A stretch of 64,000 bases of DNA from a bacterium (GCA_947465765.1 CANIAP010000003.1:39393-103392), one strand, 5' to 3'. Counted from the first letter of the stretch, positions 1-64,000 are shown. Program-made: numbers and translations. The notes: a model not told the origin generated them from the letters alone.

Positions 1-44
1 AGGCCTTTGTCGGTGAGGAGTTTGTCTAAGCGTAGTTTTTGCAT
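1..44 (-). CDS. 5' end of an S4-domain protein, probably TlyA-family rRNA methyltransferase; runs off the window edge
   Basis: Reverse complement of 1-44 reads MQKLRLDKLLTDKGL, a typical S4/TlyA N-terminus; divergent from groES. Confidence 0.55.
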   Translation of the reverse strand, partial: MQKLRLDKLLTDKG

Positions 45-113
45 GGGGCGACCATTGTAAGGGGGTTAGGTGGATATCACTAGTCCATCTGAAAGAATCA
101 ATCTACATAAAGC

Positions 114-142
114 TAGACAGGGGGTCGCGGGCTGGTTAAAAT
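114..142 (+). promoter_or_regulatory. Putative sigma70 promoter of groESL
   Basis: TAGACA (114-119), 17-nt spacer, TAAAAT (137-142), immediately upstream of the CIRCE. Confidence 0.55.
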
Positions 143-150
143 AACCCAAG

Positions 151-177
151 TTAGCACTCGGCCTAATAGAGTGCTAA
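151..177 (+). promoter_or_regulatory. CIRCE element (HrcA operator)
   Basis: Exact TTAGCACTC-N9-GAGTGCTAA upstream of groES. Confidence 0.97.
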
Positions 178-208
178 ACAATGAATTAGAATTTGAAAGG
201 AGTCAGAT

Positions 209-505
209 ATGAGCAAAATCAACTATGCACCTCTGGGTGACCGAGTAATTGTTGAGCCTCAATCGGCTGAACAAACAACAAAATTCGGGATCGTTATTCC
301 TGATACTGCCCAAGAAAAACCCCAAAGTGGTGTGGTTATTGCGGTAGGCCCTGGCCGAGTTACTGATGATGGCAAAAGTCTTCCTGTTAACGTTAAAGAA
401 GGCGATGTTGTTATTTTTGCAAAGTATGGCGGAACTGAACTAAAGGTAGACGGAACTGGATACTTGATCGTTCGCGAAGCTGATATTTTGGCTGTAAAGA
501 ACTAA
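209..505 (+). CDS. groES: Co-chaperonin GroES
   Basis: [32 protein letters not shown] motifs; RBS AAGGAG. Confidence 0.99.
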
Positions 506-527
506 AACCAAGGAGGATAAGACGATT

Positions 528-2165
528 ATGGGAGCTAAACAACTTAAGTATTCAGATGATGCATGGCGCGCGTTGGCCGAAGGGATTCGCAAAGTAGCGG
601 ATGCCGTAGGTAGCACATTGGGCCCGAACGGAAACAATGTCGTTCTTGAAAAGAAATGGGGATCGCCAACGATCACTAATGACGGCGTTACCATTGCAAA
701 AGAAATTGAATTAGAAGATCCGTTCGAAAATATGGGTGCTCAGCTTCTTAAAGAAGTGGCATCAAAGACCAACGATGTTGCTGGAGACGGAACCACCACC
801 GCCACTATTCTGGGCGCGGCAATTTTCCGTGAAGGACTCAAAAACGTGGTTGCTGGAGCGAACGCGATTTACTTGAAAAAAGGAATCGAAAAGGCCGTTA
901 AGGTAGTCGTCGAAGGACTTAGCCAAAATAGCCATAAAGTGGAAACCAAAGAAGCCATCGCACAAGTTGCGTCGATTTCTGCAAACAATGACGACGAAAT
1001 TGGTAACTTGATTGCCGCCGCTATGGATAAGGTTGGAAAAGACGGTGTTATCACTGTTGAAGAGTCCAAGGGTACTGAAACCGAACTTGATTTGGTTGAA
1101 GGTATGCAAATCGATAAAGGCTACGTTTCTCCTTATATGATCACTGATAAAGAGCGCATGGAAGCGTCATTGGACGATGCGTTTATCTTGATCACTGATA
1201 AGAAGGTTTCAGCCATTAAAGATCTTCTTCCAGTTCTTGAAAAAGTAGTTCAAGCAGGTCGGGGTTTGGTCATTATCGCTGAAGATATCGAAGGCGAAGC
1301 ATTGGCAACATTAGTGGTTAACCGTCTTCGTGGGACGATTAATTGTTTGGCGATCAAGGCCCCTGGATTTGGTGACCGTCGGAAAGCCATGTTGGAAGAC
1401 ATCGCTATTTTGACCGGTGCAGAAGTGATTTCTGACGAAAAGGGATTGACCCTAGAATCAGCAACGCTTGAGCAATTGGGCAAAGCAGCAAAAGTGAAAT
1501 CGACTAAAGAAAACACAACTATTGTTCAAGGCAAAGGAAGTGCGGAGAAGATTCAAGCTCGGGTGAAAGAAATCCGAAATGAAATCGAACTTTCTGATTC
1601 ATCATACGATAAAGAAAAGCTTCAGGAGCGTTTGGCGAAGTTGTCCGGTGGAGTTGCGGTTATTAAAGTGGGCGCGGCTACTGAAACTGAGCTGAAAGAA
1701 AAGAAATTCCGAGTTGAAGACGCATTATCTGCAACCCGCGCTGCGGTTGAAGAAGGTATTGTGGCCGGCGGCGGAACGTCGTTGATCAACTTGATCCCTG
1801 CACTCGAAGCTGAAATCGCTAAAGAGACAGGCGAAATCAAAATCGGTATGCAATTGGTGGCCAAGGCATTGGAAATTCCATTGCGCCAAATTGCAACCAA
1901 CAGTGGGGTTGAAGCCTCTGTTGTTATCGATAAAGTAAAGAACAGCCCAATCGGTGTTGGATTCAACGCACGAACAGGACAGTTTGAAGACATGATCAAA
2001 GCCGGTGTGGTGGATCCTTCCAAGGTAACCCGTACTGCACTGCAAAATGCAGCATCCATCGTTAGCTTGTTGCTTACGACCGATGTGTTGATTGCAGATA
2101 AGCCAGATGACAGAAAAGAATCCCCAGCTCACGCAGGTGGTGGCATGGGTGGAATGGACTATTAA
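528..2165 (+). CDS. groEL: Chaperonin GroEL
   Basis: [23 protein letters not shown]-terminal tail; 545 aa; RBS AGGAGG. Confidence 0.99.
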
Positions 2166-2255
2166 TTAGAGTTGTTTCACTTTGCTTCGCAAAGGTGAAA
2201 CGCGGTCGGACTGGCAAAGCCAACTCCTCCCTTAGGCCGCAGGCGCTTTAGTTTT

Positions 2256-2290
2256 AAAAAGGCCAGCAGTGATGCTGGCCTTTTTTTTTT
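2256..2290 (+). terminator. Rho-independent terminator of groESL, potentially bidirectional
   Basis: A5-GGCCAGCA-gtga-TGCTGGCC-T10. Confidence 0.95.
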
Positions 2291-2363
2291 GTTGGCTCAG
2301 TAAAAATGAGGCTATTTGTATTCTTGTTGACCGTACTCCATATTTATCGGATACTTATGGAGT

Positions 2364-3614
2364 ATGACCCATGAACATCAGTTTGATCGAATCCTTAATC
2401 CGAACTTGTCCCGAAGTTTTGTTATTTTTGGGCCTCGGGGTGCCGGGAAATCTACTTTTTTAAAGACGCTTTTAAAAGAGAAGTCAACGCTTGCGTATGA
2501 CCTACTGGATCCCAATCTTGACGATGAATTCCAACGTAACCCCAACGCATTAACGCAGAGGATTATGGCAGCTGTAGCGAATACTCCATTAAATCAATCC
2601 GCAATTGAATGGATTGTGATCGACGAAATTCAAAAAAACCCGAAGCTTTTGGATATTGTGCAGCATCTTATCGATACAACATCGCTTAAATTTGCCCTTA
2701 CGGGGTCCAGTGCCCGAAAGTTGAAGCATGGCAGTGCCAATTTGTTGGCTGGGCGGGCCCTACGCTATTCGTTGTTTCCATTAACATTGTTTGAATATGA
2801 CGGTCGGTTTGATTTGGATGTTGCATTGGCCTGGGGAACTTTGCCGGAGATATATCATTTAAACGACGACGAATTGCGATCGGATTATTTACGGACGTAT
2901 GCACTGACCTATCTTAAAGAGGAAATTTGGGCAGAGCATATTGTTCGCAATCTGGATCCATTTCGCAAATTCCTTGAAATTGCGGCGCAAAGCAACGGAG
3001 AAATTATTAATTACTCCAATATTGGCCGTGATGTTAGGGCAGATACAAAAACAGTCCAATCTTATTTCGATATTTTGGACGATACTCTTCTCGGCTTTTA
3101 CTTAGAGGCATACGATCATTCAGTCCGAAAGCAGCAGCGCCAAAATCCTAAATTTTATTTGTTTGATATGGGGGTTAAGCGAGCGTTGGAACGGCAGCTT
3201 ACACAAACCATATTGTCTGGATCTTATGGGTACGGGAAGGCATTTGAACATTTTATAATTGCTGAGATCTATCGCCTAAATGAGTATTTAAAGATGGATT
3301 TTAAGCTATCGTATTTGCGGACAAAAGATCAGGCTGAAATAGATTTGATTATCGAACACCCGAATCGTACGGTGGTTTTGGTGGAGATTAAGTCGACGGA
3401 ACAGGTTGATGAGCGTGATGCCAAGACATTGCAACGATTTTTACCTGATTTTCCTGGGGCTGTGGCACTTTTGATTTCAAGGGATATGGTTTCCAGGCAA
3501 ATTGGAGATGTCAAAGCCTTGCCTTGGCAAGACGCGTTATTTGCACTCTTTCCAGAAGGGTTAAAGCGATACATTGTAAAAACAGACTCTGACGGTCCCC
3601 CTGCGGTTACTTGA
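2364..3614 (+). CDS. AAA_14 ATPase with C-terminal DUF4143 (PD-(D/E)XK-like) domain
   Basis: Walker A GPRGAGKS, Walker B IVIDEIQK, LTGSS, LAGR, C-terminal EIDLI...VEIK. Confidence 0.88.
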   Translation: MTHEHQFDRILNPNLSRSFVIFGPRGAGKSTFLKTLLKEKSTLAYDLLDPNLDDEFQRNPNALTQRIMAAVANTPLNQSAIEWIVIDEIQKNPKLLDIVQHLIDTTSLKFALTGSSARKLKHGSANLLAGRALRYSLFPLTLFEYDGRFDLDVALAWGTLPEIYHLNDDELRSDYLRTYALTYLKEEIWAEHIVRNLDPFRKFLEIAAQSNGEIINYSNIGRDVRADTKTVQSYFDILDDTLLGFYLEAYDHSVRKQQRQNPKFYLFDMGVKRALERQLTQTILSGSYGYGKAFEHFIIAEIYRLNEYLKMDFKLSYLRTKDQAEIDLIIEHPNRTVVLVEIKSTEQVDERDAKTLQRFLPDFPGAVALLISRDMVSRQIGDVKALPWQDALFALFPEGLKRYIVKTDSDGPPAVT

Positions 3615-4326
3615 TCGCCAAAAACCCCTCAAAACACACATATTTCATCACGGTCATGACGTCGACAAACCCAGCGCGTTTGAGGAGATCCAGGTTGCCT
3701 TGGGTGGAGAACGGTTCCAACACCCCTTTGAGGCTGCGTGTTTTGCTGATGATCTCGTCGGGGGAGTAGCCGTTTTTGAGCTTGAAGTCGGTGTACAGCG
3801 TGGTGGCGATGTCTTGAAAGCGGGCATCTGCGCCTCGGACTTTTTCAAATAAAATCAGTGCACCGCCCCAGTTGAGGGCGTTATAGAGTTTGGTCAGGAG
3901 TTCTTGGCGGCGATGGGGTGGGACGAATTGAATGGTGTAGTACGCGACGATGAGATCTGTTTTTTCGTACTCAATTGAGCCGCAGTCATCCTGGGTAAAT
4001 GAGAGGTTGGGGATCGTATGGGAGTCGGTTGCCTTCTGGACCATGTCGATTTCGGAGTCGATACCGACCCATCGGACATTGGGCTTATTGACGTGATGGG
4101 TGGCCAGTTTTGCGGTTAATTCGCCAACCGACGATCCGATGTCGTAGCAGGTGGAATTGTCTCTGACGAAAAAGTCACTGAGCTCGCAGACGAGTTGGTG
4201 GCCTTCGTCGTAAAGGGGGACGGAGGTTCGGATGTGGTCGCTAAATTGATGGGCGGTTTCACCGGAGAAGGTCCATCCGGCATTGGGGGCGGTGAGGCCA
4301 TTTCCGACATTGGGGGGATTGGACAT
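3607..4326 (-). CDS. CmoA-like class I SAM-dependent methyltransferase / carboxy-SAM synthase family
   Basis: F..HIRTSVP.Y, YDIGSSVG, YYTIQF, GGALILFEK motifs; start moved to ATG 4326 because the longer ORF begins inside the palindrome. Confidence 0.8.
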   Translation of the reverse strand: MSNPPNVGNGLTAPNAGWTFSGETAHQFSDHIRTSVPLYDEGHQLVCELSDFFVRDNSTCYDIGSSVGELTAKLATHHVNKPNVRWVGIDSEIDMVQKATDSHTIPNLSFTQDDCGSIEYEKTDLIVAYYTIQFVPPHRRQELLTKLYNALNWGGALILFEKVRGADARFQDIATTLYTDFKLKNGYSPDEIISKTRSLKGVLEPFSTQGNLDLLKRAGFVDVMTVMKYVCFEGFLAIK

Positions 4327-4369
4327 GGTGGGGTATTCCTTTGGGGTATCGTTTTGTGGGGTTTCACTT

Positions 4370-4416
4370 CCCCTCTCTACCCACAAAGTGGGTGGAGAGG
4401 GGGCCGGCGGGTGAGG
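4370..4416. repeat. REP/MITE-like palindromic element
   Basis: 15-bp stem CCCCTCTCTACCCAC-aaa-GTGGGTGGAGAGGGG (one G-T pair) followed by GGGTGAGG. Confidence 0.75.
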
Positions 4417-4505
4417 TGAACATCGAAATCGACAAATTAAAGTTTGAGTATAGTGTAAACTGGGTACTTATTGGAGTTGCGTGTCTGGGATTGGGAGGAA
4501 ATATA

Positions 4506-6089
4506 TTGAATATTAACCCAGCCATTGGCGGTGGGTTTCCTGGGCAAGGGGTGCCTCGATCTGCTTCTACCGGCAAATCAACATCCGTTCCAGGGGGATC
4601 CTCGCTTGCTCAAGTGGGGGGATCGGGTTCTATCGCCGATTTCGCTATGCGTCCTCCATCTATGCCGGCTATTACCCAAGTTAGACCGCCATCCGGTCCG
4701 GGGGGTGCGCTCAGCACGGTTGAAGAACGGATAAAAGGGTTAGCGGATATCCTCGAAACATCCGGTATTTTTTCTGGGGTGATTTTGGTTCAGGAGGGAA
4801 CTCGGGAGCCTGCAATTTTTCCGGTCAGTTCAGATCAGACGCTAAGCCGTACAACCCCATTTAATATTTGTTCCGGTGGGAAAATGTTTACATCGGTGGC
4901 GATTCACCAATTGGCGGAGGCGCATGGGAGTGGGGGTGACGTGAATCAATTTCTGGACCAGCCGCTGTCGACGATTTTGACTGACGTCGATATTCAGGGA
5001 CTAGAATTTCCGGAGATGCCGTCGGGAGCCCTTAAGTCGTTGTCAGAACTCGGGGTGGCGGCGGAAGCGCTGAATGGACTGAAGTCGGTAACGATTCGGA
5101 GTCTTCTCAACCATACCTCCGGGGTTAAAGGTGGATTTTTTCAAGAGAGTGACCAAGGGAGGGGTCCATTGTTTGATCCATCTTTGGTTGGAAAGCATGT
5201 TTATTCAAACGTGGGATATAGTTTGCTGGGAGCAGTAGTTGAGAAATTATCGTCAAAGCCAGTTAACCAGTATATTCAGGAGATGTTGGAAAAAAATGGG
5301 ATTCTTGTGACTTCTAGTGATACCCCACTGGAGGATTCTCGTGGAATGGGTGGCCAGGTAATTTCTCCTTCGGGGTTAGCTCCAATCGCTGATATGCCGG
5401 CGCCAACAGATGCGTCTGGCGGATGGATTATGGACGCGGAAAATATGAGTCAATTTTTAGGGGCTGTTCACAGCGGAGCATTTTTTACATCGCCGGAGAC
5501 CACCCGCTCCGCCATGTTTTCCAACTCATCAGAGGCTAATCGGAACTATGCGTCCGGGTTTGATCGAAAGCAAGAAGGTCAATATATGATCACGGGCCAT
5601 ACCGGCTCATTTCCAGGACAGGGGTCTCAGAATTTTGTGGTTGAAAATACAGCAGATCATACTGTGACTCGGTTTGTGGTATTGCATAATAGCCCCCCTC
5701 GTCTCGGGATAAGGGATCTATTGGATGCCTTAAAAGGCGAGGTCGGCGAGACATTTTCGGCTAAGATTAATCGAGGTAAAGAGCGGGGCCTCATTGATCA
5801 TTATCTGAAGACTGGGGATATCGGGAACTCAATCGCAGCGACGAAAATATTTTTTGGAACGTACGAAAATCAGCCATCTGATCATATGACAGAGGTGAGA
5901 CATAAGGTTGGCACAAAACTCGTGAAGCATCTTCGGGATGCAGGGACGGGCGCCATTGATCGTGGGCAATTGGTGCAAGTACAGGAATGGCTCACCGATC
6001 CACTTAACGATTTTGCGAAATCGGATGTGAGTCCCTCTAGAGTCGAGGCGGCAACTCAGTGGATTTCCGATAAATTATCAGATATTTAG
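4506..6089 (+). CDS. Serine hydrolase (beta-lactamase class C/PBP-like fold) with low-complexity N-terminus
   Basis: SxxK (CSGGK), YSN (YSNVGY.LLG), GHTG motifs; TTG 4506 lies 7 nt after GGAGG. Confidence 0.8.
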   Translation: MNINPAIGGGFPGQGVPRSASTGKSTSVPGGSSLAQVGGSGSIADFAMRPPSMPAITQVRPPSGPGGALSTVEERIKGLADILETSGIFSGVILVQEGTREPAIFPVSSDQTLSRTTPFNICSGGKMFTSVAIHQLAEAHGSGGDVNQFLDQPLSTILTDVDIQGLEFPEMPSGALKSLSELGVAAEALNGLKSVTIRSLLNHTSGVKGGFFQESDQGRGPLFDPSLVGKHVYSNVGYSLLGAVVEKLSSKPVNQYIQEMLEKNGILVTSSDTPLEDSRGMGGQVISPSGLAPIADMPAPTDASGGWIMDAENMSQFLGAVHSGAFFTSPETTRSAMFSNSSEANRNYASGFDRKQEGQYMITGHTGSFPGQGSQNFVVENTADHTVTRFVVLHNSPPRLGIRDLLDALKGEVGETFSAKINRGKERGLIDHYLKTGDIGNSIAATKIFFGTYENQPSDHMTEVRHKVGTKLVKHLRDAGTGAIDRGQLVQVQEWLTDPLNDFAKSDVSPSRVEAATQWISDKLSDI

Positions 6090-6108
6090 GGAAGAATTTA
6101 AATCGCCG

Positions 6109-6136
6109 CCGAAAAAATCCGTTCCGCGGTGGCCTC
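6109..6136. repeat. 28-bp direct repeat, copy 1 (displaced pgeF 3' end)
   Basis: CCGAAAAAATCCGTTCCGCGGTGGCCTC, identical to 6817-6844. Confidence 0.97.
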
Positions 6137-6143
6137 TTTTTGC

Positions 6144-6473
6144 TTAGTTAGCGAGTGCTCTTTGAACGACATCGGGGGCATATTCCACGACCCTTAAAAA
6201 ATTCCTAGACGTCGCATTGGGTCGTTTTCGATGCTGTTCCCATTCCTGAATTGTACGTTTACTAACCCCAAAAAAAATTGCGAATTTTTCTTGTGATAAA
6301 TGAAGCTTAGTGCGTATTTCCCGAACATCAATTTCTTGAACTGGCTTTACGCGTTTGAATTGTGAAAGTTCGTAATCAGACAGTAGTGGGGCATCTGGAT
6401 CTGACTTGGCGGCCAGCTCAATTTCGGAGTCAGTCATTTTTTTCAATGCAGCCCAATCCGTTTTATCGTTCAT
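6144..6473 (-). CDS. Antitoxin: BrnA-like N-terminus plus XRE/HigA-type HTH
   Basis: TDWAALKKMTDSEI...DPDA followed by IRTKLHLSQEKFA.FFGVSKRTIQEWEQ.RKRP; overlaps toxin stop by 11 nt. Confidence 0.85.
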   Translation of the reverse strand: MNDKTDWAALKKMTDSEIELAAKSDPDAPLLSDYELSQFKRVKPVQEIDVREIRTKLHLSQEKFAIFFGVSKRTIQEWEQHRKRPNATSRNFLRVVEYAPDVVQRALAN

Positions 6474-6735
6474 ATTGTTTTCGTTCACTTTGACTAGCCC
6501 TCCTTGCTGAAATAATTCGCTTTTTGCGATCTCTTTTTGTCCAAACCACACAGATCACAATGATTATTTCTCCGTGAATGGCCCCTATTGTAATTCTTCG
6601 TAGCTCACCGTGGTTTTCGGACGACCATTCTAAACGGCTTGGATCATCAAGTGCCTGTGTAGCCAAAATAAAATCTATTTTATGCTTCTCGATATTGGAC
6701 AGTCGCTTTTTGTCATCCCACTCAAACGAGGTCAT
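6463..6735 (-). CDS. brnT: BrnT family ribonuclease toxin
   Basis: FEWDDKKRLSNIEKHKIDF and RIISARRA...ERKQY signatures; 90 aa. Confidence 0.9.
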   Translation of the reverse strand: MTSFEWDDKKRLSNIEKHKIDFILATQALDDPSRLEWSSENHGELRRITIGAIHGEIIIVICVVWTKRDRKKRIISARRASQSERKQYER

Positions 6736-6740
6736 TAGAA

Positions 6741-6780
6741 AATATACGCCGTTAGCGTATGTACGTCAATGGCGTATATT
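6741..6780 (-). promoter_or_regulatory. TA promoter embedded in an inverted-repeat operator
   Basis: Minus strand TTGACG-N17-TATATT; perfect 10-bp arms AATATACGCC/GGCGTATATT. Confidence 0.8.
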
Positions 6781-6805
6781 CCCGGATTTGTATGGTATTC
6801 AAACA

Positions 6806-7411
6806 TTACCGTACGCCCGAAAAAATCCGTTCCGCGGTGGCCTCCTTCCTGTACGAAAAAAACAAATCATTTCGACAGGACGTACAATATTCAGTGTCTA
6901 CAACCGTGACTCCGACGGGGCCAAATACGCTATGAAGTTGATCGAAATTGTGGCGGAATAGATCAAAATGAGCGTTGGCCACCGGGTCAATTTGATAGCA
7001 GGACTTGCAAATCCGAGGGCCAAACCAGGCATGGTAGCCATCGGCGTATCCCGACGCTTCGATTAACATTGCGGCGGTTTTCATTGTTATTTCTGATTCG
7101 GTGCCACGACGGCCAGCATGGATCGCCGCTTTCCATCCGCTGGGGTGGGTGATAATGACGGGGAGGCAATCGGCGGTTTTGATCAGCAACGTGGCCGGTT
7201 GATTCGAGATGATGGCATCGGTGTCGTCGATCCATAATGTCGATTTGGGGTGAACTGGGGTATCGACGATACGGACATTCGCCGAATGGGTTTGGTGCAT
7301 TCGAATGATTGTTGTGTAGGAGAGGTCCATTTGGGCCAATGCGGCGTCCAACGTGATGTGCCGTGTGGTCACAAAAATGCCGTTGGGGTACTGAAGTAAA
7401 TAGGGGGTCAT
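6806..7411 (-). CDS. pgeF: YfiH/PgeF polyphenol-oxidase-like (purine nucleoside phosphorylase) family protein
   Basis: HQTHS, TADCLPV, IHAGRRG, GPRICKSCY, FFSYR motifs. Confidence 0.9.
   Translation of the reverse strand: MTPYLLQYPNGIFVTTRHITLDAALAQMDLSYTTIIRMHQTHSANVRIVDTPVHPKSTLWIDDTDAIISNQPATLLIKTADCLPVIITHPSGWKAAIHAGRRGTESEITMKTAAMLIEASGYADGYHAWFGPRICKSCYQIDPVANAHFDLFRHNFDQLHSVFGPVGVTVVDTEYCTSCRNDLFFSYRKEATAERIFSGVR
6817..6844. repeat. 28-bp direct repeat, copy 2 (within pgeF)
   Basis: Identical to 6109-6136; encodes EATAERIFS on the minus strand. Confidence 0.97.
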
Positions 7412-8505
7412 GACTTTCTAGAATATCGTCTTCCGGCCCCAACATATACCCACCCTTTGAGCTCAAATAGTGTTAATACGGGGAGAAGTTGGTTCATCGG
7501 AATTCCGGTGATTTCCGACAGATCATCGATGGATCTATTGGGCTGTGCGAGTGCCGTCCACACCGCGTGTTCCGTCGGTTGCAGTTGGTCCACATTGGGG
7601 CCGATGGCGGGCATATGCGTCGGTAAGGTCGCCGTCGTTCTCGGGAGCGGGAGGCGATTGTATTCGCCGAGGATATCGTTCGGCGATGTGACACAGAAGG
7701 CGCCTTGTTTGATGAGTTGGTTCGGTCCTTGGGAGACGTCTGAAAAAATGGGCCCGGGGACCGCGAAAACGTCGCGATTTTGGGAAATAGCGTGGCCAGC
7801 TGTGCTCAATGCCCCGCTTTTTTCTCGGGCCTCCACGACGATGACGCCTCGGGCCATGCCACTGATTAAGCGGTTGCGTTGGGGGAATCGAAACGCCAAG
7901 CCATCGGTTCCTGGCGGGTACTCGGAGACGAGCGCGCCTTTTTCTTGAATACGTCGGCTCAGGACTTCGTTTTCCCTGGGGTAAATTTGGTCGATTCCGG
8001 TTCCCATGATGGCCACCGTGGTTCCATTTTGGGATACCGCCGTGGTGTGCGCTACCGTGTCGATCCCCTTTGCCATCCCGGACACAATACAAAAATAGGG
8101 GGTGAGGACCGATGTGATTTCGGCCGTGGCCCGTTTGCCGTAATCGGACATTCCTCGGGTGCCGACGATGGCCATCATGTCTTGTGACAACGCAGCCACT
8201 TGGCCCCGAACATAGAGCACCGGGGGGGCGTCGTCTATTTCCCTTAATAGCACCGGGTATTCGGGATGATGAGCCATCACGGTGACGACTTTCATTCGAT
8301 CTAGTTGGGTTCTAATGAGGTCCAAATTAAGGGTTTTCCAGCGTTGGGTGACCACCGGCTGGAATTTGCCTTGGATCTGGGAAATTAATACATGGCGATG
8401 CTCTTCGAGCTCGGCGACGGACGCGAAGAGGTCGTAGTATTGCCGGGCACGCCGGGGAGAGTCGTGAAATAGAACACTAAGGGCAAGCGCAAGGGCGTCT
8501 TTCAA
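7408..8505 (-). CDS. dprA: DNA-processing protein DprA
   Basis: AIVGTR, IVSGMAKGIDT.AH, RFPQRNRLISG, SGALSTA, C-terminal winged helix. Confidence 0.96.
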   Translation of the reverse strand: MKDALALALSVLFHDSPRRARQYYDLFASVAELEEHRHVLISQIQGKFQPVVTQRWKTLNLDLIRTQLDRMKVVTVMAHHPEYPVLLREIDDAPPVLYVRGQVAALSQDMMAIVGTRGMSDYGKRATAEITSVLTPYFCIVSGMAKGIDTVAHTTAVSQNGTTVAIMGTGIDQIYPRENEVLSRRIQEKGALVSEYPPGTDGLAFRFPQRNRLISGMARGVIVVEAREKSGALSTAGHAISQNRDVFAVPGPIFSDVSQGPNQLIKQGAFCVTSPNDILGEYNRLPLPRTTATLPTHMPAIGPNVDQLQPTEHAVWTALAQPNRSIDDLSEITGIPMNQLLPVLTLFELKGWVYVGAGRRYSRKS

Positions 8506-8508
8506 GGG

Positions 8509-22400: not shown

Positions 22401-23218
22401 AACAGCTGGGCGGATTCCAGTTTGTTTCCGTTTTGATCGGTGAGTGCAAACGTATCTTGGACCCGCTTCCCCGTTGTGGAGATTGTGAGGTGATCGATAG
22501 ATATTTCATGGTGGGCCAATGCGGTTGAAAATGAATAGAGGAAAAACGGGGTATTTTCGGTAATTAACGTGAGGCGGGTGGCCTCATCGCCGGTGTTATC
22601 GAAGTTGACTTGGACGGGGGATAAAAATTCGGTTTTTTGACCTGTAAAATGTTGGATATAGGTGGCGGCTTGGCGATTTACAATTTGGCTGGCCTCACGG
22701 ATGGCGGCGTCTGCGCCACTTTCGAGAAGTCGGGCCACTGTAATAAATTGTTCCGTGATGTCGAGGCTCCATTTCCTGAACGAAATATTGCTGGTGAGTT
22801 TCCCTGAAAAAAAATCAACCACTTTTCGCCGTTTTAAGCTGTGGACGAGATGACGACGGTCCACAATGACCCGCTGTTTTGCAGTGGCTTGTCCCGGGAT
22901 CGTTGCTGAATATGTAAAGATCTCTCCGGATACAATTTCGACACCATTCGAGCTTAATAATCCGGTAATTAGCGAAAATAGAAACGGATAATTGTAGGTG
23001 AGAATGGTGCATTCCACCCGATCTTCACCGCTTTGGCGAAAGAGTAACGAAATCGGGTGGCCGGTGGATAGCTGCGCCAACCGGGTCAGATGATCGCATT
23101 CCACCTCAAAGTCAAAAAATTCGAAGTAGCGGTCCGGGAGCCGAAAGAGAAAATCGGATACGTCATCTTTCGGGATATCGGGGAGGCTGGCGAGATATCG
23201 ATCCTCCGATGGACGCAT
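19466..23218 (-). CDS. glnE: GlnE-like glutamine synthetase adenylyltransferase/removase with N-terminal ACT domains
   Basis: Two GKLG...SDI nucleotidyltransferase motifs, two LRP.G motifs, two DIE(F/Y) motifs; first ~290 aa ACT-like. Confidence 0.88.
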   Translation of the reverse strand: MRPSEDRYLASLPDIPKDDVSDFLFRLPDRYFEFFDFEVECDHLTRLAQLSTGHPISLLFRQSGEDRVECTILTYNYPFLFSLITGLLSSNGVEIVSGEIFTYSATIPGQATAKQRVIVDRRHLVHSLKRRKVVDFFSGKLTSNISFRKWSLDITEQFITVARLLESGADAAIREASQIVNRQAATYIQHFTGQKTEFLSPVQVNFDNTGDEATRLTLITENTPFFLYSFSTALAHHEISIDHLTISTTGKRVQDTFALTDQNGNKLESAQLLDQLRLSVLLCKQFTFFLDRAPNPFDAISRFEQLVTSILELPEKGQWIELLSNPLALRDMAKLLGTSDYLWEDVIRLHYESLLPVLGPQADQTPVYTGETTIQHRLDAALAPVTDLDAKKQIVNQFKDHETFLIDLSHILEQTDILKLSKQLTLLVEAVIGTAIRLLMEELIRRHGTPMTVGIIPAHYAVFGLGKLGGAALGYASDIELLLVYSDNGLTDGPSPISNSDFFSELVRELRQFIVSKRSGIFDIDLRLRPYGSDGPLAVSVENFCRYFGPDGPAHIYEKLALVRLRRISGHLQLGQRIEKLRDEFVYGTDNFDFSELWQLRKKQFQEKAPTRLNAKFSPGALVDIEYTVQALQIMLGRKLQSLRTPRIREALTALRKAGILNAEETAQIIVAYIFLRRLTNGLRMLRGSAEDLFLPDVASLEYDHLARRMGYHGVDHLSAADQLHMEFEAVTATARTFLQTHFSRQSLPSQSFANVADLVLNPSIPTELRLKVLRDAGFRDPARAEANLMRLAAADRSPAHFSRLVVLACEWLRHKPDPDMALNNWERFVSQMSDPADHFNLLLSQPIRLDILLDVFSVSQFLSDTLIRHPEFFGAITQKGYLHHRFLRGSATVELSEIAQSAQSVREWRNRLRLFKRRELLRIAIKDITLQIAMPEIYQDISLVAESAIQACVDFAFKRLPEDPYTLADRFCMMAMGKLGATELNYSSDIDLIPIIDLSGIPEESLNNVTTQIESILRQVNADLSEFTDEGQCYRMDYSLRPFGASGQWVTSTTGLTAYYAHSASKWEIQALLKMRPVAGNWAIGFDVLEDLKRSGLARFPAKELVSTIRELRVAAIRKSARRLGSGVDIKNGAGGIRDIEFWVQGLQLSHLDRYPQLWIRRTLPALERLRDCGVVADGLAYEIREVYLLFRRLEHFLQLLEDQQTHTLPSGDEELAVLAKRLLGSQSTGSELVLLVEQFRDRVIRLRE

Positions 23219-23221
23219 TCG

Positions 23222-23968
23222 TTATAGCGTCGCCAACACGCTCTTGGCCGTGGCTCGGGTCATCATGGTCCGTGGAAGTTCCAATGGATTTGGGTTTTTG
23301 GATAACGGGAGTAGGGTGACTCGGGATCGAATGGTCATCGCGTATTTGTATCCGGATGATTTGAGTAATGCTTTACCTTCCGCCGTGCAAATTCCAAAAG
23401 GATAAATGTACACATCAATCGGAATGCCCAATTCTTTTTCCAATATTTTTTTGGATAAAACGGCTTCTTTGTCGAAATCAGCGGGCCGTTTGTCCTTGAG
23501 TTTTTGATTCAAAAATTCGTGAAAGTAGCCATGGGACGCAAATTCATTTCCGGAATCTTTGAGCTCGCGAAGCTGGGCCCATGTCATTGCAAATTTCCGG
23601 GTATTGATAATCCCCGGATAAATCGCAAACATGGCGGGTATATGATGAGGTTTGAGTACTGCGGTGGTCGCGTCGTAGGCGGATCGGTTTCCGTCATCGA
23701 TGACCAGTAATATGTTTCGATCACCCGTGACTGTTCCGGATCTGATTTCCGAAAACGTTCGAAACCGATAGCCCTTATTTTCTATGATTCGGATATGGGA
23801 TTTAAACTCGGTTATCGAAAAATCTGTATCAATTTTGGGGCGTCCGAGGAACGTGTGGTAGCACAAAATATGCACTTGGGCCGCTTGAATCGACACGGCC
23901 ATGGTCATGAATCCCACGAGAATAATCGCACAAAAAATAGTCAGGTTTACGAATGAACGGACTGTCAT
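23222..23968 (-). CDS. Secreted polysaccharide deacetylase (IcaB/PgaB-like NodB domain)
   Basis: LCYH, VIDDG, SHGYFH, YPFG; signal-peptide-like N-terminus. Confidence 0.85.
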   Translation of the reverse strand: MTVRSFVNLTIFCAIILVGFMTMAVSIQAAQVHILCYHTFLGRPKIDTDFSITEFKSHIRIIENKGYRFRTFSEIRSGTVTGDRNILLVIDDGNRSAYDATTAVLKPHHIPAMFAIYPGIINTRKFAMTWAQLRELKDSGNEFASHGYFHEFLNQKLKDKRPADFDKEAVLSKKILEKELGIPIDVYIYPFGICTAEGKALLKSSGYKYAMTIRSRVTLLPLSKNPNPLELPRTMMTRATAKSVLATL

Positions 23969-23975
23969 AATCGCC

Positions 23976-24818
23976 TCACAATAATAAGGAAGGGATACGG
24001 ATTGGGGGGATAGTTCCGAAAGTCGATGCAATTTCTGCGAGAGAGAGGTCTTGGCAAAGGCCAGTATCCATTACGGTTGCGCCTGAAATTCCAAGATCCA
24101 GAGTCATTTGCGCGACATTTTTGGGGTTGTCGTCAAAAAACCAAACGTCGGTGTCCAATATAATTTCGGCGGCACCTAGAATTTGAGCGACGACCTTGGA
24201 GAATGCCGAATAGGGTTTTCCCATCCATATTAATTCGATCTGGAGATCCTTTTCCAATTGGTCCGCATAATATCCCATCACGGGGTACAACCCGGATCCG
24301 GTTTGGACAAAATGATCTGGATTGACGCAAATTACTGGGCGAGGCCGGTCCCGTAACGACTGTTGAATCATCTTCATGATCGAGTCTGTTGAGGCCCCCG
24401 TACTTGCGGCAAGAACAATCACGTCGGCATCGTTCGGGTGGGCGACGCTATGGCCACCGGCAAGTTCGACATACCAGGATGACGTCGGGTATCCCCAGGT
24501 ATATACGGGCTGTCCGGCTATCAATTGGCGTAACGCCGGATCCACCGACAGCCCCAGTCCCGATGAAATGATTTGGGATTCGGGGATATGAATATTTCGA
24601 TACCTGAGTCGTTCCGCAATCTCGGGGATGGAGTCAGATGTGTTGTTGGTGGCAACCCACACCGGAACGCTTTCTGATAGCGTCTGAATGGTATGTCCCA
24701 TCTTGGTTAGTCGATCGTCGTCGGTATAAAGGACACCGGCGGCGTCGACCACAATAACTTGGGGCCGCTGATCGTTCCAAATGGATTGAAGGGAAGTATT
24801 AATCCGGGACATGGTCAT
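23976..24818 (-). CDS. HAD-IIA (NagD-like) hydrolase with degenerate motifs
   Basis: VDAAGVL, ATNN, ICVNPD, MGKPY, FFDDNPKN. Confidence 0.75.
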   Translation of the reverse strand: MTMSRINTSLQSIWNDQRPQVIVVDAAGVLYTDDDRLTKMGHTIQTLSESVPVWVATNNTSDSIPEIAERLRYRNIHIPESQIISSGLGLSVDPALRQLIAGQPVYTWGYPTSSWYVELAGGHSVAHPNDADVIVLAASTGASTDSIMKMIQQSLRDRPRPVICVNPDHFVQTGSGLYPVMGYYADQLEKDLQIELIWMGKPYSAFSKVVAQILGAAEIILDTDVWFFDDNPKNVAQMTLDLGISGATVMDTGLCQDLSLAEIASTFGTIPPIRIPSLLL

Positions 24819-25560
24819 TGTTCCATATCGAATTGGGTCGGGGTTTCCCCTCGCGGAGCAACTCTCCCACCGTAACAATTTCAAATCCTCTATTTCTCAA
24901 TTTCGTGACGATAGTGGGAAGCAGTTCGATTACATCCCCCCCATTATGCATCAAAATGATACTGCCCGGTTTGGCTTGGGTGGTGATCTTTGCGATGACG
25001 GATTGAGAGAAGGAGGACCCATCTTCACGCCGACTTTCGTCCTTCACTGGAAATCGATGGACATCCAAGACGTAGTCTCCCGCGTTGACATCCCAAAGTA
25101 CTACCGTCAGTCCCAATGACGCAGCAATCTGGATGACTTTGGTATTAAATTGGCCACCGGGTGGACGGAATAATCGGGGAGATTCTCCCGTAGCCGAGCG
25201 AATAACAGCGTTTGTTCTTTCAAGTTCCGAGAGGATTTCTTCGTCGGACAATGCCGGCAGTCGGCGGTGATTGTACGTGTGGTTTGCAATCTCGTGACCC
25301 TGTTCATGAAGACGTTTAATGAGATCAATGTTGGCTTGAGCCTCGTGGCCCACGACAAAAAACGTGGAGCGAATCTGTAGTTTTTCGAGCATGTCAATCA
25401 GCGGAATAGATGATTCTGGTTTTGGCCCGTCGTCGAAGGTAAATGCGACTTGTTTTCGGGTGGTGTCCACCGACCATACGGTGTTCGCCGTTAGCGGGGT
25501 TAGGCTACTTAGAATTACGGACAACCCGATGACTGCCGCGATCCAGACCGTTCGCATCAT
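24799..25560 (-). CDS. Polysaccharide/peptidoglycan deacetylase (PdaA/PgdA-like)
   Basis: FTFDDGP, ANHTYNH, FRPPGG, ILMH; signal peptide. Confidence 0.92.
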   Translation of the reverse strand: MMRTVWIAAVIGLSVILSSLTPLTANTVWSVDTTRKQVAFTFDDGPKPESSIPLIDMLEKLQIRSTFFVVGHEAQANIDLIKRLHEQGHEIANHTYNHRRLPALSDEEILSELERTNAVIRSATGESPRLFRPPGGQFNTKVIQIAASLGLTVVLWDVNAGDYVLDVHRFPVKDESRREDGSSFSQSVIAKITTQAKPGSIILMHNGGDVIELLPTIVTKLRNRGFEIVTVGELLREGKPRPNSIWNNDHVPD

Positions 25561-25566
25561 GGGTGA

Positions 25567-26814
25567 TTATTCTGTGATTCGTGCGCCGAGGCTACGCAAT
25601 TTTCCGGGCAAATCGTCGTATCCCCGCCGCAAATGTTTGAGACCGTGGATATCGGTGGTTCCCTGTGCGGCCAGACCCGCCAAAATCAAGGCGGCCCCTG
25701 CGCGTAAGTCGGTCATTTTGACTTCGGCTGCGGTTAATTTGGGAACCCCGGTAATAATCGCATTGCGGTTATCAAGCTTGATTGTTGCCCCCATTCGCAT
25801 CAATTCATTTGCGTGCATAAATCGATTTTCAAAGATACTTTCTTTAATGATGCTGGTCCCGTTGGCCAAGGCCAGTAACGCCATCATTTGGGCTTGCATG
25901 TCGGTTGGAAATCCGGGGAATGGCAAGGTTTCAATATTGACCCCGTTGAACTGGCTGCAAGCGCCCACTTTCATCCAAGTCGGCCCGACGGTGATCTGGA
26001 ATCCCGCTTCCCGCAGTTTTTCGAGTAGCGGCGTGCTGTGTTCGGGAACGGTATGGGTCACGGTGACTTCGCCGCCGGTAATCGCGCCAGCCAAGAGTAG
26101 TGATCCGGCCTCAATCCGATCCGAAACTACAGCATGTTCCGTCCCCGTGAGCTCAGGAACCCCGTGGATCGTAATGACCGCGGTACCATGTCCCGTAATT
26201 TGGGCCCCTGCTTTGTTTAAAAAATTCCCGAGATCGGTAATTTCGGGTTCGCGTGCGGCATTTTCAATGACAGTGGTTCCTTCCGCCAACGACGCAGCCA
26301 TCATGACATTTTCGGTGGCTCCGACCGACGGGAAATCCATAGGGACGACGGCGCCCTTAAGGGATTTGACCTTCATTTCCACAAAGCCATGTTCGATTCG
26401 ATGCTCGACACCGAGTCGTTCAAATCCCTTGAGGTGGATATCGATTGGGCGGGATCCAATGGAACATCCGCCAGGCAATGGGACTTTGGCAAATCCGGTT
26501 CTTGCGACCAGCGGTCCCGCCACAAAAAACGAGGCTCGCATCGCGGTTACTAAGTCATACGGTGCAATATGCCTGACTTTTTTGGTGTTATTGATGATGA
26601 CGCGATTCCCTTTATGGAGTTCGGCGCGAACCCCCAAGGAATTCAACATTTTAATCATCGTAAATACATCCATGAGATGGGGTACGTTGGTCAGAATTGA
26701 TGTTCCCTTCAACATAATGCATGCGGCCAATAACGGTAGTGCGGCATTTTTGGCACCGGATGCTGCGACTTCGCCGTTGAGGGGGATTCCGCCGTGGATA
26801 TGGAGGCCAGACAT
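25567..26814 (-). CDS. murA: UDP-N-acetylglucosamine 1-carboxyvinyltransferase
   Basis: SGAKNAALP, LPGGCSIGSRP (catalytic Cys), PGFPTDMQAQ, DLRAGA. Confidence 0.99.
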   Translation of the reverse strand: MSGLHIHGGIPLNGEVAASGAKNAALPLLAACIMLKGTSILTNVPHLMDVFTMIKMLNSLGVRAELHKGNRVIINNTKKVRHIAPYDLVTAMRASFFVAGPLVARTGFAKVPLPGGCSIGSRPIDIHLKGFERLGVEHRIEHGFVEMKVKSLKGAVVPMDFPSVGATENVMMAASLAEGTTVIENAAREPEITDLGNFLNKAGAQITGHGTAVITIHGVPELTGTEHAVVSDRIEAGSLLLAGAITGGEVTVTHTVPEHSTPLLEKLREAGFQITVGPTWMKVGACSQFNGVNIETLPFPGFPTDMQAQMMALLALANGTSIIKESIFENRFMHANELMRMGATIKLDNRNAIITGVPKLTAAEVKMTDLRAGAALILAGLAAQGTTDIHGLKHLRRGYDDLPGKLRSLGARITE

Positions 26815-27431
26815 TAAGCGGGTTTCCCAATCCGATCCAATTGGACGGACAAAAATTCATCCACTTGGAGGTGTAACGCGGCTAGATCTCCGATGTTTTG
26901 GATAATGACTTCACATTCTTGGAACGCCTGAAAAATGTTTTGACCGGCACTTTGACCGGTGTTTTCCCGGTCGTCATGGGCTTGGAATGTGGCAAAATCC
27001 ACCGTATCTGACGCTCTGCCCCGCTCAGTGACTCGGGTATATCGAAGGTCAATGGGTGCATCAATCCCTAAAAATATGACGCCTTTTTCACGCAAATAGA
27101 TGACTTCATCCAAGTTGCGGATGCTATCAAATGCAATCGACGACACGTCTTTTTCCGATGATTCATGAAAACACCGTCGGGCAAGGACATCCATCCCGAA
27201 TTGACCTTTTAACTCATTGGAGGTGTGAACCATGACATCTCGGGTTTCGGGTTTGTTTCGGTGACGTACTTCCGAACGCACGATATCTGAGAGAGAAACA
27301 ACCAAAAAACCACAGTCCCGAAGGTAGTCGCAAACCGCGGATTTTCCCGCGCCATTGGTCCCAATTAGGCCAATCAGCCGACGTGGGATTTTCAAAATAA
27401 AAGGGGTCTTTGCGTCAAATTCATAGCTCAA
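26814..27431 (-). CDS. P-loop nucleoside-monophosphate/dephospho-CoA kinase-like protein
   Basis: IGLIGTNGAGKS, SLSDIVR, DSIRN..EV, DAP..LRY.R...RGR.SD. Confidence 0.75.
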   Translation of the reverse strand: MSYEFDAKTPFILKIPRRLIGLIGTNGAGKSAVCDYLRDCGFLVVSLSDIVRSEVRHRNKPETRDVMVHTSNELKGQFGMDVLARRCFHESSEKDVSSIAFDSIRNLDEVIYLREKGVIFLGIDAPIDLRYTRVTERGRASDTVDFATFQAHDDRENTGQSAGQNIFQAFQECEVIIQNIGDLAALHLQVDEFLSVQLDRIGKPA

Positions 27432-27440
27432 GATGGTAAA

Positions 27441-28067
27441 TCAAATGCAATAAAATTCCAACGCTTGCTTGACTTCTTGGGCATCTTGCCAAGTCAACCA
27501 CTTCGGGCTGCCCTTTTCCTTGCTGTGGTTGCGGAGCAAGTACGACGGGTGAAACATCGGAATGATATACAGCGGCGCTTCCATATAATTCACGGAGGCT
27601 TGGACCCATTTTCCTCGAACCTGGCTGATCGCTGTCATTTCTTCCAAAATCGTTTTAAGGGCTGGGCTGCCTAGAAGAATCATGACTTTGGGTTGTACCA
27701 ATTGGATTTGCCGGATCAAATATGGTTTGCAGGCTTCCATTTCGGTGACCAAGGGCGTTCGATTTTGGGGGGGTCTACATTTTACGGTGTTGGCAATATA
27801 GGCATCTGTCTCTCGGTTGATTCCGACGGATTCCAAAATTTTGGTTAACATTTGGCCGGCTTTTCCGATAAAAGGAAGGCCTTGAAGATCCTCTTGTTCA
27901 CCGGGAGCTTCCCCAATAATCATGAGGTTGCAAGGGACGGGACCGTGGCCAACCACGACGTGGGTTCTTCCGGATTGTAAGGCGCATTTAGTGCAGCTTT
28001 GGCAGGTCTCAAAGAGTTGCGCATAGGTCATGTCGTTATACGGTGTAACGTCGTTAAATGGAATCAT
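27441..28067 (-). CDS. Uracil-DNA glycosylase family 4
   Basis: CTKC.L, IGEAPG.QED, N.VKCRPP.NR.P, FHPSYLLR. Confidence 0.95.
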   Translation of the reverse strand: MIPFNDVTPYNDMTYAQLFETCQSCTKCALQSGRTHVVVGHGPVPCNLMIIGEAPGEQEDLQGLPFIGKAGQMLTKILESVGINRETDAYIANTVKCRPPQNRTPLVTEMEACKPYLIRQIQLVQPKVMILLGSPALKTILEEMTAISQVRGKWVQASVNYMEAPLYIIPMFHPSYLLRNHSKEKGSPKWLTWQDAQEVKQALEFYCI

Positions 28068-28915
28068 GGGGTTATCCTCATACTGAGATCGAGTGCGGGA
28101 ACGGAATGGGTAAGAGCGCCGACGGAAATACGATGGATTGGAAGCCCGCGATATCGGCCGATTGTATCCAGTGTAATATTGCCAGACACTTCGATTTCGG
28201 CCGGAATGCCCCGATCAATCATCCGTTGGGCCCCTTGGGTAATGATATCGACGGGGAAGTTGTCGAACATCACGATATCGGCAAGATCGAGCGGGAGGGA
28301 GTCGATTTGGGAGAGTGTTTCGATTTCGATCTCGATGCCAATCGTTGGATTTTGATGCTTAAAATAAAGGAGACGATCGCGAAGTGATCCCAATTGACCG
28401 TTATGTTCGAGAGCGATCAGATGATTTTCTTTGATCAAAATCATGTCGGATAAATTCATCCGATGATTGTGGCCGCCACCGGCAACTACGGCTTGTTTTT
28501 CGAGCAATCGAAGAAGGGGGGTGGTTTTGCGGGTTTCGAGTAATTTGATTCCAGAATCATTCAGTGCGGCGACAAAACTCCCGGTCATCGTTGCGATTCC
28601 GCAGAAACGTTGTAAAAAGTTGAGTAACACCCGTTCCAACGCCAGCACTTGTTTGAGTGGGCCGGTAATTTCGATCAATCGGTCTTTGGGGCCAATCCGT
28701 TGGCCGTCAGTCACGAGAATCGTGGCGTGAAGATGAGAATCAAAGTGGGCAACGCAGGCCAGTGTAATCTCGCGACCAAAAAAAATGCCCGGGGCCTTGG
28801 CGATGATGACTGCAGTGGCGGATAGGGTGTCGGTAAGTGTTAAATCGGAGGTGATATCGCCGTTAGGAATATCCTCCGCGTACGCCAGTTGAATCAATTC
28901 GGTCAGGGAAGTCAT
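28064..28915 (-). CDS. nadC: Quinolinate phosphoribosyltransferase
   Basis: EDI..GDITS, ERVLLNFLQR..GIAT, TRKTTP, HR..LSD.ILIKENH. Confidence 0.97.
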   Translation of the reverse strand: MTSLTELIQLAYAEDIPNGDITSDLTLTDTLSATAVIIAKAPGIFFGREITLACVAHFDSHLHATILVTDGQRIGPKDRLIEITGPLKQVLALERVLLNFLQRFCGIATMTGSFVAALNDSGIKLLETRKTTPLLRLLEKQAVVAGGGHNHRMNLSDMILIKENHLIALEHNGQLGSLRDRLLYFKHQNPTIGIEIEIETLSQIDSLPLDLADIVMFDNFPVDIITQGAQRMIDRGIPAEIEVSGNITLDTIGRYRGLPIHRISVGALTHSVPALDLSMRITP

Positions 28916-29011
28916 GTGAGCGAATTATAGGCTACAAAAAGGGTGGGCGTAAAACGGCCGGAGATTGTAACGCGGGATTTTAAGAATATTCTAGGGTAAT
29001 ATCAGAAGTAA

Positions 29012-29758
29012 ATGTCATCCACCCCCCGAATTTTTAGTCCAACAGCGAAGGTCAAGTGGCCCAGCTGCCCGCTTGATGAATTTTCCCTTCACCATCTTAA
29101 AGATGTCCTCCGGTTGCGGAAGGGGAATTTAGTCGAGGTCGTTGCTGGCGACACTTTGTGGACGGTGACCTTGGTTGAGTTTCAACCCAAGTCAAATCTG
29201 ATGACCACAGAGCCCGTCAGCTCCGTAAAAATCCCCGTCGCTCCTGTTAATATTCAGTTGATTCAATGTGTCCCGAAAGTCGATAAAATTTCCGAGATTA
29301 TTCGATCCTGTACCGAGATGGGCGTGGCACAGATCACCCCCGTTATTAGCGAGCGGTGCGTCAGCGTCCCCACGGAAAAGGCAAACGCCAAGCATGCCCG
29401 TTGGAAGCAAGTGGTGATGAGTGCGGCGGCACAGTCTCGGCAGATTCGGGTTCCAGTCATGGATCGGTTGACCCCCTATGCAGCGGCTTTATCCGCAACG
29501 ACATCAACACACAAAATTATTTTTTGGGAAGAGTCTCCCGTTCCGTTAAGTGCCGTGATCTCAACCCTGGGATTGAACTCCAGCCAACATCCCCTCTCTT
29601 TAAGTATCGTTATCGGGCCTGAGGGCGGATTGTCTGACGCAGAAGTCAAAATCGCGAGAGAGTTGGGCTACGTTGAGGCCTCCTTGGGTCCCACAATTTT
29701 GCGAGTCGAACACGCGGGGTTGGTGGCTGTTGCCCAATTGATTTACGCATTGCTCTGA
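29012..29758 (+). CDS. rsmE: 16S rRNA m3U1498 methyltransferase
   Basis: HHL.DVLRL, K.TEMGV, IGPEGG, LGP.ILRVEHA. Confidence 0.95.
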   Translation: MSSTPRIFSPTAKVKWPSCPLDEFSLHHLKDVLRLRKGNLVEVVAGDTLWTVTLVEFQPKSNLMTTEPVSSVKIPVAPVNIQLIQCVPKVDKISEIIRSCTEMGVAQITPVISERCVSVPTEKANAKHARWKQVVMSAAAQSRQIRVPVMDRLTPYAAALSATTSTHKIIFWEESPVPLSAVISTLGLNSSQHPLSLSIVIGPEGGLSDAEVKIARELGYVEASLGPTILRVEHAGLVAVAQLIYALL

Positions 29759-29777
29759 AAGGAAATACGAACCGATT

Positions 29778-32303
29778 ATGTCTACGACTCAGATTTATGA
29801 CACGACTTTAGCGAACGGACTCAAGGTCTTTATTGTGACGGATCCGGCAAGCCCTCTGGTTGCGGTACGGACCTATGTGAAAGCCGGTGCTATTTCCGAA
29901 GGAGACTGTCTCGGTCAGGGGCTGTCTCATTTTTTGGAACATTTAGTCGCCGGTGGACCCACTCGGTATCGGACGGAAGACGAGTACAAACGGGCTTTGT
30001 CCATGCTCGGCGGCGGGTACAACGCGTACACCACTACCGATCATACCTGCTATTACATTAATTCCATTCCAGAAAATGCCGAAGAAGCCATAAAGATTTT
30101 GTCAGAATGGATGTTTTACAACACCTTCTCAACGACGGAATTTGAGCGGGAACGGGAAGTGATCACCCGTGAAATCGAAAAGAATAACGCCGAATTGGGA
30201 CGGGTGTTTTATCAACTCTGTCAGACCAACTTTTATCAAAATCACCCGATGAGATATTCCGTGATTGGGGTTTTGGAGAACTTTAGAAACACCACGATCC
30301 AGCAACTCAAACGGTATTACCAAAATTATTACACTGCCTCAAATATGATTTTGGTTGTGGGTAGTTCTATGGCCCCTGAAATGGTGATGCCATGGATTGA
30401 AGCGGCCTTTGGTCGTGCGCCGATGGCGGCCCCTCCAACCCTTCTCATTACACCGGAACCCCGTCCGTTTTCGCCGCGAAAAGTGGTCAAAGAATGGGAC
30501 ACGGCGACGACCTATTATAGTCTTCGGTTCTCGACCACAGATCTCTTCTCAGAGGATTTGTACGCGTTGGATTTGTTAGATTTTATGCTTACCAATGGCG
30601 AAGATAGTATCTTGGTTAAAGATATAGTCGACGACCAGCAGCTCGCCTTTTCTGTGAGCTCAGCGTCTTATACACCTAATATTACAACGGGCTATTTTGA
30701 TTTCATATTCGAGTTGGATCAGAAGGATATCCCAGAGGTTAAGGGGATTCTTTTTGACCATCTGTCTCGGATATCCCGAGGTGAATTAGACCCTCAGCGG
30801 GTTCAGCGGGCCAAAAAGCAAAAATTAGCGGAAGAGGCCTTTGCAATCTCAACGGTCGAAGACTCGGCGTCCCGTATTGGTCAGGGGTATTTGGTTGCCC
30901 AAACCCCTTATTTTTATGATCATTACGCGGCCCATTTTCGGGAAGTGACCTTTGAAGATGTGGTTCGGGTTGCTAAAAAATATTTTGATTTTGACCGGAC
31001 AGTTGAAAGTGTTTTGGTGCCTCGGGTGGCGCCGGTAGAGGTGAATGCTCCCTCCATCTGGGTTCCCTCGGCACCGCTTCCCGAGCGTCATGTGTTGCCG
31101 AATGGTCTACGGGTGATTTTGTTTCGCGAGGCGTCGTATCCTCGGGTGTTCGTCAAAACTTTTTTTGACGGAGGCCTTCGACGGGAAACGGCGGAAACCA
31201 ACGGTATTGGAACCGTAATGGCCGATATGTTCGCGACGGGAACGTCGACGATGTCCAAGCTCGATATTGCCCGAATCGTCGAAGATCGCGGGGCGGATAT
31301 CAGTGCCGGGATTGGCAATAACACCTTCTATTGCACAATGGAATGTATGACCGAGGATATTCCTGATCTATTTAAACTCTATGTGACGGCGTTGTTGGAT
31401 GCCCGATTTGATGTAAAAGAACTGAAAGAAACCCGACGCCAGGTTGTGCAATGGATATCCCAACGTCGGGATGATTGGTATCGCCATGCGGTATATCAAT
31501 TCCGAAAGTCGTTCTACGAGGGTCACCCATACGGAATGCCAATGAATGGTGAGTTGGGGCCGGTTCGTTCGTTTACCGTGGATCAGTTAGCCCGGCATTA
31601 TCAAGATCATTGGAATCCCAAATCGATGGTAATGACGATTGTGGGTGATATCGATGTGGCTCAGGTACTCGATCTAGTGGCGCCGTTGGGCCAAGTGGTG
31701 GGCTCGGGGGTTCCTGTGCTCAGTCCAGCAAGACCGTTGCACACTGCGGCATCGATGGATCGAATGACGGTGGATCAAGATGTTGCGGCGGTATTTATGG
31801 CCTTTGATGGGGAACGGTTAACTCAGTCCACCGAGTCAATGCGATTGGACTTAGTCAACACCGTTCTGTCGGGAATGAATTATCCGGCCGGGCGTCTTCA
31901 TAATTTATTGCGAGACGAAGGGTTGGTTTACCTTGTTCACGGGGCCAATTATTTGGGCATTGAGCCCGGACATTTGTTGTTTTACGCCTTAACCTCTCCG
32001 CAGCATCAGCAACGGGTCCATGATGTCATGACCCATCAGGTGGAGGCTATTAAAACGTCTCCCATTTCGCAAGATGAATTTGATCAAGCGATTGCTCAGA
32101 TGCGATTTTTCTTCAAAGACCGAGTCGCCTCTTTGGATGCGTTTGGTACCATTATTGCAGTGGATGAATTGCTGGGACGAGGCTGTGACTATTTTGCCAA
32201 GGTCGAATCTGGAGTGGATCAACTCAAGATTCCCGACGTGATGGAGTATGCCAATCGGTATTTGGTTTCGCCTCAAGTGGTTTGGTTTAATAAAGGGAAA
32301 TAG
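29778..32303 (+). CDS. M16 family zinc peptidase (fused two-unit form)
   Basis: HFLEH (HxxEH), NAYT; second unit lacks the Zn motif. Confidence 0.93.
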   Translation: MSTTQIYDTTLANGLKVFIVTDPASPLVAVRTYVKAGAISEGDCLGQGLSHFLEHLVAGGPTRYRTEDEYKRALSMLGGGYNAYTTTDHTCYYINSIPENAEEAIKILSEWMFYNTFSTTEFEREREVITREIEKNNAELGRVFYQLCQTNFYQNHPMRYSVIGVLENFRNTTIQQLKRYYQNYYTASNMILVVGSSMAPEMVMPWIEAAFGRAPMAAPPTLLITPEPRPFSPRKVVKEWDTATTYYSLRFSTTDLFSEDLYALDLLDFMLTNGEDSILVKDIVDDQQLAFSVSSASYTPNITTGYFDFIFELDQKDIPEVKGILFDHLSRISRGELDPQRVQRAKKQKLAEEAFAISTVEDSASRIGQGYLVAQTPYFYDHYAAHFREVTFEDVVRVAKKYFDFDRTVESVLVPRVAPVEVNAPSIWVPSAPLPERHVLPNGLRVILFREASYPRVFVKTFFDGGLRRETAETNGIGTVMADMFATGTSTMSKLDIARIVEDRGADISAGIGNNTFYCTMECMTEDIPDLFKLYVTALLDARFDVKELKETRRQVVQWISQRRDDWYRHAVYQFRKSFYEGHPYGMPMNGELGPVRSFTVDQLARHYQDHWNPKSMVMTIVGDIDVAQVLDLVAPLGQVVGSGVPVLSPARPLHTAASMDRMTVDQDVAAVFMAFDGERLTQSTESMRLDLVNTVLSGMNYPAGRLHNLLRDEGLVYLVHGANYLGIEPGHLLFYALTSPQHQQRVHDVMTHQVEAIKTSPISQDEFDQAIAQMRFFFKDRVASLDAFGTIIAVDELLGRGCDYFAKVESGVDQLKIPDVMEYANRYLVSPQVVWFNKGK

Positions 32304-32464
32304 CCCGACGTTGGTTGCGGGTTGGCGCGGTTACGAACGTGGTCAATTCCGTGCCCCCTATGATATTGTTTCGAGATTATTCTGACGGCTTTGGGGTCCT
32401 TCTGGGAGCCGTTTCCAAAGTCCTTCTATCTAAACTTTTATTACGTCCCCGCTAGGAGCAAGAC

Positions 32465-34444
32465 ATGACCCAAAATTACGTAGCCGACGACATCAAGGTC
32501 CTTGAAGGACTTGAAGCGGTCCGCAAACGTCCCGGTATGTATATCGGTTCGACCAGTAAGTCAGGCTTAAATCACCTTGTATTTGAGGTGGTCGACAACG
32601 CAATCGACGAAGCCATGGCCGGTTATTGTACCGATGTGGATGTCATCATCGGTAAAGACAATATTGTGTCGGTATCAGACAATGGACGTGGAATTCCCAT
32701 CGATATCCATAAAGAAAAAGGGCTTCCTGCAGTGGAGGTCGTTATGACCACACTTCACGCCGGGGGGAAATTTGAGGGAAAAGGCTACAAGATTTCGGGC
32801 GGATTGCACGGGGTTGGGGTGTCTGTTGTTAACGCGTTGTCCGAATGGCTCAAGGTGGATGTGCGACGGGATGGCAAGCAGTACATTCAAACGTATTATC
32901 GGGGTGCTGGTAAAAAATTGAGCGGGGAGACGACCGGTTATAGTGGAACTGATCGTGGAACGATCATTACATTTAAACCGGATGCGACTATTTTCGAAGA
33001 AGTCGATTTCACTGCTGAAGTCGTGGATCATCGCCTTCGAGAATTGGCCTTTTTGAATAAAGGGGTACGGATTCGGTTTCGGGACCTTCGCGACGACGAC
33101 GCGCTCGTTGATGTTACGTATCAGTTTGAAGGCGGGATCGTCTCTTACGTTGAGCATATTAATGAAAATAAAGAACCTCTGTTCACGCCTCCCATTTACC
33201 TCAAAAATGAACGGGATGAATACGAAGTAGAAATTTCGATTCAGTACGTTAATGATTATTACGACGAACAATTGGTGTCTTTCGCGAATAATATTCGTAC
33301 TCGGGAAGGCGGGACTCACGTTGCCGGTTTCCGAACGGCATTAACTCGGGTAATGAATAACTTCGCCCGGAAATATGAACTCATTAAAGATAAAAATGAA
33401 GTTTTGACCGGCAATGATCTTCGGGAGGGGCTGTCCGCTGTAATCAGTGTGAAATTACGCAATCCTCAATTTGAAGGTCAGACCAAGACCAAGTTGGGGA
33501 ATTCCGAGGTCAAGGGGATCGTCGACTCAATGGTTGACGAAGGGTTGTCGAATTTTGTAGAAACTAACCCCAAGGTCGCTAAGGCGATTATTAATAAAGC
33601 CCTTATTGCGCAGCGCGTTCGGGAAGCCACCCGAAAAGCCCAAGAGTTGGCACGACGAAAAAGCAGTCTGGAAAGCACCACGTTGCCAGGGAAGTTGGCC
33701 GACTGTTCGGACCGAAACCCCGCAAACTGCGAAATCTTCTTGGTGGAAGGCGATTCCGCCGGTGGTTCAGCGAAACAAGGGCGAGATCGGAATTTTCAAG
33801 CCATTTTGCCATTGCGAGGTAAGGTCTTGAACGTTGAAAAGGCCCGTCTCGATAAGATTCTGGCGAACGAAGAAATTCGAAACCTGATTACTGCGATTGG
33901 CCCTGAAGTTATTTCGGGTCTGAGAGAAACCACCTTTGATTTGGATGCCGATGCGCCAAGTATTTCAGCTGAGGTAGCAAATGCGGCGGTGTTGGCCAAG
34001 TTGCGCTATCACAAAGTGGTCATCATGACGGATGCTGACGTGGATGGTGCCCATATCCGGACGCTGTTACTGACTTTCTTTTTCCGGCACGCGAGGGAAA
34101 TGATTGAAGCGGGTGCGTTGTATATCGCCCAACCTCCGTTGTACTTGGTCAAAAAGGGAAGCATGAAACGATACGTCTACAATGATAAACAATTGGAAGA
34201 GCTCTTGACGGAAATTGGTCGGGAAAATATCGGGATCCAACGATACAAAGGGTTGGGGGAAATGAATCCCGACCAACTATGGGAAACCACCATGGACCCG
34301 GAGAAACGGACGTTGCTTCAGGTGACCTTAGAAGATGGAGAATCGGCCGATGAGATTTTTTCGATTTTGATGGGAAGTAAAGTCGAGCCTCGTAAAGAAT
34401 TTATTGAAAAATACGGCAAAACAGTGCGCTGGATTGACGTTTAA
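32465..34444 (+). CDS. gyrB: DNA gyrase subunit B
   Basis: [46 protein letters not shown]. Confidence 0.99.
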
Positions 34445-34455
34445 GGAGCCGGTCG

Positions 34456-36981
34456 ATGACAGAAGAACAAACCCCATCGTTGTTTGGAGATGACGCGTTA
34501 GTGCCCGAAGAAGAGGCGCCTCGGAGTAACGTCGCCTACATTAATATCGATGATGAAATGAAGAATTCGTACCTTGAGTACGCCATGTCCGTTATTGTCG
34601 GACGGGCCCTTCCCGATGTCCGCGACGGATTAAAACCCGTTCATCGGCGAATTTTGTACTCGATGTACGATGCCGGATACACCGCCGGCCGTGCGTATAA
34701 GAAATGTGCCCGTATCGTCGGGGATGTTTTGGGTCGTTACCATCCCCATGGAGATACCGCCGTTTATGACGCTTTGGTGCGTATGGCCCAAGACTTTTCG
34801 GTGAGATACCCGTTGATCGATGGTCAAGGGAACTATGGATCCGTCGACGGCGATAACGCGGCGGCCATGCGATATACCGAGGCAAGAATGTCGCGGATCA
34901 GTATGACCTTGTTGGAAGATATCGATAAGGACACCGTCGATTTTGTTCCTAATTTTGATGAATCTCTGGAAGAACCCAAAGTCCTTCCCGCTCGGATCCC
35001 CACATTGCTACTCAATGGGACGGCTGGGATTGCGGTCGGGATGGCCACGAACATTCCCCCTCACAACTTAAATGAGTTGGTGGATGGAATTTGCGCGTTG
35101 ATCGATGATCCGTTGCTGGAATTGGACGGGTTGATGGCGCATATCAAGGGCCCCGATTTCCCAACGGCAGCCATTATTTGTGGAACCGCGGGAATTCGGC
35201 AGGCGTACGCCACTGGCCGAGGGAGTGTCCTTATCCGAAGTCGGACGAGTATCGAAGAGAGTAAGAAAAAGGGTAAAACGGCGATTATTGTTCACGAGAT
35301 TCCGTATCAAGTGAATAAAGCCAACCTCATTATTAAAATTGCAGAATTGGTCCAAGAGAAAAAGATTCCCGATATCTCGGATCTTCGGGATGAGTCTGAC
35401 CGTAAGGGCATGCGGATTTATATCGAACTTAAGCGGGACGCGTCCCCTGAAGTGGTCTTGAATCAGTTGTTTAAACACACGGCGTTGCAAAATAGCTTTG
35501 GGATCAACATGGTGGCCTTGGTGAATGGTGTTCCTCGAACGTTGAGCCTCAAAGAAATTTTGTCCCACTATATTTCCCACCGAAAAGAAGTGGTGGTTCG
35601 ACGAACCCGGTATGACCTTCGTAAGGCGACGGAACGGTTGCATCTTCTCGAAGGATTCCGCATTGCACTAGAAAATTTGGATGCGGTAATTAAGTTGATC
35701 CGGGCCTCGGCGAACGGTGATGAAGCCAAGAATGGACTGATGGCTCAGTTTGGGTTTACCGAAATTCAGGCCACCGCTATTTTGGATATGCGACTACAGC
35801 GATTGACCGGTCTTGAGCGGGGTAAGATCGAAGCTGAGTATCAAGACATTCTGAGTAAAATTTCCGATTTACAAGATATTTTGTCCAATGAAGCGCGTGT
35901 CTATCGGATTATCAAGACGGAATTGCTTGAGATCAAAGAAAAATTCGGCGATGAACGACGGACCGAAATCGGCGACTCAGTCGGTGAGATGGACATGGAA
36001 GACTTGATCCCTGAAGAAAAAGTCGCGGTTCTATTCTCCAAAAAAGGATTCGTTAAACGGATGCCGGTATCGATGTTCCGAAGCCAGCTTCGCGGGGGTC
36101 GAGGGGTCAACAGCATGTCGACTCGCGATGAGGATAATATTGAGAAGATATATGTCACCAGTACGCATGATTATCTTCTATGTTTCACCAATACGGGTCG
36201 GACGTTCAAGATCAAAGCGTACCAAGTCCCTGAAGCCTCCAAGCAAAGCAAGGGGGTATCGATTGCCCACTTCCTCAATTTAGAAGCCAACGAGATCGTG
36301 ACGGCTACGATTCCAGTTGATACATTCGAATCGGATGAGTTTTTGTTTATGGCGACCCGGAACGGAACCGTCAAAAAGACGTGCCTACGGGAATTTATTC
36401 ATTTTAAAAATCGACCGATTATTGCCATTAATTTGGATGAGGGCGATCAGTTGAAATGGGTCCAACGCACCACCGGTAAAAAACATATTGTCTTGGTGAC
36501 ATCCAACGGAATGGTCATTCGATTCGATGAAGATCAAATTCGTCCGATGGGTCGGGCCACTCGTGGCGTTCGAGGGATTAAGATTAAGCCGGAAGATCAA
36601 TTGATTTCGATGGATGTGATTGATCATGAAGAAACCAATCTTCATCTCTTGATCGTGACCCGTCTGGGCTATGGCAAAAATATTAAAGTCGGTGAGTTTA
36701 AGGGCCAAGGTCGCGGTGGTATCGGGGTCCGGTGTCTCCGGTTCCGGAAGACCATCAAGGGCGATTATGTAACGGATGCAATTATCGCAAAAAAAGATAA
36801 TGAAGTGATGCTTGTGACGCTGTCTGGCACATTGTGTCGGCAAAAAATTGCCAGTATTTCGGTTCAGAAGCGAGATTCGCAAGGGGTTCGCATCATTAAA
36901 TTAGATTCAAAAGACGAGGTTATCGCGGTATCAGAAGTCGATGATGATCCTGATGATCAACCCGCTTTGATAGAGGTGTAA
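34456..36981 (+). CDS. gyrA: DNA gyrase subunit A
   Basis: [26 protein letters not shown], GyrA-box-like QLRGGRG in the CTD. Confidence 0.99.
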
Positions 36982-36984
36982 GCA

Positions 36985-37974
36985 ATGAATGATGGATTAC
37001 AGCAGATAAATCGATTGGTGGAGGCGGAATCGACATTTGTCGACGCCGTTTTGAATGAAGCGGCGACGGTTATTGTCGGTCAGCGATATGTCATGGAACG
37101 ATTGCTGATTGGTATTTTGTCCGGTGGGCATATCCTTCTCGAAGGCGTGCCTGGCCTGGCCAAAACTCTGGCAATCAAGACGCTTGCTCAGGTGTTTGCA
37201 GTGGAATTTAAACGGATTCAGTTTACCCCTGATTTGCTTCCAGCGGATGTATTGGGAACTCTGATTTACGATCAATCTAAAGGTCAATTTGTGCCTAAAT
37301 TGGGACCTATATTTGCGAACTTAGTATTGGCCGACGAAATCAATCGAGCCCCTGCAAAAGTTCAGAGCGCATTGCTTGAAGCGATGCAGGAAAAACAAGT
37401 CACAATTGGGGATACCACCTATTCGTTAAAAGAGCCCTTTTTGGTACTGGCGACCCAAAATCCAGTGGATCAAGAAGGAACCTATTCTTTGCCTGAAGCG
37501 CAAGTGGATCGGTTTTTGATGAAGCTCAACGTTACCTACCCTACTAAAGCAGAAGAGCGAGTGATCATCGATCGGATGAGTACTGCGACAATGCCAACGG
37601 CCAAATCGGTTGCCGGACCCAATGACGTGCTTCGGGCACGGCAGGTGGTCACCCAGGTGTATATTGATGACAAAATAAAAGAATATGTATTGGATATTGT
37701 GTCTGCAACGCGAAGTCCTGGCGCGTACAACTTGGAGTCGTTGACCCCGTTGATTCAATACGGCGCCTCCCCTCGCGCGTCGTTGTCGATGATTTCCGCG
37801 GCGAGAGCCCACGCATTTATTCAACGTCGTGGGTATGTGACGCCGGAGGATATCAAGGCAATCGCGAAAGATGTCCTTCGACATCGGGTGATTCCGTCAT
37901 TTGAGGCGGACGCGGAAGGTATCTCTGCGGAGATGATCATTGATCGTATTTTTGCTGAGGTAAAGGTCCCTTAG
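36985..37974 (+). CDS. moxR: MoxR family AAA+ ATPase
   Basis: EGVPGLAKT, RIQFTPDLLP.D, LADEINRAPAKVQSALLEAMQE, YGASPR. Confidence 0.97.
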   Translation: MNDGLQQINRLVEAESTFVDAVLNEAATVIVGQRYVMERLLIGILSGGHILLEGVPGLAKTLAIKTLAQVFAVEFKRIQFTPDLLPADVLGTLIYDQSKGQFVPKLGPIFANLVLADEINRAPAKVQSALLEAMQEKQVTIGDTTYSLKEPFLVLATQNPVDQEGTYSLPEAQVDRFLMKLNVTYPTKAEERVIIDRMSTATMPTAKSVAGPNDVLRARQVVTQVYIDDKIKEYVLDIVSATRSPGAYNLESLTPLIQYGASPRASLSMISAARAHAFIQRRGYVTPEDIKAIAKDVLRHRVIPSFEADAEGISAEMIIDRIFAEVKVP

Positions 37975-37984
37975 TTAGTCGCGT

Positions 37985-38857
37985 ATGATCGCACCTGAGC
38001 TAATGGCCGCCATTCGGCGGATTGAGATTCGGTCTAACCGGGTGGTGGATTCCATGGTGGCGGGGGAATATCATTCCGCATTTAAGGGGCAAGGGCTCAA
38101 TTTTGCAGAAGTCCGTGAATATGCCGTCGGGGACGATGTGCGCCAAATTGATTGGAATGTTACCGCACGATCCGGGAAGCCTCATATTAAATTGTTTAAT
38201 GAAGAGCGTGAGCTGACCGTGGTAATTGCAGCAGACTTAAGCGGGTCGGGGGATTTTGGCAGCGTGGATCAAACCAAACGCGAAATGATTGCCGAAATCA
38301 CGGCGGTACTGGGATTGGCCGCGATGAAAAATAATGATCGCGTTGGTGCGGTATTGTTTACCGATCAGGTGGAGACCCATATTCCCGTCAAGAAGGGCCG
38401 GTCTCACGTATTGAGGTTGATTCGCGACGTACTTGCGGTCACTCCGAAGTCGAAAGGGACTTCCTTGGATATGGCCCTTCGGTTTATATCGAAGACCCAA
38501 CGGCGGTCTGCGATTGTATTTTTGATTTCTGACTTTTTAGATAGCGGCTTTGAAAAGGCCTTGGGATTGGCATCCGTCGCGCATGACGTGGTGCCCATTG
38601 TGATTCGTGACCCTAAAGAAGCGGCGTTACCGAATGCAGGGTGGCTTCGGTTGATTGATCCCGAGACCCGGCAAACGGTGATCCTCAATTCAGGAAACGC
38701 CAAAGTCCGACAGGCCTATGCGGAGAACGTGGCCGCAAAGGATCAGCAGCTGCTTCGCTTATTTCATCGCCTTAATCTTTTGCCGATTCAAGTTCAGGTG
38801 GGGCAGCCCTATATTAACCCACTGGTTCGTTTTTTTGCCGCTCGTGGACACTGGTAA
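37985..38857 (+). CDS. DUF58 domain protein
   Basis: EVREY..GDDVR.IDWNVTAR, EERELT, D.SGSG. Confidence 0.95.
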   Translation: MIAPELMAAIRRIEIRSNRVVDSMVAGEYHSAFKGQGLNFAEVREYAVGDDVRQIDWNVTARSGKPHIKLFNEERELTVVIAADLSGSGDFGSVDQTKREMIAEITAVLGLAAMKNNDRVGAVLFTDQVETHIPVKKGRSHVLRLIRDVLAVTPKSKGTSLDMALRFISKTQRRSAIVFLISDFLDSGFEKALGLASVAHDVVPIVIRDPKEAALPNAGWLRLIDPETRQTVILNSGNAKVRQAYAENVAAKDQQLLRLFHRLNLLPIQVQVGQPYINPLVRFFAARGHW

Positions 38858-39791
38858 CTGGGCGCGGCGTGCGCTGAGCCTCGTGGTTGGTGGGTGTCTT
38901 GTTTCAATGCAGCTGTCGGCGGCTGACATTGACCCGGTGACCGCGGTTCAAACAGTAACCCCCGCGACGGCCCAGATTGGCGATCTTCTCACGTATGAAC
39001 TTAGCGTTACCTACAATGAACCTGTTCAGCTGGTAAATGTCGGGACGTCTGGAATTATTCCCCCCTTTGCAGTGATCAACTTTAAAAAAATTAGAGAAAA
39101 AAAGTCGGGTAAGAATGTGTTTCGGTATGTTGCAAAGATTAGCCCGTTCGCAACCGGAACCTTCACGATTCGGGAACGAACGATTAGGTACAAAACAGGG
39201 CATCAGGTGGGGTCGTTCGTGGTGCCCGAAATCCAAGTTGATGTTTTGTCTGTCTTGACCGCGACGAGCAATTATATTGAAGACGTTAAGGCGGTGCCGC
39301 CGTTGGCCCTTCCGGTTGCTCAGTTGGGACTTTTGCTGGGTAGCTTGGGTGTTATGGGCGGGGGTGGGATCGTCTATCTCCTGGTGAAACGTCGAAACTC
39401 TCAGTCTGGTGTTGAAATAGTGGCGGAGGTCGATGATCGTTCCATTGAGCAAATTGCGATGATGGATCTTGAAAACGCGACCTTAAACATCGGGGAGTAT
39501 CAATCGTTCTACGTGGCGTTATCGGATATTTTAAGATCCTACTTAGGGGCCCGATTTGGGATTGAGAGTCAGGAAATGACCACTGCCGAATTGGGGCGTG
39601 AAATTGACGCCCACTGTGAATCAACGCTTGCAAAACGGGCGGGTCGGATTTTGCACCTGTGCGACTTGGTCAAATTTGCGAAGTTTGTTCCCACGATTGA
39701 AGACAGTTGGATTGCGGTGGATAGGGTTCGGGGTATCGTGACGCAGTTGGGTCAGTCAGATGGTGAGGAGACGGTTGATGAGGCTAGCTAA
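38844..39791 (+). CDS. Membrane-anchored BatD-like protein of the Bat operon
   Basis: Signal peptide, Ig-like ectodomain, TM helix, C-terminal Y.AL..ILR.YL...TT.E..D.VKFA; GTG 38844 overlaps the DUF58 stop. Confidence 0.75.
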   Translation: MDTGNWARRALSLVVGGCLVSMQLSAADIDPVTAVQTVTPATAQIGDLLTYELSVTYNEPVQLVNVGTSGIIPPFAVINFKKIREKKSGKNVFRYVAKISPFATGTFTIRERTIRYKTGHQVGSFVVPEIQVDVLSVLTATSNYIEDVKAVPPLALPVAQLGLLLGSLGVMGGGGIVYLLVKRRNSQSGVEIVAEVDDRSIEQIAMMDLENATLNIGEYQSFYVALSDILRSYLGARFGIESQEMTTAELGREIDAHCESTLAKRAGRILHLCDLVKFAKFVPTIEDSWIAVDRVRGIVTQLGQSDGEETVDEAS

Positions 39792-40785
39792 TCCATGGAT
39801 GGTCTTGCTTCTTCCGCTGGTGGTGGGCATTGTGATGTGGGCGATTCGTCGTCATCGCGGGAGTCAGGAGGGTATTCTGTTTCCGAATGCGGCCGCCTCG
39901 GCAACGCTTGAAAATCCCTGGGTTAGACGGTGGGTAAATCTCCAGCCAGGAATCCGACTCGGCGTGATTGGCTTGGTATTTTTATCTTTGCTTCGTCCCC
40001 AACTTGAAACCCAATTAAATGAAATTACCGAGCCCGGGGTCGACATTATGGTTGCGATGGATGTGTCGGGAAGTATGGCTGCAGAGGATTTTGCGCCCGA
40101 TAATCGATTGGAAGCCGCCAAAAAAGTCGCGCGTGAATTTATTGTGTCTCGGCCCAATGACCGAATTGGGATGATTGCGTTTGGTACATTTGCGTTAACA
40201 CAGTGTCCGTTGACCACCGATCGGTTGGTGTTATCGACATTGGTCGACAAAATTCGATTGGGTGAAGCAGGGGAAGATACCGCGATTGGACTGGGGCTTG
40301 CGACGGCGATTAACCGGCTCAAAAACAGCGATGCCAAGTCCAAAATTATCATTTTGTTAACTGATGGGGTGAATAATGCGGGGGGAGTATTGCCGGATGT
40401 GGCGGCCCGGGCGGCGCGTGATGCAAGGATTAAAGTCTATACGATTGGTATTGGAAAAGAAGGCGGCGCGCCCATTCCGCACATGGATCCCGTAAAAGGG
40501 AAGGTGTATGAGACGGATGACAATGGCGCCCCTATTTTTACCCAAATAGATGAATTAACGCTGAAAAAAATCGCCGTGACTACGGGAGGTCGGTATTTTC
40601 GGGCGACCGACGAGAAGGTGTTGAAGTCGGTGTATAAAACAATCGACAGCCTCGAAAAGACACCGTCTAAGGTCAAAATTTATCATCAATATATCGAGTT
40701 GTTCCCGTTGCTTTTGTGTCTTGCGGCCTTCTTTTTGGCGATTGAACTGGTTCTTTCGCGGATAATTTTGAGGACCGCGCCATGA
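39778..40785 (+). CDS. batA: vWA domain protein BatA
   Basis: DVSGSM MIDAS, TAIG.GLA.A, ILLTDG.NN; N- and C-terminal TM helices. Confidence 0.9.
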   Translation: MRLANPWMVLLLPLVVGIVMWAIRRHRGSQEGILFPNAAASATLENPWVRRWVNLQPGIRLGVIGLVFLSLLRPQLETQLNEITEPGVDIMVAMDVSGSMAAEDFAPDNRLEAAKKVAREFIVSRPNDRIGMIAFGTFALTQCPLTTDRLVLSTLVDKIRLGEAGEDTAIGLGLATAINRLKNSDAKSKIIILLTDGVNNAGGVLPDVAARAARDARIKVYTIGIGKEGGAPIPHMDPVKGKVYETDDNGAPIFTQIDELTLKKIAVTTGGRYFRATDEKVLKSVYKTIDSLEKTPSKVKIYHQYIELFPLLLCLAAFFLAIELVLSRIILRTAP

Positions 40786-41792
40786 GTTGGCTATATTCCT
40801 CATGGGGATGGATATTGTGGGCACTCCCATTCGTTATTGTGGGCGTCATTTGGAGTGTTCGTCGTGCCACCCAACGACTCTCGTTGGTGGTGGTTCCCTC
40901 ATTGTGGCCCAAGGTGCTCAACGGATTTGATGCGGGTGTAGCGCGACGAAAAACAATTCTCTCGATTGCGGCACTTGTGATATTGGTTATTGCCACATTG
41001 AGACCCCAATTTGGAACTGAATATGCTTCAACCACCAATAAGGGCCAGTCGATTTTAGTGGCCGTGGATACCTCCCAAAGTATGGATTCTGCGGATTTAA
41101 ATCCGTCTCGTCTTGAATTTGCAAAAGACGATTTGGTGACATTGATGTCCCAGTTGAAGGGCGATCGGGTTAGTCTAATGACCTTTTCAGGCACTGCGGC
41201 GATTCAATGTCCATTTACCATTGATTATATGGCGGCAAAGCTGTTTATCGATGACATTCGAACCGGGGACCTTCCGATTCCTGGGACCAATCTTGCCGCG
41301 CCGATTCGTGCGGCCATTTCGGCCTATCACGGGATTCCTGGGCGAAAAACACTCATTATTTATTCTGATGGAGAAGCCTTTGAAGGGAAGTATCGCGCGG
41401 CGGCGATCGCCGCTAAGGCGGAGGGCATTGTGATTCATACTGTCGGTATTGGGACTCCAAAAGGCGACGTGATTCCACTGTTTGATGAAAACGGACAGCC
41501 CTCGGGGTTCAAGGTGAACCGGGCGAAACAGACGATCGTTACCCACCTCAACGAAGCCGTATTAAAAGATATCGCGGTAATCACCGGTGGCCACTACATT
41601 CGGGTTTCGTCTCAACAAGCGGCGGCGCCTCAATTGGCGGTGCTACTTGGAAAAGCGGGGGATTCGGATTACCGGACCTACTTAACACCCCAGCGTCATG
41701 ATCGTTATGCGATTTTAGCGGTAATTGTGTTGGGTTTGTTGCTTTTGGATGTATCGCTGTCCGCTGTTGTTCGCCCTGGGAAGCCGTCCTAA
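40782..41792 (+). CDS. batB: vWA domain protein BatB
   Basis: VDTSQSM, P.T.DY, GT.L, SDGE, G.GT..G..IP. Confidence 0.87.
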   Translation: MSWLYSSWGWILWALPFVIVGVIWSVRRATQRLSLVVVPSLWPKVLNGFDAGVARRKTILSIAALVILVIATLRPQFGTEYASTTNKGQSILVAVDTSQSMDSADLNPSRLEFAKDDLVTLMSQLKGDRVSLMTFSGTAAIQCPFTIDYMAAKLFIDDIRTGDLPIPGTNLAAPIRAAISAYHGIPGRKTLIIYSDGEAFEGKYRAAAIAAKAEGIVIHTVGIGTPKGDVIPLFDENGQPSGFKVNRAKQTIVTHLNEAVLKDIAVITGGHYIRVSSQQAAAPQLAVLLGKAGDSDYRTYLTPQRHDRYAILAVIVLGLLLLDVSLSAVVRPGKPS

Positions 41793-42361
41793 TGTCACGG
41801 TGGCTCTGGGTGGTTGGATTGTGGGGACTCAGTCTGGGGGTTGTTTCTGCGACGTCACTTCCTCAATATTGGACCTATACCCAAGCCCGCCGCGCAGAGG
41901 CCCATGGCCGTGCGGGAGAAGCGGTCTCCATTTATTCGAAACTATTGGTCAATGATCCAGACAATATTGTTTTGATGCGGTCGCTGGCGGATGCCCTGTA
42001 TCACAAAGGGGACTACACAAAAGCGGGGGAGCTTTATGAGAAAATCGGAAGACGATCCCCCAAATCGGAGATTCCCAGCTTATTGTATAACCAAGGAAAT
42101 GCGGCGTTTCAAGTCGGGCGCTACCCCGAGGCGGTGTCGTGGTATCGCAAGGCGTTGTCGTTAAATCCGAGAGATGTTCAAGCCAAGCATAATTTGGAGC
42201 TGGCCCAACGTCGGATGCAGGACAAAAATCCTCCCCCTCCCCCTCCGCCTCCGCCCCCCCATTCTATGTTGAACGCAATGGATCAAATGGAGCGTGAATC
42301 CCGTCATCAACGCAAACAGAATCCGCCGATCCCACCCCGCAATGTGGAACGGGACTGGTGA
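41792..42361 (+). CDS. batC: TPR protein BatC
   Basis: YNQGNAAF...Y..A...YRKAL.LNP.D..AK.NLELA; poly-Pro; C-terminal DW. Confidence 0.82.
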   Translation: MSRWLWVVGLWGLSLGVVSATSLPQYWTYTQARRAEAHGRAGEAVSIYSKLLVNDPDNIVLMRSLADALYHKGDYTKAGELYEKIGRRSPKSEIPSLLYNQGNAAFQVGRYPEAVSWYRKALSLNPRDVQAKHNLELAQRRMQDKNPPPPPPPPPPHSMLNAMDQMERESRHQRKQNPPIPPRNVERDW

Positions 42362-44034
42362 TGAAGCGGTGGCTGATTGCCGGGTGTTTGTGGGTGAGTT
42401 TGTGGGGGGGGCTGATGGCCGCCGCCGATCTTCAGGTTCAAGTGACCGCCCGTCCGGGGAGTGTCAGTCTGGGGGATCCGGTTGAGCTTCGGATTGTGGT
42501 TTCGGGTCCTGATTTGCAGGGGATGCCACCGTTGCAGTTGCCGGAATTGAATTATTTTAAGCAGGGGAAAAGTACCGAAGAAACGTCGTATAAACCGGTC
42601 AGTGGCGCGTTGCAAATTACTCGAACCCGAATTATGTATTTAACGGCGGTCCGTGCTGGAACATGTAAATTAAAGCCGATCACGGTGATATATAAAAATA
42701 AGGCCTATCATTCAAACTCCTTAACGATTGAGATCAAGCGGCCGGCGGCAGTGGGTGAGGACGTGGCGACGGATTTGTTCGTTCGGTCAGTCGTCTCGTC
42801 CCCTAAGGTTAGCGTGGGAGAACCCGTTCACTATTGTTTAAAGGTATATCGACAATTCGCGTTTAAAGAAAAGCCGACGCTTCGGCTGCCCTTGTTTCAG
42901 GGATTTTTTCAAACCATTGTGCCGGTTAATTCCGCGATTAAAAAAGAAACGATTAATGGAAAAAGTTATTATGTAACCGAGGTCGTTCGGCGGATATTGT
43001 ATGCGACGGAACCGGGTACGATTTCCATTTCAGATGCGGCGGTGAGCTACCGCCTGAATCCGCCGTCCTCCCCGATGGTGACCTCGGAGGCCCCTCCGGT
43101 GACGGTGACCGTAATCCCATTCCCAGAGCCCAAACCCAGTGATTTTGTGGGGGCTGTGGGTGATTTTTCGGTAGCGATTGAAGCTCCCCACTTATCAGGC
43201 ACTCAGTATGCACCGATTACAGTCAAAGTGAGGGTAACTGGCGCGGGTAATTTAGAGTCCGTGTCCGATGTGATTGTGCCGACCTCTAATTCGGTGAAGT
43301 GGAGTCGGGGAACCGCGAGTAACCTGTCGGTACATGAGGTGGTGACGGCCCGGGTTATTGAGTATTCTGTCGTGCCGCAAGTGGCCGGGAACTTGACTCT
43401 GGAGCCGATTACTTTGGTTGTGTATTCCCCGAAACAACGGCGCTATTTGACCTTGTCGACCGGGCCTCTTCATTTGAGTGTGACACCGGGGGATTCTGCG
43501 ACGGCGGCGCTTGATAAATCGATTCAATTTCCGATCCGCCCGTTGCGGCCCTTTTTAGTTCGGTCCAGGCCGGTTCCGTCAGGAATGGGTGGGTTATTTT
43601 GGGCGCTTGTTAGTCTCAATATTGTAATGGTGACGGCGGGAGTTGTGATCCGTTTGAGAACCGGGTACATCGCCACCCATCGCGGGGATTTCGAGTGGTC
43701 GGTGGCGACAGATCGCTGCTTGAAGCAATTGGATCTGTTTTACCGAGACCCATTGGCCACCGGTGTGGCAACGGGGGCCTATCATAGTGTTCAGTTGTGT
43801 TTTTCAGCGAAGTTGCGTCAACCGGTAGATGGATTGGATGCGGCGGCCTTTGAGGCGGTGTTGCGCCGAGCCGGTGCAGAAGAACCGGTTATCGCAGCGG
43901 TACTCAATTGGCGGCGGCTCGGAGAGTCCTTGGCGTTTTCTCCAACAATTCATGACGTGTCCACGATTCGCGATTTTATTCAGCGCTCGATTAGGTTGAT
44001 TGAGGTAATACGGTGGTTGGGGAGGCCCGAATAA
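42358..44034 (+). CDS. batD: BatD family protein
   Basis: Repeated Ig-like domains, F.GAVG.F, TM helix; operon position. Confidence 0.8.
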   Translation: MMKRWLIAGCLWVSLWGGLMAAADLQVQVTARPGSVSLGDPVELRIVVSGPDLQGMPPLQLPELNYFKQGKSTEETSYKPVSGALQITRTRIMYLTAVRAGTCKLKPITVIYKNKAYHSNSLTIEIKRPAAVGEDVATDLFVRSVVSSPKVSVGEPVHYCLKVYRQFAFKEKPTLRLPLFQGFFQTIVPVNSAIKKETINGKSYYVTEVVRRILYATEPGTISISDAAVSYRLNPPSSPMVTSEAPPVTVTVIPFPEPKPSDFVGAVGDFSVAIEAPHLSGTQYAPITVKVRVTGAGNLESVSDVIVPTSNSVKWSRGTASNLSVHEVVTARVIEYSVVPQVAGNLTLEPITLVVYSPKQRRYLTLSTGPLHLSVTPGDSATAALDKSIQFPIRPLRPFLVRSRPVPSGMGGLFWALVSLNIVMVTAGVVIRLRTGYIATHRGDFEWSVATDRCLKQLDLFYRDPLATGVATGAYHSVQLCFSAKLRQPVDGLDAAAFEAVLRRAGAEEPVIAAVLNWRRLGESLAFSPTIHDVSTIRDFIQRSIRLIEVIRWLGRPE

Positions 44035-44765
44035 TGCGATTTTGGATGATGATTGGGTTGATCATCGGCGTTTCGGCTGCGGTATGGGCGGCCTCAACAG
44101 CCGATGGGCAAGAGTGGGCGTTGGTAAACAACGCGGTGAAGTCCCATCGTGTCTCCGCCGGAATTTCCATTATGGCCCATTCGGTGAAATCAGACCCGTC
44201 CAACCCGGAACTACTTTATGATCTCGGAACGGGCTATTTAATGGTGGGTAAGGTGGGTCCGGCCGTTTGGAATTTGGAAAAGGCAAGGGAGTTGATGCCG
44301 CGAGATCGGGCAATTCGGGCGAACTTGAAAGCCGCGCATCAACGGGTCCATGCGGTCCCGTCAGCGACCCCTATTTGGGATGCCGTGGTGGACCTGACGA
44401 GATGGGTCACCGCCAAGGAAGCCGCATGGGGATGGATTGGCCTAACCACGATCTTGTCGGCGCTGGGGCTCGGTTGGGGTATCCGTCGGGTGCCGTTATC
44501 ATCGCTTCGAATCGGTGTGGTGGTGTGGAGTGTTCTCACCATTCCCGTGGCCGTTCGGATGTGGGACGCGATGAGCCCGCGTGGCGTAGTGATCGTTCCT
44601 ACCTTTAAACTAAAAATTTCTCCAGATGTGGCAGCCCCCAGCGTTACGGATGTGCCCGCAGGAACGGTGGTGAGGCTCCCCGATTTTCGAGCCGGGTGGG
44701 TTCAGATTCAGTTGCCGGATGGGATCATGGGATGGGGCGCTGTTGATGATGTTCGGCCGTTATAA
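44034..44765 (+). CDS. batE: TPR + SH3 protein BatE
   Basis: LLYDLGTGY...G.A...LEKA..L.PRD..IRANL; C-terminal SH3b-like W.QI.LPDG..GW. Confidence 0.8.
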   Translation: MRFWMMIGLIIGVSAAVWAASTADGQEWALVNNAVKSHRVSAGISIMAHSVKSDPSNPELLYDLGTGYLMVGKVGPAVWNLEKARELMPRDRAIRANLKAAHQRVHAVPSATPIWDAVVDLTRWVTAKEAAWGWIGLTTILSALGLGWGIRRVPLSSLRIGVVVWSVLTIPVAVRMWDAMSPRGVVIVPTFKLKISPDVAAPSVTDVPAGTVVRLPDFRAGWVQIQLPDGIMGWGAVDDVRPL

Positions 44766-45627
44766 ATATGCGATTCTGGTGGGGCTAATCGGGTATGGAG
44801 CGGCACTGTCTGCGGCGACCCCGGTCTTTATTCCTGAGCGGGGATTGATCGTTCAGGATACCTGGGAAACCGAGGCGGTTGGGGGGATTTTTCAAAATCC
44901 GGCCCAGCTGTTGACGGGGTTGTCCCGAACCATTGTCCGCGTGGATGGATCTCAAGACGGATTGGGCTATTCCCAAGCGTCGGTGGGCGTTCGGGTGAAA
45001 TGGAGCGATATTGCCTTAGGGGTGGGTTATTCTCGATATGGCTCTCAGGATTTGGTGCGTACGAAACAGAATTCGGCGACGATGCGTATAGAGGAAGACG
45101 GTAACTTTGGGGATCTGATTCAGCAGTTTTCGCTGGTGGCGGCAACGGAAATTAGCCCTGTATTTCATGTGGGCGTGGATGTGGACTCGATTTCAAAAAC
45201 AATCGATACGACGACCGCAACCCAGTTGGGAATTGGGGTCGGAATGCGCTATTTGGTCGGGGGAAATGTGTGGGTGAGTGGGTATTGGCGGCGGGCGCTT
45301 CAGAACCATTTTGAGTGGAAAACAATTGAAGAATCGAGTCCGGGGGCTCCGTCGGTTGGGGTAGAGTATCGGCCGTCATTTGCGACGATCGTGGGATATC
45401 TGACTGACGGGGGATTTCGGCTCGCAGGGGAACTTCCGGTGAGTCTAGAATTGAGCCTGACTGGGGCGGTGATTACCGGTGCATCAGAACGGTATTCGGT
45501 GGGGACGATTCTTAAATTAGGGGACTATGCGTTACAGTATATCCATACGGTATATGGGGATTCTATTTTGGGTGCGAGTCAAGAGATGATAGGAGTTGCA
45601 ATTAATATCGATGATTTCACTCAGTAA
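44746..45627 (+). CDS. Putative outer-membrane beta-barrel (PorV/UPF0164-like)
   Basis: Signal peptide, IFQNPAQL motif, alternating amphipathic strands. Confidence 0.5.
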   Translation: MMFGRYKYAILVGLIGYGAALSAATPVFIPERGLIVQDTWETEAVGGIFQNPAQLLTGLSRTIVRVDGSQDGLGYSQASVGVRVKWSDIALGVGYSRYGSQDLVRTKQNSATMRIEEDGNFGDLIQQFSLVAATEISPVFHVGVDVDSISKTIDTTTATQLGIGVGMRYLVGGNVWVSGYWRRALQNHFEWKTIEESSPGAPSVGVEYRPSFATIVGYLTDGGFRLAGELPVSLELSLTGAVITGASERYSVGTILKLGDYALQYIHTVYGDSILGASQEMIGVAINIDDFTQ

Positions 45628-47044
45628 AAAAAAACGGATTCATTTTATCGGAATCGGCGGGGGCGGGATGAGCGCGATTGCCCGTATCTTGCTCGAAATG
45701 GAATACAAAGTATCGGGATCGGATCTCAAGGAATCGATTAGTACGATTCGTCTTAAAGATTTTGGTGCGACGATTTACTACGGCCATACCGAGGCCAATC
45801 TTCGTCTTGCGGATGTCGTGGTGGTGTCCACCGCTATTTCACACGACAATCCAGAATATGCGTTCGCTGTGGCTGAAAAATTACCCATTCTTCACCGTGC
45901 CCAAATGCTCGGGTTGTTGATGGATGAGTTTTCTCACAAAATTTCGGTGTGTGGGACCCATGGGAAGACGACCACCTCGTCGATGATTACCCGAGTTTTG
46001 GAATTTGGGGATAAAAAACCGACGTTTTTAATCGGGGCGGATCTGAATGACTACGGCTCCAACGCCATGCTGGGTGGACTCGATTATTTTGTGGCTGAGT
46101 CCGATGAAAGCGACGGGTCCTTTTTGCATTTGTCGCCATCGATTGGGGTATTTAATAACTTAGAGCCCGAACATATGGATTATTACAAAACCTGGGAAAA
46201 TGTGCAGGCCCATTTTCATCGGTTTATGGCCGGAGTGATTGATCGTGGGGGATATATGGTCATCAACGCGGACGAACCGGCTTTGGTGGATATCGCCACT
46301 CAGTTTGATCGCAGTAAGAGCCGCTATTTCGGAATTCAAACGGATGCTGCGGTTCAGGCGGTGGATCTTCAGTTTTCACCCGATGGCGCCCATTTTACAC
46401 TGATGATGGATGGGGAATCAGCCGGGGAAGTCTACCTTAAAGTCCATGGCGTTCATAATATTTACAATGCATTGGCGGCGATTGTCGTCGCGTTGAATGA
46501 GGGTATTAGCGTCGACACCATCAAGAAGGCTTTATTTAATTTTACGGGAACCAAACGCCGGTTTCAGCTCATTGGTGAGGTCAACTCGATCTCGGTATAC
46601 GATGATTATGGGCATCATCCGACTGAGATTCGGGTGACGTTGGACGGGGCGCGACGGAGTTTAAATCGTCGAATTGTCTGTATTTTCCAACCCCATCGAT
46701 ATACTCGAACCCGGGACTTGCTCGAAGTGTTTCCAACATCGTTTGAGGCGGCAGGACTGGTCGTTATTACCGAAGTGTATTCCGCGAATGAACAGGAAAT
46801 TCGAGGGGTGTCGGGACGTCTTATTGTGGACAAAATGAAAGTCAATGGATTTGATAATGTCATGTTTGTGGCAAATAAGAGCATGGTGGCGTCCAAATTG
46901 ATTCCGCTACTTCGTCCCAATGACGTTGTGATTACGATGGGCGCTGGAGATATTTCCTCAGTGGGCAAAGAAATTATGGCCCAACTTAAATCGTTGCCGA
47001 AGGAGTCACGGTCGGCGGGGGACGTCGATTCTCACGCGGTATGA
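45611..47044 (+). CDS. murC: UDP-N-acetylmuramate--L-alanine ligase
   Basis: IHFIGIGGGGMS, GTHGKTTT, ESDESD, DDYGHHP, FQPHRY.RT. Confidence 0.98.
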   Translation: MISLSKKKRIHFIGIGGGGMSAIARILLEMEYKVSGSDLKESISTIRLKDFGATIYYGHTEANLRLADVVVVSTAISHDNPEYAFAVAEKLPILHRAQMLGLLMDEFSHKISVCGTHGKTTTSSMITRVLEFGDKKPTFLIGADLNDYGSNAMLGGLDYFVAESDESDGSFLHLSPSIGVFNNLEPEHMDYYKTWENVQAHFHRFMAGVIDRGGYMVINADEPALVDIATQFDRSKSRYFGIQTDAAVQAVDLQFSPDGAHFTLMMDGESAGEVYLKVHGVHNIYNALAAIVVALNEGISVDTIKKALFNFTGTKRRFQLIGEVNSISVYDDYGHHPTEIRVTLDGARRSLNRRIVCIFQPHRYTRTRDLLEVFPTSFEAAGLVVITEVYSANEQEIRGVSGRLIVDKMKVNGFDNVMFVANKSMVASKLIPLLRPNDVVITMGAGDISSVGKEIMAQLKSLPKESRSAGDVDSHAV

Positions 47045-47882
47045 TGTCCCGATTGCGCAGTTAACCACCTTCCAAACCGTTGGCTCGGTGAACACTGTCA
47101 TTGATTTTCAGACCCCGGACGAAGTGAGTGACTATGTTCGATCGGTTCCGGCGGATGATTTTTATATTTTAGGGCGGGGGTCAAATTCGCTGATTAATCC
47201 CGATTCCATCGTGCCCACGGTCATTCGCATGGCGGCGGATGCGGTCGTTCCAGAAATCAATGGGACTCGGGTTCGGTTGGGCGCGGGGATGCCAATGAAT
47301 CGATTGCAGGATTTTGCCCTTAAACAAGGGTTGTCCGGGCTTGAGTTTGCGGCGGGGGTTCCGGCCTCGTTGGGGGGAATGGTCGCCATGAATTTTGGCT
47401 GTTGGGGGCGGAGTATGAGTGACTTTGTTACCGGTATTCAAGTCGTCGATGATCGGGGCGAGATTCGGTGGTTAACTGTCGACGCCGCGCAGTTTTCCTA
47501 TAGGACTAGTGTTTTTCATCAAAAAAAATGGATGGTGGTTGCGGCAGAACTTGAGTTAACGACGTCTGATTCCGAAACGGTGCGCACGGCGATGTTGGCG
47601 AATATTCATACTCGGATTGAAAAGCAACCATTAAGAGATAAAACCTTTGGCAGTATTTTTAAAAATCCACCGGGGCACTACGCCGCGCAATTGTTGGAGT
47701 CGGCGGGGTTAAAGGGGCGTCAATGGGGGGCGATTCAGTTGTCGGATCGGCATGCTAACTTTTTGCTGAATTCGGGTGGGGCAAGGTATTCGGATACGAT
47801 TCAAGTATTAGAACTACTACGGTCGACGGTGCAATCTGTCGCTAATATTGAACTGGAATTGGAGGTCAAAATTTTTAAATGA
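47028..47882 (+). CDS. murB: UDP-N-acetylenolpyruvoylglucosamine reductase; start probably ATT 47028 (first GTG at 47088)
   Basis: LGRGSN.L, GLEF..G.PAS.GG...MN.G, P....FGSIFKNP, HANF, LE.EV. Confidence 0.93.
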   Translation: MLTRYDVPIAQLTTFQTVGSVNTVIDFQTPDEVSDYVRSVPADDFYILGRGSNSLINPDSIVPTVIRMAADAVVPEINGTRVRLGAGMPMNRLQDFALKQGLSGLEFAAGVPASLGGMVAMNFGCWGRSMSDFVTGIQVVDDRGEIRWLTVDAAQFSYRTSVFHQKKWMVVAAELELTTSDSETVRTAMLANIHTRIEKQPLRDKTFGSIFKNPPGHYAAQLLESAGLKGRQWGAIQLSDRHANFLLNSGGARYSDTIQVLELLRSTVQSVANIELELEVKIFK

Positions 47883-48787
47883 AACCGATAAGTGTGGGTG
47901 TAATCTGTGGTGGGTTTTCGGGGGAACGGGCGGTGAGTTTGCGGTCCGGTCGGAATATATCGGATGCCCTCCGCCGTAAGGGGTACGACGTCAAAGAAAT
48001 TGATCCTGCCGTTGATAACCTCTTGGATATGGGAATCGATGTGGCCTTTATCGCCCTACATGGTCCGATTGGCGAAGACGGAACGATTCAGGCGTTATTG
48101 GATCATATCCATATTCCGTATACCGGTTCCGGGGTCACTGCATCGGTGATCGGAATGAATAAATTGATTTCGAAATGGGCGTTTGTCCATCACCACATTC
48201 CGACGGCGGCGTTTCAGGTGATTTCGCCCGATGTGCCTCTAGAACTTAAGTTGCCCTTGCCGGTCATCGTAAAGCCGGTAAGCGAAGGATCGAGTTTGGG
48301 CGTCGAAATTGTGGATGCCCTCGATCAATTTGAATCTGTGGCAAGGGCTGCAACCTCGAAGTATGGGGTATGTTTGGTTGAAGAAATGATTGTGGGCAAG
48401 GAAATCACGGTGAGCGTTATTGAGCAGTCCGGGACCCTCGTGGTGTTGCCGATACTCGAATTGCGCCCCAAAAATCGGTTTTATGATTACGACGCAAAGT
48501 ATACCGACGGCAAAACGGAATTTGTCCTTCCCGCTGAATTGTCAGATGAGATGACCGCGACTGCGAAAGCGCTGGGGCTTCAGGTGCATCAGGCGCTGGG
48601 GTGTCGGGGAATGTCCCGTACCGATATGATCATTGACGCCAATAAAGGTCCTGTAGTTTTGGAAATCAATACGATTCCCGGGATGACGGACTTGTCGGAT
48701 TTGCCCGCCCAGGCGCGGTGCGCGGGATTGTCCTTTGATGATGTCGTTGAGGGAATGCTGAGCTCCGCGCTCCAACGCGGGGTGTGA
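47879..48787 (+). CDS. ddl: D-alanine--D-alanine ligase
   Basis: GG.SGER.VSL.SG, LHG..GEDG, EGSSLG, FYDYDAKY, EINT.PG.T. Confidence 0.98.
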   Translation: MKPISVGVICGGFSGERAVSLRSGRNISDALRRKGYDVKEIDPAVDNLLDMGIDVAFIALHGPIGEDGTIQALLDHIHIPYTGSGVTASVIGMNKLISKWAFVHHHIPTAAFQVISPDVPLELKLPLPVIVKPVSEGSSLGVEIVDALDQFESVARAATSKYGVCLVEEMIVGKEITVSVIEQSGTLVVLPILELRPKNRFYDYDAKYTDGKTEFVLPAELSDEMTATAKALGLQVHQALGCRGMSRTDMIIDANKGPVVLEINTIPGMTDLSDLPAQARCAGLSFDDVVEGMLSSALQRGV

Positions 48788-49560
48788 CGCGCGTGGGTAT
48801 TTCAGGTGAATCCATTCGGGCGGGGTTTTCGGGCGCCTCGTCGACGTACGATCAGTACTCTCAGGTGCAAACCTATGTTTTTTCCCAGTTAGCGGAATCG
48901 ACATCGGTTAATAATCCCCGACGAATCATGGATATCGGATGTGGGACGGGCCGGCATACCGCGCGATTGGGGGCCACTTATCCTGACGCCGAAGTGATCG
49001 CATTGGACGTATCGGAATCAATGATTGCGGTGGCGAGTCGCCGAGTCCTCGTGCCCAATGTTCAGTTTGTCGTGGCCGATGCTCAAACCCATTTGCCGGA
49101 CGTGGCCTGTGATCTCGTGATCGCCAACGCCTCGCTTCATTGGCTCAACGATTTGCCGGGGGTGTTGCCGATGATTGCGACCCGGGTCGTGTCGGGCGGG
49201 GAACTGGCATTTAGTGCATTTGGACCCGAGACTTTTTCGGAATTACGACAAGCGATTTCGACGGTGATGGGTCGTGAAGTCGTTCTCGCCTCGGGCCATT
49301 TTTGGCAGCCGGAGGCCCTGCTCCCGGTGCTGCAATCAGAGTTTGGGGCGGTGGTGGCGAGGCAAGAAATTATTCGGCAGCCCTTCCCGTCGCTGATGGC
49401 TTTATTAAGGAGTATTAAGTACACCGGAACGCGAGGTGACGGATTGCCTGGAAGTGGTTGGACGATGGGCTTTTTAAAAGAAATAGAGACGGCCTATCGG
49501 ACCCGGGTTCGGGACATTTGGGCGACGTATCAAATTCATTATTACGTATGTCGTCGGTAG
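48784..49560 (+). CDS. bioC: Malonyl-ACP O-methyltransferase
   Basis: F..A..TYD..S.VQ, DIGCGTG, NASLHW, F...TF.EL, L.S.K..G; precedes bioD. Confidence 0.85.
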   Translation: MTRVGISGESIRAGFSGASSTYDQYSQVQTYVFSQLAESTSVNNPRRIMDIGCGTGRHTARLGATYPDAEVIALDVSESMIAVASRRVLVPNVQFVVADAQTHLPDVACDLVIANASLHWLNDLPGVLPMIATRVVSGGELAFSAFGPETFSELRQAISTVMGREVVLASGHFWQPEALLPVLQSEFGAVVARQEIIRQPFPSLMALLRSIKYTGTRGDGLPGSGWTMGFLKEIETAYRTRVRDIWATYQIHYYVCRR

Positions 49561-50243
49561 ATGATCTGATTGACCGAATCAGTGATCATCCCGCAGTGGT
49601 CGTGGTGGGAACGGGGACGGGGGTCGGTAAAACCGTCGTTACTGGACGACTTTTGGGTGAAATGTCCCTGAGAGATATCCCGTCGATGTCCATGAAGTGG
49701 GTTCAAACCGGACTCGACGTTGACCCTCTGGACACCTTGAAACATGACAATATCGCTCGTGGGGTTGATCCTGGGTATTCCGCCGTCATGACGCCCAAAG
49801 AGCGGACGGTATATCGCTTGCCGATGGCGGCATCCCCCCATTTGGCGGCACGGGTTGCCGGAATCGACATTGATGCCAATCGCTGTTGGGAAGAGCTAAC
49901 TAATTTTACGCTGGCCGTGGCCCCTATTCTGGTGGAAGGTGCGGGTGGAGTCCTGGTTCCTATGACTCGGACCGCCACCCTGTTGAATTGGATTTCGATG
50001 TGGCAGCTTCCGGTAATTGTCGTAGCCACGGATCAACTGGGGACATTGAATGCCACGGCGCTCACCTTGGAAGCCATTGACCGACGGCGGATTGAGATAC
50101 TGGGAGTGGGGGTGTCGTCGCTCTCCCCAGAAGAGACGCTGGTGACACTGGATAATCGGGCGATGATCGGTGCGATGGCGGAGCGACTGGATGTGCCGAT
50201 GGTACATTTCCCATTTATTAGTAAACTATCATTTACTTATTAA
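49548..50243 (+). CDS. bioD: Dethiobiotin synthase
   Basis: GTGTGVGKT, KWVQTG, ASPHLAA, VEGAGG..VP, LGTLN. Confidence 0.93.
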   Translation: MSSVDDLIDRISDHPAVVVVGTGTGVGKTVVTGRLLGEMSLRDIPSMSMKWVQTGLDVDPLDTLKHDNIARGVDPGYSAVMTPKERTVYRLPMAASPHLAARVAGIDIDANRCWEELTNFTLAVAPILVEGAGGVLVPMTRTATLLNWISMWQLPVIVVATDQLGTLNATALTLEAIDRRRIEILGVGVSSLSPEETLVTLDNRAMIGAMAERLDVPMVHFPFISKLSFTY

Positions 50244-50317
50244 TCCAATCTATGTTTTTTAGTAAACTATTTTTAACTAAATTAAAATTATTTAAATAAA
50301 GTAAAGGATAATTTACC
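50220..50317. promoter_or_regulatory. Three palindromic operators AGTAAA-N6-TT(T/A)AC(T/C) upstream of hipA
   Basis: 50220-50237 AGTAAA ctatca TTTACT; 50261-50278 AGTAAA ctattt TTAACT; 50300-50317 AGTAAA ggataa TTTACC. Confidence 0.75.
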
Positions 50318-50318
50318 G

Positions 50319-50486
50319 ATGGTAAGTTTTCTGTGGGGGAATGTGTATTACCAGGATATTTTTGCGGGAATCCTTCGCGAGGAGCGGGGAGGCCGGATGA
50401 TCTTTGAATATGGTGCGGAGTATTTAAATGCCGGACATCCGTTGATTTCCTCGATCGAGACGACGCAAAAGAAATGGCGATTATGA
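50319..50486 (+). pseudogene. HipA N-terminal (Couple_hipA) fragment, 55 aa; absent from the ORF track
   Basis: MVSFLWGNVYYQDIFAGILREERGGRMIFEYGAEYLNAGHPLIS; similarity appears to stop near 50450. Confidence 0.75.
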
Positions 50487-51307
50487 CCAGTCATGCGTCG
50501 TTATCCGGGGTTCAACCTAAATTAGCCATCGTTGAACATAACGGGGGGTACCGACCCACCAACGGACGCGAGATCAGTACGCATATTGCAAAATTTTCAT
50601 CTGCCGGACATCCCGATCTTGTTTTTAACGAATATTTAACGACGCAGGCGTTCTGTGAATTGTTACCCAAAGACGAGGTGGCGGCGGTTCACATTGGCGA
50701 CGTTATGGGGCAAAGGGATCCGGCCTTGATCATTGAGCGGTTTGACCGGGTCTCGGGAAATCGCATTCATTTTGAAGAATTTAATCAACTCTTAAATCTG
50801 AAGTCATCCGCAAAGTATGATGGATCTTATCGTCAGATGGCCGACTGGATGGTTTCAAAAAACGAGTGTATTCCAACCGAAAAATTTCGGTTGTTTCAGA
50901 GAGTTTTGGCTGGAATTCTTTTGGGAAATACAGACATGCATTTTAAGAATTTTGCGATGTTTCATACGTCTGCCGGCGTGCGATTGACCCCGTCCTATGA
51001 TCAAGTGGGAGCCTGTTTGTATAACTATAAGAGCATGGCATTGTCGATTGGAGGGAGTCGTAATGTGTTGATTGGGGATTTAAATGCCAAGCATATTGTG
51101 GTGTTGGGCCAAGAATTTGGGTTGTCTGTTCCTGCGATTCAGTTATGTTGTGATCAGCTTGAAAAAAACCGATTTTTGGCGAAGGAAGTTATATCCAATG
51201 GGGTAGTGGGATCTGCTGTATTGAAGAACAATCTAATCACCCAAATGGAGAAACGATGGAACGGGACATTCGCCTCAATTGGCAATTACTTGTCGAAGAG
51301 GCCGTAA
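50474..51307 (+). CDS. hipA: HipA kinase core (N-subdomain encoded separately and incompletely)
   Basis: SLSGVQPK, IAKF, LIIERFDR, IHFEEFNQ, GNTDMHFKNF, LTPSYD. Confidence 0.88.
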   Translation: MAIMTSHASLSGVQPKLAIVEHNGGYRPTNGREISTHIAKFSSAGHPDLVFNEYLTTQAFCELLPKDEVAAVHIGDVMGQRDPALIIERFDRVSGNRIHFEEFNQLLNLKSSAKYDGSYRQMADWMVSKNECIPTEKFRLFQRVLAGILLGNTDMHFKNFAMFHTSAGVRLTPSYDQVGACLYNYKSMALSIGGSRNVLIGDLNAKHIVVLGQEFGLSVPAIQLCCDQLEKNRFLAKEVISNGVVGSAVLKNNLITQMEKRWNGTFASIGNYLSKRP

Positions 51308-51456
51308 GACGACGAAAAGAACAACGGCTCACACAAGAACAATTGGCTATATTGGCCGGTGTGAGTAAGCCGACCCTCAATCGATTTGAACAGGGAGCAA
51401 TGACGATTTCGGTTGATCGGGCCGTGAAGATACTGCGGATGCTGGGGTTGGAATAA
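51256..51456 (+). CDS. XRE-family HTH regulator, putative HipB-like antitoxin downstream of the toxin
   Basis: RRKEQRLTQEQLA.LAGVSKPTLNRFEQG; overlaps hipA 3' end. Confidence 0.88.
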   Translation: MERDIRLNWQLLVEEAVRRRKEQRLTQEQLAILAGVSKPTLNRFEQGAMTISVDRAVKILRMLGLE

Positions 51457-51667
51457 GTTCCCCCCCCCCCATAAACTGGATGAGTTCCAATACATCATCC
51501 GGCTGAACCCCCGCCGATTCAAAGTCGCCCGACTGAACTAACCCTCCATTATGTTCCGCGATCAGGCCTGACGGCGTCAGGCCAAAATGAAGAACAATAT
51601 CCAGAATAGAGTTTAGTGTATCGGGTATTTCGGTCGATTTCCCATTCAACTGAATGAGTGTGGCCAC
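51377..51667 (-). CDS. thiS: ThiS-family sulfur carrier with read-through C-terminal extension
   Basis: I.LNG...AEHNG..V...DVLELIQFMGGG, then GAA where a stop is expected (51458-51460). Confidence 0.82.
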   Translation of the reverse strand: MATLIQLNGKSTEIPDTLNSILDIVLHFGLTPSGLIAEHNGGLVQSGDFESAGVQPDDVLELIQFMGGGELIPTPASAVSSRPDQPKSSLLPVQID

Positions 51668-51673
51668 GCCGGG

Positions 51674-52252
51674 TTATCGCAGCGGTTGCATGTGGGTAAA
51701 TGGCCAAAACGTAAAGAGAGCCTGACCCTCTACATTGGCCCGAGGAACAAATCCCCATACCCGACTATCGGCTGAAAATGCCCGATTATCACCCAACATA
51801 TAATAATGTCCGGGTGGAATCGGGAGGGGATCTTGGAAATCGTAGTCATATTGAATATTGACTCCAGGGAACGCAAGTTCTTTACCGTTGATATATACAA
51901 TCCCACGACGGAGTTCCACGGTTTCCCCAGGGAGTCCGATCAATCGCTTCACATATTTTTTGCTGTCGACGACCGATTTGAACACGACAATGTCGCCCCG
52001 TTCGGGATCTTTGAACCGATAGATGAAGCGATTGACGAACAATCGATCGTTGACCTTGAGTGTCGGGACCATCGAGGAGGTGGGTACGACGGAGACCATG
52101 ATGATGAAGTGGCGAATGAGCAAGGCGAATATGAGGGCAAAGGTCAGGGATTCAGTGAGTTCAACAATCCAATATTTGAGCGGGGACGCTACTTTCACTG
52201 AGGTTTTATAACGGTTCCAACGGGCCTGTAAATCACGGTATTTGGTTAACAT
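51674..52252 (-). CDS. lepB: Signal peptidase I
   Basis: SMVPTL, RGDIVVF, YVKRLIGLPG, GDNR..SADSR.WG. Confidence 0.97.
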   Translation of the reverse strand: MLTKYRDLQARWNRYKTSVKVASPLKYWIVELTESLTFALIFALLIRHFIIMVSVVPTSSMVPTLKVNDRLFVNRFIYRFKDPERGDIVVFKSVVDSKKYVKRLIGLPGETVELRRGIVYINGKELAFPGVNIQYDYDFQDPLPIPPGHYYMLGDNRAFSADSRVWGFVPRANVEGQALFTFWPFTHMQPLR

Positions 52253-52322
52253 AATGGGTTCAAATGGTACACGACGGAATTGTAATTGACCACGGGTGGG
52301 GATGGGTTTATCGTACACTTAT

Positions 52323-53321
52323 ATGAGACTTGCGGATCGATTAAACGCTTTGTCAGTGAACTTAAATGACATCAAATTAGCCGAGGCGCGGATTAGGTCT
52401 ACCCTTCCGATGACTTCAATGAAGCGGGTGCAAGGCCGCAAAAACGATCAGTGGTTGAAATGCGAATTTGAAAATACGACCCAAAGTTTTAAGGTCCGGG
52501 GCGCATTAAACGCGGTACTTCAGCTCGATCCTGACCAACGGTCACGCGGGGTACTTGCTCGATCCAGTGGTAATTTTGCTCAAGCGATTGCCTATTGTGG
52601 TCAATTGTTAGGGATCAAGATTACCGTTGTTATGCCCGAGACAGCACCGGTTACCAAATTGAACGCCACGTTGGGGTGGGGGGCTACCGTCGAACAATTT
52701 GGGCAAATTCCCCGTGAGGGAGATCAGCGTGCTCGTGAAATCCAGGCGGAGCATGGCCAAACATTAATCTCTTCTTTCGATGATTTGCGAGTGATTGCGG
52801 GGCAAGGGACCATCGGTTTGGAATTGGCTTCCCAGTTGGATGGGATCGGAACGGTCTATTGCCCGATTGGTGGCGGTGGATTGTTAGCTGGCATAGCGGT
52901 GGCCATCAAAAGCCTTCGGCCTGAGGTCCAAATCGTTGCAGTTGAACCCGAAAATGCGAATGATTTTTTCCAGTCGTGGACTCAGCAGCAGTGGGTAGAA
53001 ATTCCGTTTCCTCATTCCATTGCCGATGGCTTAAAGGTGTCGAAGGTGGGCGCTCATAATTGGGCGATATTGCAGCATTTGGTGGATCGGGTGATTACAG
53101 TGTCGGATGACGATATTCGCTGGGCGGTCGGGGATCTATGGACCAACCAATCGGTTCGTGTAGAGCCGTCGGGTGCGGTATCTTATGTAGGGATGTGTAA
53201 TGATGGCGAAACCGTCGGCCCCCAAGTGTGTATATTAAGCGGGGGTAACGTGGATCAATCCGTATTTGAAGACTGTTTGTTGGCGTATCCCAGGTTGAAC
53301 CTAGAACGGACCCCGTCATGA
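52323..53321 (+). CDS. PLP-dependent threonine/serine dehydratase (short form)
   Basis: SFKVRGA, SSGNFAQ, GQGTIG, GGGGL, EPSGA, LSGGN. Confidence 0.92.
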   Translation: MRLADRLNALSVNLNDIKLAEARIRSTLPMTSMKRVQGRKNDQWLKCEFENTTQSFKVRGALNAVLQLDPDQRSRGVLARSSGNFAQAIAYCGQLLGIKITVVMPETAPVTKLNATLGWGATVEQFGQIPREGDQRAREIQAEHGQTLISSFDDLRVIAGQGTIGLELASQLDGIGTVYCPIGGGGLLAGIAVAIKSLRPEVQIVAVEPENANDFFQSWTQQQWVEIPFPHSIADGLKVSKVGAHNWAILQHLVDRVITVSDDDIRWAVGDLWTNQSVRVEPSGAVSYVGMCNDGETVGPQVCILSGGNVDQSVFEDCLLAYPRLNLERTPS

Positions 53322-54385
53322 ATTATTTAATGCAGTGGGATGGGCGACTCCATCATTTAGGACTGCCAATTATTGTTTTTGTAGTGATTGTCGTGGTCGG
53401 TATTGTCATTGATCGCTGGGTTACCGGTCGAATTAAACGATTTGCCGCGCGAACCGGATGGGTGGGGAGCGATTCCGTCGTCACGACGTTGTCCGGTGCC
53501 ACGACGGCCCTGGCGGTTCTCATTGGAGCCGCGAATGCGGTTGCGGTGTCTCCACTATCCGGTAGCCGGATTGCATGGGTAAATACGGTCATTAGCGCGG
53601 CCAGCGTGGTTTTGATTACATGGATGGTTGAACGCGTGGTATCCGGTGTCTTGGAGGCCTATGGCAATCGGGAAGATGCGGTGGTTCCGACAACGACTAT
53701 TTTTAGTACCATCATTAAATTGACCATCTATTTAATTGGGTTATTGGTTGTTCTTCATTCCTTGGGCATATCTATTACCCCGATTATTACGGCGTTGGGA
53801 ATTGGGGGGTTGGCGGTTGCATTGGCCCTTAAGGACACGTTGTCGAACCTGTTTGCGGGGATTCAGGTCATTTTGTCCCAACAGATTACCATGGGGGATT
53901 ACGTCCAATTGGGGCCGGGGCAAGAGGGCTATATTATCGATATCACTTGGCGGAACATGACGATTCGGTCGTTATCCAATAGCATGGTGATTATACCCAA
54001 TTCGACGGTGGCTTCGGGGGTTATTACTAATTTTGGGCGAGCCAAAAAAGAACTCTCTTTTTCGATACCCATGCATGTGGGGTATGACAGTGACCTGGAT
54101 CGGATTGAAGCGCTCATTAAAGCGGTAATTAAAGGAATGCAGGCGGATTTTGCAGATAAAATGCCCGCCTGTGAACCGGGGATAAGGTATGTTGGATTTG
54201 GAGAATCCAGCATTAACGTCAATGCCGCGCTACGCGTCTATGAATTTGAATTTCAGTTTGAAATGCGTCATGAATTTATCAAGAGGATGCACCGGCTACT
54301 GGCGAAAGAAGGCATTCATATTCCCTTCCCCACCCGGGAAATTGTTCACAAAGCGGCGGCGACTGCGGATGATGGATTGGAATAG
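53318..54385 (+). CDS. mscS: Small-conductance mechanosensitive channel (MscS family)
   Basis: ALG.GGLA.ALAL.DTL.N.F.G, GD.V, IPNS, IPFP. Confidence 0.93.
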   Translation: MNYLMQWDGRLHHLGLPIIVFVVIVVVGIVIDRWVTGRIKRFAARTGWVGSDSVVTTLSGATTALAVLIGAANAVAVSPLSGSRIAWVNTVISAASVVLITWMVERVVSGVLEAYGNREDAVVPTTTIFSTIIKLTIYLIGLLVVLHSLGISITPIITALGIGGLAVALALKDTLSNLFAGIQVILSQQITMGDYVQLGPGQEGYIIDITWRNMTIRSLSNSMVIIPNSTVASGVITNFGRAKKELSFSIPMHVGYDSDLDRIEALIKAVIKGMQADFADKMPACEPGIRYVGFGESSINVNAALRVYEFEFQFEMRHEFIKRMHRLLAKEGIHIPFPTREIVHKAAATADDGLE

Positions 54386-54468
54386 TCCGGGCGAGAGACT
54401 TCAAATTCCAGTGTTTGTCCATGGTGGAAATCCTTTGCTCGATGGGGTATGCGTTATATTGTTTAAAT

Positions 54469-55245
54469 TTATAACTCATGCCGACGACGAATCTCCCAGA
54501 TCTTGATCATGAGCATCAGTGATCCCACCATGTTAAGGACCCCAACGATGACACCACGGGGTCCGTCTTTGTAGCCTTTGTGATGAAATAGCGTCTGCGT
54601 AAACATACCCAATGACCTCGAAATAATGGCCATTCCGGTGGTTTTGAACGCGACGTCGGTTTGTCGGTCTTGGGCTTCGATTGACGTGTAGTGGTTTATT
54701 TTTGAGAGGTAGACTCCCAAATCTTGGCACGTGTAATGGGTGAGATAGGACTCGCCGGTTGCCGGGAGTGACAGCACAGGGCCGGCCACTTCGATGGATT
54801 CATGGACGGATTGTTCGCCCATTTGAGAGACGGCGACTCGGCATAGGCGGAGTTGATAATCAGGGGACCAGCCGCTAAAGCGGACCCATTCTCCTAATAA
54901 TATATTGTGTCGAGGAATTCGAATGCCGTCCCATTCGGACTCCGGAATTGTGGTTGAGATCCACTCGATAAGTCCGGGAGAGGGCCGTTCGTCGGCATCG
55001 ACAAAGAATATCCAAGGGGTAGTGACCTGTGTCAGCGCAAACGCACGGACGTCTCTAAAGGTGGTGAACGGATGGGCGATGACCTGTGCGCCTGCGTTGA
55101 TTGCAATCGCGGTTGTGGCGTCCGTTGATCCGCTGTCGATCACCACTCGATGGGTAAATCTTGCACAGGACGCCAGGCACTCCGAAATCATGCCGGCTTC
55201 GTTTTTGGCCAGAATCACTATCGTTATTTGATTGAGTCCATTCAT
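54469..55245 (-). CDS. GT2 glycosyltransferase (WaaE/KdtX-like)
   Basis: AKNE, IDSGSTD, DADER, VHE, K.NHYT, GYKDG..G. Confidence 0.9.
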   Translation of the reverse strand: MNGLNQITIVILAKNEAGMISECLASCARFTHRVVIDSGSTDATTAIAINAGAQVIAHPFTTFRDVRAFALTQVTTPWIFFVDADERPSPGLIEWISTTIPESEWDGIRIPRHNILLGEWVRFSGWSPDYQLRLCRVAVSQMGEQSVHESIEVAGPVLSLPATGESYLTHYTCQDLGVYLSKINHYTSIEAQDRQTDVAFKTTGMAIISRSLGMFTQTLFHHKGYKDGPRGVIVGVLNMVGSLMLMIKIWEIRRRHEL

Positions 55246-56357
55246 AATGTGCGATTGTAATGGGCGATAATTGAATCGATAAAGGGTCGAACCGAAAATC
55301 GATCGAGGTATCGATGATACCCTCCGATGCCCATTGTATGTCGGAGGTCAGCGTCGGTGGCCAAGCGTCGAATAGCGACCGCAAGATCATCGGGAGATTT
55401 TGTGGGAACCAAAATCCCGGTTTTATCGGGGATGACGGTTTCTAAGAATCCGCCGGTGGCACTGGCGATTACAGGTTTGGCCAAGGCCATCGCTTCGGTG
55501 GCCACAAGGCCGAAGGGCTCATAGTCGGAGGGACAGATCACGATGTCGAGGCACCGAACTATGCGTGAGGGATCGGCTTGGAATCCGATAAACGTAATTC
55601 GGTCGGAGAGTCCTAATTCAATGACTTGGCGGTGAATCCCTGCTTCAAAATCGGAATGGCGACCATTGCCCCCTCCCAAAATGATTAGGTGGATCGCGAG
55701 GTTTTTAAGCTGGGACATCGCGTCGATGAGGTGGACGTGGCCCTTCCAGTCGTCAATTCGACCCGTTATTCCCACCCACAAATCGTCGGCAGAGATCGAA
55801 AATTCTGCAGCGATGTCCACTCGGGAATCGGAGGAGGGATCCGGTGTGGGGCTTCCATTATGGATTACCGTAATTGTGTTGGATTTCGCGCCTGCGGTAG
55901 TCAATGTATCCCGAATTGCCTCGGACACTGCAATGACCCGATTCCGTGGAGCGGTGACTTTAATGAGTTGAATGTCTCCGACGCGAGTATCAAAGTCGGC
56001 CCAATGAACCACCGAGGGGAGGCGGGTGACGGCGCCAAGAATTACCGGCAAATACATCCCGAAGATGGAGTTGGCATGTAGGAGTTGGGGCTTAAACCGA
56101 CGAAGGCGGGGCCATAGACGGAGGCAGTTCCATAGCACCCGGAGGATTTGACCCGATTTGAGTTCGGTTTCAGGGAATGAAATTGTTGGGATACCCATGC
56201 CCTGCAACGCATCTACAAGTGTGCCTTTGGGGGGTAGGACCACGATGCAGGCGATGCCTCGATCTTTAAGTGCCTGGCACATCACCAGTAAGTTGCGTTC
56301 TGCGCCGCCGATTTGGGCGGTCGGGTTAAAAAATGCGATTCGGGTGATCGTTGGCAT
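55242..56357 (-). CDS. GT4 (GT-B) glycosyltransferase
   Basis: GGAE, AVS, GRI..WKG, EPFGLV..EAMA. Confidence 0.92.
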   Translation of the reverse strand: MPTITRIAFFNPTAQIGGAERNLLVMCQALKDRGIACIVVLPPKGTLVDALQGMGIPTISFPETELKSGQILRVLWNCLRLWPRLRRFKPQLLHANSIFGMYLPVILGAVTRLPSVVHWADFDTRVGDIQLIKVTAPRNRVIAVSEAIRDTLTTAGAKSNTITVIHNGSPTPDPSSDSRVDIAAEFSISADDLWVGITGRIDDWKGHVHLIDAMSQLKNLAIHLIILGGGNGRHSDFEAGIHRQVIELGLSDRITFIGFQADPSRIVRCLDIVICPSDYEPFGLVATEAMALAKPVIASATGGFLETVIPDKTGILVPTKSPDDLAVAIRRLATDADLRHTMGIGGYHRYLDRFSVRPFIDSIIAHYNRTL

Positions 56358-56360
56358 AGG

Positions 56361-58073
56361 TTACCGTACCCAATTCTGAGTGGGCCGGTCGGGATAAATA
56401 TTCAGATGGTCGATAGTCGCCAATGCTATTTTCTTGAAGATGGGGATGGCGACCGTGGACCCATAGATGCTTTTACTCGGGGAATCGACAATCACGAGGA
56501 TCAGCACTTCGGGTGCGTCGGCGGGTAAAAATCCAATAAATGACGCCACGTATTTTCCTGGTTCGTAGCCAAATCCTCCCTGACGGACCTTTTGGGCGGT
56601 CCCCGTTTTTCCGCCAATCGAATACCCTTCGATTTTTGCGCCGATTCCCGTGCCGGTATTGACGGTTTCTTTCATGACACTGACCACTTCTCGGGCTGTT
56701 TTTTCGCTAATGATTTGGCCTTCACTCGTGATGGGAATCGCATGAACGGAAAGGTCTTTTTTCTGAGTAATTTGCCATACGATTCGGGGCTTTATTTTTT
56801 CGCCATGGTTGGCAATCGCCGCCACCGCTGCCGCCATTTGGATGGGGGTTACCGCGACGCCTTGGCCAAATGAAATCATCGCAATGTCGGGCTCGGTCCA
56901 ATGGGTGATACTATTTAAAATGCCCCGTGATTCGGCGGGAAGCTCCACTCCAGTACGTTTTCCAAAACCAAACTCAGTGATGTAATGGTAGAACTTTTTT
57001 TGACCGAGTTTGATGGCCAATAAGGATGTGCCTACGTTAAGGGATTTTTCAATAATTTCTCCCACCGTCCGATAGTCTGATTCTCCTTCCGAACGGCCAT
57101 GGGCTTCATGAATTGTGCGGCCCCCAATGGTGAGTGTTTGGGGGGCCATTATCACCGTTTTTGTGGTCACCAATTCTTCGTTTAATATTCCTGCCAGGGT
57201 GACCAATTTAAACACCGATCCCGGTTCGTAGACGTCGGTGATCGTGCTGTTTTTCCGATAGGTATCGGTGCTATCCCTCCATGTATTACTGTCGAATTCC
57301 GGGTAGTCAGCCATAGCCAAAATGTCCCCGGTTTTGGGATTCATAATGATGACTTGTCCCCCTTCACCCCCGTTTTCGATGACCCCTTCTCGGAGATATT
57401 TTTGGCAGATATATTGGAGGTAAATATCAATTGTTGTTGTGATGTTGGCGCCTTGAGCTGGCTCCCGAGTTTCTTTTTTTCCGCTCGCCAGTCGGTATCC
57501 CCTCGGGTCCCCTTCTAATGAAATTCGTCCTGGGTTTCCCTGAAGCATCCGGTCAAATTTATATTCCAGCCCACCGAGCCCTTGGTTATCGATGCCGACA
57601 AACCCCAATACATGGGATAGGAGCTGATTTTGAGGATATACCCGCAAGTCTTCTTGGACAAAATTGAGACCTTTTATATTGAGCGTTGCCAGTTGTTCAT
57701 ACATCCGATTTTCGAGTTTCCGTTTTACCCAAATGAACGCGCCATTGTTATTAACGAGATGAAATACGGTGTTGTAATGCTGCCCTGTGATGTTGGATAC
57801 CGCGCGGGCGAATTCCGCTTTGTCGTCGACTTGGGTGGGAATGGCATACGCTGAATATACGGGATTTGAAAATGCGAGTGGGGTACCATTTCGGTCGTAG
57901 ATTTCCCCCCGGTCGGGGTAAATAATAAAGACTTTGTTGACCTGGCTTCGTGATTTGGAGACATAGAAATCGTGCTCAAATACCTGCAGGAACAGAAGTC
58001 GGATCACCAACACGCCAACGAACGCAAATAGGAAAAGTTGTATTGACCTAAGGCGAGGTGTGATTGAAAACAT
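56361..58073 (-). CDS. ftsI: Class B penicillin-binding protein (FtsI/PBP3)
   Basis: RGEIYDRNG, EPGSVFK, SLN, GKTGTAQK; downstream of an ftsL-like gene. Confidence 0.9.
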   Translation of the reverse strand: MFSITPRLRSIQLFLFAFVGVLVIRLLFLQVFEHDFYVSKSRSQVNKVFIIYPDRGEIYDRNGTPLAFSNPVYSAYAIPTQVDDKAEFARAVSNITGQHYNTVFHLVNNNGAFIWVKRKLENRMYEQLATLNIKGLNFVQEDLRVYPQNQLLSHVLGFVGIDNQGLGGLEYKFDRMLQGNPGRISLEGDPRGYRLASGKKETREPAQGANITTTIDIYLQYICQKYLREGVIENGGEGGQVIIMNPKTGDILAMADYPEFDSNTWRDSTDTYRKNSTITDVYEPGSVFKLVTLAGILNEELVTTKTVIMAPQTLTIGGRTIHEAHGRSEGESDYRTVGEIIEKSLNVGTSLLAIKLGQKKFYHYITEFGFGKRTGVELPAESRGILNSITHWTEPDIAMISFGQGVAVTPIQMAAAVAAIANHGEKIKPRIVWQITQKKDLSVHAIPITSEGQIISEKTAREVVSVMKETVNTGTGIGAKIEGYSIGGKTGTAQKVRQGGFGYEPGKYVASFIGFLPADAPEVLILVIVDSPSKSIYGSTVAIPIFKKIALATIDHLNIYPDRPTQNWVR

Positions 58074-58356
58074 TGGGTTTATCTTTTTCCTGGATGTATT
58101 GGATTGGGTCAGGAGGGTGCATCGAGAGACGTTCCGTTGCAATTTGGTCGACGATCTCGAGGCGAGTGGTGGTCAATAATTTGAGTTTTAAATGCTGGTT
58201 TTCGTTTCGTAACACTTTGACTCGCATTGACAGTTTTTGGATGTTTTCGTTGACGGGGATGATTTGAATGTTGATCGCAAGCCCAATAACCGCGAGGACC
58301 GCAGTTGCGGTGTAGATTGTGACATAAAATCGAAAGCGGGTTCGGTGAATAGTCAT
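58048..58356 (-). CDS. ftsL: FtsL-like cell division protein
   Basis: Single TM helix, coiled coil, A.ERL.M..P; directly upstream of ftsI. Confidence 0.7.
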   Translation of the reverse strand: MTIHRTRFRFYVTIYTATAVLAVIGLAINIQIIPVNENIQKLSMRVKVLRNENQHLKLKLLTTTRLEIVDQIATERLSMHPPDPIQYIQEKDKPNVFNHTSP

Positions 58357-59534
58357 AGAGGTGTCAGTGTAGCAAACAAGGGACGCAGTGTGGCAATAAA
58401 GTAGAGCGACCCTGTGATGAGACTATCTCCATCCCACTCGGGCAGTGAGTCCGTAGTGGAGTGCTCCGTCACTGGGATCTGGGTAAGTACTCGATAATCG
58501 TCCGGGGTGTACCATCGGTTTGGGTCGGGGCAATAGACACGAAGGGTGTGTATTGAGCGAGGTAGCGTTGCCAGGCTATCGGCGAGGGCCTTGGTGCGTA
58601 ACATGCCCATCCACAGGGTCCTGGGGTTGGGTAAGGTTGTAAATAGCGCGGCCAATCCATGAGAATTATGCGCTCCGTCGATGGTAACGGTGGAAGTTCC
58701 TAATCGATATTGGGTGAATCGTCCCCAGATAAATGCGTCAGAAAGGCCCTGGGCGATTCCCGATTTTGATTGGTCCATTTGAGACAAAATAGTGGTAACG
58801 GCGGCTTCAGCGACCGCTGCATTTTGGCGTTGATAGTCGGCCTTGAGGCGGAATCCTTGGGGGATCGACGTCCATGGTGTGACATAGGTAACGGGGCTAT
58901 GGAGCGGTGCGGCGATGGCGTCGATGACGTCGCTTACGGCGGGGGGTTGTTGGGCGGATATCACCGGGATTCCAACCTTAATAATACCGGCTTTTTCGGT
59001 GGCTATGTGCCTCAGATCAGGCCCAAGAATATCCTGATGATCTAAGCCAATGGGAGTAATGACGGTGAGTGCCGGTTGAACCACGTTGGTGGCATCGAGT
59101 CGGCCCCCTAGGCCCGTTTCGATCACCAATATATCCGGGAGGGTGGTGGCAAAATAGCGAAAGGCCATGAGTGTCAGAAGCTCAAATTCCGATGATATAT
59201 CGGCAGGGGACGCCGCCATTGCCAGTTGGAGGTATCGGCAAAAGTCATCCTCTGAAATGGGCATCCCATTGATTGCAATTCGCTCGCAGTAGGACAAAAG
59301 ATGCGGAGAGGTGAATGTTCCAACCCTTAATCCGCAGGCCTGGAGTGCCGACGCGATCAATGTGGTCGTTGAGCCTTTTCCGTTGGTCCCCGCGACATGA
59401 ATAACTGGGGGGAGCGCCCGGTGGGGATTGCCCAGCGTCGCTAACGGTGCAGACAGGCTGTCGAGGGAGTAATGGATCCCCCTGCGCGCCACGGCCTGGT
59501 GTAGACTTTCGATCGCCTCGGAATAGGACCTCAC
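58353..59534 (-). CDS. folC: Folylpolyglutamate/dihydrofolate synthase
   Basis: HVAGTNGKGS, FTSPHL, ETGLGGRLDATN, DGAHN, TGSLY. Confidence 0.96.
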   Translation of the reverse strand: MRSYSEAIESLHQAVARRGIHYSLDSLSAPLATLGNPHRALPPVIHVAGTNGKGSTTTLIASALQACGLRVGTFTSPHLLSYCERIAINGMPISEDDFCRYLQLAMAASPADISSEFELLTLMAFRYFATTLPDILVIETGLGGRLDATNVVQPALTVITPIGLDHQDILGPDLRHIATEKAGIIKVGIPVISAQQPPAVSDVIDAIAAPLHSPVTYVTPWTSIPQGFRLKADYQRQNAAVAEAAVTTILSQMDQSKSGIAQGLSDAFIWGRFTQYRLGTSTVTIDGAHNSHGLAALFTTLPNPRTLWMGMLRTKALADSLATLPRSIHTLRVYCPDPNRWYTPDDYRVLTQIPVTEHSTTDSLPEWDGDSLITGSLYFIATLRPLFATLTPL

Positions 59535-60283
59535 ATCAAGATAGCGCCACCGTCTGCGATAATGAGCTGGCCAATAATCATATTGGCTTGGCCGGATACT
59601 AAAAACGCGACGATGTCGGCGACCTCGTCAGGTCGGATAAGCCGTCCCATCGGTGTTTGTGCCGTGACGGATTCAATCGACTCGGCGGCACCAGGGACCG
59701 CGAGAAGTGACTTGGTCGGCGATAGTCCGGGCATGACTCCGTTGACGATGATTCCGCGTGGGGCGAGTTCCACCGCCAACGACTTGGTTAATGCATCCAC
59801 GGCACCCTTCGCCGGTCCGACCACCCCATATCCCGGCAATATACGAAGATGCCCGTAACTGGTGACCACCGTAAGATGGCCTCCGTCACTCATCATGGGA
59901 GCGCAGTGGAGGGCAAGTAATAATAATGACTTTGCTGTGGCGTTCATCGTAATGTCCCAGTATTTGGGCTTGGCAGCCATTATCGACCCCGGAATCCCGA
60001 ATGAGGCGTTGGCGATGACGATATCCAATCGAGGGAATTGGGCTTGGATTTGGGTCATCATGGCGGCGACTTTATCCTCGTCGCCCATATCGGCCCGGAT
60101 AGCGACGGCCGTTCCCCCCATTTTTTCGATTTCAGCGACGACGTCCTTGGCCTCCGTCATGCTGCGGCGATAGTTCACGATGATCGTGGCTCCTTCCGCC
60201 GCCAACCGCAATGCGATGGCCTTCCCGAATCCTCGGGTGGCGCCGGTAATTAGTGCTATTTTTCCGTTAATTTGGGGATACAT
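59531..60283 (-). CDS. fabL: SDR enoyl-ACP reductase, FabL-like
   Basis: TGATRGFG; Y-x6-K motif YGVVGPAK typical of enoyl-ACP reductases. Confidence 0.7.
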   Translation of the reverse strand: MYPQINGKIALITGATRGFGKAIALRLAAEGATIIVNYRRSMTEAKDVVAEIEKMGGTAVAIRADMGDEDKVAAMMTQIQAQFPRLDIVIANASFGIPGSIMAAKPKYWDITMNATAKSLLLLALHCAPMMSDGGHLTVVTSYGHLRILPGYGVVGPAKGAVDALTKSLAVELAPRGIIVNGVMPGLSPTKSLLAVPGAAESIESVTAQTPMGRLIRPDEVADIVAFLVSGQANMIIGQLIIADGGAILM

Positions 60284-60287
60284 TCGG

Positions 60288-61469
60288 TTATTCCTCAGGG
60301 TATACATAGGTCCCTACAAACAAGTATAGGCCGCTAATCGTATCACGAAGCGCATATAAAAAGGGCCGTGTCAGAATGAGCGACCCAGGGGATGGTTTTT
60401 TGGCGACGGCGGTAACGCCCAATACGACGCCCGTGACGGCGGCTGCCCGGGTGCCGGTTTCATCGATCGAAATCACTACTTGTTGTAATAGGTCTGATAA
60501 TCGGACGTTGGGGCCAATCGCTGAAAAGTCGGCTCGGGGTGAAAATAGGCTTTGGAATCCATTGTCAGAGAGGCCCTGGCGGAGGCCTGTTTTAGCAGTG
60601 AGCTTGAATTTGGGCATCACGAGGGTAACCTGTGTCTCGTTAAATGACTCCGGGGGTGAGGTGGTTATCCATTCCCATGGCAAATGCTTCGGGTTCCATT
60701 TTCGGGGGGAAACGATCACCAATTCAAACCGTCCTTCACCGTATGGCAAAACGATGGCTTGAGTATCCCGGGTCTCGGCAAATTGGAAATGGCCATTTTG
60801 AATCATAAATTGAGTTTGTTTAGGGGGAAGTCCGGGTGAAATGAACAATCGAGTGTCACTGTGCTTCGGGTTAAATGGGAATTGCCAGTCTCCCTTAAAA
60901 TACAGGGTATTGAGCACCAATAAGGAAGTGGACGGATCGATGTTCGGAGGGAAATTACGGATCAGTTGATTTGTTTTGGAGGACACCCATTTTTGGATTG
61001 TAGGTAATGCGTCGGTTGATCGAAAGTTGATGCGTTGGACGTCGGTATCAAAAAATTCGGTATTGTATTTAATGAAGGCGTCCAACGGGTGGGCCTCCGT
61101 ACTGATCCACATGGAATCAAACGTTGTAAAAGTAACGTCGAAAGTGGGGTCGGTGAGTAATGAATGTAGAATCGAAAACCCGCGACCGATGTCGGATGAT
61201 TTGCGATGGGACAATCCCAATGCGGCTTGCCAGTCGGATCGGGTTTTTCCGGAAGCCCCTGACCCGATCATCCCGAGGGTTACGATGATGCTAGAGGGCG
61301 CGATAACACAGTTGGCCGTGGGATTTTGAGACGACGTTCGGGTGATTAATTTTTGTCCTAATGTATTACTATTGACGATGAGATCGTCGACTACGGCGCT
61401 GTAAATGGGCCGTCCAAGTGTTCCTATAAAAAAGAGAAAAATGCCCCAACTACAGGCTCTCAACGTCAC
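60288..61469 (-). CDS. Secreted serpin
   Basis: IAPSSI, LN..YFKG.W..PF, MPKF, hinge ETGTRAAAVT, RPF.Y..RD; N-terminal signal-like sequence. Confidence 0.93.
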   Translation of the reverse strand: MTLRACSWGIFLFFIGTLGRPIYSAVVDDLIVNSNTLGQKLITRTSSQNPTANCVIAPSSIIVTLGMIGSGASGKTRSDWQAALGLSHRKSSDIGRGFSILHSLLTDPTFDVTFTTFDSMWISTEAHPLDAFIKYNTEFFDTDVQRINFRSTDALPTIQKWVSSKTNQLIRNFPPNIDPSTSLLVLNTLYFKGDWQFPFNPKHSDTRLFISPGLPPKQTQFMIQNGHFQFAETRDTQAIVLPYGEGRFELVIVSPRKWNPKHLPWEWITTSPPESFNETQVTLVMPKFKLTAKTGLRQGLSDNGFQSLFSPRADFSAIGPNVRLSDLLQQVVISIDETGTRAAAVTGVVLGVTAVAKKPSPGSLILTRPFLYALRDTISGLYLFVGTYVYPEE

Positions 61470-62101
61470 TCGAATTTGGCCCTCTCAATGGCTCGGATTT
61501 CGTCGATTCCGTAAGTGTCCTCAAAAAATTCGATTTCAGGGATCGTCGGGAGTGCGATGAGAAATGGTTTGGCGTACTCCAATCCCATCATTCGGAGCAG
61601 CGCTTGAAGGCGTACCCGATAGTGGCTACTCGCCGTCGGCAAGGAGAAAAAGACAATGGCAAATATGGGGAAAATACTTTTCGCCAAACAGACGGTCACG
61701 TAATACACATGGTGTTCGTCGGCGCTTTGTTGCAATCGCTCAAACAGAAATTGGCTGGCGATTCCGGACTCATTTCCTGCCAACAGCGCGAGAATCGATC
61801 GCTGAATGACTTGGGGAGTATGGGGGTAAGCTGCGACGAATTCGGCCAACACGGGATCGTCGCCGTAATTCAAAATCGTTGCGGCATCAATTGCCAATTT
61901 GAGTTCGGAACCCCGTAGGGTTTTAATGAGGAAGTCGATGTCTGCCCTTGGGATGCGCCGCATTTGGGGTACTTTGACGTGGAGTAATATTAAACGGTCA
62001 GCGGGGGCGAGACTTTCCTCGTCCCCCGTTTCCATAAACGAAAAAAATCGTTCCTCGTCAGCATCGGAATTATCCAATGTGCTTGATGAGTTCCGCTTCA
62101 A
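61466..62101 (-). CDS. Hypothetical alpha-helical (HEAT-like) protein
   Basis: 211-aa ORF overlapping both neighbours; amphipathic helices. Confidence 0.6.
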   Translation of the reverse strand: MKRNSSSTLDNSDADEERFFSFMETGDEESLAPADRLILLHVKVPQMRRIPRADIDFLIKTLRGSELKLAIDAATILNYGDDPVLAEFVAAYPHTPQVIQRSILALLAGNESGIASQFLFERLQQSADEHHVYYVTVCLAKSIFPIFAIVFFSLPTASSHYRVRLQALLRMMGLEYAKPFLIALPTIPEIEFFEDTYGIDEIRAIERAKFE

Positions 62102-62393
62102 ACGCCGCTAAGGGGCGATATCCGGTAAAGCGGGCGATTTCGCTGCCGTCTTTAAACAGAATACAACACGGAATTCCGGTGATTTCGGATTCTTGGGCAG
62201 TGACTTGATTTTCGTCGGTGTCGAGTTTGACTACCTTGAGTTGAGACGAATATTTTTCTGAAATGCTTTCGATGACCGGGGCGAGCATTCGGCAGGGGCC
62301 ACACCATTCGGCCCAAAAGTCGACCAGGACGGGGCGGTCGGACTTTAATACTTCCGCGTCAAAATTTGAGTCAGTGACTGAGGTTACGCCCAT
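62070..62393 (-). CDS. trxA: Thioredoxin
   Basis: DFWAEWCGPC. Confidence 0.98.
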   Translation of the reverse strand: MGVTSVTDSNFDAEVLKSDRPVLVDFWAEWCGPCRMLAPVIESISEKYSSQLKVVKLDTDENQVTAQESEITGIPCCILFKDGSEIARFTGYRPLAAFEAELIKHIG

Positions 62394-62470
62394 ATTACAC
62401 TCCTTCTGTTACACCAAGTGGTTGCCACTCGGAGACAAAATTATACCGGGATTGGGATTGGGATGGCCAG

Positions 62471-64000
62471 CTAAAAAGTCTGCCCCAATCCAAAATGAAG
62501 AATCAGGGCCTCCCCCTTCGCGAGATCGAGTCGTAGTGGGCCCACCGGAGTATAAAATCGAATACCGACGCCATATCCGCTGACGAATCCTGACGTGGAG
62601 GTGGGCCAGCTACTGGTAAAGGCCTGGCCGGTGTCCCAAAAACACACCCCCTGTAAGGTGTCGGTCAGGTCGTATCGGTATTCTAAGTTGAGGAGGATTT
62701 CATGATTCCCGACAAAAATAGGGTATGTTTCTTTGTATCCTCGGATTGTATTGGGGCCGCCGAGATCAAATCCCTCACTTTCGAAAGTGGTGGGCGTACT
62801 GGCGTCGGGCCGAAATGAGCCCACTGTAATTCTTGCAGCAAGGATCCCTTTGGGGCCGATTTCAGTGAATCCTGCCGCGGTGCAGACGATTCGAGTAAAC
62901 GACAGGCCGCCGAGGTTGACCACTCCCAATTTGCCGCCGATTTCAAAGGTGTTGACTAAATAGATTCCGTTGCGGGGGTTAGTCGCGTTGCCAATCGTTC
63001 GGTAGTCCGTTTTAAGGCTGAGGGAACGAATCGAATAATCGTCGATCTTACTGGTGGGTTCTGGGCTTATTCTTTCTGATTTTCCGCGAACGGCGACGGT
63101 GAGTTCATCGAAAACGGGGTAAGCCAGTTCCATGGCGGCGCCGACCCGGTGATTTGCAAAGGTAATCCGGCGGGTGTTGTTCCGGTCTCGGGTGAGGAAT
63201 TCGTCCAGACGTTCGGACCACAATCCCACCGTGAATGACAGCGGGATCGCATTCATAATCCACGGTTGAGTGTATTGGCCGGTGTAGCCTTGGATATACG
63301 GTGCATTGTCCTGCCAAGCGGCTTGAATTTTGATGCTGGTTAAATCACTAGGGATTCCCAGGTGGCGAAGGTCTGTCCGAATAAATCCGGTCAGGGGTTG
63401 TTCCCCTTTTTGTTGGTAATATTCTAAACCGGCATCGAAGGAATTGGTTTTCCGGGGCTGGGTATTAAAGATGACTTTAACCCGTCGGTGGTCGAGGCTG
63501 TCTTCCAAGCGTGGGGCATCAACATCGGAAAAATACCCCATTTTGAGCATTGATTCACGGTCAACACGAAGCCGTCGGGTATTGAAGTGGCTGCCGGGGG
63601 TAGATTTGAGACTGCGAAGGACGACCGGGACTAAGTTCGCGGAGACCCCTTGAATTTCAATGCTGCTTATCTCGCCTTCCGAGACATCAATCACGATGTT
63701 TCGACTGGGAGAAAATACGATTTGGAGCACGCGAGCGAGATCATAGCCGTTGGTATGATATAAGTTTTCAATAGCCTCTTTATAGTGTTGGATCAAAACC
63801 GTGTTCATCACTTTTCCGATTGCAATCGGGGATAAGGTCGCGAGGATGTTTTGAGAAATCGCGGCGGCCCCAAAAATTTGGATTTCGTTGACGGTTGGAT
63901 ATTCCTGGAGCTTAAACGTCAGAATAAGGCGGTTTGCAGAGGTGAGGGAGGAAGTCGCTTCAACGGTCTTGAAATAGCCGGTGGTGTATAACAAGTTAAT
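62471..64000 (-). CDS. Omp85/BamA-TamA family outer-membrane protein; 5' part lies beyond the window
   Basis: POTRA-like segments, RGY motif, G.GIRF.TPVGPLRLD.A, terminal F; frame open to the edge. Confidence 0.9.
   Translation of the reverse strand: MNLLYTTGYFKTVEATSSLTSANRLILTFKLQEYPTVNEIQIFGAAAISQNILATLSPIAIGKVMNTVLIQHYKEAIENLYHTNGYDLARVLQIVFSPSRNIVIDVSEGEISSIEIQGVSANLVPVVLRSLKSTPGSHFNTRRLRVDRESMLKMGYFSDVDAPRLEDSLDHRRVKVIFNTQPRKTNSFDAGLEYYQQKGEQPLTGFIRTDLRHLGIPSDLTSIKIQAAWQDNAPYIQGYTGQYTQPWIMNAIPLSFTVGLWSERLDEFLTRDRNNTRRITFANHRVGAAMELAYPVFDELTVAVRGKSERISPEPTSKIDDYSIRSLSLKTDYRTIGNATNPRNGIYLVNTFEIGGKLGVVNLGGLSFTRIVCTAAGFTEIGPKGILAARITVGSFRPDASTPTTFESEGFDLGGPNTIRGYKETYPIFVGNHEILLNLEYRYDLTDTLQGVCFWDTGQAFTSSWPTSTSGFVSGYGVGIRFYTPVGPLRLDLAKGEALILHFGLGQTF

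What the first reader, a model, noticed from the sequence alone, without database searches (positions are those of the whole stretch)
6098..6847. 708-bp TA mini-island inserted in the last codons of pgeF with an att-like 28-bp duplication
CCGAAAAAATCCGTTCCGCGGTGGCCTC occurs at 6109-6136 and 6817-6844 (31 bp with one synonymous AAA/AAG difference). On the minus strand the in-gene copy ends pgeF as KEATAERIFSGVR*. The stranded copy reads KEATAERIFSAAI* (TAA at 6098-6100), which looks like the original gene end. Only brnT, its antitoxin and their promoter lie between the copies. This is the attL/attR footprint of integrative elements, but with no recombinase and a protein-coding target. It suggests a minimal selfish TA unit whose excision as a 708-bp circle would be penalised by post-segregational killing (inference).
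Basis: partly seen in the sequence, partly recalled or inferred. Interest (0 to 1): 0.72.

Follow-up and report, generated by a model that had tools for sequence, protein, structure and literature searches.

The report
Toxin-antitoxin cassette between two pgeF tails
A small toxin-antitoxin gene pair lies at the end of the housekeeping gene pgeF between two copies of that gene's last codons, but the copies look like two different natural versions of the gene end joined by ordinary host recombination, not the footprint of a self-integrating element.

Summary
A 28-nt exact direct repeat (30 of 31) sits at 6109-6136 and 6817-6844. It brackets brnT, an HTH antitoxin and their palindromic promoter. 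This DNA has 41.5% GC against about 50% in the flanks. At least ten independent assemblies carry the same structure, so it is not a misassembly.

A relative about 95% identical in the flanking genes (L035) lacks the cassette. Its pgeF ends GVI* and is followed 9 nt later by the convergent beta-lactamase-like gene. That matches the flank of the stranded copy, so the stranded copy is a true former gene end.

The in-gene end (GVR*, then TGTTTGAA) is not element-specific. It matches the other natural pgeF end, found in the congener G001 and in contigs L057 and L058. The "repeat" is therefore the 35 nt shared by two alleles of the pgeF tail. These alleles border a variable groEL-pgeF interval.

No recombinase, third repeat copy or family-wide att site was found. 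Related cassettes elsewhere lack such repeats. brnT is frameshifted in two sublineages.

The best reading is a horizontally acquired cassette fixed by host recombination. It resembles "insertion with long target duplication" of restriction-modification genes. Raw-read tests were unavailable.

The parts
6806..7411 (-). pgeF/YfiH-family gene (201 aa). Its last 11 nt (6806-6816, GVR*) follow the right repeat copy.
   Evidence: Pfam PF02578, E 8.6e-32, above the cut-off. NCBIfam PgeF TIGR00726 scores 93 bits, below its 141-bit cut-off. Orthologues are 86-97% identical and share synteny with dprA and dxr.
6817..6844 (.). Right (in-gene) copy of the 28-nt direct repeat. It encodes EATAERIFS(G) of pgeF.
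   Evidence: Present in all related assemblies. One synonymous SNP occurs in L032 and L034.
6797..6805 (-). TGTTTGAAT directly after the pgeF stop. It is a remnant of the 'type 1' downstream context, where the start of the next gene (ATGTCTAAAA) overlaps the pgeF stop in G001, L057 and L058.
   Evidence: Alignments. BLAST homology to G001 runs 3 nt past the stop.
6741..6780 (-). Palindromic promoter/operator of the TA operon. The -35 is TTGACG (6769-6764) and the -10 is TATATT (6746-6741).
   Evidence: Inverted repeat I1. Promoter scan gives 10 of 12 matches. The hairpin folds at -20.5 kcal/mol, z = -4.7. The sequence is conserved in homologous cassettes of other genomes.
6463..6735 (-). brnT toxin gene (90 aa).
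   Evidence: PF04365, E 7.2e-22, 77.9 bits against a 34.5-bit cut-off. Homologues at 66-73% identity lie in other genomic contexts. A 2-bp deletion is present in L034 and L056.
6144..6488 (-). Antitoxin gene (114 aa, GTG start). It overlaps brnT by 26 nt and has an HTH_3/MqsA-like C-terminal domain.
   Evidence: HTH_3 scores 25.4 bits against a 23-bit cut-off; MqsA_antitoxin is below its cut-off. TIGR03830 MqsA family gives E 3e-12, below its cut-off. The gene is called as 114 aa in other assemblies. The start position aligns with the ATG of homologues.
6137..6143 (-). 7-nt joint GCAAAAA between the antitoxin stop and the stranded pgeF tail. With the following GAGG it resembles AAGGAGG of the in-gene copy, so it may be a microhomology.
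   Evidence: Sequence. Homology between cassettes ends at the antitoxin stop.
6109..6136 (.). Left (stranded) copy of the 28-nt direct repeat.
6098..6139 (-). Stranded remnant of the 'type 2' pgeF tail. It reads KEATAERIFSAAI*. It derives from ...SGVI* with two point changes in this genome and one (SAVI*) in L034 and L056.
   Evidence: Compared with the TA-less relative L035 and with L034 and L056.
4416..6089 (+). Convergent beta-lactamase-family gene. Its stop lies 9 nt from the stranded pgeF stop. It belongs to the 'type 2' version of the variable groEL-pgeF interval.
   Evidence: PF00144, E 1.6e-23. It is absent from G001 and four family members. It directly abuts pgeF in L035.

Best explanation
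A roughly 640-bp brnT/HTH-antitoxin cassette of foreign origin, running from its own promoter to its stop codon, now lies between two alternative natural alleles of the pgeF 3' end. In this genus the groEL-pgeF interval is variable. It comes in at least two versions.

- Type 1: pgeF ends ...GGGGTG AGG TAA TGT (GVR*). A set of small secreted-protein and other genes follows.
- Type 2: pgeF ends ...GGGGTG ATT TAA (GVI*). A convergent beta-lactamase-like gene follows 9 nt later.

The two alleles are identical through the last 35 nt of shared pgeF sequence and then diverge completely.

In the window the intact pgeF carries a type 1 tail plus about 10 nt of type 1 downstream DNA. Then comes the cassette, then a 7-nt joint, then the last 40 nt of a type 2 pgeF tail and the type 2 genes. 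The "att-like duplication" is thus two homologous gene tails brought side by side, not a target site duplicated by an integrase.

The most likely route is inferred. The cassette first landed just downstream of a type 1 pgeF. A DNA segment carrying pgeF(type 1)+TA then recombined with a type 2 chromosome. One route is a homologous crossover in or upstream of pgeF plus an illegitimate (microhomology) join 40 nt before the recipient's pgeF stop. The equivalent route is a Campbell-type single crossover of a circularised fragment through the short shared tail. Only host recombination functions would be needed.

The product leaves pgeF intact, so the redundant tail is neutral and is slowly decaying. 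The TA pair itself probably works as an ordinary autoregulated type II module. This is inferred from the toxin-first layout, the overlapping genes and the palindromic operator in the promoter.
For: Shown:
- A real, unique repeat, present in many independent assemblies.
- Insert GC of 41.5% against 51% for pgeF and 49% for the neighbouring gene.
- TA-less type 2 allele in L035, whose flanks are 93-100% identical to the window.
- TA-less type 1 alleles in G001, L057 and L058.
- In-gene tails of TA-bearing contigs are type 1. L056 matches G001 at 16 of 21 positions after the repeat and G000 at 14 of 21. G000 matches the type 2 tail at only 8 of 21.
- Synteny with G001 stops 3 nt after the pgeF stop and resumes at the groEL terminator. 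Different gene sets lie between, and none includes a recombinase gene.
- pgeF is a recombination mosaic among these lineages.
- Cassette homologues at 66-73% protein identity share DNA only from the promoter palindrome to the antitoxin stop. They sit at unrelated sites without gene-end repeats.
- dprA lies next door and comEC is present in the congener, so DNA uptake is plausible.

Precedent: restriction-modification genes inserted with 46-bp and longer duplications that overlap gene 3' ends, with no mobility genes (PMC2853133).
Against: - No contig with the postulated intermediate (type 1 pgeF + TA followed by type 1 genes) was found.
- The donor and the direction of transfer are unknown.
- The stranded 28-nt core has no substitutions, while the adjacent 12 nt have one or two. 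This could hint at constraint on the core, but the numbers are too small (about p = 0.09 by my own count).
- The 75%-complete assembly cannot show that no recombinase acts in trans. G001 has five tyrosine and two serine recombinase genes.
- One cassette relative lies beside a small serine recombinase gene (L072).
- Reads could not be examined.
Confidence: 0.6

Rival explanations
1. This is a true integrative mini-element. A circular brnT-antitoxin unit carries an attP made of a pgeF tail (the 28-nt core plus GVR*). It integrated into attB at the pgeF 3' end through a tyrosine or serine recombinase supplied in trans, which gave attL and attR. It could excise as a 708-bp circle.
For: - Direct repeats bracket exactly one functional unit and restore the gene.
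- A single copy of the core lies at the empty site in L035.
- The repeat boundaries are sharp.
- The congener encodes several recombinases.
- A related cassette sits next to a small serine recombinase gene in L072.
Against: - No recombinase lies in or near the unit or in the variable interval.
- No tyrosine recombinase was found in this assembly, though it is incomplete.
- Related cassettes at other loci have no gene-end repeats and no conserved termini beyond the promoter and stop.
- The core occurs nowhere else.
- The 'element-borne' tail is simply the other resident allele of the genus.
- All of the more than 24 contigs carrying the identical pgeF protein hold the cassette, so there is no sign of active excision.
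Confidence: 0.15
2. This is insertion with long target duplication in the strict sense. Foreign DNA was ligated into a staggered break about 28-35 nt wide in a type 2 chromosome, and fill-in duplicated the target.
For: - There is a cassette-sized insert with no mobility genes, and the duplication overlaps a gene 3' end. This matches the restriction-modification cases in H. influenzae and H. pylori (PMC2853133).
- Both repeat copies match the single copy in L035 (27 of 28).
Against: - The sequence just after the in-gene copy is homologous to the type 1 pgeF tail and its downstream gene start. It matches neither the cassette nor the target.
- A pure target duplication does not predict this. It would need a second event.
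- The 28-nt exact length is below the 30-bp criterion used for that class.
Confidence: 0.1
3. This is an assembly artefact. Two strain variants were joined, or a loop in the graph was created at a short repeat.
For: The source is a metagenome-assembled genome, and the repeat length is close to common k-mer sizes.
Against: - The same structure was recovered by different assemblers from different samples: NCBI MAGs, ENA scaffolds and Logan contigs, including short contigs that span both copies.
- Lineage-specific substitutions in both tails are consistent with descent.
Confidence: 0.02

Closest known systems
Insertion with long target duplication (ILTD) of restriction-modification gene units (Nobusato et al. 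2000, cited from PMC3874152; Furuta, Abe and Kobayashi 2010, PMC2853133)
   Same: A small addiction-type gene unit is inserted relative to a conspecific. It is flanked by a unique direct repeat of tens of bp that overlaps the 3' end of a neighbouring gene. No transposase or integrase is present, the insert has deviant GC, and the mechanism is unknown.
   Different: The cargo is a type II toxin-antitoxin pair, not restriction-modification genes. The repeat is 28 nt exact (35 nt ancestrally), at or below their threshold of more than 30 bp. Here the two copies can be assigned to two different resident alleles of the gene tail, which argues for allele recombination and against duplication of one target.
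Homology-facilitated illegitimate recombination during natural transformation (de Vries and Wackernagel 2002; Prudhomme et al. 2002; from my own knowledge, not read here)
   Same: Foreign DNA is fixed by one homologous anchor in a conserved gene plus one microhomology join. No element-encoded enzyme is needed. dprA and comEC are present in the genus.
   Different: This is not demonstrated here. The donor allele was not found. The join lies upstream of the end of the anchor gene, so a gene tail is duplicated and nothing is deleted.
Integrative elements that target the 3' end of a gene and carry a replacement end (tRNA- or protein-gene-targeting prophages and islands)
   Same: The gene remains intact after insertion, the displaced old end is stranded on the far side, and direct repeats flank the insert.
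   Different: There is no integrase. The unit is only 0.7 kb. No family-wide att was found, and the replacement end is an allele already resident in the genus.
BrnT/BrnA type II toxin-antitoxin system (Brucella abortus BrnTA; Pfam PF04365/PF14384)
   Same: There is a BrnT-domain toxin. The toxin gene comes first and overlaps the antitoxin gene. The promoter is palindromic.
   Different: The antitoxin is an HTH_3/MqsA-like protein, not the ribbon-helix-helix BrnA. Activity is untested.

Membership tests
BrnT/BrnA type II toxin-antitoxin | Toxin with a BrnT (DUF497) domain | tested here: met
   PF04365, 77.9 bits against a 34.5-bit cut-off; full-length match to profile positions 1-77.
BrnT/BrnA type II toxin-antitoxin | Cognate BrnA (ribbon-helix-helix, PF14384) antitoxin | tested here: not met
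   The partner matches HTH_3 above its cut-off and MqsA-type models below theirs. There is no BrnA hit. It is a hybrid BrnT + HTH pair, and the same pairing appears in all close homologues.
BrnT/BrnA type II toxin-antitoxin | Ribonuclease toxicity neutralised by the antitoxin | not testable with these tools
   Needs expression assays.
Site-specific integrative element (attL/attR) | Direct repeats flanking the insert that correspond to one copy at the empty site | tested here: met
   L035 has a single copy (27 of 28) that joins the pgeF body to the type 2 tail.
Site-specific integrative element (attL/attR) | Cognate recombinase encoded by or next to the element | tested here: not met
   Only two genes lie between the repeats. 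There is no recombinase domain in the neighbours or in either version of the variable interval. PF00589 is absent from this incomplete assembly.
Site-specific integrative element (attL/attR) | Same att core reused by related elements or at other insertions | tested here: not met
   Related cassettes at five other loci show no gene-end repeats and no shared termini. The core is unique in the genome.
Site-specific integrative element (attL/attR) | Excised circular form and restored empty site within a population | not testable with these tools
All contigs encoding the identical pgeF protein carry the cassette.
Insertion with long target duplication (ILTD) | Insert present in one genome and absent from a close relative, with no mobility genes | tested here: met
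   L035 compared with the window; no mobility genes.
Insertion with long target duplication (ILTD) | Direct duplication of the target longer than 30 bp (criterion of PMC2853133) | tested here: inconclusive
   28 nt are exact and 30 of 31 match. The two tail alleles share 35 nt ancestrally.
Insertion with long target duplication (ILTD) | Both repeat copies derive from the recipient's single target | tested here: not met
   The in-gene copy continues into a type 1 tail and downstream remnant. The stranded copy continues into a type 2 tail.
Homology-facilitated illegitimate recombination product | One junction homologous, the other a microhomology join | tested here: inconclusive
   The pgeF side is homologous and mosaic. 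The other joint, GCAAAAA|GAGG, against AAG|GAGG gives at most a 4-6 nt microhomology. The donor sequence is unknown.
PgeF/YfiH | Cu-oxidase_4 / PgeF family domain over the full length | tested here: met
   PF02578 is above its cut-off. The NCBIfam equivalog is below its cut-off, so this is family-level membership only.

The most novel reading that the evidence does not exclude
Small toxin-antitoxin cassettes may form a recombinase-free class of mobile unit. Each would travel with a short tail of a conserved housekeeping gene as a portable homology tag. It would enter the orthologous gene end of a new host by a RecA-type single crossover, leaving intact gene + cassette + stranded tail, and could leave again through the same repeat. 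This locus would be one instance, with pgeF as the tag.
Probability: 0.15. Interest if true: 0.7.

Novelty: new member of a known kind. Interest (0 to 1): 0.38.

Why it matters
How chromosomal toxin-antitoxin pairs spread without any mobility gene is poorly documented. This locus gives a clean natural series: two TA-less alleles, a TA-bearing hybrid, and decaying derivatives. The series shows a cassette trimmed to promoter-to-stop and fixed beside a core gene by host recombination, with a stranded gene tail as the scar. It also warns that att-like repeats at gene ends can arise from joining two alleles. Taken alone it is an ordinary event. Together with similar cases noted elsewhere in this scan, it could support a general route of cassette spread, parallel to the long-target-duplication insertions of restriction-modification genes.

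Tried and rejected
- A protein-pattern scan of JGI metagenome contigs with pgeF found only distant relatives at 31-45% identity. The genome-contig scan added only G001.
- I searched for a third copy of the core at the groEL side of the variable interval, and in G001, allowing up to 9 mismatches over 33 nt. None was found.
- I searched five homologous cassettes at other loci for flanking gene-end repeats. None was convincing. One purine-rich 31-nt match at 71% identity in L039 and L040 was judged possibly chance.
- A terminator role for the core was not supported. The hairpins fold no better than shuffled sequence (z about 0), and the scan found no terminator there.
- Phage carriage of the toxin: no match in 50,697 phage records. 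Plasmid hits are all below 60% identity.
- I considered whether the empty site in L035 is an assembly skip across the repeat. I rejected this because its tail keeps the intact GGGGTGATT codons. The TA-bearing lineages have the decayed GCGG(T/C)GATT instead.
- I could not decide whether L035 never had the cassette or lost it. Loss could occur by recombination between the repeats or by allele replacement.

Full report
**1.

The 28-mer CCGAAAAAATCCGTTCCGCGGTGGCCTC occurs at 6109-6136 and 6817-6844. Extended, the match is 30 of 31, with 708 nt from start to start. No other copy exists in the window with up to 3 mismatches, against 0.00 expected from shuffles. None exists in the whole 1.2-Mb assembly with up to 5 mismatches.

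On the minus strand the right copy lies inside a 201-aa PgeF/YfiH-family gene at 6806-7411 (PF02578). That gene ends ...KEATAERIFSGVR*. The left copy reads KEATAERIFSAAI*, with its stop at 6098-6100. This stop lies 9 nt from the stop of a convergent beta-lactamase-family gene that ends at 6089.

Between the copies lie three features.
- brnT at 6463-6735 (PF04365, 77.9 bits).
- A 114-aa antitoxin gene at 6144-6488 that overlaps brnT by 26 nt. It is of the HTH_3/MqsA type, not BrnA.
- A TTGACG-17-TATATT promoter embedded in a strong palindrome at 6741-6780 (z = -4.7).

The 680 nt between the copies have 41.5% GC. pgeF has 51% and the genome 48%.

**2. It is not a misassembly**

The identical pgeF protein is encoded on at least 24 contigs read from NCBI, ENA and Logan assemblies. 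Every representative shown carries the TA pair and the beta-lactamase-like gene in the same order. The same holds for the contigs that carry the exact BrnT protein. Both repeat copies are present in all nine loci fetched, including 1-kb Logan contigs that span both.

**3. Empty sites and two alleles of the gene tail**

Contig L035 (JGI 3300083096) is 93-98% identical to the window through dxr and dprA and 93-100% identical in the beta-lactamase-like gene. It lacks the TA pair.

Its pgeF ends ...GAGGCCACCGCAGAACGGATTTTTTCGGGGGTGATTTAA (GVI*). ATTCTTCCC follows, and then the reverse stop of the convergent gene. This is the flank of the stranded copy in the window. It has since picked up one change in L034 and L056 (SAVI*) and two in the window (SAAI*).

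The in-gene end is not new either.
- The congener G001 has 88% protein identity and about 86% DNA identity in pgeF. Its pgeF ends GGGGTGAGGTAATGTCTAAAA (GVR*), and the next gene's ATG overlaps the stop.
- Contigs L057 and L058 have the same tail and downstream gene.
- TA-bearing contig L056 reads GGAGTGAGGTAATGTTTGAAT after the repeat, 16 of 21 identical to G001.
- The window reads GGCGTACGGTAATGTTTGAAT, 14 of 21 identical to G001 and only 8 of 21 to the L035 tail.
- L046, a 91%-identical TA-bearing lineage, reads GGGGTGGGAACATGTTTGAAG. It has lost the stop, so its pgeF ends GVGTCLKFI*.

Two alleles therefore exist. I call them type 1 (GVR*, then other genes) and type 2 (GVI*, then the convergent beta-lactamase-like gene). 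They share pgeF through ...TCGGGGGTGA and then have nothing in common. The window joins a type 1 tail, the cassette and a type 2 tail. The 28-nt repeat is the still-identical part of the 35 nt shared by the two tails.

**4. The surroundings**

Synteny with G001 runs through dxr, dprA and pgeF. It stops 3 nt after the pgeF stop and resumes at the groEL terminator hairpin.
- Between these points G001 has about 10 kb. This includes a histidine kinase, a response regulator, an aminotransferase and several proteins with no family match.
- The window has 4.5 kb: an AAA_14/DUF4143 ATPase, a methyltransferase, the beta-lactamase-like gene and the TA pair.

Neither version contains a recombinase gene, and there is no further copy of the core at the groEL border.

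pgeF itself is a mosaic. L035, L057 and L058 share a 3' patch at about 7015-6860 that is only 68-77% identical to the window and 71% to G001. In another block (7205-7105) the window is 94% identical to G001 but 82% to L035. Homologous exchange with end points inside pgeF is thus common in this population. L035 and L057 have nearly the same pgeF but opposite downstream types.

**5. The cassette elsewhere**

BrnT homologues of 66-73% identity, paired with the same antitoxin type, occur in two genomes of the same order and in other metagenomic contigs.
- G011 (L036), after a lipoate-ligase gene.
- G006 (L039), after an ORF6N gene.
- L041, between an ABC permease gene and aroA.
- L071, in a TA-rich stretch.
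- L072, beside a small serine recombinase gene.

Their DNA aligns with the window only from the promoter palindrome (about 6785) to the antitoxin stop at 6144. None has a convincing gene-end repeat. There is therefore no family-wide att site. The mobile unit is a bare promoter-to-stop cassette that turns up in mobile-element-like and chromosomal contexts alike.

Only 14 of 146 genomes of the phylum have any BrnT hit at E <= 1e-10. The congener G001 has none. Relatives named by their records place the organism near Candidatus Margulisiibacteriota.

**6. Mechanism**

Shown:
- The cassette is foreign.
- It is absent from close relatives of both allele types.
- It lies between a type 1 and a type 2 tail.
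- No recombinase gene lies in or beside it.

Inferred: the hybrid arose by host recombination between a type 1 + TA allele and a type 2 allele. There are two equivalent routes.
- A long homologous anchor in pgeF or dprA plus an illegitimate join 40 nt before the recipient's pgeF stop. GCAAAAA|GAGG against AAG|GAGG may be the microhomology.
- A single crossover of a circularised fragment through the short shared tail.

Such a product keeps pgeF intact, so it is neutral and can persist. dprA lies next door and comEC is present in the congener, so DNA uptake is plausible.

The strict target-duplication model does not predict the type 1 tail. The att model needs a trans recombinase and an attP that happens to be the other resident allele. 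Neither is excluded, and I give them about 0.10 and 0.15.

The idea that excision is penalised by post-segregational killing is untested. In L034 and L056, brnT carries a 2-bp deletion that removes the conserved C-terminal RIISARRA segment, yet the cassette is retained.

**7. Comparison with the known**

The layout matches "insertion with long target duplication" described for restriction-modification units. Examples include 46-bp repeats that overlap the 3' ends of H. influenzae genes, with no mobility genes (PMC2853133; summarised in PMC3874152). I did not find this described for TA pairs in four literature searches.

Earlier unverified notes of this scan report the same layout for TA cassettes in several other phyla. 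These pointed me to that literature. They are not independent evidence.

**8. Verdict**

This is a real and tidy example of a TA cassette fixed at a gene end with a stranded tail. It is most likely a recombination scar between two alleles and not an att footprint. On its own it is of moderate interest. It is more interesting as one data point for a possible general, enzyme-free route of cassette spread.

Noticed in passing
window 2289-6802, compared with L024:625-10611 (G001): The interval between the groEL terminator and the last codon of pgeF is a replaceable region. Congeners carry entirely different gene sets there: 4.5 kb here and about 10 kb in G001. Neither set includes a recombinase gene.
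   Followed up: partly
window about 6530-6533; L034:3268-3272; L056: brnT carries a 2-bp (GA) deletion in two related assemblies. The toxin is truncated to 79 aa and loses the conserved C-terminal RIISARRA segment, while the antitoxin stays intact. The toxin appears to be decaying in some lineages.
   Followed up: partly
L057:3060-3075 and L058:1480-1495: A 5-nt tandem duplication (GGGTG GGGTG) at the very end of pgeF in two ENA contigs shifts the frame, so the gene ends GVG* (TGA). This is another sign that the last codons of pgeF are unconstrained and unstable.
   Followed up: no
window about 6860-7015, compared with L035, L057 and L058: There is a sharply bounded, highly divergent patch in the 3' half of pgeF. 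It is 68-77% identical to the window, where the flanks are about 95% identical, and 71% identical to G001. It suggests import from a distant lineage by homologous recombination.
   Followed up: partly
L046:360-400 (GCA_029981695.1): In a 91%-identical lineage, the pgeF stop just after the repeat is lost (TAA to ACA). The gene therefore reads 6 codons further into the spacer before the TA promoter (…GVGTCLKFI*).
   Followed up: no
L056:1324-2531: In one ENA contig the beta-lactamase-like gene is called as two ORFs (101 + 320 aa) and spans only about 1.2 kb, against about 1.7 kb here. It is probably disrupted.
   Followed up: no
L072:358-924: A 72%-identical BrnT/HTH cassette lies 220 nt from a divergent small serine recombinase (resolvase) gene on a short metagenomic contig. 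This may be a plasmid- or transposon-borne form of the cassette.
   Followed up: no
window 2364-3614: An AAA_14/DUF4143 ATPase gene lies in the variable interval next to a methyltransferase gene. Its function is unknown and it was not examined.
   Followed up: no
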